Shown here piece by piece: positions 1 through 64,000 of a stretch of DNA of 64,000 nucleotides. The notes under the pieces were generated by a model that was not told the DNA's origin, did not search any database, and was given only the letters and a program-made list of their open reading frames with translations. Positions within the stretch are counted from its first letter, which is position 1. Each line of letters opens with the position of its first letter. The translations under genes were made by a program, and so were the position numbers. Source of the stretch: Oikopleura dioica (lineage: Eukaryota; Animalia; Chordata); NCBI GenBank assembly GCA_907165135.1, contig OU015566.1:10912001-10976000 (forward strand), in the 5' to 3' direction.

Positions 1-599
1 TATTTCTTCGAAGGGTTCATTAAAAAATGGCGAGCAGGTGTTGCGCAGTTTTAGAAGCGCTTAATGAGCAGAGTGAGGCACCACCAGTCGCGAGGCAAGA
101 ATTTCGCTGGTGGTTTTGGCGGTGGTGAACTTCGACGCTCAGACATTTGTGTGAATTGCTAATTCCATAACCAACCTTAAATACACTGTCGAGTACTTTG
201 CGGGCCATAAACACCATCAAATAATTAATTTGTTAGGAGCGGTAGCTTCTTAAAAACTGACGTCGCCTGATGATGTAACAAGTGGAGCAGAGGGTTTAAA
301 AGCGTGCGCCCTCATATTTCCCATGCATGATCGGCCCGTGCGCTAGAATCCAAAAAGCGTTTAGTGAAAATAATTATCATACTAATTCAATGAGAAAGAG
401 ATCGCTATATCATAGCCTATATGCATAGAAATACCGCCCGATAGAAGGAATCCAACTTGAACTCAATAATTTCAACGTTTCTTCTCTTAAAAGTTTTTCC
501 TGCATGCTCACGTGACTTTACGAAAAATAAACCAACCCAAAAATTTAACGGGGCCAAAATAAATTTAAAATCCCGAGGTCAGGATTTTCTCGCAAAGGC

Positions 600-2760
600 T
601 TGTTTTTGACGCACTTTGTTAGGGTACGTGGCGAGTTTGTCACATGATTGCTGCTGTCATTTCGATTTTCATCGGTTTGGAATTCAAAACATTCCAGTTT
701 ACGAATTTTTGGAAGGGCGGGTGTGACACTTGTGATCCGTAAACTCAGTAAACGTCCCTGCCGTCATCAAATTATACAAAAGCAGTTTGGGTTCAATATT
801 CACTGTATTTTAGCATTGGCAGCTGGGGATTTTAGTCTTTGGGTGATCGGATATTTCAAACAGATATGCCCCTCCTAATTTACGTAAGGGTGTAACTTCT
901 TCAACGAACTTTTTTGTTTGGGGCAAATAAAAAGTAAACGTAGCACAAAACGTACGGCGACATAAGAAAACTGGTACAAGGGTGGGATTGTCGTCTACCA
1001 GTGAAAATTTGATAAACCTATTGAACACTTGCGCTGAGACTCCTCAACGATAAGGCCTCGGTGAGAGATTATTACGTAAGGAAAGAGACAGGCCTGAACC
1101 GCAATAAATTTCAGCCATAATGAGATTCGTGATTTTTTTATTACTGAGGCTGTAGAACGTTTCTTCCAAATGCCTTCTATATTTGTCGGAGCTCTGATGT
1201 GGGAGGCGGCTACCGGTAGATAGGAACTGAGTTTACGCAGCTTTTGGAGCACCTAAGTGATGCTCCGTGGTGTTGTAAACGTGGTGGTGTAAATAAGCCG
1301 ATTTCATCAGGGAGCGTTGGACTTGCTCCTTCCTCCACCACCAAGAGTTGTACCACGTCATCCAAGTTGCGAAAGTTTGTTTATCACATCTCAAGCAACC
1401 GGTAGTTCCGCTCTTGATCAAACGATCAAAATTTCAGTTGAGCCGTGATTCAGAATCGTGTTCCCAATTAACCTATCACGTGTCAAATGCTCTTTTCATG
1501 GATAATTAAGAATTGGTTAGAACGCGTGCCTAGCTTTCTTTGGATTAAAGGTGGCGAACTTTTCCTGAATCTCTTCTCGCAATTTTTAACCTAGTTCCTC
1601 GCAACTGTCAGTCACGACTTGTCATCACCGCGATATTAGCTGTTAAACCTTGCATAATCTCAAATGTCTAGTTCAATTAAGTTTGACAAAGCTTCCACGG
1701 ACACCATTTCCGTTCTGATGCCAGGTTTTTACTGAATTTAAAAGGAAATAAGGGTGTCACAATATAAAACCTCGGGAAACAGCCAAATAGTAAATCGGTT
1801 TATTTATATCTAGACGTCTTATTTTTCAGCTAACTTGGCGCGTTTGGAACTTGACTTTAGAAAGCAAATCACTTGCAAGACGATAAACTGCAAGTTGAGT
1901 ATCTGATAGTGGCAAAACTGCTTGAGTTTGGATGCTTTTATCGTTCTACTCGAGAAAGTGATAAGAGCTGACTCTCGCACTTCAAGTGTTTTATAAATTG
2001 AACAGTAGATGCTCGCTGCGTAAGATAACGCTGCTCGAACTTGACTACTGGTAGTTGCATATTATGCAACTATATTATGCAATGCATAATTATGAAATTT
2101 TACAGCGTAGAAAATTAATCCTTACTGATACCAAAAAGCATCATTTTAAAATATCTCTGTGGTAATGTTGAGTTACAAGGTTCGTCTGTAGAGACTCAGA
2201 AGTGCGTAATTTGTCGAATAGCCTCGTCAAACATCTATAATTTTCTGCCCGCAAATTCGATCATCTCGAATCACTAGTTCTGGTTCCATCTTCAAATTTG
2301 TTTATTTCGTTTTACGTGTTAGCAACTGAACTGGGCCCGACCCACTTTGAACAAGTTCAATTTCTCAAGAAAAGTCTTCTTGCTAATGCTCCATCACGTG
2401 TAATGTAGGGTTGAAGTTGGGCTGAATTTGTGATTACAAACCGCGGGAGGGGTTACCGCTTCTCTTTTTGTGGCCGCTCTTTCACCAAAACTCGAGACTC
2501 TTTTGAGAAGGAACCGCCGATCGTTAACATCTCAAATATTTCCTCTGAAAATATTAAGCTAGTCATTTCTATATCCGTGCTCATCCAAGGGCTCAGGAAT
2601 TAGTCAGACGACCAAGTTTATCAAAATCAAGACGGTCTAGGAGCAATCTTCTATGTCTGAAGAACAGTTTAGAAAATTAAGAATGTGATGCTATCTTTCA
2701 CCAGATATACTAATACATATCTCCCATTGAAAGTGACGTAGATAGTCAATTAGTTAGTTT
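600..2760 (-). pseudogene. Degenerate, stop-riddled coding relic (virus- or TE-like); includes an AAA+/SF3 helicase-like motif
   Basis: Minus-strand frames read like protein across in-frame stops. At ~2360-2560: MLTIGGSFSKESRVLVKERPQKEKR*PLPRFVITNSAQLQPYITRDGALARRLF, resembling the motif C plus arginine-finger region. No intact Walker A seen. Confidence 0.25.
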
Positions 2761-2889
2761 TAACAATCGAGTGCGGCTGAAAACTGAATGGTCGTATTTT
2801 TATGATCGCTCACTCATTCAGAACGCCCGAAAAGCCCCCTTTTATACTCATTTTCTTGTAAAAAAGACGGAACAGAGATTTATGAAGCC

Positions 2890-4699
2890 ATGTCGCTCTT
2901 CGTTGACAATGAATACACACTTTCCGAGGACGATTTTGTTGCGTTGACAAATGAAAGAGACGTATCAAGAGGGATTATTAACAGAGACGCGAGGAGACCA
3001 GACAGAGGGTATAAATTCATAAGAGGAGAACCAGATGAAGATGATATTCAACAAGCATATCTTGGAAACTGCTGGTTTTTATCCGCCCTCTCAAGGTTTG
3101 AAACTCATCTTTTTTAGAAAAACCCTCATATTTTTTCAAGTCTGGCATTTACCGACCATGGGGATCGTCAACTCGTTCCTGTTTTGAACAAAACTTACAA
3201 TTCAAAAAATGGCCCTTCTCGTGGAAAACTCGTGTTCCAGTTCTTCCATTTTAACAAACTCGTCCGAGTTTACATTGACGATGTTCTTCCAGAAAAGCAA
3301 ATGATTAAGATCGGCGAGAGCGGAGAATACTGGGTAGCACTTTGCGAGAAGGCCTATGCCAAGCTCCTCGGCTCGTATCAGATTCAAGATGGAGGATGGC
3401 CGCGGTACTCGTTTTATCATCTCACTTGTGGGATTCCGATAGATGTTTATTTCAAAGATTATACGAACCAAGAACTGCCCCAGATCTTCGCGATTATGAA
3501 GGATATCATGGAGAATAATCCGGAAGTAGTATGGGCAGGGGTTGAATTTAGAAAATAATCCATCTGCGAAATTCTACAGAAACAACCACTCTAAGAACGC
3601 GGGAAATTTATACAACAATCGATATGGAGAATATGCCCAGAGAAGCCTTCAGACTGGGCATGCATATTCAATTCTAAAGCTCGACGAGGTGAAAAATGAT
3701 CAGAATAAGCGGCATCATTTGATTCTCATCCGCAATCCTCATGGTAAAGGATACAGTACAGAGTGGAAAGGAGACTGGTCGGATAAGTCATCAAAATGGG
3801 ATGAAGTGAGCTCCAGCGAAAAAAGACGCCTTAGGAAAGAGTTCAAATTTTTGATAGTCTTCCTTGATTTCATTTATTTTTCAACTTCGCTAAAAGGGAT
3901 TTTCAAAGTGCGCCATCATGGAATGGGTCGTTTTGGATGTCTTTTGACGATTTTGTTCGTCACTTTGAGATTGCGATTCTCTGTCGGTTGCCAACTAATT
4001 GGTCAAGTAGAGATGAAACAAGAGTCTTTGGAAAGTTCAAATTCGGCAGTAACTCTCCTCCGGTCGGAGGTATCAAGATCGCGAAAGAGGATGAAAATTT
4101 CCATCATCAGTTTTTGATCAAGACTGAAAACAATTACACCGATATTTGGCTGCATTTCATGCTCGATTCTCCTTATGACGGAGACAGGAAAGAGTTTTAT
4201 CTTTTAGCGATTGCTTCAGATAAATTAAAAATATAATAAAACCCATCAAAGAGAAAAATTCAACGTTCACTTTGAATTCTACGAAAATGTCCCAGAACGA
4301 ACACCGTTTGAAAAATACACTACTTCAAAGATTGGTGATTTTAACAAGCAACATCCCATCTTCCCTGGTCGCCCAAGCAGGTACTACGATTACAATGGAC
4401 GCCTGTTCGGTCGAGTCAAGAAAGGAACCCACCTAGTCACTTTTTCCGCGTGCCCAACAAGTCTAGGAATCAGAAAATGTGAATTCTTGGTCAAATGCAT
4501 CGCAAAGAACGCGCGAGTCATTGAAATCGGGAATCAAGGGCTCAAAATTGAAAAGGGCAAAAGCTACCCTCTTATCAGCTGGAAGGACTACAAGAGAACC
4601 GGTACTGAATCACGCGCTAGGGCAACGGCAAGGCGAATAAGAAAAACTACAACTTCGACAACAGGATGCTGCGGCTTCCAGCAAAAAACTCTTGAATAA
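2890..4699 (+). CDS. Calpain-like cysteine protease (CysPc domain plus domain III-like region), multi-exon
   Basis: DDIQQAYLGNCWFLSALS (catalytic Cys), YWVALCEKAYAKLLGSY, GHAYSIL (His), LIRNPHG (Asn), GSFWMSFDDFVRHF. Short GT-AG introns join the ORFs. 3' end uncertain. Confidence 0.9.
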
Positions 4700-4955
4700 A
4701 TTTTCTAGCCCTGACAACATTCCGACTGCAAAACAAAATTAATACAGAAAAAGTGCATGAAAGTTCTTAATGATTTCTTTTCGGTCTCAGGGGTTTTCCT
4801 TTTTCACAAAAGCTGGATAAATATTGGCTCCTTCTCTTTATATGGAACTGACTCTTCTGAAATCAAATATCAACACAGATTTATGAATATCCCGGCTCTT
4901 GGAGATCTTGATCTTCTTGCGAGTCAACGACGTACAATATTTTAGAGAAAGAGAG

Positions 4956-6122
4956 ATGGGACTTTGCTGTGGAAATAAATCTGTAAGTCAATTAATACGC
5001 ACTTTCTTTAATTCAAAACCTGAAGGTCCAGGTCCACGATCATGGCGAAGAAACGATAGAAGATGAAAATCGACGATTGAAAAAGGAGAATGAAGAGAAA
5101 GACAAAATTATTGCAGATATGAGCAGGGCCGCTGAATTCGGAGCGTTTACGTTTCTCCGCGATTTTTTCAGCGGAGAATCCGGAGCTTTTTCACGGAAGA
5201 TCCGTAGTTTTTGTCGCGGAAGATCCGCCGGTTTTCAGCGGAGAAAAAGGAGCGGAGAATCGCGGATGATCCGCCGAAATTTCCGCTCAAAAAACGAAAT
5301 TAAAGTGTGTTACGCTCTCATGATTGGCTAGAGAAAAAGGGTAGCGGAGAATCGCGGAAAATCCGCGCGCGGATAAAATCGGACGATCGGATGAGCGGAA
5401 AAAAGCGCGGAGAAACGGTTAAATCAGCGGATGTTCCGCCAAATAAATCGCGGAGAAACGTAAACGCTCCGAATTCGACAGCCCTGGATATGAGGGAAAA
5501 GATGAAAGAAATGCAGATGCAAATACAGATTCCCGGTTATGGAGGAGGCACCCAAGAAATCAAGCCTAATGTTCCAGGTAACACGACTTTTTTCGAAATT
5601 CTTGACCAGTTCTAGAGCTCACCGAGCGGCAGAAATTCGTTCTCAAGCATGGGAAAATGGAAGGTCATTACTTCGGAAACGATGCTGTTAAGGGGGTCCG
5701 CCCCCATCACGACGCCGAAGACTACATCGCCCTCCTTACCGCGATCGCGAATGGACTGCGTGAATTCAATATCAAATGCGATTTCAAGTCAGATGTGAGC
5801 ATGAGCCATTTGGGTTGGAAGATCAGGCAGACTTCCGGCATTCCTGCAATAAGCGTCCTTATTGGAAAGCCAGCCATTGAATGGGAACTCTTCTTGTCAA
5901 AAGATGGTCCGTTTGAAACTCATTTTTACTTTGTTGAGCATATTTTTAGATACTGCGATTCATTTCAAGGCAAAATGCGATTACATAGAAGAACCATCTG
6001 GGAAGTCTATCAAGACTCAGGATTGGGAAGAAAGCGAGAACGACGATGACGAAGCAAAAGTGTCTTTCATAACTGATGGAGAAGGAAAGATGGTCCGCTG
6101 GAATGTCACCATCCTCCCCTAA
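4956..6122 (+). CDS. Small protein: MGLCC acylation motif + coiled coil + unnamed C-terminal domain; exon 2 interrupted by a MITE
   Basis: Exons about 4956-4982, 5026-5577 (less the MITE), 5616-~5904 and ~5948-6122, with GT-AG introns. Removing the MITE and one TSD restores DKIIADMREKMKEM. The C-terminal domain is paralogous to 30.9-31.4 kb. Confidence 0.7.
5124..5486. mobile_element. hAT-type MITE (363 bp)
   Basis: ~40-bp TIRs (CAGGGC..GAATTCGGAGCGTTTACGTTTCTCCGCGATTT and its reverse complement), an 8-bp TSD GATATGAG at 5116-5123 and 5487-5494, and many internal (G)CGGAGAA subterminal repeats. Confidence 0.92.
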
Positions 6123-6149
6123 TGCCCATTTTATACTGCTTGACTACTT

Positions 6150-6660
6150 ATACAAAATATATCCTGCTGTTATTTTCAATTCTTAGAAAGAAAGATAAAC
6201 GTATTTCCTCATGAATCGAGAGCATCAGTAAAAAGCTCACATAACTCTTTAAAATATCAAATGGATCAAGCTTAATCTTGCACAAAAGTTCACTTGATCT
6301 TCGTGTGTCCCACTGTTTGTTCTCAGAAATTCTTCTCGATGGATTTTTGTATCGTGAGTAGACAACTGTATTGTTCCCTAGGAATATCTCAAGGTCGAAT
6401 TCCGACTGAGTGGCAATGAATTCATGAAAAGAAATTTATTCTTTTGATAAAAATACAGATGCTTTCGGGGTACATTCATGTCTTTCTGCAGTACATAGTG
6501 TTATGATTTGCCGATGGTGAATTTTTTTTTTGTTCTAGCAGAAAAGTGCACTTCGTAGCAATCAGAAATTATAGAGGACATTGGACCGCAGGCGGAAATG
6601 GCCTTCTGCAGCTAAGCAAACTCCGGTGAACATTATAAAAACATGTTCACAAGGGAGATA
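6150..6660 (-). pseudogene. Possible degraded tyrosine-recombinase (DIRS/Crypton-like) fragment
   Basis: Interrupted frame TLCTAERHEC...*ISFHE...SRYKNP...LDPFDILKSYV, loosely matching the YR box I (RxxE), catalytic Lys and LCPVxxLxxY pattern. Confidence 0.2.
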
Positions 6661-7304
6661 GACAGTCGGACATTACAGTGATAATGAGACAGCTTCCGGT
6701 TGCGCGCCTGAGCAAAGAAACCACCGCGAGAGGAAGTGCACATTAAAGTTCTGCTATTGATAGAGCAGTAGAATCGAGAGATTCTCATCATGGAAACCGT
6801 GTTGAAATAAGAAACGTACGTTTCAGCCTCGAAGTTTGAATACAGTCATTGGAATTTGAAGAATTCAAAGGATAATTTTTATTACTAGTGGGTGGTAGAC
6901 AGAGTTTCATACATTTTTCTTCTATTAATCGTAATTCTTATAACGATTTACTTTTATGGCTCGTTTTTTCACAGATTCTGGTGCTCATTAAAATCTCGTA
7001 AAATCATGCAAAACAAAATATAAAGCGAACAGAGTAAAGTTATTTCAAAAACTGTGCTTCAAAATTCAACTTATTTTGTCCATAATTAATAATCAATTAA
7101 TAACCGCTTACCAATAAAAAACGATAGATTTTCAAGCTAAAAATCTCAACACGTCATAAGCTATTTCAACTCTCCTTAGCATTTTTATTCCCTAGACGAC
7201 TGAAAATCCAACCCCTGTAGGCTGTAGCAATGCACTTTCTTTTAGATATCCTTGTTGTCTTCAAAGATAGATAAAGAAACTATATTTGAAATAGAATCAT
7301 TATA

Positions 7305-10260
7305 TTGAGAGGAGGAAGTAGCCAGTTCGTTGTTTCTCCGTGGTACCGCTGGGCAGTAGCACCGTCGCGCCGCTGTGGAGCGCGTTTGGTGTCCTCCATC
7401 TGCAGCAGGGGGCCCGCTGCGGCGCTGCGCATTTTACGTGACCCGGCTCACCAAGTTCACTTGAAGTTCAGAAATGTGCCGAGCTCTCTTTTCGCCCCTC
7501 CGTCGTCCCAGCAGCCATAGTCGCGTTATTCACCGACGCAAACGGCGGTGTTCTCCCTTTTCTTCGCCTTTTTTTCGCGTTTCGCTTCGCTCCAAGAGAA
7601 GCCGCGGCGCGGGCGACGTCGTAGCGAAGAGCAGTGCCCGCGCTCTCGACGATCGCGCTCCTGCGCAGCCGAGCTAGAAGACCTCGACCTGCTCAAAGAG
7701 AGACTCAGAGGGTGTTAATGAACGCTGACGCGCGTTAAGGATTTTGATACGAAAAAAAATCATCCGATGTTGGATTTCAAGAGAGCCACCCAGAAGAGCA
7801 AGAAACTAAGAGAATAATCTTAAAAGACGAGTATTACCCTCAATCATTGAAAACGTAGAAAATTTGATACAGCTTATTCATGAAAATATACTGTCATAAG
7901 TATGGCCGTAATAAATTTTCTATCAACCTATTGAATTACATATGCCATATAATATGTGAAATTGGGTACAGTTGGGAAACTGTATGGTCCTTAGAGATAA
8001 TTTTTCCTTTTTTAGCTATAAATTTTTAGGTGTTGTAAAATTGACCCAGAAACCTAGATATTTACCACTTACCGAGCATATCACTTTCTCGGTAGTAATG
8101 ACGTAGCCTAAATATATCAAACGTGTTGTTAGCACATTCTCAAGCGCCAACATTGCTCGAAGTAAGAACAGTAGCCTACCGAAACGGATAAGGAATCGAG
8201 ATCGATCTCGTTGTGAACCCTTACTAGGACGTCCTTGGTCTCGTGTCGTAACTTTGGACCTTTGGCCCTGGACGTAATTGTAAAGATTTCTGTGGGAAAG
8301 CTCCTACTGAAACTCAAATTTACAGTGTGCCCAAACGCGCCACGATTGTCACGACCGATACCAACACTGACGTCAAATCCACATTCCGCCACTCTGACTA
8401 GGGCTCACTTCCGAGTGCAGTTTCTGGCATTTTTGACACATCTTAGAAGCACCGTAAAATAACATTTACTCACATACCACTGCTTATAAACATAAATGGG
8501 GAAAATAGGATCATCTCCGATGATGTTATTAACATGTGTAAATTGGGAATGACAAGGGATGAAGATACTCATCTTATCTTTTAGTATTTGACAACATAAC
8601 GATTTCGTTATTATTATAATTTTTATTATTAAAGTTAATTTAGTTAATAGTTGAAAAATAAGAAACTAATCTTGGTTTGAGGAAAAGTGAATAAATGATG
8701 ATTCTTCTAGCGCCAAATTTAGCTCCTAAACACCACTTGTTGACCCCAAGTGACCCTAGAAATAAAGGTAGCGACTTTGTGCCCACCTCGCGCCCTCAGC
8801 TAGCGCGTGTGCGCCCCTCTCTCTTTCGTTTACCGTACAACAGTCTTGTGGTAGTAAGTTCCATCGTGCGCTGGTGCGTGCGTTGCCCCGCTGCTACGAG
8901 CTGGTTAACCCGCGCCCGTCAGTAGTAGGAGAGGGTCCGGGCAGATTCTACACGAAGAGACGAGTCGCTCACGAGCAGAAGAGAACGCAGATAATCGTTT
9001 TTTTCCCACGCCCGAGCGGAGGAACCTCTTCAAGCGAACTTCAACTTGAGCTTGACAATGACCCGTTTCTAGCGGTATTTTCTTATCAACAAACGCTTCC
9101 AGTACTATAAATGGATATAGCCGCATGCGGCTGATCCATTTATTAATAAAAATGAGCCGCAAGCGGCTTATTTTCTAATCAATAATATATTTCTTCCCAA
9201 TGATATTTTGTTGATAAATTAATTCCATCGTTTATGTATCAATTAATGCATCATCCTTCATTTCTAGATATATTTTCATTTTGACCCCTAATGTATTGAT
9301 TACAGTAGATTTTTTAACTTCAGATTCGACGGAGCAAGAGGTAGGGACATGTTAAGGCTTGGTTCCATGTGTAACTGGATGGGGAACGATTAGGGCGGCT
9401 TGTGCGGCAAGTTCAAGAGCAGATGGCGGACACTGCGACATCACGTGCTCACTCTCCAAGCAGCACGGAGAAAGTATATCGTCCAAAACGTGTGACCGGA
9501 AATTTGAGACATTTTCAGAAGGGCCCTGATCCCTCGAGAGAGTTGCAGCGCGGCCAAAGGACGCTTCTTTCCGGGCACACCCGCCGCAGGGGTTTCAGTT
9601 TTTAACCCGCCCGCGCGCCGCGTTCGACGACGCCGCCGCCCCTCGACGAAATAAAGAAGATTAGAGAGCTGTTAAACAAAAGCAAAACCATAAGATTGCA
9701 TTTTACTTTAGATTATGGTTTCTTTTTCGAATTCTTGCGATTTCCCCGAAAATGAACCCCATGCTTATGATACCGGTTTTTCGGGTGTTGTTTTAAGGCT
9801 TCATTTTCCACAAGGGTTAATTCCGTCCCGTGGAAAATGGGTTTTAGCAATACCCGCCGTTAGTCACTATCGACCATCAAAGAAGCTAGAGAATCCTGTT
9901 GGAGAGTGAAGAATCTTCTGGAAGCGCGTCGCAAGAATCGTCTCAGGAATTTCTCGACTAATGCGGGCCCACCCAGCTTGGGCGATTAGTAGCCATCAAT
10001 AAATATTGCGTTTCTTGTGGCCGCGGAAAGTGATCTTGACGCTTCCGGTGAATAGTCCTCCTTGATCCCAATATCGAATAACCGGCCTTGGAGACTCTCT
10101 CGCGGGTCAAGTTCTTTAAAATCGACTTTATTGACCATTAGATTCGATGTTCTGAATCTTTCGCCGCTTCCGTTCTCAAGAAAATGTCATTCATGCAGAC
10201 CCTAAGCTCTTCCTATCTCACAAGGCTTTATAAAACATAAGGGAGCGAGCCGTTTCCGCG
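7305..10260. mobile_element. Gene-free tract with GC/CpG-rich retroelement-like fragments (7305-7745, 8740-9110, 9400-9650) and decayed ORFs (8130-8460, 9660-10200 minus)
   Basis: Sharp GC/CpG enrichment against an AT-rich background, frames broken by stops, and no spliced gene recognisable. No LTR pair, PBS or TSD could be identified. Confidence 0.3.
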
Positions 10261-10286
10261 GAAAATGAGATCAGAGGAGTGGGAAT

Positions 10287-13200
10287 TTAATTGTCTAATA
10301 TTTTCGCATGGATAGTACAGCTAAAGCCATCGGTGAAGTGTTTCCAGGTCTTGGACTTGTGCGGATTGTCGAGCTCATGACGCTCCAAGGTAAGGTGACC
10401 GGAGGCAGGCATGAAGGCCGTGTGGATCCAGAAGTAGAAGGCGCAGTCTTCGTAGTTTCGAGGAACAGATTTCTGAATTGATATTTTATAGATTTCGTGA
10501 ACTATAAGGACTCTTTCAAATTTCTTTCGTGAAATAGTTTGACCCCTATTCAATGCTACTGAAGCCGTTAATTCATTACCTCCGACGAATAAAACATAAA
10601 TTTCACATCATCCTTGACCACCAGTGGCGTTTTCAAATGAATAGTACATCTATCGTTCTGTCTATCCAAAGCTACAGTACATCCTTGTTCGCCAAGTACA
10701 GCAGCTTCGAGAACCACCTTTCTGAAAAGAAAAGTTTTACGTCAGCAAATTTACTTTCAGGGCCACTTTCCCAGGTGTAATAATCGTGAAATGGCCGTCT
10801 TTTATGTGCCCGTTCGGAAATTTTGATGATGTTTGATTTAGCTTATTTTATCAAAAAGCACTTCATTCCTAAAATTTTCCTTAAATCTGATTGGCTGCGC
10901 AAAAATAGCGCTAGAGAGTGAGAGCTCTAAAAAGCCGCTTGCGGCTAAGTAAATTCTTTCGCCGCCTCTTTTTTCGACCTGAAATAAAAGCGACTCATAA
11001 CTCTACAAATCTCTCTTTACGATTCCTTCTCCACCAGTAAGCGCAAACGATAAGCAAATTTACGATCTACCGTGACAAGTTAGAGGAATTTGATGAAGTC
11101 ACAGTCTTTGAAATAACTTGAGCGTGACTAGAGCCCCACATGTGCTTACTTGAAATTAACAATGGTAAAATAAATGCACCGGCCGTTCCCACGACCTATC
11201 GGGGAGATATTCTGGATCGTAAAAGCGTCAATCGAAATCCTCTTCCGCTTTGGCCAGCCGCTCCGGAGAATTGACTCGTAGTAGTTCACGTACCGCGACT
11301 GTGAAGGTGTTTCCACGCCTGTTAGAATGGTTCGCTAAGACTTCACAATCTTTGAAAGAAAAACCAATCTTGATTTCACAATGATTCTATCCGAACCAAG
11401 CCTTGGAAAGCAGTTCCCTTGCTCTCATCAGTTCTTCGTTCTCCAAAATGCCGAAGAGCAACATCAGCCGAGGGGCAAAAATCGGTGATGAGAAGCCAAG
11501 ATGCAATAAATGTACCGGTTCTTCCTTTTCCTCCCTGAAGATAATATTTTATTGATTAAAGTTCTGAACAAGTTAATCTGTAATAAAAGTTATATTGCCA
11601 TCAATATTCGAAATCTAGCGACAGATCTTCTGCTAGAAGAGAAAGATAGCGATCGATTTTAGTATAAAAGAGAACTTCGTGTTCTCCATCAGCTATTTAG
11701 AATTTGAGATAAAATGAAACAGAAATGAAAAAGATTTTTCTCAGTGCGAAATCAAAGGTTTCCCGCTTAGTAAAATATTTTTAATAACCTAAATTATTTT
11801 CATGGAAGTGGCGGTTAGGGTTCAGGCTTCAAAAACTATCATTTTTTCAAATAAACTTCTCCATCATTATACCTTGCAATGCACAGCAATAACATAATCA
11901 TCTCCTTTATCTGTCCACTTCTTTGCTTCCACGCCCCACTCAACAAGTTCCTCGAGCTTGGGCACATTGTGATCGTCGACAAATACTCGACCATTTTGAT
12001 TATCGAACCAATGGCCCTAGAAATTCATGACGTGTGGAAAACAAGCACTCGGTAAATTCTCCACCGAGTTCAACTTGAACTTTTGCTTCTTTACCTCATA
12101 GCCTCGCTCGGCACACAAATTGTAGACGTAGAACTTTCCAGCGTGTTTTGTCTTCAGGAAACGGGATACCTCGGGCATTGGGTTTCGGAACATGGCTTGG
12201 CGACCTTCAGAAGGAAAACTCATCGCGATGCACTTTTCAGTGATGTAAGTCAGATCCAGGTCGAAACCGTCTTTTTGGTATCTTCGTTTGTTCTGGCCGA
12301 CTTGTTGTCTCGCCGCGCCTGTTCCAGTGACGATGAGTCGGACGATTCTAGCAAAACGCAGCACTCGAAGAAATTTGAGAAACTTGAGGAAACTGACATC
12401 TGTATCGTCATCAACGGCTTTGGGAGGGCTTCGAAGAGTCATGGTCAAAAATAGACATTAAAAAGATTACATCAGGGTTGGCAAATCTTTTTGACGAAGA
12501 AACGGAATTGCCAGATTCAAATAATAAATTTCACTTCAATCGATGAATTTAATCATTAATACCGCGATTGGCATTTCTGACTGACTGATTCTGAAAATAG
12601 CTAATCAACCAATCAAAATTTGACTCTGGTCTCCTCTATATGAAAATCCAGTCAAATCAGTCGACCAATCAGGAGCCGTTACAAATCTGCTATGTTTTAG
12701 CATGGAGAATTGTAACGGCTCATAGACTGACTGGAAAATCAGTCAGTCAGATATGCCAACCGCGGTATATCTGCTCCTTTTATGTTGGATATGGCCCCTA
12801 GATTAAGGACCGGCGCAAATTAGAGTTGTCAAATAAACGCAAAACGGCGGGGCTCTATAAAAACTGAGCTCGTGACCAAGGTCAGTGATTTTCGTCTGAG
12901 GTCGGTTCTTCTTCACCGGAAGTTGCTCGCCTGCGGAGCCCCTTGACTAGTAAAACGATCGAAGTGACGAATGTGACGAGCACAATGGCGAAGTCGGCCA
13001 CTTCAAAGACGTCGGAGAAGAATTTCTCAAAACCGTAGCCGAACATCTTGGCGGACAGATCTGCGATCAAGTTCAACTCTTTGAGTTAAATTTTGAAGCA
13101 TCGATTAATAAATAGAGCGAGCTTGAAATGTTGAACTTGGAAACCCGGAGTCGCGAAGACGAACATGAGACCGACAATGAAGGAAATCCAGTCGAATGCG

Positions 13201-13965
13201 TTTTGATCGGGTGCGGTTTTGTCCGATTTAGCCAGATCCATTATGGTGAGGAGAAAGTCCATCAAAATTATAATTCCAATGAAGACCCTTTTCTTGGTTC
13301 TTCCCGATCACAGAAAGATCTGCCCGAGAATATTGAAATCATGGAAGAGAACCTGTCCTTGTAGGAAGCGCATTGACAAGTTGAGTCAAATACCACTCCG
13401 GGTCATCTTGAAAAGGTCTTCTTCCGCCAGATCCACCGTCATCAACAACCAATCCGACTTCTTTCGCATATTGAATCGTGCTTTCTTCTTGTTGTGGCTT
13501 CTGAGTTTGAACCTGAGGCTGAGGCTGCGACTGAGACTGAGGCTGGGAAGATTGAATGGCAGGTTCTGCGACATTTGCTTCCGAAAGGGTGTTAGAACTT
13601 GTCACTTGCTGAGCTCCGAAGAGATTATCTTCAAAACCAGCAGAAATAGGAGCGGGAGCGTTGCTTGTAAGCAGCGCTTTTCCAAGGATATCGTCATTTG
13701 CCGGGTCATTTGCTTTCACACTTTGGACATGCATTGCCGGGAAATTCCCACTCTTTCCATTCGATATTCCACTCCAAATTTCTCCGTTTCTCGAGGTTAC
13801 TTGAATTTTCTCTCCGATTTTAAAACTCAAATCGCCTTGGTTTTGCCCTTCGTAATCGAAGACAGCTTCAACCAAATCATCCACACTTTGCACAGACACA
13901 GGCGCTACCGATGCTTGAGCTACCGCAACAGGAGTTTCTGAAAACCCTCCGAGCAGGTCGTCCAT
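10287..13965 (-). CDS. TPTE: Voltage-sensing phosphoinositide phosphatase (VSP/TPTE family) with an apparent N-terminal SH3 domain
   Basis: S4 helix [13 protein letters not shown]; linker [39 protein letters not shown]; active site VIAVHCK|GGKGRTG (the VSP-type HCKGGK); [11 protein letters not shown]; C2 domain [11 protein letters not shown]3 [22 protein letters not shown]...W...GNFPAMHV lies in the first exon. Confidence 0.92.
12562..12765. mobile_element. TA-flanked MITE in a VSP intron
   Basis: ~30-bp TIRs CCGCG(A/G)TTGGCAT(T/A)TCTGACTGACTGATT, TA on both sides, and an internal 12-bp inverted repeat GAGCCGTTACAA/TTGTAACGGCTC. Confidence 0.85.
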
Positions 13966-14269
13966 GATTCTCTGTCGATGAAAAAAAAGAGCTAAAGAGA
14001 GAGGAGACTGAAGAATCTTTTCTTCTTGTTTGCAGTTCGAGCCTTTTTACGAAAATATTTCCAGTATCAACCGCAAGACAAACAAGACGAGCTGAGTTAT
14101 AGTTAGTTTGAGCTAATAAAAACTAGTCGATGTTCGATAACATAATCTATGATTCTCATCCGAAAGGATGGACCACCTGGTTGGTGTCCCACTGAGGTTG
14201 ATCTCCTACTGTCAATAGCATCTAACGTGGCGCCCTCTTTTCAAATAAGATGTGCATAAAAAGCATTAA

Positions 14270-14816
14270 CCCCTATAGACGAAGTGTACAATTTTTGTCG
14301 ATTTCGGATTATTATCGCCTGCCAAACAGAACTGGTAAATCGGAACGATCTGAAAACTTAAATGAGTATTTGCACACGCATTACGCACCTCCCTAAAAAG
14401 TTTCAGCCTGACAAGACCCACGAGTACTGCGTGAGCACCGTTTTTCTCACCTCCACCTGCGCGCTTCAAAGGAACAAAAAATTCTATTTACCTTTTAGGC
14501 GTCTCTCAGCTATTGTTTTTAACTTATTTACAGGTTTTTAAGTATGGAGATTTCGAATCTAGGATCTTTGAAAAGATTGGATGAAGATTTTTAATAATTT
14601 CGACATAATTTATTATTTAAGAAAAACAAATTCTAGTGCGTAGTATAGTTTTTTTGGAAAATCTAAAAGTGCAGTTTGAAAGAAAATGTTCGTTTATGTA
14701 TAATCTGTGATTTTCAGGAGATTATCTCAAGAGGAAGGCCAAATCGACAAAAATTGTACACTTCGTCTAACGGGGTTCTTTAGACTGCTTCGCTCATAGC
14801 CTATGAGTCATAGGGG
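14270..14816. mobile_element. piggyBac-type non-autonomous element (547 bp)
   Basis: TTAA TSD (14266-69 and 14817-20); CCCCTA...TAGGGG termini; 29-bp subterminal inverted repeat TAGACGAAGTGTACAATTTTTGTCGATTT, abutting the left end and offset ~40 bp from the right end. Confidence 0.88.
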
Positions 14817-15232
14817 TTAATGTAGTGTTAGGGAGAAGTGAGAGATGTTTGACGAAATTAAAAATATCATTGAGCGAGATAGTAAAAATCTCAAAGAAAA
14901 CCATGAAAAGGAGAACAAAATAAACGAATATTAATCGAGTGTAACATGTTTCCTAAATGGTGGCCGAAAGTCACAAGCAAATTACATGGATAGAATCACC
15001 CCATCAAAATTGTTTAGAAGTTGCGGTGGGGGCTTATTTCAGAGTTGAGTTGAGTAGAGGTTTCAAACTCACTGTCTAATCCACACTAGAAAATAGAGTA
15101 GAGAAATACAGGGCTTTCGAAAAGAGAAGGTTAGTTTCTATTTCTTGAACTTTTGAATAGAGCGAAAAATCAATTCAATAATTTGCCACTTCCTGATGAT
15201 TATTTCGCATTCTGGCGCCACCTGTGCTGATT

Positions 15233-15910
15233 TCAATTAATCTGACCTTTTCGCATGGCGAAGTGATTATTTTGCAAAAAATAACAACACCGTGATCGGG
15301 CTCCGATCTCCGGTCTAGTCCGAAAATCGCTAGAATTTCCAAAAAGTATCCAGCTGTTAGAATTCGAAAGGGCAAATTCCGGACGTGTCCTGTTGCGCCA
15401 CCGTTGAAAAAAAATCAAACTCGGTTTTAATCCCTTCCTAGAGAGAATTTTCTGAAAAAGAGAAAAATTAAAAATTGTCAATTTGAAAAAGAATTGGTAA
15501 GCTTTTTTGGCACTAGAAAGTGACTGCTTCTCCGAACACCTTGCTAACATTTTCGTGAGGTCAATTAACTCTAATTTAGTCAAATCTCCAGTTCGGCCAA
15601 ACAGCTCATCAACCCTGTCCACGTTTCCCCTTTCATCAGTTTGTTGATTTTCTACCTCGCACTTAGGTACCATCAGAAATAACAAAAAGAAAAGACACCT
15701 GTCATCAGCAAAATAAAACACAATTAGGGCGAGAGTACTTTGAAAAGGAGTACACTGAGTCAACCTAAACATACAGATAGATTTGTAAATACACAGACTT
15801 AGTCGTGTCAACGAAAAAAAAGGATAGCCCGATAGATCGATCGAGCACACTCGCCTGAGGGCAGGATAGAGACCGAAACGAAGACCGTAGGAAAGGAAAA
15901 AGAGAGACAA
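15233..15910 (-). CDS. Unidentified ORF; only the central part (EVENQQTDERG...SSAKK) looks coding
   Basis: 225-aa ORF with no recognised domain and low-complexity flanks. Confidence 0.2.
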   Translation of the reverse strand: MSLFFLSYGLRFGLYPALRRVCSIDLSGYPFFSLTRLSLCIYKSICMFRLTQCTPFQSTLALIVFYFADDRCLFFLLFLMVPKCEVENQQTDERGNVDRVDELFGRTGDLTKLELIDLTKMLARCSEKQSLSSAKKAYQFFFKLTIFNFSLFQKILSRKGLKPSLIFFQRWRNRTRPEFALSNSNSWILFGNSSDFRTRPEIGARSRCCYFLQNNHFAMRKGQIN

Positions 15911-15988
15911 AGGAACTTGTCAGAAAAAGATGCAGTAGACTTTGATTTTGGACAGAAAAGATAGAAGCAAGAGATTAAAGAAGGAAAC

Positions 15989-17605
15989 ATGCTACACGAA
16001 ACGTTTCAGGTAATAACTATAATTAATTCGATTCATACACTGACAAGGTCAGTTTTCTAAAGCATGCGAAACTTGTTAATTTATACAGTATAAATTATAC
16101 TCTTTCTTGCTTATAAAAATATCTATTTTCAGCACCAGATTGGTTGCAAAAACTTTCACAAGCGACTTCATGTTCTTACTGTCACTTTTCTGCTGCTATC
16201 AACTACAGTGTGCTTCATGGGCCTTGGAGAGACCATGGTTTGGATGAGGATTCGTAAAGTTGCTCCGGACTTGTGTGATGAGACGAAAATGGATTGCAAA
16301 AGTATCAGGTGAGCAGAGAAAAAATGAGATTATCCATTTTGGAAAGACAGATTGGAATTAGCCCATTTTGTCTATTCGCGCCCGTGTTTGAAAAATCGTT
16401 TGATGATCTTTTCTCACATCCGATCACTCCCTCGGGGGTAGTTTACTCAACAAGATTGACCCGTTGTTGAAGATTTAGCGAAATAGAAAGTCCGTTATTT
16501 CTTAGTCTAATTAATCAAAGCCAGAAGATAACTTCGGATGTTCTTATCTAGAATTAAAATGTTTAAGCCCTTCTATTTTCTTCGGCGCTGCTGCTTTCAT
16601 CCCTCCAATTTTATCCTTCTGCGTTATCCAGGCAAAATAAACGCATTATTCTACGATATCATAAATAATAATTCAGGGCTATACGGAGCGCGTTCGCCTG
16701 TCGCTCATCATTTTCATCGGCGTGGCAGCCACCTCTGTCGCGTCTGCACTAGCTCTTACGCTCTTCTCAACCCTCAAATTGACATCGATGCTGTCGCTTA
16801 ATTTGGCGCTGTGCGATCTACCAGGCGAAGAATCTGAGCTAATGGAACAAGTCAATTTGAAGACGAGTTTCAGACGACAATCCAATTCTGACATGATCAT
16901 TGAAGTCGACACCGTTGATAAAATTTACCAAGGTGAGTTTGAACCTTTTTCAACCTTGAACCTGCGAAACCCGGCGCCAAGATCAATAGCTTATTGATGA
17001 AAACATTTCCATTGAGTCTTGATTGATATTGACCTTGGCTCGGTGAAGCCTACTATCAAAGATGATTGTATATTTACCGCTTAAAAATTTATAGCTCCGT
17101 TCAATTTCTAACTCCGTGTTAAAAGATTTATTAAGGCTGTAGCGAGAGCAACGTGTACGCCGCTTATATGACATGGATCCTCATTCTCGAGCTTGTTCTC
17201 GGAATCTCCCAACTACTTGTCGCCCTAGTTTCGGTAGTAGTCGTCACGACGAACAAACCACTCAATGGGATGAAGAAACGGATGACAAACACGATCGGAA
17301 GGTTGAAATCGATGAAGCTTGCATGTGGATGTTCAATGAATACTTTTGAAGAGAAGGATAGCGATTATCCAGTCTCAAGAGTCAACTATGGATTCAGGGA
17401 CTTTCACGGCACGCTCGAAAAAGGTAAAGAGGATTTTGATTATTCGATAAAACAAAATGCATTCTTAGTGACAAATAATGTCGATGACGATCAATTCTTA
17501 TCCCATTTGGAATCGCTGCCGACCAAGTTCACGCGAAGCACCCGGGGAAGCAGTAAAAGCACCTCAAGTGGCAGCACGGTCAGCTCCGTCCTCACCGATG
17601 CATAA
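15989..17605 (+). CDS. Multi-pass (3-4 TM) membrane protein of unknown family
   Basis: GT-AG-joined exons giving hydrophobic helices HVLTVTFLLLSTTVCFMGL, LSLIIFIGVAATSVASALALTLF and YMTWILILELVLGISQLLVALVSVVVV, plus a Ser-rich tail. One junction is unresolved. Confidence 0.6.
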
Positions 17606-17981
17606 ATTAATAACTTCTTTTTGATATATCCTTATCTTCCTCCTACAAAGTTCCAAAAAGGTCCCATAAACTGTAAGTCATAATAAAACAACAATTCCTG
17701 TAGTGAGTGCTTGTTGCTTTCATTTTTTTCTTTGAACAAACTTTATTATCGAAACATGTGGCGCTTATTTGCAGGTTGAAGTCTTTTGAGTGCGCGCTGT
17801 AACGCGACGAATAAATAATTGAAAACTGAGCTCTAAACAGTAAATGAGTATAAGTACAGGGGTTGTTTATCTGTAGCAGAATGGAATCGTTTGTTAATGG
17901 AAAAAATGGTAGTACGTTCCGAAGCAACTCAGAGTTCTTTCTCGAGCAGCTGGGATATTAAGGAGACGGTGGGAATTCCAT

Positions 17982-19586
17982 TTAATAATCGGGATGACGC
18001 TCAACAATACCAGCAAATGCGTGTCCACCGGCGGCGCAGGCGGCAATCATGGCGTACTGGCCGTCTTCGTGCTGAAAAATTGATTAACAAGCTGCGGTGA
18101 GAAGTAAGAGGTCATAAGGGTGCACCGGCCGCTTATGAAAAGATTGGCCACGTACCTTCAGTCGGTTTGCACAGTGAGAAACGAGTCGAATGCCAGTGGC
18201 TCCGAAGGGATGTCCCATTGAGAGAGATCCTCCCCAGTTGTTGAGCTTGTCCATAGGAAGCTCTCCAACGGCGCCTTTAATGAAATTTGAACATCAGAAA
18301 ATGAATAAACTCATTTACCTTTGACACCCATTCGTTCTCGGCAGAACTTATCGTCCTTGAGCGCTTCCAAGTTGGCAAGAACCTGACCGGCGAAGGCTTC
18401 GTGAATTTCCCAAACATCGATGTCGGATGGCTTGAGTCCAGATCTCTCCAAAAGTCGAGCGATGCCGTAGGCAGGGCCGAGGAGGAGCTGGTCCTTGGGG
18501 TCGATGGCAACGTACATGTAATCACGGAGGATGGCCTTTCCTCCAAGTCCCATTTCCTATGAATTAAATAAATAAAAATAGGAAGAATTGATGATAAGCT
18601 AACCTGGGCTTTCTTGTGAGACGAAAGGATGCAAGCAGAAGCTCCGTCTGTCAAGTAAGAAGAATTACCAGCAGTAACAGTTCCGTGGGGCTTGACAAAG
18701 GCAGCTCGGAGGCCGGCGAGTTTTTCGGGAGTGTTGACCTGGATACCGTTATCCTTGGAGATGGTCTCACCGCCGGGAATGTGGTACTCAAAAACATCGG
18801 AAAGAAGGCCAGCCTCGCTAGCCTTGAATGCGTTGGTGTGCGATCTGATGGCAAAAGCATCTTAAATCATGGTGAAAAAGAGTAGAGATAATAGATATAC
18901 CTTGATCAGCTCGGGAAACACCCCACGCAGAAGCGAGTCGATCTGCAGAGTGACCCATGATTTCTCCAGTAGAGAATTCAGAGATTGCTGGTGGCTCAGG
19001 GGCCAAGAATTTTCCAGGAGCCTTGAAGACGGGCTTCAAAAAGTTGATGACGCCCTTGGGGCCCTTGGAGAGCATTCGCTGGTTGCGAAGGAGATGTTGT
19101 CGCATCGCCTGGGGAAGGATAAAGAGATGAGTTTTTTAAGAGCGCCATTACCTTGGCATGTCGAATTGGAACGTCAGACATCGTCTCAACTCCACCACAG
19201 ATAACAACTTCCCCGGCGCCTGACATAATATGACCGATCCCAGTGGTAACAGCCTGACTTGATGAAATACAAGCCATGGTAACAGTATGAGCGGGAAGCG
19301 ACTGGGGCAAACCAGCGCCAAGACAAGCTTCACGCATCACATTCGAGGTTTTGACCTCGGCGATGACGGTGCCGCCGACGGCGTAGTCGATTTCGTTGCC
19401 GTCGATGCCAGATCGCTGGATGGTTTGGGAAACGGCCGCCCGAAGCATGTCGTGTGGCATAAGGTTCGAGTACGCGGTGGAGGACTTGGTGAAGGGAGTT
19501 CGACACGAGTCGAGCACCACGACGGTGTTGTCTGCGAGACCGCTTTGGAGGTGTCGCTGCGACGCTCGGAGGCCGTTTCGGAGCAT
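17982..19586 (-). CDS. HADHB: Trifunctional enzyme subunit beta (3-ketoacyl-CoA thiolase)
   Basis: [73 protein letters not shown]-terminus [23 protein letters not shown]. Confidence 0.95.
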
Positions 19587-19756
19587 TCTGGGAGGTTGAG
19601 TCAGAGAACGAAGATTTGAATAAACAGGCTTAGGTAAAATATCGGAAGTACAGAAAGTATAGGATACAGAAAATAAGTTAGAGTACAGAAATTGGGTAGA
19701 AGTTGATTTTTGAAAGAAGATTCTGCAGTGGAGATTCAGTAGCGACTCTTGGTTGA

Positions 19757-21957
19757 TCAGTCCATCTTCAAATTGACGTAGATGTAGCGGATGAACTGAA
19801 AGTCGTGAATATTGGATATTTTTCAATAATATAAACCTTCAGAGACGCTCCAAAACCAATTGTTCCAAGCGTCAGGAAGAAAATATAACACATGAGGGCA
19901 GTGTAACCAAGAAACTCGACCTAAAGCAGCTATAAATCTGCTTCGAACTCATCAACTTACAGTTTCGACAGCTCCGGACATGTTCGAACGGCGTAAATAA
20001 TAAAAACAAGAGTAGAAAAAGACGAAAATGCCGGTGCTTCCAGCGGAGAAAATACTCCTCCACCACCAGCGATAATCTTCTGATGAGAGCTAAATAAATC
20101 GTTTGACTTCCAATTCTAGAGAGTGCATATTTTACCTGGAAGTAAGTCAGCGCTATCGAAATACAGGCAGATACAGACAAAACGATGATGAACACGAGCA
20201 GAAGGACACCGTAAAGTGTGTATTGCTCTCGCCCCCAAACGGTGGCGAAAATGTAGTAAATCTCCACAGAGATCGCGGAAAAGGGCAAAAAGCCGCCAAA
20301 GAAGCAGTGGCAGATGAAATTCGTATACCACGGCTAGAGTTGAAAGTTAAATTCATGCCAAACTCGTTAAATGAAAGACAAAAGAATTTGTTCGCAATGA
20401 GAAAAGAACCAAATATATTATAGAATTATGAAATGAAAAGAGATCTAAATTCTTCGACCCTTTTTGGCTCAACCTTATTCTTAATGCTATATATAAGTCT
20501 TCATGAAATCTGAGAGTAAAATGAAATGAATTTACCTGTGGAGGAATGAGCCTGGGAATCGGTCTCGTTCTACATGGGCTGTCAAAATCACTTGTCGTAT
20601 TTCTTGCAATAATGCCCCCAAGAACTGTCAGTGGAAAGCCCACTAGAATATACACTAGCATCAGGAGCAGGATCGTTGTAAACGGCAGTGCTTGCGTGGA
20701 GCCAGCGTACCAGTGAGTGCAGTTTATCGTAAACCAAATTGTAAAGAATGGACCGGTAAAGAGAAAGGCCGTCATGATGATGTTTCGCACCCAGTTTTGG
20801 CCGCCGAATTTTCGGTAAAAGGAGCCCGAGACATATCCAGCGATGCTAGAAAAACGATAAAAAGGACGCCTCGCATTTTGATTTATTACCTTGAAGTAAT
20901 GCAATACAAAATGATGGAATACGTATGAATAGCTCCTCCATGGCCAGGTTTGAAGACCCCGCAAAGAGCCATGATTAAAATTCCACAGGCCATCGCCAAG
21001 AACTGCGTTCCAACTCCCAAAACTGCAGAGAGCAAGCTTATGTATCCCGGAAATCGAAAAACTTCTGTATGAATGACTTTCCATCCGCACTCGTCTTCTA
21101 TCGCTAGTTCGTCGTCCAGGCTATCTTCTTTGTTGTATCTCGAGAAATCCGTGTTTAGCAATCGCATGAGAATAATGACAATGAATCCAGTGAGCAAAAC
21201 GACCAAAACGACGGAATTTATAACAGATAGCCAGTGAATCTCCAACGTCTTTGGGAAAAACGATCCCTTCTGTTTCTCACGGATGGAAATTGTGTCTGTC
21301 GTTTCAATCCATTCAGTGGAGTAGTAGAATTCAACATTCAGAGGCGCATCATGATCATCGAGAGAAATGGGGTGGGTACCAGCCGTGGAGACGTTGACGC
21401 TGATGATCATGTTGCTATGGCTGTTGTAAGTGAAGGTAAAATGAAGGGAGCTCCAGAGATAGCAACGCTCTACATGAGGGACGGGAATGAGACCCGATTC
21501 TTCGAAGTGGCCGATAAACCCGCGAACAGCTGAAAGATGAATTTACAGAACTTGCGTTTGAGATTTGAATGATTGAAAAAAATATTTTTTACTTACGAAG
21601 GTTGTCAATATTAAATTCAAAGTAATACAGCTCTCTAATCGCTTGCTTGAGCTTCTCAATATCCTCCGTTTCTAGCGTTACTGAGCAGAGAGTCTTCTTG
21701 CTGACACTCTGTTTGAATCGAATATCGTAGAGAGAGTAGGCCATTCGATCTCCATCAAGAACTTCCCCAAGAGTAAGGGGACGGTGCTTGATCTCATCTG
21801 GTCGACAAACTGGCAGCGAGTAGTAGTGGTACGTCTCGTGAGGGTTGAAGTAAGGGCCGACTTTGTTGACAAAAACGGGCACGGACTCGCCGTCTTTATA
21901 CTGGTGGTGAGCCGCGTCGACAGAAAACAGAAGGATCAGCCCGAAGAAGCGGATCAT
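19757..21957 (-). CDS. TM9SF1: Transmembrane 9 superfamily member 1
   Basis: [61 protein letters not shown]-terminus [12 protein letters not shown]. Confidence 0.95.
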
Positions 21958-22128
21958 TCTAGAAAGGCAGCACTTTGAGAATAACTGAAAAATGGCAGTT
22001 ATACTGTAAAAAGAGAATGTGAAGAAGATTTAGTTTGTCGTATCCCAAGTTGCGTCGTCGGTTGTCATTGTCTCCCCTCTTTTAGTTGTGTTTTCTATTG
22101 TTTTTGAGAAGAAGTAAGTCTTTCAGTT

Positions 22129-22479
22129 CTAGTGAAACACATTCCCAAAGGTAGCCGATTCTCTTGAAATATCTGACCCTGTATCCGAGCCATTATCCTC
22201 CCGATTATCTCCAGTCGTAATGTTGCTCCGGTGATTAGACGGAATAATTTTCTCATTTTGCCCTTGAAATACTATTTTAGACAAACAAAATCTCCCAGAA
22301 GAGGGAAAGAGCTGAACTTTGACCTCTGGGATCTGACCTTTGGTACGAATCCGACGGTGCTTCGCGAAAATTTCTTCTAGTTGGTTGTAGTACCGTTTTT
22401 TGGCGTCTTTAGCTGGCTTTTTATGCTCTTGTTGGAAGGATAGATCGAGTAAACCCGGCACAATGGGAGTACGTTCCAT
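22129..22479 (-). CDS. Small hypothetical protein upstream of TM9SF1
   Basis: TAG|A-ATG start (MERTPIVPGLLDLSFQQEHKKPAKDAKKRYYNQLEEIFAKHRR). Downstream exon frame uncertain. Confidence 0.4.
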   Translation of the reverse strand: MERTPIVPGLLDLSFQQEHKKPAKDAKKRYYNQLEEIFAKHRRIRTKGQIPEVKVQLFPSSGRFCLSKIVFQGQNEKIIPSNHRSNITTGDNREDNGSDTGSDISRESATFGNVFH

Positions 22480-22927
22480 TCTACGGCGGAGATTTTTTAT
22501 TAAATATGCTAGACTCAAAGTAAAAATGGTGTGCTCATTTTCAGAAGTGGGAATGGTACGCAATAGATTTTAGAGAGTCTTTAATTAAGCGAAAAATGAG
22601 AATAACTAGAATCTGATACCAACTTAAAATTATAAGTTAATGGTTTTCAAATAAAATTATTTCTTGCAGACCCTTCTTATCATCTAACATCTCTTGAAAT
22701 AGATAAAATGTTGAGGTTTGAATTTAGCGAGTAAATTCTATTTCTATCAGAGTTTTCTCCTCGGGCAAAATTTGCACAGAATTGTCCGCGCTTCGGGCAC
22801 GCTGATTGGCCGCGCGGCGCCAATGAATTTCTAGAAGTGCTCCATCTTTTTCATCCCTTTTTTATCAGTGAATCTTCAGTTGACCAGAAGAGTTTTATTT
22901 ACAATTAATACACTTTCTTGAACGGTT

Positions 22928-25900
22928 TCAAAAAGTAACAGAAAGGTTCTCTAAGAAGTCAATTCCGTGAAAGTCTTCGTTGATTTCTCTGATGCCAATG
23001 AGGTTTCCACTGTCTGTTGTTATTACAGATGGCTCACTAGAAAAGGATAAGTGGAGGTTCAATTCGCAAGGGGCTACCTATTCGTTTGGTTACGTTCCTG
23101 AATTTCACCGTTTTCGTAGTTCGTGAAAATAAGGGACCCTCCCGCTGGATTCAACGGAGCTCCAACACAAATTGGGCAAGGATTGAACTGGAAGCCTCCT
23201 TTTTTAGATAACTCGACGAGCTTATAGCGACTTGATTGATAAATTATTCAAGAGGGAGTTAACTCTCCTTACCTAAAGTTGCCAAGCCGATCGCGAAGGT
23301 CCCAAAATGCAATGATCTCAAACTGCCCTGGAAGTGAAGAATCTAGGAATTCAAAACCAATATGTACAGTTGTTTGTCCCACTGTAAGACTTTTGCAATC
23401 TCGGAAGAGGCCAAAGTTTGGGGATACCAGAGCACCAAGGCAGTTTTCAGGGTTGTCGAGAGTATGCGAATGTAGGATCCAAGGCTTTGATGAGTGCAAG
23501 TTCAGTGATGGAATCGGGTGAGTTGTTGAGTTGCAAGGGTGGCATTCTAGATTACGTAGGAACACTTGAGTCGAGATCTGCTTTTGAAGAGAATGCTCGC
23601 TGTCTTCTTGTGGTTTGATTTTATAGGTGATCATGAAGCCTGTACTTTTCTTGGGTTCAATATTTCTCCGCCCGTTTTTACTGGTACAAAACATTTGAAC
23701 CCAACCTTGATGAAGACCAATCTGAAGTAAACTTTACAAGAGCCAAGTTTGAACTTATTCCACGAGAAAACGGTTGAGCGAATCCACAGACATTTGCTCC
23801 AATTTTGTTTTGTCCTTGCGGCCTGAAACCTTTGTAAAGCTGAATTTTGTCTAAAAATAGGTTTATCTTTGCTTTATTTTTTCACAATACCCGCACAATT
23901 TTCTGCATCAGCGAGAGCAGTTACATTGAAATTGACCTCGATTTCGTGGGACAGAGGAGCCCAAATTCGCCAATTACAATTCAATCCGTTCTCATAATGT
24001 TTCAGCGGAAATCCAGGAGATATTATTATCCCAGACGAATCTGATAATGAGTAAGACTAGAAAAGGTTTCAAATCTACCTGTGAGAATCTTTTCATCATT
24101 GCAAACAGAATCAGGAAGAATCTTCTCAATCGTGTATCTTATGAAGATCTTTGCGAAACCGAATGTTTCGATGAGCATTCCTAAATTTCCCCCAATTTCA
24201 AAGGCACCACCTTGGTTTGTTTCATTGAACAACTGCGCTTCTTCATCTCCATCCGGAAGAATATTTATCGCAAGACGACTTCCTGCTGAGAGCTCAATTG
24301 TGTCCCACAAGAACTTCACTTTCTTTTCTTTCTTGAATTCGAATATCCAGGTGCAGTTGACAGCAGAAGAACTTGGATATTCCGAGTTTTTGATGACGCC
24401 GAACTGTTGTGATTCTTTGACCTCAACGAAGCACTCATCATTCTCATCGCGGACTGACTGTACATTGGGAGCAATTTTGGCCACATTTGTTGACTTTGTT
24501 ACTTCTCCGAAATTTCCGAGCCAATTTATGACTGAAGAAACCCTTGCATAGACGCCAGGGTATCCTTCGCCGCAGCCTTCTCCCCAGCTAACGATGCCGT
24601 AGAGAATCCATGGATGTGAGTCACTGAGTCTGCAGACGATCGGCCCACCAGAATCTCCCTTGCAAGCATCTTTCGTCCCATCCCCAGCACAGAGCATTGT
24701 CTTTGGATCGTAACGATTACCATATTTCTTCATACAAAATGAATCGTCATGAATATCGATCTTCACCTCTTGGAGCATTTCAGAACCTTCTTTTTCTTTC
24801 CCGTTTGTCTTTCCCCAGCCAGATATGTAGCAACCTCCTGTTACACTTGTCGATTTAGAGGTTTCAAATGAGATTTGAGGAAGCGCACCAGGTGGTGGAA
24901 GACAGATCGCTTGAATTCTAGTGTTGAAAGAAATCTCTTCTGTTAGTCGGATGATAGCAACGTCATTTTGAAAGCTTAGAATACTGAACTTCGGATGAGA
25001 GCGAAAAGATTCAACTGGAATTCTTCTCTCGTACTCGTCATTAGGGGAGCGAGAGTTGTGATCGCCGACGACGACGTAGTGTGGGATACCGATGTTGATA
25101 CAGTGGGCGGCGGTGGCGACGATCTTTTCGGACAGGATGACGCCACCACAGTAGTGAGGCGAGTGGTACGATCTGAATTCAACGGTACATTTTCGTGAAA
25201 GAACACATGAACTTCTTCTACCATCTGTGCAATGTTTTCGCAAGTGTTACTCTTCTACAATCACGACAGATAATACGAGATATTATTTATAAGCTCATGC
25301 TAGGAATCTTTTATAGTTTACCTCCTAAGAGAAGCCATCCAAGGCCAAGCACCAGGGTTCGCCTCGTCTCCGCCGATAATCTTTGCAAAATTAAATTTTT
25401 GCTGCGGATTTCCATAGCTGATTCCGCATGTTTTATTGCCGTAGTTTTCTTTCTCGAATTTCTCTGCCAGCTCGCTGGTCTCGTAGCATGAATTTTCTAT
25501 AGGAATTCCATGTTGTTCGTTGAAGCTATTCCTCACTTGACATTCTATAAGTGTCGACGTTGTCAACGGGTTCGAGATACCACGAGATGAATGAAAGATC
25601 GGACCAAGCAAGGCCTTGAGAAAGAACTCCCTGTATTGATTCTTTTTATCTTCGAAAATTTGCCGACTGAAAACGATGTCATCTCTTCGAGGATAAACTT
25701 TCTTTTGAAAACCAGCGAAAGCAGCGAAACCAGGACTTTCGTTGATTGAATCGGCGGAGAACTTCATTACAACTTCATCAAACTCGAAGAATACTGTCTT
25801 TCCGCTTAGCTCCTGTCCGCAAAAGATGGCGAGTAGATTTTCTTTTCGCTCAGAATATGAGTAGAAGTGAAGACTATCTTTACAAATTTTATCTCGTGTC

Positions 25901-27006
25901 CGTTCTTCAAGGTCCATTTGTAAGAAATGAATGACGATCCATCTTCGCGAAAAAACCAGCTCGTCGAGTGGAAAGAGAAAGTTCCATGTACATCGGGTAT
26001 TTGGAAAGTACACTTTTGGGAAGTTAATGGAATTTATAAAGGACGCTTCTGTTATTGTTTTCTTGCTTCCACAATTTGACAGTTCTTTTGTTTGTTTATC
26101 TCTCTTGATTTCGATCGTGAATGAGGGGAGCATGTCGAGCTTTTTTGTCAAAAACTCAACTCTGAAGGCATCGCCAGTCAGGAGAAAACTTGTTGAAGCT
26201 CCGCTGCAAACTTCTAAAAGTGGATAAAAACCATCGATTCCATCATAAATTGTGATCTTCGCGTCGCTGCAATCTTCTGATGCTGGAATGTTGAGATGCT
26301 TCATCGTTACTTCAACAGTTGTTTGTGTTTCAGAAATCACGTTCCAAACGCAGTGGAATTTCGCGTTTTCAAGGGCGATGAATTCGATGGAAACAGAGTT
26401 TTCGCCGTCCAGATTCGTGTAAGTCGGCATTCTGCAAGGATCTTCATTGTCGAAATTTGTTGCGTAGAGGCCAATCTCGGTGCTGAGTTGGTGCTCCTCG
26501 TCGATGTCGTAGTCGCTTAGTTGAGTCGGGATTCGTGGTAGAAAATTTAAAGATCCCAATTTTGAGAATCCAATGAAAACTAAATATATTTGAAAATCAA
26601 GGGAAAAGTATTGCTTCTTCAAACCTATATCTGATCCCTGCAAGTCTTGCATAAAAAGCGGGACGTCATTTTCCTCAAATGCTAAAGAATCCCCAATTCC
26701 AGCATAAACAAGATGGTCGATGGAGTCTTCCGAGAATCGAAGAATTTCGTTGGGAGAGTAATCTGTTTGATGGAGCGTTGCGAACGATTGAAGATGAGTT
26801 GAGTTCGTTGAATTTATCTCTGTTATTCCCACACCGGCGATTATGGCAGAATTTTGTACCGATATCTCTCTTACAGAGTTGATCTTCTCCCAGCAGCTCT
26901 CAACATAAATCAGAAATCGGTATCTTGTCAACACACCATAGCAGTTATCAACTTTTAAAATATAGCCGGCAAACAGCCTGAGAAAAAGAAAGAGTATTAA
27001 AATCAT
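22928..27006 (-). CDS. Secreted multi-CUB trypsin-like serine protease (ovochymase/oviductin-like architecture)
   Basis: Signal peptide MILILFLFLRLFAG; two CUB domains; activation site K|IIGG; triad motifs TAAHC, NDVAI and GDSGG; further CUB-like exons 3' of the protease domain. Confidence 0.88.
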
Positions 27007-27147
27007 ATTTCTAAGAAATCGAATTCCCAGAAAAGAAGCTGTTCTTTTATAAGTGCAAGATAATTTCAAGCTTTTTAAACCGGAATAAATCGTGGAGATT
27101 GATTTTATTGATAAGGCAGATAAACTGTTGATAAGCTAAAATCTCAT

Positions 27148-28065
27148 TTACACGAGAGCAAGAAAAACTGATATTGGATATAAAAATGATTGACTGCTAG
27201 AAGTTACAGTAATATTGAAAGCTTGTTCAGCGAATTGATCAAGCTCTTTCATCCACTCTGATCTTGATCTTCCGTTCAATGAATATTCTAGGATAATTTC
27301 AAAGTGCGTTTCAGTTATAGAAACTCTTACCTTGGAAATTGCAATAGGAAGTATTGCAGCATGTTACCCTACTAAACGAGCGAGGTCCTAAATTTTGGTG
27401 GAAGACTTCCGGAAGGCCAAACTGCTCCAAGTTAGTTTGATCTTTCGACATCTCGCAGAGAGTGGGGAATTTATCCTTCTTCACGTGATCAACTTCTACT
27501 GAATGGCCCATTCTAACTTAATTTGCTTGTGATTACATTTTTGGGAAGAGGAAATACTTTCTTCCTCGATGCTTTTTCTTGTTAAATTCGTCGCACAACC
27601 AGCAAGTTCGATCACTTTTGGTGCACATTGAGAGCTGTACTGACTACAGACGCCATCTTGAAAGGACTTATTGAAGTATTCTATGTGGAAGCAACTTCCT
27701 CCTAGAACTTTGCACAAAACTTCATCTGGGTAATCTGGGTCTACAATCTGAGGTAGGGGTTCTCCTCCATGATTTCGAAGCTTTTTCTGTATTGAAACCC
27801 TGGCTTGAAGGGATCTGTACTTGATTCGATCTTTTCGAATTCGGGAAAACTGCAGATCTTATCGGCTTTTTCATCAATAAAAACTTTATTTTCTTTCCTA
27901 GAATTTGAAATTGGGTCGATCAAGATATTTGAAGATGATTTCCTAATTTAACACCCTTTCTAAATTCGTCGATAAGTTATTCTTGCATCTGCAAACTCTG
28001 TATTCTGCATCTTCAAAGTCTCTTGCCGCGGATAGAAGGAAAGATGATAGAAAAATTAAATCCAT
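27148..28065 (-). CDS. Putative GPI-anchored Ly6/uPAR (three-finger)-like Cys-rich protein
   Basis: Signal peptide MDLIFLSSFLLSAA, Cys-rich exons ending in CCNTSYCN, and a hydrophobic C-terminus SSSQSFLYPISVFLALV*. Confidence 0.65.
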
Positions 28066-28482
28066 GTTTGAGGAAATGAAAAGTGCCCAAGCTTGGGAAT
28101 AAAATGCAAATGCTTATTGAATTCAGAATAATGAATGAGAAAGAATCGACAGCACCTGTCAATCAAGATATTTTATTAAGCAAGGGTCAAGGAACTTAAC
28201 TTTATGAAGTTATTGCTTATTCATAAGTTCATTTTGTTCCATCCTTATTTTGCTGATCCAGGCATCAAACTCTGTTGTTTGAACTCCTGAAGGCGGAAAA
28301 AAGCATGCGCTTTGAGATTCTTCCAAGTCTCGTTGAACGTATTTGCATAACTTTTGGAGGTGATTTATAGCTCATGAAACAACCACATTCCCGGCTTTCA
28401 AATCCAATATTCAGCAATTATTTGACTTTCGTGTACACGTGGTAGAAGTAGAGGTAGAATTCCACAGACCAGAGAATCGAAA

Positions 28483-29406
28483 ATGAGCCATCTCTACGCG
28501 GCCACAAGCTCAATCACTAAGTGGGGCAACACAGGCAAATGCCATCAGTGCGATCGGTAAAATTCAGTCAATATATAAAACATAAGTCAAAGGTGTATAT
28601 TATTACTTAGAAACAGTACCCTAACAATGAACACAGGGTGACTGAGCAGATGTACTTGGTCCGCTACCAGGTCAACAAGAACTGGATCACCAACACTATT
28701 TGCTACAATTGCGCCCGCTCAGTCTGCACTACGAACGATTTCGCCAGTGGGAAGATATTTCTCACGGATGCCAAGTTCAAGTGTCCGGCTTCCAGTTGCG
28801 ACAAGACTGCCTTGTCTTTCTGGGACTTCATTTACGCAACTTGCTGCGACACCGCCTTTAAGGCAAAATACAGTGTCAACTTATCCGAAATCAACTGCAA
28901 AGAAAAGGTCGACTATGCCAACTTCGCCAAGGTGCTTCAGACTCTTGAAGTCGTGGAGAAGGAAGAGCTTGCTACTGATGAGGCTGTTGATGTTGCCGAC
29001 AAGCAGCTAAAATCGGCCGCTTTGAGGCAGAGAATAGTGCACGAACAACGGGAAAAGATCAAGGCACGCGTTGCTGAGACTTTTTTTGACGCTGGACAAA
29101 CGCTCGGACTCGGAAAACTAAAAATGCAATCGAATGGAAATGGTAAATTTAACCGCCCTATATAAAAAAGTATAAAAAACAAAAATGCCGTGGTAATTAA
29201 ATCGAATTTTAGTGGTGAAGCAAAAGTCAGATACGCGATTTACTTGCAACATCTGCAAGAGTGATTACAACAAAGGGAAGAAGTGGGAGAGTGCTCCACG
29301 CTGCGGACATCGAGCATGCATGGACTGCCTGAAGAAAATCGAGAATAAGCTCTGCCCTGAATGCAAGAAACCATTTACTCATGACGAGATCATCAAACTG
29401 TACTAG
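28483..29406 (+). CDS. Cys-rich domain + coiled coil + C-terminal RING finger protein
   Basis: RING CNIC...CGHRACMDC...CPEC in the last exon, joined by a GT-AG intron at ~29152-29209. First-exon junction unresolved. Confidence 0.75.
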
Positions 29407-29605
29407 AAGCTGACTGTACTGTCACACAATCTTCTTTTTATTCTCCTTGATTTACATGATTTCCATTCCTGACATGGTTGAATAAAATTTATTTCTAAAA
29501 ATTCTAGCCTACATTTTTCGACATTGCCACGACCAAATTGTTCGTGTTTTTTATTGAAATAAAGCGATAACTTTTTAGATTTCTTTGTCGAAATCATATA
29601 ACGAG

Positions 29606-31413
29606 ATGGGTGTCTCATTAAAAGATGATCGATACGTAAATATCGACGAATATTCATTCATGCATATGCGTAGTGTTAGTGAAGCCCGCGATCAGAGCAC
29701 TGGCGAGGATGTCATAATCAAGGGCTTCCTTATCTTATCCCCGAAGCAAGCTACTGAGGCAAGACAAGAGGCGGAAGTGCTGAAAAAACTCGGTGAGTGC
29801 TTTCCCTGATCATTTTTAAATCATTATAAGATCATGCCAATATCGTCAAATTTATCGATTTCCTGGATGAGGAGCAGCCAGAATGGGCTACGAATACGTT
29901 TTCCTTTATTGTTATGGAGAACTGCTCTGGCGGAAGCTTAGTCGACTGGGTTGAGCGTCGTAAAGAAGCCAACAAGCCAACGTCGCCTGACGAAGCAGCT
30001 CTTATTGGAGCCCAGATGGTTTCGGCACTGAGCTTCTGCCATGAAAAAAAGCAGATACACCTGGACCTTAAACCGGCAAATGTATTCATACTCGCGGATG
30101 ACATCACGGTAAGAGGCTAAGACATCAAATTGAATAGCAAGTATTAGATAAAAATCGGAGACTTTGGTAGCGCAGCAACCGTAAACTCAGTAGCGCTCAC
30201 TCACACCGCTGAAAGCAGTGATCCAGTCGCCTTTACAAGGATCTACGCGATCCCAGAAGTGTTCAGCAACGACGACTACTCAAAATCGCCAAGGATGGAT
30301 GTCTGGGGTTTTGGGCTCATACTACAAGAAGTTATAACCCTCGAACATGCTTTTGGTCGCGACAAGAAAGGCCACAAAATAAGCAACCTTGTTGTTATCA
30401 GTTCGGTATTAATTTTTAGGACAGGTTCTCAATTAATTCTTAAGTAAATAACATAATGAACGGAGTCCGTTCTTCAATTAGCGATGTTCTTCGCAATCAT
30501 GCAGAGTTCGAGGAGTTTGAGCCAGTGCTTGATAAATGCCTTTCTTCAAAGAAAATTGATCGTCCGAAGAACATGATTCTGTTGCGGGAAGAACCAGTTT
30601 TCGCGAAATTCCTGACAAAAATTGAGGATGGAGAGAAACCGACAGATATCATGGTGCGAAGTGCACCGGAGACCGTTCAATTAGAAGTCAAGCGGCTCAG
30701 GCTCCAAAATGCTGATAAAGATCAGAAAATTCACGAGTTGGAAGAAAGAGTGAAGAGTCTTCAGACGCAACTGGAACGACGACAGCAAAATATAGAGTCA
30801 AAATATGAATCTGGAGACGAATCTCAGCCCGAGGAAAATTCATCTGACGAAGAGGAGACACCATCTCCTCATCTCCAAAACGAGAGAGACTTGATAAATC
30901 AGTTGGGAAGTATCGATGGCGCTGGCCATTTCTTTCAAAATGACAAGGCAAAAGAATCCGGTGGAGTCCGATCTGGGATGAAAGAAGACGAACTTTGCAA
31001 TATCATAAAATTGCTTGACGCGGGAGTCAGAGAAATCAATGTTAAGGTAAGCACGCTTATGCCCTGCGAATCTTCTTCATTCATTTAGTTTACCTGCGAG
31101 GATGAATGGAAAATTGCATATTCCGGATGGCAGCTACAGTTTAACACAGTTATAAACACTGGGGATCTCGCAGAAGATGGTTGGTATCTTTTCTGGGTCG
31201 GAAAGAAAGGTACACTATCGCCATAATGTTCCCACTTACAATTTGTTCTTAGACAAGCCTATGCCATTCAAAGTGATTGCGCAAGAAATCTGCTACGAAA
31301 CTGGGAAAGAAGAAAATCACAAAGTAATTAAAAGTAACGGGAAGCTGCCTATTAGATACAAGAGTACAACCGACTTCTATTTTGTTCGATTCAATATCTC
31401 GTTTTTGGAATAA
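29606..31413 (+). CDS. NEK-like non-RD Ser/Thr kinase + coiled coil + unnamed C-terminal domain
   Basis: VIIK, HANIVKF, MENCSGGSL, HLDLKPANVFI, KIGDFG, YAIPE and DVWGFGLILQEV across GT-AG introns. Tail domain GHFFQND...VRFNISFLE*. Confidence 0.85.
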
Positions 31414-31731
31414 AAAATAGAATCTCTGCACTTCTGGGCAAAACATGCTCACTTGTTCAACAAAATTTCTTCTGCTGCTGAGCAAGGGGTATAATTTTGA
31501 ACGAGAGGATATTTATTTGACAATGTTGAATGAAGAATAGAATCCAGTCCAACTCGGATAGGCAAAACGCAGAAATAAAAGTTCTTGGAGAAACAAAGAT
31601 ACAGTAGATTTTTCTCCTGACATGTGAAAATAATAATTATTATAAAGATAATCTATAATTGGAAATAACAAATGAAGTATGAGTAATTGTTCACATTGCA
31701 CGATGTTTTTTCTTCGTAAAAACGACTTTCT

Positions 31732-32582
31732 TTATTGGTTTTTCTTCGAATGGGCTGCACCAAGTTTGTAAGCGATGTTGTCTCCTGGGCCGATATTTGC
31801 TGTCATAAAAGCGAAGGCTACGATTCCGAAGACAACGAGGAGAATGAATAAACCAATAATAGCTTGAAGGTAAGTCAGCTTTTGCAAGAAAAGACTTTCT
31901 TACCGAGCATGATGGAGTAGTTCTCATTTCGCGGTTCCCAGGAAATAAGAGGCTCTTTATCAGCCTGGAGCATTTGCCTGTCCGCAGCAGAGCTTCCATC
32001 GGTTTTTCCGCTAACAACGAAGAAGACGTAGTTCTCCCCATATTTCGCCTCTAATGATTCGCTGATTTTCTTAAGTATCGATAAATCAAGACATTCATCA
32101 ATACAAATAAAACCTTCACAAATGCTGAATAATCCTCAGCCGTAGTCTGCAAAATCGTCAATGATTGCTCAGCAAGTGGCATTCCGGCAATATCATCAGG
32201 ATAAGCAAGCTAGTAAATGATCATTATTTGAATAACACTTTATTTTGTACCTCGGTTGAAGGAGCGATAAATTTGCCACTGAGAGCTAGGCTTGATTCCT
32301 TGATTTCAGGAACAACGAGGGCAACAGCGGCGGAAGCTTTTTCGAAGGGATTGAATTTCTTGAAGACTAAACGAATAAAGGAATTTCTAAATTATCAAAA
32401 GACCTTATACCGTTCATGTCAAAGGCATACTGCGGCTCAAGCCCAACAGAAATTCGCATCGCCTCCAAAGCAGCATCTGCTGGTGCATTTTCAATATTGA
32501 AATCAACCGATTCCGGTTTGTGTTGAACAAAAACTTGTGCTCCAAAAGCACATGAAGCTAAGGAAAGGACGACCCTCCACAT
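31732..32582 (-). CDS. ATP6AP2: V-ATPase accessory protein / (pro)renin receptor
   Basis: Signal peptide then QVFVQHKPESVDF. The C-terminal ENYSIMLAIIGLFILLVVFGIVAFAFMTANIGPGDNIAYKL matches the family TM + DPGYDSIIY-type tail. Confidence 0.8.
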
Positions 32583-33053
32583 TCTTAATTTTAGAATTCG
32601 AAGAAGTAAATGTCATAGCATGATAAGTTTTAAACATTCAGTTTGGAACGGAAACAAGCGTTGGTGGCTCAATATTGAAATAGTAGAATGATGATCACTG
32701 TACTGGTATGATTAAAGATGTTATTGTGCAGACAAATGTCAATTGTTATTAATGTGTTCTTGGATATATCAGAATTGCTTACGCCAAATTAGAAAATTTT
32801 TCGCTTATCACAATAAAAGATGCAAAAAACAAACTCACACGACATTCGTTCAGGTTAAAATATGGTCTGTTTTTCTTTTTTTCTATATATGAGGCAAATC
32901 GACAAAGTGATACATATTTTTCGTTGTTTTACGATACACTGTACATAGGATGTCAGAGAGGGAGGAGAGAAGATATAGGTTACAGGAATTATGTGTGGCA
33001 AGAGAAAATTACTGTAAGAAAATTGAATTTAAAAATCAGCTAGTTTTTGAAGT

Positions 33054-33983
33054 TCACGAAGGGCCGAGGGCAATAGGCTCCGCGGGCTTGTTAGTTTCCG
33101 CCTCGGGCGCGGGTGGTTGCGTTGTAATTGGCGTGTCAGAGCTCTGCTGATAGCTTGTGTAGCCTGCACCGGCTTCTTCGTCGTCCTCGGGGATCAGGTC
33201 GCCGAATTCTTCGTCATCTACGTCTTTTGGCTTGCACCGACCTTAATTTATCATCATTTCAAGCGCGTTTCACAGCCTCAATTACCGAAGCAACAACCGC
33301 AGCAGAAGAAACAACAGAAGCAGCAACCACAACAGCAGCCAGTGAGGACAAAAGTAAGCAACATTCCAATTTTCGCAGCTTTACAACGGCTCTATCTACA
33401 CTTCTTTCAAGTGTAGATTTCCCGGAAATCGCAACGCGAAAGATTAAATCTTTGCAACAGTAAAAATGTAGCCGTTCCTGGAGTTTGGAATCTCATGACC
33501 ATCGCAACATTCTCTGCGCCAATTTGTTCCGCAAGTTCGAGTCCCATTGACCCGTACTTGTCGTAAATATCCCGGAGTTGAACATCTGATAAAATTTTAT
33601 GCGCCTAAAAGTACTTTATCGAACTTATCATCAAATTATATTCTTTTATCTAAAATTGTCGGTAAACCGTCAGATTAAGTTTCTTAATTGTCTGATAACT
33701 TAATTACGTACTCTGTTGACTTCTTTAAACTGCTCAGCTGCTTCTGGATTTCCTGGGTTCTTGTCTGGATGAAGCCTCAACGCTTTCTTCCTGTAGGCCT
33801 TCTTTATCTGATCCTGATCCGACTTCTTGTCAATATCAAGAATCCGGTAAAGACTCTCCCCGACGATTGAGTTCTTTCGCTCCATCTGAAAACAGTCAAA
33901 TTTCCTAAATGCTTCAAACAAGAGCATTCAGAGCTCTAGAAAAGAATAGAAAATACCTTACTAGGTCGCTTTTCGTCGCTCAT
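33054..33983 (-). CDS. DNAJC5: Cysteine string protein (J-domain)
   Basis: GESLYRIL...[29 protein letters not shown], followed by the cysteine string [23 protein letters not shown] and the C-terminus PIALGPS*. Confidence 0.95.
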
Positions 33984-34235
33984 ACCGATATTCTCTTGTC
34001 TGAACTGGAAATTTTCATGATTAGAATGGGATGACTCAAATGTAATTGCTTTGATTTTCGCCCTCTGGCGCACTCTCAGGAGTCTTTTTTGAACGTTCAC
34101 AAATTCATCCATCACAATGAAAAAAGAGAAATATACAGGCGAATGGGAAAGGAAAGGGCAGGGCAGTAAGCACAAGCTCGTAATTTCGTGCTTGCGCAAA
34201 TAGAGATTATTTGAATAGAATAAGAAGAGATACAA

Positions 34236-36099
34236 TCATAACTCGGTAATTCCAACTTTCGAACTTCCTTCTTCTTTCGTTTTCTCCATTAGTTCTTTCT
34301 CTGAAAATCGCGGTTTAAAAATTTAAAACAATTAAGAAGGCAAAATAGCTGATTCAAACACTCGAAAATAATTCAAACTCTCATCAAATAATGAATGCGA
34401 AATGTAAATTTGCCATAGCGAAATGGGTAAATCTCGGATTAGTTGCCTCCAATACCTCTCAAGATTGCTCTAAGATGTACCTAGTTCTGAGTGAAATTCT
34501 CCATCTGCGCCTAACTGAATTCCCAATTGCTTCATCGCTTCTTCCATAGTCGTCATATCGACGTTCTCTTCTAAAAAGAAAGAGTAAATATAATTAAGTT
34601 GGTATCATTTTTACCCATATCTCCATCTTCCATGACCATAAACGCAGCCTTTTCGAGCATATCGAGGTCGAGTCCAAGAGAGCCTTTTGTGACTTTGATA
34701 TGCTTTGCGTTCTTCGCTAGCTGTTCCAGGTTTTCTGAGCTAGCTCGGGTTTGCATCCAAGTGATATAATCATCGATGTATAACTAAAATTCTTCTTGAA
34801 AATCTTATCGAAAATGAAAAACATGTTCCAACTTATAAAATGACCCGTTAGTACCTGATTGAATAAATAAAACGGATCCCTTCTATTGAACAAAGTCCTC
34901 AGTTCCAATAACACTTTCGTAACGCACTCTCTCCCGTGCTTCAAAATCCTTGCCGCATCTTTCTGGCTTTTTTCAGCGAGAGAAAATGATCGGTGGAATG
35001 GAAAGATAAGTGCTCGTCTGAAGCAAGATTCCAGCGCTTTTGGCGGATATTCCGAAGTATCAAGCCACGAAAGCATCGGCGAGATCTTTGCGATCATCGT
35101 CGCTGCTTCTGGTTCCAAATCGTCGCCAAACCAACGTTTGACATAACAGTATGAGAAGAGGAGTTCGAGAAGACCGGAATAGACTTGGATTGTTGCTTTG
35201 AAATCCAACGCGGGAAGACTTTTTGATTTCATCGAGACAAGAACTGCTTTTTCGTCGGGTGACAACAACGATGACTCTTTGTTCTCCCAAAAACCTGAAT
35301 TTAGGTATTTTGATTGCGAAAATCACCCAAAACCAGTACAGTAGTTTTAGTACCTTTATAATTTTGAGCTGCTTCCAGCGCGTAATCAGGTTCGAACAAG
35401 TCTGATAAATAATGGTCTTCATCAAACTTCTCTTGCTCAAATAGAACCCTGATCTCCGTCCTCTGCGCATTCTTCACCGTCGAAACTTCCAAATAATCAA
35501 ACAGTTCACTACTCTCTTCTCTAAGCCGCTGAAAAATATCTGATCTCAAATTCGCGAAGCCATAAGTTGACCCTTCTGTAATCGGTGCTTCCGAAGTAAT
35601 TTCTTGGGCCATCTCCCAGTCCTCTATCTCCTCTTCTTCGTAGTCTTCGCAATCATCGTCGATGACTTCGATTCCGTTCGAAACTGTTGGTTGTTTCTTC
35701 GTATCAAGGAGTTTTTGGAGCATGTCTAGTTTGATTTGAGGATAGTAATTCTCAAGAAAAACTGAAATAACTACAGTCCTTAATCATAAAAAAACGATCT
35801 AATACGATAGAAAATTTCTTTCAAACCCTTCCTAAATCTGTGAAAACCTCTCCAGGAATCAACTTCTTGACATTGATAAAAAACTTCCCCTCGTCCACAT
35901 CATAGGTGCATTTGACCTCGTCTTCATTCTCTTCCAATCTTCCAGAAAGCCTCAATCTCAAATAATACGGCTTGGCGTTGAAGATAATCGTATTCTCTGC
36001 AATACAAATATCTGCCGCCGCAGCTTTACTGTACTTTGCCGAGATCTCCAATAAAATCTGATCTTCTGTTTGATCGATTCGGAAGACAGGAGTCAACAT
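34236..36099 (-). CDS. SHQ1: H/ACA snoRNP assembly factor SHQ1
   Basis: MLTPVFRIDQ...AKPYYLRLRLSGRL, YGFANL, LSPDEK...L and FRRALIFPFHRSF. Confidence 0.92.
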
Positions 36100-36476
36100 T
36101 CTAAACGTTCAAAAGAGCTACAGAACATTTTTTTCTCTGGTTATTGAAAAAAAGGAAGATGGATCATTTCGGGCGCGAGCTTAACAGCTTTTGTTAGATA
36201 CAAATGCATACAGGATGGAAGAGGCGGCAGTGCAGGCACCAATAGCAGTAAAAAGAGAGATCAATATAGAAAAAGACGGGATCGATTCCCCTGGGAGCGT
36301 TCTGTGCGTCCTTTTGGACACACATCGATTAACGTGTTAGAAGGAACAAATGGAGATGTCTCAGAATAATATAAAATCCATTGCGGTGGTTTTTATATTA
36401 TGAAAAAATATATCTTACTCTTGAAAAATAGTAAATATAGTGAGAGAAAAAAATATCATGTGAGGTAAAATGGAAT

Positions 36477-36954
36477 TTATCGTCTGAAAGAGCGATTTCT
36501 AGCGCGGGAAGGAAGGCCAGTTGCATCTGAAGCAACTCTTCTGATCACCTTTGCCGAGTGCATTCTTTTCGGCTCAGCGCTAGAAAAATAAATGAGTATT
36601 GAAAATAGAAAGGGGTGAAATAAACCTTGAAGGAGCTGGTTTTTCAATGAGCTGGCGATTAATGATCATTTCTTGGAAAGAAATGTTTCGCATTTCTTCG
36701 CGCATTTGGTCGTCTTCGAGAATTTCTAGGGTTCGATTGAGACGATTTTCAGCTTCTTGTAGGATCCTTTCGGCTTTTTCTGCCTTCAGCAGTTTGACCG
36801 CGTCGATGAATTCTTGGTCGTTGTCTGGATTTGGGATTCCGGAGTCGGGGTTGGAGCCGGATTCTGGGCCGAGAAACGAGTGGAGGGAGATTATCTCGGA
36901 GGACGACAGTAGTTTATTCTCGGAGATGAACTTCAAGAGCGGTTTTGTCACCAT
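36477..36954 (-). CDS. Hypothetical two-exon protein
   Basis: CAG acceptor two nt before the ATG, a coiled-coil-like exon, one GT-AG intron, and a basic C-terminus. Confidence 0.5.
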
Positions 36955-37101
36955 ATCTGAAGAATTAGGTAAAGGAAGGCTTCAGGATGCTGTTAAATAT
37001 TAAATACTTGCTTAAACACTAGAGTATAAATATAGAAGCGATTTTTGCAATACAGAAATTTCGAACTGATAGAAAAAAACAAGAGGTAATGTTTTGAAAT
37101 G

Positions 37102-38945
37102 CTAATAGTGCTTTCCGCGAAAAACGCGAAGGTACTTGAACACAGTCTGTACAATTCCCATTGAAGACAAAAGTGCAAGAACATCTTTTTCGAAAAACAA
37201 GCTCGCTGCAGCGCATAAGACGAGAGTTACTGCGCCGAATCCAGCGTGGAAAAGGATGGAAAGCTTAGTGGTGGGAACAAGCGCGAAAATGTAGGGGTGG
37301 GAGAAGTGTGCTAGAAAGGAGGAGATACAGAAAACAGAAAGGGTTGCGCGAGATGGTGAACTTTTGTAGAGAATGGAAAGCCAGGAGGAGGAATTGTTTC
37401 GGATTGCGGCGAATCGGCAGCAATGAAGAATTCTGGTGGAGGATTTTTATCTTTGAATCAAAGACTTTGATTTAAACTCGGCAAAATATTATAGAGGATA
37501 ATTGGTATCTACTCTCTTTTGTCAAAGAAATCCTTGCCTAAGAAGCATGTTTAAAATTTGCGCATACAAGAGCCCCGAAGCCAGGTACATTTTTCCAAGC
37601 GTGACGGTTCCCAAAATGAAAAGAACAGAAAATATCAGAAGCGTCGAGTTATGTTGATTGAGTTCTTCCGTAGTCATAACCGCGAACATGTATGCTTCAA
37701 GAATGCCATTCATTGCACAGGCCATTGTATTGACAAGACAGAGCTGGAGGATGAAAGCAGGGTTGTTGAAGTCTTGCAGCGCTAGAAATAGGAATAAATG
37801 ACTGTTGAGTATGGAAAGTTCTTTACCAAGAAATCTCAGGAAAAAGGATCCGCTGGGATCGTATTCACCCGAGACTTGCTCCCCTCCATAAACGAATAAA
37901 ATTGACCAAGCTTGTGGTATTCCGATAGCAACAGCGAATAATCCAATAATTATCGACAGCTTCAAGATCACGGGCAAGTCTTTGTCGGCCTCGGTTTTAT
38001 TCTTGCAGAAATGAAGGTGGAATCCTTCTTCGAGCGGTTTGAAAACGAATCTCGGAAAGAGAGCACCGATCGAAGTGACCGTATCCCACAGTCCTTGTTG
38101 CGAGAGGCTCATGACATCGAAAAACGTGACCACATATCTTTCAGCTTGAGTTAAAATGTTCTTGAAAACGCCTTGGATGTAGAATGACCCCATGCGAGAC
38201 ATTTGCTTCTTGTCGAAATAGCTGTTGCTTCTGACACATTTTGAGGGGAGAAGATCTTTTGGGGATTTCAGTTCTCTTGGAAGATCAGGATCCCCAATCC
38301 ATAGATAGTAGTGGATGAATGCGCACAGGGCACTTGATAAAACATGGGCGAATGCAAATGATAGAATATTTGTGCGTAGAATCGCTGCGAGAACATATGC
38401 AAACGCTCTGAACAATGGGTTATCAGCAGTTTTTGAATCAATGTTATTCGTAAATAACTTTACCTGAAGACAAGCATCGAAGCTTCAGAAATCGTCTTCG
38501 GCTTGGGCCTCAATTCCTTCGAGCTCAAAAAGTAGACTGGCTCTTCAAACATTTGCAGAATCGCGGATAATCCAATTAGCCAGCAAGCAAGGGAATAATC
38601 GGATTTCAGTTCCTCTTCTACTGTAAGAGTAGTCCAAAAAGGAACGCAAATAACTGTAGTCAAGAGGCCAATCGGAAGAAACAACCATGCAAGATTGATT
38701 GAATGTCTGAAGGAGCTGCTCGTCTCGCCGATAGAAGCACGTCTTATAGACTCTCGCGAGAAGAACAAAATCGTGGTCGACAAAAGCTCTAATCTGACGA
38801 ATAACAATCCAAGCAATTCCAAGCCAGCTAGCCGGACGAGTGTGCCGCGGAGGCAAAAGGAAATGATTCGAGGAAAAATAACACTGAGACTGGAAAGAAA
38901 GGCGAACTGGGCTGACTGGCCCAGGTTTGAGGACGACTTCGACAT
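37102..38945 (-). CDS. RFT1: Man5GlcNAc2-PP-dolichol translocation protein RFT1
   Basis: VRLELLSTTILFFSRESIRRA, FKNILTQAERYV, GALFPRFVFKPLEE and MACAMNGILEAY; multiple TM helices. Confidence 0.9.
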
Positions 38946-39020
38946 TTTCTTTCTAAAAATTGGTCTTTTTACGAAACATAAACTTCATTATTTATCATTA
39001 TTATTCAGGCAGGAGAAGCG

Positions 39021-41192
39021 CTAGAACGTAAATGGCGTTGAAGCTCGCAGAATATCGGGTAATTCACGGCGAAGCTCAGGAAAATCTTGAACAAAAATAT
39101 CATCTCTTTCTGGCAATTTATCTTCTGCAGGCCCGTCGAATACTTTTCGCAAAATGACGCGCATCAGTCTTTCTTTTTCGCCAATTTTCTTTTCCAATGC
39201 GGCTTTGTTGATTTTCAAAGCAGCGAATTCAGAAGTCCCAGATTCTATGTGAAGCAGTCGGAGTTTCGGGAGGATATCACAGACTTGAAGAAGATTCGCA
39301 GGGTTCATTACAGCGTCTAAACAAGAATAAAGCGCTGATGTACAATTTCGCTAATTACCTTGATTGACTTGTTTTTCATTGATGTAAGTAGGGTCGTATC
39401 TCTTCTTTGAGGAAATCAATAGACGCAGCAATGTTTTTGGGAACTTCTGAAACATTTCCTCGGTAATTTTCAAGCAATCATTTTTCAGTTTCAAATCTTC
39501 TAGCGCCGGTGGGTCATCCAAAAAGTCCGCGAGCGCAGATCTCCAGTTCCACAAGCCATAAATACCAACCCAACAGAGGGACAATTGTTTGAGACATTTG
39601 CAATTCTTGAGAGCTCCAATCCAAGACGTTTCTACAGTCGGTAGTTCTAGCAGCTCAAGACGGGTCAGATTGGTCATCTTCTGTAATGAAAGAAAGGGAG
39701 TTTGGTCTTCAAATACGTAATAGTTGTACTTTCTAGCGCCGTCTGCGGCTCTTTTCGGCCGATCAATTATAGCACCAGTTATTCTTAATTCTTTTAAAGA
39801 TCGAGCACCATTATCGAGACATTTTTGCGTTGTTTCGGCAGACATGGGAACCATCGGCAAGCTGATTTTCTTCAACTTGTTATTCGGGTTCTTTAATAGT
39901 TCACTGAGACCATCCCACATATCCTTGAACGCCGCAACCTTTGATCCACATGCGCAATTCTTGTTTCTCACGTGCTCGTGTAGTGAAAAGCTCGTCAAAT
40001 TGGGAAGATCAGCTAGGCAATCCCAGTCGTGAAAGTTAATACAATGGAGTAGGTCGCAAACAGAGAGAACTTCCAGCTCTTGGTAGTGCATCGCAATGGT
40101 ACTTATTGATTCGTAGAGAATTTTATCGTGGTCGAGATGCAGCGATTTATATATTGGAAAGGGCAGTTCTCCGATACTAGCGGTTCCGTCGCCACGAGGG
40201 ACACACATGAATTCCGAGTCCTCCACTTTTAAAACAGGATCGTGAAGAACAAGCGACTTGATTTTCATGTCATTGTAGTTTTGGCCTTCTTGATCCTCTC
40301 TGCTGTTCATGACAAAACGCTTTAACCCAGGTAAACAGTAGCTATTCGTCGGAGTGCAGTAAACGATAGGGTTTTCTCCACCAAGTTCTCTGGGACACGC
40401 AGCCGAGGGATTATCATATTTTCGTTTAGCTTTTGAGAGGCTCGATAAAAATCCCGTGAAACAAAGAATTCCTAAAAGACAAGAGCCCCTTCCTATGATA
40501 GACACAAAGAGCTCAAGCTCCGAATACCGGACAAATTTGCTCAAGAACTCTCGACTACGTTCTACATTGCTTCCCCCTGGAAGAGTTGCTCTCCATCGAA
40601 TCATCAAAAATTTTAATGGTCGCTTCAGTCCTTCTCGAAGCGTTGAACTTTTGTCTATATATTCCGAAAGGCCTTAGAGAACCTTTTATTTTTTCGATTT
40701 TTATTTGATCTTACATGAAATATCTTCTATCAAGTCTAACGAGAACTGCTCCAAAGAATGGCATTTATTGACGACTGATTCAAAATCCAATACGCGGAAT
40801 TTGCAGCAGTCCTTGACATTCAACACGACAATATTTGACGAAAAAGGAATCTGCATCGGCCGAAGATTGAAATTTTGAAGAAACACTTTCTTCGCAAGAC
40901 CGATTTTTTTCAATAATCTGATTGTTTGGAGGACTTTGTTGTGTGAGGACTTGTTGTGTACTCCTCGGCCGTCGATGGTAATGGCAGTTTTTGAGACTTT
41001 ATCGAGCGCTAGATTATCGATATCGGATTGAAGCTGATCGGAAATCGGACGAAGAGAGAGAACTTTTAGGATTAGAAATTCAAGGAATCTTTTGATAAAG
41101 GCTGAAAAGTTTTTAACCCTCCCTAAGTCCTCAACGTTGAGCGAATCGCATATTTTGAGTAAGATTTCAACTGGTAGCTCTTCGAGCCACAT
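39021..41192 (-). CDS. F-box / LRR-like protein
   Basis: N-terminal F-box LEELPVEILLKICDSLNVEDL, followed by LxxLxL repeats (LPNLTSFSL, LKKISL, LKELRI, LTRLEL, LKQLSL). Confidence 0.75.
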
Positions 41193-41463
41193 TCTGCAAT
41201 TTGAAAATGATCATTTGAAAATATAAATGAGGGATGAAGCTTGATATTAAGTTTATTTGAGTCGTAACGAAGTATTAACAGCATTTGCCCAGCCATAAAG
41301 TCGAAGGTTGAAGATTCAATATATTTTCTAATAAAATACATGGGGCTTCCCATTTTTATCACCATATTTCGCTCCGAAAAAGGAACTGATTCTGGATCAT
41401 ACAGAAATTGCACTAAGTGATTGTACTGTAAGTGGCAGAAGCGAGGGTTAAAAATGTTGAAAT

Positions 41464-42894
41464 CTACAAAAAGTCGATGCCTTCATATTTGTCTTCTTCC
41501 ACGTGTTGATCATCGAGGTAAATCTGGCCGTCAACGGTGAAAACCGTGACGTATGTTTTCATCTTTTTTGTTTCGGGATTTTCTGCAGTCTTCAGGGCGA
41601 TTATCAGGTTGTCATCTGTCCCAGGGATGAATCGAAAGGCGGAAAAACCTCTAAGAAAAAACTTGAGAAAGAAGCTCTATTCGAAGAAAAGCTGAAAGAT
41701 GAATCAAGTCCGTTCCTGGAAGGCCGACTCTCACCAATGGTCGTCGATTGAACTCCCGTGAAATTTTCATTCGCTCTAATCAGAATGTTTCCTCCACGTT
41801 GCTCGTCGAGAACTTCATCGTACGGCTCCATAGAAGTTCTTCTCGGAAGAAAGAACCATTTCTTGTGCACTATAATTTCATTCAGCATCTCTATCATTTG
41901 TTGAAATCTCACCAGGGCTCCAGTTCCCCGCTTCATGCAATAAATAAGCAGGATAAGTGTAACCAAGCGCGCCTCTCAAACTGTCAAAATTCGCTCCCCA
42001 GTTGAGATGTTGAACTTCTCCCGCGGGTGAAATCTTCTTCACCCATTCTGGATTTCGGTGGAAGATATTCCCGTTCGAGTCTGCCCATTCTTTACCAAGA
42101 CCACCGACGTAGAGATAGTTGTCTTTGATTGTCATCCATTCTGCTTTGAAGCCCTTTTCTTGGAGTCCGTCTCCGTCGCTGAGAATTTGCCAGGGAACGA
42201 GTTTGTGGCCTTTTGATGTTGGAATGATTTTGAAAACGATTCCGGATCTTAAAAAAGATGATAAGCAAATCAAAGTTCTAATGCAACAAACCGGTCATCC
42301 ACTGTCAAAATATCGCCGTTGAAAACAATCAGATCTGAGAGCTCCATCCCTCTTCCGGAGAGCGAATAGCCTGATTTCACCATTTCCGGTTTTGTCCAAG
42401 AGACTTTGGCTGACTTTTCTTTTTGATTGATCGTTAGGTAGCCGTATTTCATGTAGGATTTGTACTGAAAATTCTGGTGACAAGAGGTTTGTTGATAAGT
42501 ACTTACAGAATCGTCGGAGCGACTCGCTTTGTCGGGGTCAGAAATAATTCCGATTTTGAAGAGGACTTCGTGTCCAGTATATACAGGCTGTGTGAGAGGA
42601 TAGGTAGCGTTGTAGCCGCTGCGGACGGCAAGAATGGAAGGATCGGTGGAAGCATCTTAGTTGTTTTTTTTTTGTTCAGTTTCTTTAGAAAAATGCTTAC
42701 TTGGAAGAAGAAGACAAAACAGAAAAAGAGCGACGCCGGCAAGTGATAGAGTTCCCACTGAATTTGGACCTGTATTTTTCATAGAGAAAGAAAGTAGCTG
42801 AATTACCTAAAGCTCGGAACTGACGATTTGATCTTCGATAGTCGCTGGTAATAAATGGCGTGTCGAAGCGCCACACATCCCTCCTTCCGGCCAT
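41464..42894 (-). CDS. CANT1: Calcium-activated nucleotidase (apyrase)
   Basis: GRGMELSDLIVFNG, LSDGDG...GFKAEW, YVGGLGKEW, WFFLPRR, GFSAFRFIPGT, C-terminus KYEGIDFL*. Confidence 0.95.
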
Positions 42895-43103
42895 TCAATC
42901 TTCAAATATTGAGTGTGAGTATAATATCTTTGGAGTTTCCGTAAAATAATGACACACTTAGACTTTATGAGAGTGTCATAAAGTATAGTATCATGAAGCT
43001 AGTGGATACTCACTACTTCCCCCCGAAAGGGAAAGACATCCCTTTTATATCTAGCCGGAACTGAAAGCATAAGAGACTCCACTGGAATAAAAAAAAAACG
43101 AAA

Positions 43104-43894
43104 ATGGAGACTCGGAAACGGAAAAATGAGAGCTTGAATGATGAGGAAATTCCAAAGAAAGCGATAGAGAAATTCGAGCTTGTCGAAGATGATTTTAAAA
43201 AGTTGAAGAATACTAGAGACGAAATAAGCCAGCTTGCTGCGTCTCTAAAGGCGAAGAAAGAGGAACTCATAGTTGTCGAAAATCTATCCGAAGAGTTAAA
43301 AAAGCAGCGCGAATCCGTCGATAAATTTTTCGAAATCTTGCAAAAAAGCACTTTTGAAAAAGACGAACTCGAAGCCGGTTTCGTAAAATGGAGGAAAGCC
43401 ATGGACGTAAATCTTCCTTCTTCAGAAAATTGGTTGTATCAAAAAGCTGAAGAACTCAAATACTATCTCCAGGAGGCGGAAGCGGAAATGCTAAATACAA
43501 GAAGAGCTTTCGAGAACTATCTTGACAGATACCCAGTAGCTGATAAGGGGAATCCGAAATATTTTTGTCAACTTTGTAATTTATTGTACGATTCAATGTA
43601 CTCCGAATCATCTTTCAATCAGGCTGCTGTCTTGCAACGGATCCAAAATATTAGGAAAACAGCTATAACGATGCACTTGGTTCTAGGGCCTAAAATCCGA
43701 GCTCCCAGTTAATCGTAAAAAATTGAATCCATATTGAGAAAGACTGTGGGCACATGTACTGCCGCAAATGTCTGAGGAGCAAACTACAGGAAGAAAAAAA
43801 ATCAAAAGGAAGTCATTCAATTATATTCTGCCCAAGAGAGGACTGTGGTGAAACCTACGATTTAGAAGACATAATAACAATCGAAGAAGACTGA
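43104..43894 (+). CDS. Coiled coil + C-terminal RING finger protein
   Basis: Long heptad-rich N-terminus; CQLC then (after an intron) CGHMYCRKC...CPREDC. Confidence 0.75.
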
Positions 43895-44399
43895 GCTGAA
43901 TGTATGAATGTTTGTATTCTATTATTGAAGCTGATAAAATACAGATTGTTACATGACTTTGACGTTGATAACGGAAAGAAATCTCAATTTGAAACTATTT
44001 TTGATAAAAATTAAATTTGGCGAGCGAAGAAGCTAGAATTGGAATATTTTAATAAATTATTAATTTTGCTCTAAATAGACAATAATAACGAAATAAATAA
44101 TAATCTTCAAATTTTAAATTAAAAACACAAAATTAAAATTTTGTTCGAAAATGCACATCACCTTGAAACAACAGAAAAAGTGAAAATTATAATTAAAACG
44201 AATAAAGAAAATAAACATAGAAGAAAATTGGAACTTTGGAGAAAGAAAAATAAAGAAACGAAAAAGTGATAATCGGAACAGATGAGGAGACAAACGCAGG
44301 TTTAAAATTTTAGCAAAAATGTTTTGAAAGTTGAAACAATAAAATTAGATTGTTTTGGCTAGTTCTAGTGTAATTTGAAAAAGGAACAAATCAGTTTTT

Positions 44400-46994
44400 C
44401 TATTCGCTTAGACCTTCAGATTGCACATCGAATTTTTCATGAGTGTCGACTTCGTCGCGGGATACATGTAGATCAAGAGGATTCTCCTCGCTTTCTAGCG
44501 GCAGCGAACCTTCTTCGTCTTTCGGCGGACTCGCTGGAGGAAGACTTTTCTCAACATCGAGCTCGTCGAGCGCTTGTTTTGGCGAAATGGGAATTGGCTT
44601 TGAGCACAGTTGAGTTGGTTCGTCGCGGTAGTCGAATTCGATCGTCTGATGCTCGCCGTTTTGGGCGGCGGGACTTGTCACTGTGGCTTTTCAAAGGGTA
44701 AATATCTTATTATCTAATTCGACATGATTGTATTTTCATCATAAAATAGACCCTATCCTTCAGACATCGTCCTGGTCATCTCGGCGCCTCTATTCCGCAT
44801 CGCATAGAGTCCCAAATCATCCCACAGTTCATTCTGTCTCTGCAGCAGTTCCTGCGGCAAGTCAGGATCTTTCGCCGGCTTGTCCAAATCAATCCGCTTC
44901 GCCGACTTATTTTCCCGCGCCGACAACGAAAGCGCCATCAGTCCTCCCAAACTGATGTCATTATTTCTCAAGTCTAGTCGTTGAATCGCGCTACTTTCAG
45001 CCAGATATTCTGCGATGGCGATAACTCCGCAATCTGAGAGCTTGCAGCCAACGAGCCCTAAGCGGCGGAGAGTTGAGTTTCCTTGGAGACCCATTTTTAA
45101 CGTGCTAGCACCTTTTTTGAAGTTTTGAAATATTTGATTCAATAAAGAATACAATTTAACAAAGTTGAATAATAAAATTTTGAAGCTTTTCCTTGATCCA
45201 TTATAGCGTTCTGGCCCAAATTAAGCATCGAAAGCGTCTTATTCTCCAGAAGTGCTTCTGTAAGCGGCGCCATAGCCACAGCAGTCAGCTGATTATTCCA
45301 TAAGCAGAGCGTTTCAAGCTTGCAATTCGCATGTTTGAGCCCGTCGCAGAGGTGGAAAAGGCCTGAGTCTTGGATTTGGTTGTTCCGCAGGTCGAGCAGC
45401 GTTAGCGTTTTCGAAAGCGTTAGAAGCGCGCGGATGTGTTGCGTGTCTAAAGGAAAAGGTATGAGAACGAAAGAGAGAGAAGGCTAAAACCTGGAATGGT
45501 CAGCTTGTTGTCCATGAGATGCAGCTCCGTCAACGTTTGATTTGTCCTCAGCCCAGCGCAAATTAACGCAATTGATCTTCCAGTTAGATGACATCCTTTT
45601 TCAGTGTTCTTTTAAGTGGTTCGGTTTTAAGGACTTCCGCCCGGAAAAAGGGGATTCAAATAAAAATGTGTTTCAACACTTTCCTTCTAAATGAAGCACC
45701 GACAAGTTGAGTGAGGATCTGAGGGCCCTCGAGAAGGGAGGAATCACCGCGTCGGGGATGTGGTTGTAGGAGGCGTTCAGCGTGTGTAGTCTGTTTTGAG
45801 GGATGAGAATTTGTCGCAGTAAATGAGTTTCTATTCAGATTTCGTTTTTGTGATCTCAAAATGAATCTTCCCGAAAGAATTATTTCCCTTTTCCTTTCAC
45901 TCCGTTTCACCAGCTGCGAAAGACTAATCCAAGCACTCGCGCCCATCGTATTCCTCGAGCAATTCAATAAACTCGTCGATTCGTAAAACAGCAGCATATC
46001 AAACAACGCACTAGCGCTTGAATCATCGTTTAGTTTTCGTTGGACATCTACAGTGTTCATTTGGAAGTGACGGAAAATGCTTTCGATCGCGTCCATTTCT
46101 TTCAGCGAAGCCGATTGCTCGAGGTAAAAGGTTCGTTGGTCCATTTGCGCCAGCTTTGAAAGCTCGCGGATTTGTTTTATTATGCTGTCTGTACAACGGA
46201 TTCGGAAAATTCATAATTTTGCGGCTCCGAGCTTTGATATAAAAAAAACCGCGCAAATTTCAAGTGACTTCCTCAGAAATTATAAATTTGCAATTAATTT
46301 ACTGTAATTTGAATGAAATTGAGAATCCGTGTCATTAGGCTGGACGGAGGCTAATTGGCAGCTTGCAAAATACGCTGCTTCAACATATTCAGCCGATTGC
46401 TTCTCGCGTGGATAATCCCAAAAGTTCTTCAAAATTGAGTGTTCCTCAAGCACCTCCCGGAAGACCAACCGTCTAGTTCGATTCGATTCGTCTTTTTTCA
46501 TGGCTTTTTTCCGTTCACCGAGGTAAAATATTTATCCAAAGATCAAAGAGAATATTCGCGGCTGCGTTATGCAAGATGGCCAGAAAAGCCGCATGCGGCT
46601 TTATTCGGAGCAGTGCTCTGAGAGCACCTTATCTTCAATTAGAAATAGTTCGGTCTTCATTCCTTCTCTCGCAAAAAAGGTGAAAACGTCTTGATTTATC
46701 ATTTATGATTCCCGCGTGGGTCAATTTGTTTTTCACCTTATTACAAATTCTAATTGAATTAGCCAGCACTCGCCTTTCATCAAATAAGCCCGTCCCTGTA
46801 AGTGGCGGTTTCGGTCTCTCTTTCGCCGGTTTTAGCGCCGATTTTGGCTTCTTCCGCGTTCTCGAACTTGAGTTTTCGGACATTTCTCGAGGTGATCTCT
46901 CTTCTCCGTTTGTTTCAGAAAGTGCAGGATCCGACGAGTGAATGGAGATATACTCTGGGGAAATTGAACCTTCGGCAAGTGACTCTTGATCCAT
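44400..46994 (-). CDS. PPP1R37: Protein phosphatase 1 regulatory subunit 37 (LRR protein)
   Basis: SALFDMLLFYESTSLLN, LRRLGLVGCKLSDCG, RLDLRNNDISLGGLMALSLS and RIDLDK; RVxF-like RRLVF. Confidence 0.88.
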
Positions 46995-47795
46995 TTAGAA
47001 AAATTGCAACCTGAATGTATAAACATGTATGAATTTGGACACTCAGCCCGGGGCTAATAATCCCGTCTTACACCGGGCAGATGTCTCGTGAAGAAAATAA
47101 AAATATGAAAATAAAGATGATTGGAAGAAAGGGTTCGAAATTATTCTCTGCATATTTTTACCTCAATAAAGTATTTTGATAATGAAAAAATGACAATTTT
47201 CGAAAAACTTCGGAGAATAAAAATTCGAAAACTTGAAAATTGGACCACACAAAAGGTCAGATGAAAATGTCTATAGACAACGTAATGTCTACTTTTGAAA
47301 TTTTAACAGTACCAAGTTGATTTTGCGAAGAAAAATAGGTTTTCCATGACAGGGAATCATCAAAAAAGTCATCAAGTTGATATAATGTATTGATTTTATC
47401 GGGAAATATTTGAAAATATTTATTTTACAAAATCTAATTTTTACCAAAAAATTCTTTCTAAAATATGCTTCTTTGACGAATTTACCTTTTGAAAAGTTTC
47501 CACCGCGATTTCTTCACCGTTAATCCCTTCTTCGTAACTTTATCCTTTCTTTCATCTCTAGAAAAACTTCTTTACGCTTTCATAATTCTTTCTGTCTCCT
47601 TGAATCCGTGAAATTTCGACTTTTGTTTATTTGATTTTCGCAATTTAGAAAAATTCCATATTTCGACGATTCTGAAAGGCGACTTTGGAGAGAGCGACGC
47701 GCGGGCCAATCAAAAAATTGCGAGATTTCGTCTCTCTGAGTGATTTCTGAGTGATCTTTGAAAGAGAGAATTTAGAGAAGAGAATAATCTTCAGA

Positions 47796-48848
47796 ATGTC
47801 CGATTCCGAAGATGACTACATGTCCGACGCTTTTCTCAGCAAACTGGAAGACACTCGCCCGGGGCTAATTCAAGGAAAGAAAGCGGAAAAACTGATGAAG
47901 GAAGAAAAGATCAAGGTAACTTTTTCACCCTTCTTTTGATGGGGTTTTTCTAAGCTAAAGTTTTAACCAAGCAAAAAGATAGAGAGCATCGCGAAATGCA
48001 AAAGAATAAATTTGCGAGGAAGAAGATCGCTGAACTGATGGTTGACATTCGAGAGGAACGGATTTCTTTTCATTATTGAAAAAAATTTAACAAACTAGAT
48101 TTTTAATCCACAAAAAAAGGAAGCTCTGTCAACTTCGATGATAGTAAACGAGCCAGAAAATAAGGGACTCGCGATGATGCAGAAAATGGGTTTCAAAATC
48201 GGCACTGGTCTCGGAAAAGACGGCGAAGGAAGAAGAAATCCAGTTCAAATTGGAGAAGTGAAAGAAGACAAGAAAGGAATCGGAATAGCAACCGCTAGGC
48301 AGCAGAAGATAATCAACGAAGAGAGGATAAATCAGATCAATTTGAAGAGGAAGATGGCGGAAGAACAAACTACGAAGAGCTTTAAGAATACTACGAGACA
48401 GAAAAATATCGGTAAACTTGCCCTAGAAATAGATAAAACACCTTTTTTACTCCATTACCTTTTTGTCTTCTGATTATCTCGTGAATACCAGTTCTCTTCA
48501 GAAAACACGCTCGTAAAATTCATCCGAAAAGCTCAAAAATCCTGCTACGATCTTGACTCACAAGAATCTCGGTCCCGAAAATCCGATTTTTTCTGGCCTC
48601 CCGGAGTTGTCCGCTCTCTTACTGCCAAGAAAGCCAGGCTCATCGACCAAACCGACCAGTCCTTCCACGACGACCGGGAAGAAGATGGCTTAGATGAATT
48701 TGATTCAGAAAAACTGATTGTTGAAATAACGGAATATCTTCGAGAAAAGTACTTTTTCTGCGTCTACTGCGCTGTAAAATTTACCGATAGTGATGATCTT
48801 GTTCAAAACTGCCCTGGAAACTGCCATACTTTGCATGATGAAGACTAA
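47796..48848 (+). CDS. GPATCH11: G-patch domain protein 11
   Basis: EDDYMSDAFL...RPGL; G-patch NKGLAMMQKMGFKIGTGLGKDGEG; C-terminal YLREKYFFCVYC...CPG...H. Confidence 0.92.
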
Positions 48849-48948
48849 ATTAGCCGAAATTGAATTTCAAATGTGATTTATATTTGATTTATTGGGGAAA
48901 TGACACCGACAACTATTTATTAAGAAGTTTCATTTTAGAAAAAAAAAC

Positions 48949-49592
48949 ATGAATCGGATAATTTTGAATCGGCCAAGTGTGCTTCTCCAGTCGATTAGAT
49001 TCAAGGGCGATAATCAGCATTCAACAGGTAGCCTATCAATCCGCGAATATGGCCAGTCTTCCATAGAACAAGTTTCATTTTAAATTGTATAAAAAAATTT
49101 ATTCATAAAATATTGCTTTGAATAAAATGTTAATTTCCTTTCCTAAACAAAATTTAGGGCCGACGATGCGTCATAATTGGCGCCAACGAAATGATCGTCG
49201 AACGATGCTCAAATCTAAAATGAAGCATATTGTCAAGTACTGATTTATCTATTATCATCTTTCTAACTCTTTCCCAGGAATAATTTGAAAGTGGTTTACT
49301 CGCCCGAAACTGGAGCTAGCCATCTTGCCGGACAATTGGACCCAGTTGCGTACAACATTGTAAGAACGGAGACGCAGAGGATGATGGACGAAAGAACAGG
49401 TAAACGCCGAAATGAAAGAGCTAGGGAAAAAAATCCATTTTAGAGCGAATCGAAAACTATTTGGAAAAAGAAGTTGCTCGAATGAAAAAAGAAGGAGTCC
49501 GCCCAATTGAAATTGAAAACGAAAAATTAAAAATCATTAACGATTTCAAAGGAAACGACTTTTATTATATGCCTTCTCAGATGTCCAAATAA
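48949..49592 (+). CDS. Small four-exon hypothetical protein (mitochondrial presequence-like N-terminus)
   Basis: TAG acceptor followed by an A-run then ATG. Exons joined by three GT-AG introns give MNRIILNRPSVLLQSIRFKG...RHNWRQRNDRR...DFYYMPSQMSK*. Confidence 0.6.
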
Positions 49593-49692
49593 ATATTTTT
49601 CTCTAGAACGTTCTTTTTCATCCTCTTTGTTTTTCATAAAATGGTCAGTTAGAAAATTCACTTTTTCTGAATTGAGATTTGAAAAGAATGCG

Positions 49693-52600
49693 ATGGAACT
49701 GCTAGAGGATCGTTCTAGTGTGTTAATTCCGTCGCTGACCTCTCGGTCCCAGTTGTCTCAACTGACCGAGAGCGAGGCCGACCTGCCAACTGGGATCAGG
49801 TCGGAGCCGGTCGGCTTCAATGCCAGAATTCCGACCGAGAATGGAGCGGTGAGCCAAAGCACGCCGCTTCTGACGGAGCAGTTTCTCAGATCGGAGTTCA
49901 ACCAGGAGGATACCATGTACTTACAGGTAAATACTTGATTCTTATCAAACTGAAAATTCGAGGAAAAATTATATTCATATAGAGTCAACTCATCTGTTTA
50001 GCTTAAATCCCATACGAAATAATGTTAACCTTATCACTAGGGCCTGCTTAATGAACAGCACGAAACATGGTATCCCAAATTCGCCAGCGAAAAGAAATGG
50101 GTCGGCGAAAAAATTCGCGACAACTGCGCCCAAACTGATGCAAATGAAATCTACCCGATGAAAGATCTCATGCAACTTGCTGAAACACTCAAAGCCAAAA
50201 TGGCCGAAGTCGAGAAGAAGCAGGGTCTTTCATGGGAAACCGTCGACGCTATTTATCACAAAAATATTACCGAAAAGGTAACACTGACTTTTCTTGCATC
50301 AGTTTTTATTCTCGTTATTCAGGCATTTATGATATACGAAAGAACAAATAGAGAACTCGACAGACAATACAAAGAAGCGAATTCTAGCGACGCGGGAAGG
50401 ATCAAAAAGTCAACTCAACGATGCTATTGCTAAAATCAAATCACAGTACAAAGGTACCCCTCTCCCAAAAATCCTCCTTTTTATTCGTTTTCAGAATATT
50501 ATGACATGGAGCTGAAGAAAATCTTCAACAAGGCAAATCAAAACCGAACTCTACCGAATTTCGATTCTCTACCACCGGTAGATTCCGGCGATACGAGCAG
50601 CGAATTATTGATTCAAATACAGCAGTTGACCGCAGAAAATGATTACTTGAAGGAAGAACTTGAAAAGAACAAAACGCCCAAAGGAATGATTTACATAGAT
50701 TAGCTTGGTTAGCGGACATTATAAACAAACGGACATTATAAACAAACGGACATTATAAACAAAACGGATATTATAAACATTTTTTAATTTATGAAAATCA
50801 GAACGGACATTATAAACAAAACGGACATTATAAACAAACGGACATTATAAACAAAATAAAAAATGTTTATAATGTCTGTCTGTTTATAATGTCCGTTTTG
50901 TTTATAATGTCCGTTGTCACTTTCAGAAATTCAAGAAATGTTTATAATGTCCGTTTTGTTTATAATGTCCGTTTGCAATTTCGGAATTCCATTGGAATCG
51001 TTACAAAGGATAAACTATACACACTTAAGGGATCCCCCCTGTTTTTTCAACTCTTTGATAAGGGTCTATGTTTGACATTTTTAGATTCCCAGTTTTCTGA
51101 GGATCATTTTGATGTGTCACATGACCCCCTTACGAACATCTATCCCCGAGATTTTGGCCTTCAAAAATTGCAAAAATGCATATAAATTGTACTTAGCGTG
51201 AAAATCCGAGTATTTTCGGTTTTTTACTGTCATCTAAATAAGCCATAAGGGGTCTTTTGAAAGCTTAGAATCTGCCGATTAAAAATATAATAACCGCATA
51301 AGAAATTTTTGCCCATTTGTTGGCGCTAGAGAGCAATGAAAGACCAAGAACGCCAAAAATAGCTACAGATGGTTGTTCTTAAGAAACTTTTTTTATAACT
51401 TGACCAAATGGGCGTTCTGTACTAAAAATTAAAGATTAAGCTCTATTCTACCTAAATCTTAGCTCAGATCGAGCCTATCTAAGCCTGAATTTCTATTCAA
51501 AAATGGCCAAAAATGGCGTTTTTTCGAATTTCTTGAATTTTGGCACCTCCTAGAGGTAGGTTTGCCTTGAGCAAATTGTTTCTCTGTACTAGAAAATAGC
51601 GGATAGCACACCAGCTTTCAGAAGAGCTATTGAACGTCCCGATTCAAAATCAAAATCATTGAAGGAGTGTGCGCTTCGCGCTTGAATTGAAGGAAACTAC
51701 TTTTTGGTTAACCTTTTTGCTAATTCTGTCCAAAATGATAAAAATTACGGAATCGAAAATAATTTTTATTGCGAAAAAATCTGAATTTTTGTAACGGCGT
51801 TGCAAATTTGTAATGTAGCCGCCCGTCCCCCAATCTGACAGCAAATCCTCGAGTACACTTACATTTTTAAGTAGCAAACTCATTGCGTTAGCAGGGATAG
51901 ACTTTCTTAATCAAAAATTTTATCATAGGTTAAATTTTTTCGATTCATATTTCAAAAAAATTTTCTCGAGGGAGGGTCACTTTAAGTGTGTATACCGATG
52001 AAAGTAGGGGGTTTATCCTTTGTAACGATTCAAATGGAATTCCGAAATTGCAAACGGACATTATAAACAAAACGGACATTATAAACAGACAGACATTATA
52101 AACATTTTTTATTTTGTTTATAATGTCCGTTTGTTTATAATGTCCGTTTTGTTTATAATGTCCGTTCTGATTTTCATAAAATAAAAAATGTTAATAATGT
52201 CCGTTTTGTTTATAATGTCCGTTTGTTTATAATGTCCGTTTGTTTATAATGTCCGCTAACCGATTAGCTTGCGTTTGTTTTTTCTCTACAGTTGTAAATC
52301 TTCGCTACAGTAATCGTCGACAATACAGCGCTTGATGCAGCGAAAGCGGAATTATCCAAAACGAAAAAGAAGCTGGAACGCGTCAGTAACGAGAATCAAA
52401 CTTTAGCGATCGACCTTGAAAAGGAGAAGAAGAAATTCGCTGCTGCAGATGAAAATGTCAAGAAACTAGAGACCAGAGTGAAGGACGAAGTGATGAAGAG
52501 CAGTCAGCTTCAGTAAGTTTTCTTTATTTCTTTTTGATCGTTAATCTTATTGAATATTTAAGAATCGCGCTGAATGAAGCAAATATGCGAATGCAACAGG

Positions 52601-53431
52601 CCCAAGCGACTCACCAGAAAGAAATGAAGCAGCTTGAATCGGATCTGACAAAGCACGCGAATCAGCAACTTGAAGCTCTTCAGAAGAAGATGGACGAGGC
52701 GGTCAACAATGCGCAGAGCTCGATGGGCAGCGAAATTCAAAAGAAAGATCAAGAAATCGCAACGCTCAAGGCTTCGATCGAAACTCTTCAAGCAAAGGTG
52801 AGCAATTTTTATTTGAAAACAAGGGTTTTAATTTTTCAGCATTTTATAAGGTTTTCTTGCTATTCGTTTTCTCTAGCTCGAAGAAGCTAAAAAAGCTCCG
52901 CCTCCACCACCACCTCGCAAAAAATCCATCGCTCCCGTTCGACGAGAGTCTGTAGCAAAAACGCCAGAAAAGAATGCAAAACGCGAAAAGCGTGAGGCTG
53001 TTGACGCTGATGGCGACATGCAAGCAGAGCTCGAGAAACTCAGAAAAGAGCACGCTAAAGTGAACAAGAACTGGGAGCGGCGATTTGAGATTTTGAGAGC
53101 GAGCTTGCACGAGATCAAGGATGAGGCGTTTATAAGAAGGAAGATCGAGCAACAACCGCTGACGCTGCACAAAGCTTCGATAAGAATTAAAGAAAGAGTT
53201 GTTTCGCCGATCGCAAATTCGGAGATTCCAGCAGTCAAGTCTGAAGGTCTTCCACCGTTGAAGGTAAGCCCTCGTTCTTCAGAACTTCGAGAAATCATGC
53301 GACTTTTTCAGCCATCAGCTGGGAGAGAATCCGTAGCGCGAATGGTCCACGCTGAAAACGACGAATTCTTCAACTCCGACGATGATCCAGCTGAATCAGA
53401 CGACGAGGACTTCAAGCCATTCCGACGATGA
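49693..53431 (+). CDS. Coiled-coil protein, C10orf67-like (DUF4709/DUF4724-type motifs); apparent 1-nt frameshift near 50375
   Basis: SQLNDAIAKIKSQYKEYYDMEL and KNWERRFEILRASLHEIKDEAFIRR resemble the remembered C10orf67 conserved blocks; long coiled coils. Confidence 0.6.
50707..52261. mobile_element. Foldback/Mutator-like non-autonomous element with ~280-320-bp repeat-built arms
   Basis: 9-bp TSD GATTAGCTT (50698-50706 and 52262-52270), GGTTAGCGG...CCGCTAACC termini, and about 22 copies of ACGGACATTATAAACAA in both orientations. Confidence 0.92.
51029..51981. mobile_element. TTAA-flanked insert (Kolobok-like) nested at the centre of the foldback element
   Basis: TTAA on both sides (51025-28 and 51982-85), weak RG..GA.CCC termini, non-coding. 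Removing it leaves TATACACAC-TTAA-GTGTGTATA. Confidence 0.6.
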
Positions 53432-53607
53432 TCTTTTCAATTTCTGTAAAAATCTATTTTTATACTTATGCAAATTAATTACCATTACTATTCAAATACA
53501 GTTATTTATTTTCCTACAAAAGAAGACACCGATTTTGCTTGTTTTGATGCGCCAAAACAGTCGTAAAATGTGAAAAAGCACCGAAATCTTTTCCAATTAA
53601 TTTTAGC

Positions 53608-55091
53608 ATGAGTAATGTACTGATTATTGCTTCAAAGAGCTATATGCGCGAGAAAATTTTAAAAGCAACGAGAGCGGTTCTTTGTCCAGAAACATTCGTT
53701 TTTCATACATTAGGTAAATTCTATTTTGAAGTCAACGAAGACTATCGCCCCAAAATAGAGAACGAAATAAATAATTAACGATTTTTTCGTCAGATGATTA
53801 TCCGAATTCTGTCGCTTGGCTTAACTCAACGAAGCTACTTATTTCTATCGAGGGCGAATATGAAAAAAGTGTCAGAGAAAATGAACATCTAAAGAAATAT
53901 ATTGACGAAAAAAGGCTCCACTGCTGTCTTCGAGAGGAAGAAAAAGACATTGAGGAGTCTATTTTTGCAGGTTGGTTTCTCGCAAAAAGTTGTCTTTTTC
54001 TGAACCACTCGTAGAATTAAATAGATTCGGATTAACTGACGCACGGTCTGTCAAGAAAACATCTATCGACACTTCTGAGCCCGTGACTGCTTTCGACGGA
54101 ACACTGGCGGATCGATTTTCAACCTGTTTTGTTAACTTTTCTGCTGAGAAAAAACTATTATCCTCATCCGAAAACCATGGGAAAAACGAATCCGCTTTTG
54201 ATTTTTCTAAGTTTTTCGCTGCCTGTGATTGTAAAGAGCTTGGACAGAGGGTAATTCATTTCCCGACGATTTCGAGTACGGAGGATGTATTTGGGAATAA
54301 ATCGGAGGATTGGAAGGGATTGGTGGTTGTCGCGGATAGTCAAATAGCCGGAAAAGGGAGGAAGAAGAATCAGTGGATCTCTCCAGGGGGAAGTTTGGCG
54401 ATGAGTTTTGGCTTTGAAGTTGATTTAGGAACGGCTTTCGTAATTTTTAGATGGTAAATATTTCAATAAAAAAGAGAGCGGGAAATATTCTGTGATGAAT
54501 ATTTCGCTTGTTTTCAAATATTTGCCAAGGCCTACTGAGAGAATATGAGCATCTCGCAGCGATCCAACATCTGGTCGGCCTTTCCGCCGTAAGTGCCTTG
54601 CGAGAGCTTTCAAAATCAGAGAATGTCTTCTGTAAATGGCCGAATGATATTTACTGGAAGCGAGAAATCAAACTCGGAGGGATTATTTCGAGAGCGAGTT
54701 TTATGGGAAGGACCCTGACGGTTTGTGTTGGAATCGGTGTTAATTTGAAGAATGAAAAGCCTTTCCCAGGTTTTTTTTGTTGATGTTTTGTGAATGCAAT
54801 TTTGTTCTAGGAGCGTGTGTTTTAACAGAAACTGAAATTTTACGTGAAGAACTTATGGCAAGGATCTTCAATAACGTCGAAGAAAACTTGCCAAAACTAA
54901 AGGACGGCTCATGGAGAAAAGAATACGAAAGTTTATGGCTACATAGCTCAGAAAATGTCAAGTTTGAAGGGATGAAAGGAGTCGTGAAGGGCGTTGACAT
55001 GGATGGCTTTTTGTTGGTAGAGAATGAAAATGGCGAAGGAAGAGTTATTTTTGCTTCAATTTTCGGTATAAAAAGTTTCGATGTTCAATGA
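53608..55091 (+). CDS. HLCS: Biotin-protein ligase / holocarboxylase synthetase
   Basis: ISSTED, VVVADSQIAGKGRKKNQWISPGG, KWPNDIY, KLGGII, GIGVNL and GVDMDGFLLV. Confidence 0.93.
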
Positions 55092-55410
55092 AGCAAATTT
55101 TATTTTTCATATCAAATTGGACATTAATAACTTTATGAACGTTAGCTAATGTTTCTCTTATATAAATTTTACGTCTAAGAAAGAGTCTAAGAACATCGAT
55201 CATTCCATAAAATATCGTAAAAATGCGTTAAGCGTGAAAGTTTCAGGTAAAAAAATAACTCCCTAAAGTTCTTACTATCGACACCGATAACAACTCATTT
55301 GATCTCATGGAAGGGCTCATACATTCCAAACGCTGACGACACGAATACAGTTTTCTCCCCATTACAGCTATATTTTCTGTGCCGCTGTTTCAATTTTACA
55401 GATTCTCACG

Positions 55411-58400
55411 ATGCGTGATTCATTCTCGCGTTCCGATCCTAATTTCAACAAACTAACAATCAAGCTCGTTCTGAACTTTCATGAACTTGCCGCTGGTCAG
55501 TTTGGCGCCGACTGCTCATTCTTGAAAAATTCCTAATCATTATTCATCGTTCAATGATGAAATTGATTCTGTAACTATCATTTTCCTTTTTTATTATTGT
55601 CTTCATGAGAAGCGCGCGGCGGGACCAAATTTTCAAATTCAGAGGCAAGATAAAGAGCAACCCGGGTGATGAAGGGTTGAACGAAGAGTTTTTCTCGATG
55701 CCGGAACCTTCCAGGTCACTTTCGTTAGATCCACATTCGAATGGGAACGACAGGGATAAGGGGATCTCAAGGCAGAGGCCCAGTTTGCCTCACAAGTCCA
55801 AAAGGTACTAAATGAGAAGCTTAAACCTTAAAACTAACAACCGGTACCAACATTCAGGCCTCCAACAGACGATGTTTTTGAACTCCACGAGGACGATTTC
55901 AGCGCTGGCGTCACTGTCGAGAACCTAAATCTTTTTGAAGCCAAGGAGCAACAGCAACTAGAAATCCGCGATTTTTCCTTCTCCGATCTCCCTAATCTTC
56001 CTAAAGATTGTTTCTATGACCTTGAAACGCTGCACGATATCATCGAAAAATCTTCAAGCTGCGACGATGTCATCGCTCGCATTTTCCGAAATGAAGCGTT
56101 GAAAACAGATTTCATCGAAAAAATGTCAAAAGTTGGCGATTGCAATTTGCGTCTTGAAACGCCGCAGATCCTTTCTCTCAAGTCAGAAGATTCCAGCTAT
56201 TCGACGTTCTTGTGTCACCTGTGCTTACGACCACGTCACCATGGATTTAGGACTGTCAGAGGAGAATCTATCGATGAATATGCTCAGCAAGATTCTCGTC
56301 TGAAATCGCTTTTCGAAGCAATTCGAAATATGCATCCAGATGCAATTTCTGTTGAAAACAAGGGCAGCTACCATGTTTCCATAGACGAAAAATCGAAGAT
56401 GTTTCAATTCCGGAAGTTTCGAAAACCAAGATCGACGGTTGACGAAAAGAAGAAAATCGGCCATGGAGCTCAGGCGATGCTAACAGCCGAACCGCTTTTT
56501 GACGAAGAAGCGAATTGTGTTGAAATTTGTCTAGAACTCGTCCGACTTCAGCGAAAATCAGAGCTTCATCCGAACGGAATCAAATTAAAAAAACTCGAGG
56601 AAATTCTCCAACGAGCTGCGTCTGAATGCAGCTGGTCGAATTTCTCAACCATGGAATGTCCCGCGTCAAAGAATAATGAGTACGCTGATTTTCCGATCTT
56701 AAAAATGGCCAATTTCATATATGAAAAAGAAAGGCGGAACGCAGATGGGCAGTTTACCAAGTGGGTTCGAGAACACTTCCCAAAGATCCTTGTTACTGTC
56801 CGTGCCGCTGTATCTTTTCTCGAGAAAGAAATCGATTGGAGTAAATTTCAAGATCTAAAGAACATCAAAGAAATAAAACGACACTGGAGCAAAATCACTG
56901 AGCTTCGCGACAGCCAGATTCGAATCTCGGATCGGTACGAGCTTCGAGCATCGTTGAGGAAGCTCCCTGATGGACCGCGAAAAACGAAGATAGGAAAACT
57001 TCAGAGCGAATTTTTCCTCCTTATTCTTCGCAAACTCGACGATTCTTTTGCTGGGAGCGAGGATTGGAGAAAGACTTTCTCCAATGATTCTTCTTTTGGT
57101 GATTGGAAGTCGATTTTTGTCGCCAAGTCGGAATTGAAAACGAGATCGGAGACTTATCAAAATAATTTGGAAGGACTAGTTCGATTCTGGGCGGCATTAA
57201 TGCGCCAATCAATGGATCATTCATCTTTAAATTCTTCCTCCGTATTGAGGAAAGGGATTTCAAAGGAAGTAATGAAAGAAATTGAAGCTTTATTGAAGTC
57301 AAGTGAGGCACCTTCTCCTTCGCAATTTATGCCTCAGCAACCGCCTACCCCAGCGATTTCTGAGCAAATTTTCTCGTTCGAGCCAAGTAATGATGCAAAA
57401 GAAGACAGACAAATTATCATCGAAGGCATGGCTCCCTTTTAACAGTTCATTTATTCGATTACACTGTTCATGAGCCAATTACAAAGCTATCGATATTTTG
57501 TATCCGAATGTCTTGCAGGTCCTCGATGAAATCTTCGGAAAATTATATCACGTGCAACCTTTTGGAGTGGTAAAAGACTTTTACCTATTCGAAAACGAGC
57601 ACTATTTGGAGCATCTTTTGCTATCGCATCAGATTCAGAAAGATTTCAGCACTGCGAAGAATCTGTTGGGAATCAACAAATTCTCGTTGATTCAGGAGAT
57701 CGGGTGTTCCACTAGATTAGGTAAATTTATTTATCTCTCGTCTGTGTTGTATTTTTGATTAAGTTTCCGTTATGCAATATTGTGACGGCGGCAACCTTCA
57801 CGATTACATTTCACGCTTGGATGCCGAACCTACGAAACAATCCTCCTACTTGTCGTTCGAATACTCTCGAAATATGTTCGATGGCCTTGCCTATCTGACC
57901 GAAAAAGGACTATATCATAATGATATCAAGCCTGAAAATATCTTTATTCACGATACGAAGGCTTTGATCGGAGACTTTGGTCTTCTTTCGTACAAGGAAA
58001 AGTTCTTACGTTAACTTGAGAAAATACAAGTGATAGTAGATATCTTTTTTTTGATAATTCGTATTCTCAAGCAATCGATCCGATCATATTCTGAGGAAAG
58101 AAAAACGTCCTCTATCAATAATAACTTACGTAAAGCTTTTCAAAAGCGCCTTGACGATTCTGGTCCAATTCTTTATCGTCCGAAAACAAGTCGTCAGAAT
58201 ACGCATCCCGATTACTTTGCGCTTGGGCTCATCCTCATTGAGCTTTTCTTCGAAGGAGGCACAATCGCCCTTCACATCATTCGACATTCGAAACACTGCT
58301 GGTCCGACAAGTGCGAGTTCATCCTTGATAAATCAAACTTTACTAACAAGCTCAATCCAAAACTCGTCTCACAAATCATCAGGCTTCTTCGACCAACAGA

Positions 58401-60183
58401 AGGGTTTTCTGGTCTCCATCGAAGCAATGATTGGAAGAGCGTGTCGCAGTTCTTCAAATCCAATGAAATTCTCTCTAGAGACAAGTTAGAGCTTCAAAAT
58501 GTTCCTGGAATAGATCTTGGGCGAAATAAATTCGTGACGAATTATGTAACTGAACTTATCCATCACATTGATCGCCAGATGAGCTCAACGACGCAGAACA
58601 ACGAACAGAAACAACTCGCTGTTCAGTACATTCAGCAAATCGAAACGATTTTGCAAAAACACCTGGTGGATTTCCGCGGCAGGAACATATCGACTTATGT
58701 CAAGGAATTTATCTTCGGGCAAGGGCTGTATCAAGGGGTTCGAAGAGAGTTGGAGAAGAATATGAAAGCAGAAGGCTCCAAGGTCATTTTGCCAGGAAAA
58801 ACAAATAAGTTTTGGGTTCAGGAAATTTATGCTTTGATGATTTTCATCATGTTCAATTGATTTACAATTCACAGTTTGAGTATCAAACTAAATACGTACT
58901 TCAATTCGTATTATATTAAATTATTTGATTTATTTTGGGTTGTTTTTTTTCTGAGTCCAATAAAAGGTTTACAACCATGTGGATTTGATAGACAAGTGGC
59001 CGATGATTTTCATTCTTCAACAATTACGAAATATAGACTCACACTATTATCAGTGTAATCCACTGGCTCAGATGGAAATCTGCAGCTTGGCAGATAACAA
59101 CAATGGCGTGGATTTATCTGATGCACAGGTTAATTGCTATTGTATAATTCTTAGGTAAAAGAATTTTCAGCGGCAAGATGCGTTGTTGATCATCTTCAGG
59201 GAGATATTCCCGTTTCTTGATCCAAATAAAGGCGCGCTTTTGGAACGCTCGATGCCCGGACTCATTCGATTTCTTTCTGAGTAATATTTTCTCGTTTGCC
59301 CGCTTCTCTTATCCCTTTCTAGGAAAAATGAACATAACGCTCTCTTCGCTGCTTTAACGAACTCAATTATTCACACTCCAGGAGGAGATCCGCTGAAATC
59401 TCCTGACGAAAACAAGGCGGTTTTCATCATACGACTTGGGAACTTTCTCAATACAATACGAACAAGACAGCCGCAAAGTGCCCTAAAGCTCGAGCAGAAA
59501 ATGATCTATCTAGACGAATTCAAGATTCATAAAGGCAAAGCAAATTTTACGTTTCCATTTTATAAGCATTTTCTTAGATTGGATTCCAAAGATCAAGTCC
59601 GAATTCGCCAAGTTCAACGATGGCTTCCCGGACAACTTCAAAATCAAATGCAAAACAACGAAAATAGTCGAAAAGGGAATCGAATACGAGCTCCATGGGA
59701 TCGATTCATTTCTTTGCATGATCGACTATTTCAGAAATCTTCTCGTTCATATTCCGTTGCCAGGTATGAAATATATGAACTTTTCACAAGTTTTCAAAAT
59801 TATATTTAAAACAAAGTGTTATCTTTTCGCATGAGAGGACATATTTTGAAAACGTTAATTTGTCAACAAGACGAATCTACAATCCGATAGCTAACAATTA
59901 TGACGCTTTTTATCTTTCAGCTCGCCTCGGCGGAGCAAAAGCAGATCGCAAAAAGGAAATCGCCATCGCAACTTCCATTGAAAACTTCTTCTACGCCCAT
60001 ATTTCCACCCGCGCGGGCCAATCCACCCAAAAATTCAAAATGTCTCCTGCCCATCTAGTCGCCTTCATCCACCACGTCTTCCCTTCTTTTTTCAAAATCA
60101 TTGTCGACGTCTTCCGAAATGAGTCGCTCTTCTCAGCGAATAACTCCGTCTTTCATCCCTCTTCCCGAATTCCTTTCTGCTAA
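55411..60183 (+). CDS. Large kinase + pseudokinase + KEN-like ribonuclease protein (RNase L/IRE1-like module)
   Basis: Kinase 1: FGKLY, VVK, MQYCDGGNL, HNDIKPEN, IGDFG and DYFALGLILIEL. Degenerate second C-lobe: EFSAARCVV...IFPF. KEN-like: DWIPKI...DSFLCMIDYFRNLLVH...PAHLVAFIHHVFPSFF...ESLF. 5' start uncertain. Confidence 0.75.
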
Positions 60184-60497
60184 AAAGTTCCTTATTTTTA
60201 TTATTTATTTTCTTCACTTTTTTCTTCAAAAAATCATCAAAATTTCGGCCTTTTTACTTCGTTATCTCTTGCTCTAACTCCTTCACGTAATCTTGTCACA
60301 TTTTGTGTCACTTTTTGCTTTTCAAAAGACAAAACGGCAGGAAGGAGTTAAAATTCAAGATCCACGTATTTTTCTATTCATTTTGTTCCTAGCTACTGTA
60401 CCTCCTGTACCAGCTCTCATTTCATTTTCAACATTGTGTTTATTTTCTCCACTACGCCTAGACGATTTTCAATAAGGATTTCTGAGTGAAATTCTTA

Positions 60498-61017
60498 CCC
60501 CCCTTTTTTATTGGCTCATTGGAAAGAGCGTAAAAAGTTATCCCAGATTCGCCCAAAAAAGGATGAAATTTCCAAAAAAATGACGTCATGGCACGTGATT
60601 GAAGTGCCAAAAGTACCAAAACTTACCCGTTCGCGCATTTTCGACTCGTCTGGGGTAGAAGGGCTTGCAATAGCGCAAAATGATCGTCTCGCCGAGCTCT
60701 TGGTGGGCATCTAGTTTTCATCCCTTTTCAACCCTTTTTCATCCCTTTATCTATTGCTCGAAAAATAGAAATTTAAAAAAAGGGTTGAAAAGGGATGAAA
60801 ACTCGATGCCCACCAAGAGCTCGCAGAGACGATCATTTTGAGCTATTACAAGTCTTATTAGCTCAGACGAGTCGAAAATGCTCGAGCGGGAAAGTTTGAG
60901 TTTTTTGGGACTTCAGTCACGTGCCATGACATCATTTTTTCGAAAATTTCATCCTTTCTCGGGTGAACCTGGGATAACTTTTTACGCTCTTTCCAATGAG
61001 CCAATAAAAAAGGGGGG
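60498..61017. mobile_element. Fully palindromic TA-flanked MITE (520 bp)
   Basis: CCCCCCTTTTTTATTGGCTCATTGGAAAGAGCGTAAAAAGTTATCCCAG and its reverse complement at the far end; complementarity continues ~240 bp inward; TA on both sides. Confidence 0.9.
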
Positions 61018-61112
61018 TAAGAACTTTCCTAAATACATTCAAAATCATTTCATTGTATTCATTCATCGTTTATTTATTTCGTTTATTAATTTATGAATTA
61101 TGACCAGAGTAG

Positions 61113-61732
61113 TTACTGATATCGATAGTTTAAAAAATCTTCGTTGAGTTCGATCTCAGACGAAAAGTAGGGTTCTCCACATTTTGGGCAGTCCATCGCT
61201 TCCGGCTCAAATGGGATGCAGTTGATGCAAATTGTGTGTTGGCAAAAGGGGATAATGCACATAATATGAGCGCCATCGTCAAACTAGAAATTTGTGTCAG
61301 AACAAGATATTTTCGTGTTGAAGAAATAGAGGTGACCGAGAGTTTTTTCCTTACCTTTTTCAAGCAAGAAGGGCAGGCGCTTCTGCACTCAATAGAATTG
61401 AGCTTGGTCAGAACTCGATGAGAAACAGTTTTCAAATCGTTTGACAGTCTCGCTAGATCCTTTCTCTCCGCCCGGAGACTTGTCTCAGCGATTGTCCGAT
61501 TCTCCGGTGGAATTTCTACTTGTCTGGCTGATCCATTCTGCTCACTTCGTTGGCGAAATTTGTACAGAAGAAGTGCAACGAGAACTAGAACTTCAACTGG
61601 GTTTATTAAAGCTGATTGCAGTCCAAAAATCTTACCGGCCACGATGATAACAAAAATTATCACGACAACATCTGTTCGAAATTGAAACGAATTTTGCTCA
61701 GGAGTAAATTTCTCCAAGATTTTCGGCATCAC
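61113..61732 (-). CDS. Membrane-anchored coiled-coil + RING finger protein
   Basis: Two hydrophobic segments, a short coiled coil, then CPSC|...CQHTICINC...CPKC joined by a GT-AG intron. True start uncertain. Confidence 0.7.
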
Positions 61733-62051
61733 AAAAGTGATACTCTTTTCTGACTAGTTTTTTCGAACGTACTTTTTCTTTTCATATTCCGAGTTATATA
61801 TCACGCAAGTACCACGCGCCACGGCTGAATAGCTCCATCGACAACATATTGGCGTACACGAGTCTATATCTTTTTCGTAATAAATTTTCTCTGGGCAATT
61901 ATATATTTTATGATACTGATAACTATGATGGTTGAAATAGAAAAATACAGAGTATTTTTCAGCATTTGCGATATCTTCCTTGATCTTTCTTTGGAAATGT
62001 CCGTTCCAATTATCAATTTTAGATAAATGAGATCGTGAGACGTCTGAAAAT

Positions 62052-64000
62052 ATGGTCGGGAATGAGCAGATTCTATATGATCGAATCGTTATCCCACAAG
62101 AATGGGAGAGCGAGACCACTGAGCGAAAAATTGAACCCGACAAAACGGTCCTGATATCTGTCGCAGGAACTCTAGCGCGAATCTTCTCTAATTTCAACAT
62201 CTTCAGCACGTCTGATACTCTAACAGTAAGTCTTTCTTTTTGAATTCTTCAATATCAATTTTCAGCTCCCATCAACGCTAGTTAAATTCATCTCTTCCTG
62301 TAACCCATGGCAAGTCTCTCGCTCTCCATGTGGCGAATTCCTCCTTATCATCCAACGAACCCATCTCGAGCTTCGATCATCCGCTGACGATTTTGAATCA
62401 TGTCGACGTTGCCAAATTCCAAAGGACAAAAACCCAGAGTGGCGGAAAGTCTTTTGGTCCGGCCGAGCTTGGAACAAGGGCCAAGGCGCATTTGCGCTGA
62501 CTCATTCTTCCGGGAAGATCTTTCTCTTCTCCCACGATCTTGTCATTGAAGGACGACTAGATAAACCGACGATGAACACGACTGCGGTGTTGAGCGATTC
62601 GCTGGCTGGGGTTTTCTTTCCAGAAATTTATCCTGGAAGAGTTTTCGCGGTTTATCGAAATAGCGAATTCGTTGTTTTTGAGATGGATAAAAAAGGAAGA
62701 TCCAGTATTGTGACCGAGGGGAGTTTAGGAGAGGGCAGCATAGTTATTGATATTTTATGACGAGTAAAGAATTATATTTATAAATAGCAATCAGAAAATT
62801 CTCTCTGACCATCCATCCTTCATAAATTTAAACAAAGAGACGAAGCGAACGAAGCTTCGAATTGAAAATTCATATACTAAGCAATCCAATTCAAATTACT
62901 AGCCTAGTAAAAGATCAGACATTTGGCGTTGAACATGCTATCTGGTCTGACGAGCATCAACTCCTCATCACCGTCGGAGGATCAAACGAAAGACAAGATA
63001 AGTTCTCTGGAACTGTGGCTTGGAGAATCGTTGACGATGAGACTTACGGAATTAATTTTTCCCGAGCAGCGCCGATTGTTGAAGGCTCAAAATTTTTGAC
63101 AAAAGTCGGGGGAACTCTCAGGAGTTTCTTGGGCGCAGCCGATATCCCTTGCTCGTATAATGTGTCCATATCTCCGGATCACTCAAAGGTAAGAGAAGAA
63201 GGCTTGAGTGATGATTTTGTAAACGCAAGATTACGTAAAGCTCCGTTTTGTGACAGTCATAATTGACATGTTGCTACTTATAAATGGAATAAACACTTGT
63301 TTGAAATAATTAAAATCCAATTATAAACAACGTCTGACTTTATGTAATCCAATCATTTCTTTTTTTATGCATTTTCATATATAATTATCAAAGGTGATCG
63401 TCACATCACTCGCAGGAGAGATTCTTCTCTTCTCTCTTCCCAATCTTTCACCAATTGGAAGCTGGAAGGTCGACGAATTTCCTTTTGCAAAAGAACTTCA
63501 CCCCGATCGAGCATGCTCTGTCCTTCTTGATAATGAAGTTCCCAGCGCACTCCAAACCATTCCGACGTCTATCACGTGGTGGGATGATGAGCATGTTATT
63601 TTGTCGAGGATCTGCGGGACTATTTCGATCCACTCGTTGGTTGACGATCTCGGGCTTGTTTCAGAAGTAGAGTGGGCCAGTCCATGGGCGTCCCTGTCTG
63701 ATGCCAAAGGAGGATCTGTTCTTGGACTGGAGTGCTCGATAAATGTGGAAAATAATTCAAAAGTGAGGGCTCCACGGTGACATTCTCATACCCACACTAC
63801 TAGTTATAGCAAATGCTATAAGAATTCTTATTTACTCATACACTTGGTGAAAACTTATTGACCTGATGTTTAATTTTTAAATCTGGCATCATTTTAGTAA
63901 CGGTGATAGAATAATAATTAAAGTTATTTTTCTATTTTCGGTGCGTTCATTTCATTAGCCTGTGAACAGATGATGATATTTTTATAAAGAAACATCCGTC
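62052..64000 (+). CDS. NBAS: NBAS (neuroblastoma-amplified sequence), 5' part; runs off the window
   Basis: EQILYDRIV..EWESET, LELRSSADDF, CQIPKDKNPEWRKVFWS, WWDDEHVILSRICG and GGSVLGLEC. Confidence 0.9.

Follow-up and report, generated by a model that had tools for sequence, protein, structure and literature searches.

Introduction

Two KEN nucleases are well studied as switches: IRE1, which acts in the unfolded-protein response, and RNase L, which acts in RNA decay induced by interferon. Little is known about innate immunity in Oikopleura, a chordate well suited to experiments, and a locus of Oikopleura dioica lying in a 64,000-nucleotide window (i.e., the whole stretch of DNA that was analysed) raises the question of whether an invertebrate chordate possesses a kinase-linked KEN ribonuclease that is neither of these two enzymes. 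A sequence-only reading had proposed that it does, in the form of a sensor-less protein combining a kinase, a pseudokinase and a KEN domain. We arrive at a related reading with a different domain content: the whole is best explained as a soluble multidomain protein that belongs, by mechanism, with IRE1 and RNase L, i.e., a kinase-gated RNase, to which we assign a probability of roughly 0.6.

One gene encodes a soluble multidomain protein

The locus is one gene with one ORF that encodes a soluble multidomain protein (Table 1). The start at 55411 assumed earlier was not borne out; the initiating ATG lies at 55605, and exon 1 is backed by an LP.KSK match to L010, a contig of a related species that resembles a spliced transcript. 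As L010 lacks at least eight of the introns present in the genomic contig L014, it represents a spliced transcript, and it carries the entire protein as a single ORF of 1303 aa (Pkinase at aa 641-794, KEN fold at ~aa 1094-1291). Thus, the kinase and the C-terminal part belong to one gene rather than to two, and the KEN fold follows the protein-kinase-like domain within a single polypeptide, as had been proposed. The window exons are colinear with this arrangement: the 1278-aa model follows L010 over residues 51-1297, with identities of 36% for the whole protein, 49% for KEN1, 47% for KEN2 and 27-35% for the other parts. Hydropathy analysis in 19-residue windows confirmed that the protein has neither a signal peptide nor a transmembrane (TM) helix, the most hydrophobic 19-mers corresponding to a helix of the kinase C-lobe and to a KEN helix that is buried.

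Earlier splice choices (exon 2/3 at 57430/57519; exon 5 end at 58782), as well as an activation-loop insert read from 58072, were dropped after comparison with homologues. A search for full-length homologues found no relatives of 717-2280 aa, and the representative search returned just ORF fragments together with the low-complexity false matches P0008 and P0019. In the gene region, Rfam gave just a palindromic hairpin 3' of the gene, with a score far under gathering.

Table 1. Positions of the gene, its exons, selected introns and protein domains in the window.
Feature	Position	Strand	Description
Whole gene	55605..60183	+	10 exons, 3837-nt CDS, 1278 aa, single ORF in translated model
Exons 1-5	55605-55804, 55858-57425, 57487-57720, 57764-57996, 58147-58815	+	
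Exons 6-10	58967-59128, 59171-59280, 59323-59534, 59578-59763, 59921-60183	+	
N-terminal region	55605..57425	+	Exons 1-2, ~590 aa, conserved; candidate sensor or scaffold
Ankyrin-like repeat (GDCNLRLETPQIL...)	about 56132..56245	+	Weak Pfam matches in two homologues
Intron 2	57426..57486	+	GC-AG, 61 nt
Protein-kinase-like domain	57487..58473	+	Exons 3-5
Kinase landmarks	57573-57575; 57916-57939; 57973-57981	+	AxK lysine; HNDIKPEN; DFG
Intron 4	57997..58146	+	Predicted non-canonical GA-AG, 150 nt, within activation segment
KEN1	58474..59280	+	Conserved helical domain right after kinase; exon 5 end, exons 6-7
KEN1 RNxxxH motif	59027-59044	+	RNIDSH; IFPFL then follows
KEN2	59323..60183	+	Exons 8-10; RNLLVH at 59733-59750; VFPSFF near C-terminus
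Intron 8	59535..59577	+	GC-AG, 43 nt
Intron 9	59764..59920	+	GT-AG, 157 nt

Non-canonical introns restore conserved blocks

The ten-exon model contains six GT-AG introns, two GC-AG introns and one GA-AG intron, and the homologues bear on four of these as follows: (i) the GC-AG splice of intron 2 is the only one that restores the block IDILYPNVLQVL, which matches LDNFFPNFVKLL in L010 and LDAIYDQLVPIL in L006; (ii) intron 4 is required by an in-frame TAA at 58012, the sequence offers no frame-keeping GT donor for it, and in the intronless orthologue P0026 LLSYERLDDSGP runs continuously across the site; (iii) intron 8, proposed in the earlier reading, is in frame, and L006, L009, L004 and L010 are intronless there with the same spacing; and (iv) intron 9, likewise proposed, is in frame, with L010 continuous at this point (HLPLK-DRLGG, i.e., HLPLK-DRLGGAKADRRKE), genomic L014 carrying a 52-nt intron at the same codon, and the intron position common to L006, L009, L004 and L007. 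The RNLLVH motif therefore joins the last exon in frame, and its position and frame were confirmed.

RNA reads were taken from four runs that bear the same species label and come from a divergent lineage; they are 90-95% alike to the window and fit it in patches only. Since these reads match conserved patches of exons 3, 4, 9 and 10, the orthologue is transcribed. The sole apparent joint among them (57637/57639 to 57770) does not end at splice sites, and the letters between its two sides are unknown, so that no splice junction was confirmed in the divergent strain, and the RNA-seq support sought for the spliced form was not obtained from this patchy mapping.

These data also bear on the possibility that this gene copy is in decay, or is not expressed, and that its open frame depends on the chosen non-canonical splice sites. 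Such a copy would fit with three of the nine introns being non-canonical (GC-AG twice, GA-AG once), with zero same-strain RNA reads across any junction, and with an ankyrin-like repeat that is more degenerate in this genome than in L006 or L010. Against it, each of the ten exons is open and runs colinear with L010, every non-canonical splice brings back a block that is conserved in homologues without the intron, the divergent-strain reads attest transcription of the orthologue, and dN relative to orthologues (0.09-0.26) is far under dS (saturated or very high), indicating from codon comparisons that purifying selection acts on the gene. We give a decaying copy hardly any credence.

The N-terminal region contains a weak ankyrin-like repeat

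The term sensor-less is unproven for a protein with ~590 conserved N-terminal residues. This region aligns with L010, L006 and P0001-P0003, shows a dN of 0.195 with saturated dS relative to the orthologue L001, and matches no Pfam family at E<=1. The statement that ankyrin repeats are lacking is doubtful as well, as at least one weak ankyrin-like repeat is present: the homologous stretch gave Pfam matches to Ank in L006 (E 0.025) and to Ank_5 in L010 (E 0.11), both under gathering, with no Pfam Ank match in the window protein, and a GDCN.RLETP block is kept in all homologues. In a language-model search with aa 60-560 of L010, the top matches were all ankyrin clusters (score 0.91, few shared features). 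The N-terminal region could therefore serve as a sensor. Two other N-terminal strings considered as catalytic motifs, MRQSMDH and RRNADGQ, were rejected, as they are not conserved in L010 or L006.

The kinase domain is nearest to PKR, GCN2 and PERK

Both HNDIKPEN and DFG are present as described earlier, and exon 4 by itself matches Pfam Pkinase (E 3.6e-13; E 2.7e-20 for L010). This was the only match in single-exon searches of Pfam and PDB sequences. Among homologues, HxDxKPxN, DFG and the AxK lysine are conserved, the catalytic loop reading HNDIKPEN in the window protein and HKD in L010 and L006. The kinase is non-RD and has a degenerate G-loop, the alphaC Glu position is occupied by Gln (NEK2 alignment), and the Pfam match of L010 is limited to profile positions 50-198, the N-lobe being unrecognised. 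On account of the Gln, the G-loop and the unrecognised N-lobe, the domain may be a pseudokinase.

When the kinase family profile was compared with the PDB, the top six matches were PKR and GCN2, followed by PERK (E 4e-20 to 3e-16), and these matches scored ~15-18 bits above B-Raf over an aligned part extending from the pre-hinge to subdomain IX. The best PDB relatives comprised PKR, GCN2, PERK, ULK3 and B-Raf, and IRE1 was absent from the best 60 PDB matches. By profile similarity, the kinase is thus nearest to PKR/GCN2/PERK among the PDB matches listed.

The terminal domain adopts a KEN fold

Fold comparison of the modelled structure of L010 showed that KEN2 has the three-dimensional KEN fold, the structure compared being that of the 47%-identical KEN2 homologue and not that of the window protein. 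The C-terminal KEN domain proposed earlier was therefore borne out by fold comparison and not by profiles. More specifically, in none of six homologues did Pfam PF06479 match KEN2 at E<=10, family profiles searched against PDB sequences recovered neither IRE1 nor RNase L and nothing for KEN2, and Foldseek against the PDB and Swiss-Prot models yielded noise only, with no significant match. Of the profile and structure checks that had been suggested, the KEN2 fold comparison thus came out positive, whereas Pfam, PDB hmmsearch and Foldseek alone did not. Protein atlas scores for KEN1 and KEN2 (0.69-0.78) were uninformative. Alignments A2, A3, A6 and A9 were left out because MAFFT had stacked KEN1 fragments on KEN2, and a prediction of kinase, KEN1 and KEN2 from a three-lineage alignment (mean pLDDT 46) was likewise left out.

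Within KEN2, the Arg, Asn and His of RN(L/I)LVH are invariant in six lineages. That the KEN likeness is convergent or reflects a generic helical bundle, the domain being an unrelated appendicularian-specific one with a chance Rx4H string, we consider very unlikely.

A second RNxxxH domain lies between the kinase and KEN2

The interval between the kinase and KEN2 had been read as a pseudokinase C-lobe (EFSAARCVV..IFPF). EFSAARCVV is in frame 0 at 59161-59187, partly within intron 6 (59129-59170), and IFPF is the true frame-1 content of exon 7 (RQDALLIIFREIFPFL). The string therefore mixes two frames across an intron, and the pseudokinase C-lobe does not exist; the true content is a helical domain with its own RNxxxH motif, KEN1, which is conserved better than any other part (49% identity to L010). 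The R, N and H of this motif are invariant in five lineages, and Pfam Ribonuc_2-5A matched the motif region in L006 (15.0 bits, E 0.027, profile 66-108) and in L010 (11.6 bits, E 0.32, profile 65-93), both under the curated PF06479 gathering threshold of 23.3 bits. The hhalign comparison of KEN1 with KEN2 found no similarity beyond trivial overlap, and predicted structure around the KEN1 motif had a pLDDT of <50. Judging from its motif and profile matches, KEN1 is possibly a second, more divergent KEN/HEPN domain. The R-N-x3-H motif (HEPN Rx4-6H) hence occurs in both KEN1 and KEN2, and its catalytic role is predicted.

A motif of this kind need not imply catalysis, as some HEPN families are inactive binders (PMC3710099). 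The KEN fold might thus be a non-catalytic RNA-binding or dimerisation module, with PKR-like phosphorylation, e.g., of a translation factor, as the output; the proximity of the kinase profile to the eIF2-alpha kinases PKR, GCN2 and PERK and the conserved catalytic loop and DFG are in keeping with this. However, neither motif varies in its Arg, Asn and His across lineages at 40-60% overall identity, which is unusual for inactive HEPN domains, the KEN parts are conserved more than the kinase, and the kinase itself has neither the alphaC Glu nor a normal G-loop. A non-catalytic module therefore appears unlikely to us, and we retain the kinase-gated RNase as the preferred reading.

Comparison with known systems

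The cytosolic kinase-KEN module of IRE1 (PDB 3fbv, 4yz9) is one close point of reference, from which the window protein differs in several respects: (i) it has no signal peptide, luminal domain or TM helix, no hydrophobic N-terminus and no Pfam match to a luminal domain having been found; (ii) its kinase is non-RD and nearer to PKR, GCN2 and PERK than to IRE1; (iii) ~190 residues, i.e., KEN1, lie between the kinase and the KEN-fold domain; and (iv) structure-based identity to IRE1, measured on the modelled fold, is just 14-17%, with KEN2 lacking a PF06479 match. RNase L (ankyrin - pseudokinase - KEN; PDB 4o1o, 6m11) has a 2-5A-binding ankyrin repeat domain that is Pfam-detectable (PMC10400998), whereas the window protein has at most one weakly detectable ankyrin repeat; conversely, RNase L has no counterpart of the second RNxxxH domain. 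True RNase L has been reported in jawed vertebrates only, and proteins with PK plus RNase domains beyond the RNase L clade are widespread among eukaryotes (PMC10400998).

The architecture had been called new, and this appears to hold for the domain arrangement; the KEN expansion in O. dioica was already published in 2013, as a lineage-specific set of predicted catalytically active defensive endoRNases (Anantharaman et al. 2013, PMC3710099). The window gene has the same domain family, but those copies are described as "solo", without a kinase, whereas here one ORF combines a kinase with an N-terminal region and with two RNxxxH domains. Going by that description, the arrangement appears not to have been described before. 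Surveys of KEN evolution have applied an E cut-off of 1e-5 to the Pfam KEN profile (PMC10400998) and would miss the family of the window gene, as its KEN fold is detectable by structure only.

Proposed function

In the preferred reading, the N-to-C order is a ~590-aa region that includes an ankyrin-like repeat, then a non-RD kinase resembling PKR, KEN1 and KEN2. KEN2, and perhaps KEN1, would act as a metal-independent endoribonuclease through the Arg, Asn and His of the motif, and cleavage would leave 2',3'-cyclic phosphate ends, as with IRE1 and RNase L. The kinase domain might gate this activity by binding nucleotide or by autophosphorylation, and self-association through the N-terminal region might do so as well. 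The gene probably belongs to an appendicularian-specific KEN expansion, and its role would most likely be stress or antiviral RNA decay; both the RNase activity and the defence role are what we infer for the window protein. Purifying selection maintains, in an invertebrate chordate lineage, a soluble protein that joins kinase and KEN domains and has an extra RNxxxH domain; its kinase is PKR-like and its N-terminal region is large. If active, this protein would be a third, independently wired case of kinase-gated RNA decay, and it offers a concrete gene with which to probe the role of the published Oikopleura KEN expansion.

In HEPN enzymes, two Rx4-6H motifs jointly make the active site, and the HEPN pair of Cas13 does likewise. 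Cas13 and other two-HEPN proteins carry two Rx4-6H-bearing helical domains per polypeptide, as here, and by this analogy KEN1 and KEN2 might pack within one chain to form a composite HEPN active site, an arrangement that we regard as a long shot. Were it true, the protein would be a KEN nuclease without need for kinase-mediated dimerisation, its switch would consist of the PKR-like kinase domain and the ankyrin-like N-terminal sensor, and the RNase L principle would have an independent counterpart in an invertebrate chordate.

Gene model and splicing

The region 55000-60600 was read and translated in all three forward frames, and a model of ten exons, guided by homologues and forming a single ORF of 1278 aa, was built. 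This model begins at ATG 55605 rather than at 55411, where the sequence-only reading had placed the start of the gene. Six of its nine introns are GT-AG, two are GC-AG, and one is GA-AG; the only basis for the three non-canonical introns is the restored protein block, which is conserved in intronless homologues. The reading is continuous at the position of intron 4 in the homologous ORF fragment P0026, at that of intron 8 in the homologous contigs L006 and L009 (both without the intron), and at that of intron 9 in contig L010. With the GC-AG and GT-AG introns proposed earlier removed, the reading frame runs unbroken from exon 8 through exon 10, and RNLLVH lies where it had been reported.

Intron positions vary between lineages, as seen when the genomic loci of the L010 lineage (on L014 and L015) are set against the window, L009, and L004. 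An intron after FKIK occurs in the L014/L015 loci, L009, and L004 and not in the window; intron 8 of the window is missing from the L014/L015 loci; and the intron before DRLGG is the sole one common to all lineages compared.

Features of the locus and of homologous contigs (window coordinates unless a contig is named)
Feature	Position	Strand	Remarks
RING-finger/kinase gene	28600-31400	+	multi-exon; RING-finger ORF 29197-29403, protein-kinase domain 29830-30444, long C-terminal tail
Biotin/lipoate-protein-ligase-like gene	53972-55091	+	upstream neighbor
Intergenic or 5' patch	55458-55496		39 nt
Studied gene	55605-60183	+	
GC-AG intron	57426-57486		non-canonical
GA-AG intron	57997-58146		non-canonical
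KEN1, conserved helical domain	58474-59280	+	model residues about 870-1058; between kinase and KEN2
RNIDSH	59027-59044		in KEN1
KEN2, C-terminal domain	59323-60183		
GC-AG intron	59535-59577		non-canonical
RNLLVH	59733-59750		in KEN2
GT-AG intron	59764-59920		
Hairpin/inverted repeat	60671-60846		~170 nt, 0.5 kb 3' of stop codon
PF03099 neighbor	L001:124-417		orthologous metagenome contig
Downstream part of L010	L010:4430-5452		~430 nt past stop, then second ORF
L010-lineage genomic loci	L014:8688-10794; L015:9752-11871		

Homologues and transcript evidence

When representative sequences were searched with the last exon, 14 true relatives were obtained, each of them a short ORF fragment originating in a marine metagenome or a Logan assembly. 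A metagenome contig scan recovered L010, which is 5452 nt long and carries a single ORF that encodes 1303 aa without interruption. All coding pieces of the window gene are colinear with residues 51-1297 of this ORF. Because at least eight short introns of the genomic contig L014 (82-91% nucleotide identity) are missing from L010, and because L010 extends into a second ORF from which an intron has likewise been removed, its sequence identifies L010 as a spliced, probably bicistronic transcript of the operon type in a related species. In that species, a single mRNA encodes a single protein comprising the N-terminal region, the kinase domain, and the two C-terminal domains. The second ORF is TPR-like in L014, and the window has no counterpart of it downstream. 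The very small introns, the G[AC]-AG introns, the operon-like transcript, and the origin of the relatives in marine metagenomes point to an appendicularian genome.

RNA reads from four runs under the same species label derive from a divergent lineage, and their matches are confined to conserved patches in exons 3, 4, 9, and 10. An orthologue of the window gene is transcribed, as is a homologue; with regard to the proposed spliced cDNA, transcription of the orthologue was confirmed, but the divergent-lineage reads confirmed none of the junctions in the window strain. Reads of all four runs also match the 39-nt patch upstream of the gene (90-95%), on both strands and with unrelated flanking sequence on either side, probably through chance likeness to an abundant unrelated transcript.

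The kinase domain

HNDIKPEN and DFG are present as the sequence-only reading had claimed, and exon 4 alone matches Pfam Pkinase (E 3.6e-13). For the kinase domain, the Pfam match is confined to profile positions 50-198. Conserved elements are the catalytic loop H-N/K-D-I-K-P-x-N, DFG, and a D.FA.G..LIE block, with Y(R/M)P in place of APE. The alphaC position, which all three lineages fill with Gln rather than Glu, is preceded at a distance of 19 residues by a lysine in an A/V-x-K context; of the G-loop glycines, one is retained. The domain may bind nucleotide, but it could be a pseudokinase or a kinase of weak activity. By family profile, the solved kinases nearest to it are not IRE1 or RNase L but PKR, GCN2, and PERK (E 4e-20 to 3e-16).

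Two C-terminal domains with RNxxxH motifs

For KEN2, no Pfam match was obtained at E≤10 in six homologues, no match among PDB sequences with a 16-row family profile, and nothing in a protein atlas. An AlphaFold model of kinase, KEN1, and KEN2 together, built with three lineages, had a mean pLDDT of 46 and was set aside; residues 883-1303 of L010, modeled with the checked 24-row family alignment A12, gave pLDDT 82-96 across the last domain. Foldseek returned no significant match with the predicted structure of the KEN2 region, and the comparison by VIA-align covered 48,161 PDB representatives with no Foldseek prefilter. By structure and motif, KEN2 qualifies as a KEN domain, but the Pfam threshold was not reached, so surveys based on PF06479 would overlook this domain and miss the gene.

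Ahead of KEN2, a degenerate kinase C-lobe (EFSAARCVV..IFPF) had been claimed, but this proved to be a mixture of two reading frames: EFSAARCVV is a frame-0 reading (59161-59187) that begins within a 42-nt intron (59129-59170), and IFPF is part of frame-1 exon 7 (RQDALLIIFREIFPFL). The domain found there, KEN1, directly follows the kinase, which is the place of the KEN domain in IRE1 and RNase L, and at 49% identity to L010 it is better conserved than any other part of the protein. It holds an invariant block, DRQMSSTTQNN(E/D)QK, and a second R-N-x3-H motif, RNIDSH (RNM..H in other lineages), with IFPFL 28-40 residues past RNxxxH, the order of elements being that of KEN2. Ribonuc_2-5A was the sole Pfam family matching the L006 piece (15 bits, E 0.027, profile positions 66-108) and the sole match on a 399-aa C-terminal piece of L010 (E 0.32, positions 65-93), below gathering in both cases, and did not match the other KEN1-covering pieces (L010, P0023). 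The structure predicted around the KEN1 motif is of low confidence, hhalign detected no similarity between KEN1 and KEN2, and MAFFT repeatedly laid the last helix of KEN1 onto that of KEN2. The odds that KEN1 is a KEN/HEPN-like domain are about even.

The N-terminal region

The protein had been described as sensor-less, which is not established. It has no signal peptide or TM helix. Its N-terminal region of about 590 residues, conserved at 27% identity to L010, is the obvious candidate for a sensor. Against the orthologue L001, dN of this region is 0.195 and dS is saturated; the gene is under purifying selection. A GDCN.RLETP block gave sub-threshold ankyrin matches in two homologues (Ank E 0.025, Ank_5 E 0.11), and a language-model search with L010 residues 60-560 returned ankyrin clusters only (score 0.91, few shared features), which we treat as a lead only. 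Rx4H-like strings in this region were rejected as motifs, not being conserved in homologues.

Relation to IRE1 and RNase L and proposed mechanism

The product of the window gene is a single soluble protein that combines a kinase fold, a KEN fold, and conserved catalytic-type motifs. Whereas IRE1 has luminal and TM parts, this protein lacks both, and its kinase is non-RD and not IRE1-like; it is therefore not IRE1. RNase L carries ankyrin repeats, of which this protein shows at most one, weak, and the RNase L clade has been reported only in jawed vertebrates (PMC10400998); for these reasons, we do not class it as RNase L. As for the claim of a new architecture, no protein combining such an N-terminal region, a PKR-like kinase, an RNxxxH helical domain, and a KEN fold was found in the literature searched, but the KEN expansion in Oikopleura dioica has been known since 2013, as 'solo' domains (PMC3710099).

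By analogy with IRE1, RNase L, and HEPN enzymes in general (PMC3710099), the protein may work like the IRE1/RNase L class. KEN2 would cleave RNA without metal, via Arg, Asn, and His; activity would require two motif-bearing domains side by side, and their juxtaposition would depend on the nucleotide state of the kinase and on association mediated by the N-terminal region. Because two motif domains share one chain, juxtaposition could also be intramolecular. A role in stress or antiviral responses is plausible in view of the PKR-like kinase and of what has been published on the KEN expansion in Oikopleura.

Neighborhood of the gene

The kinase domain of the RING-finger gene shares 33% identity with exon 4 of the gene studied here. 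The hairpin 3' of the stop codon is matched on both strands by a dozen unrelated Rfam miRNA-precursor models, all far below gathering, and resembles a palindromic repeat element more than a miRNA. Upstream, local synteny is conserved, since L001 carries the same biotin/lipoate-protein-ligase-like neighbor.
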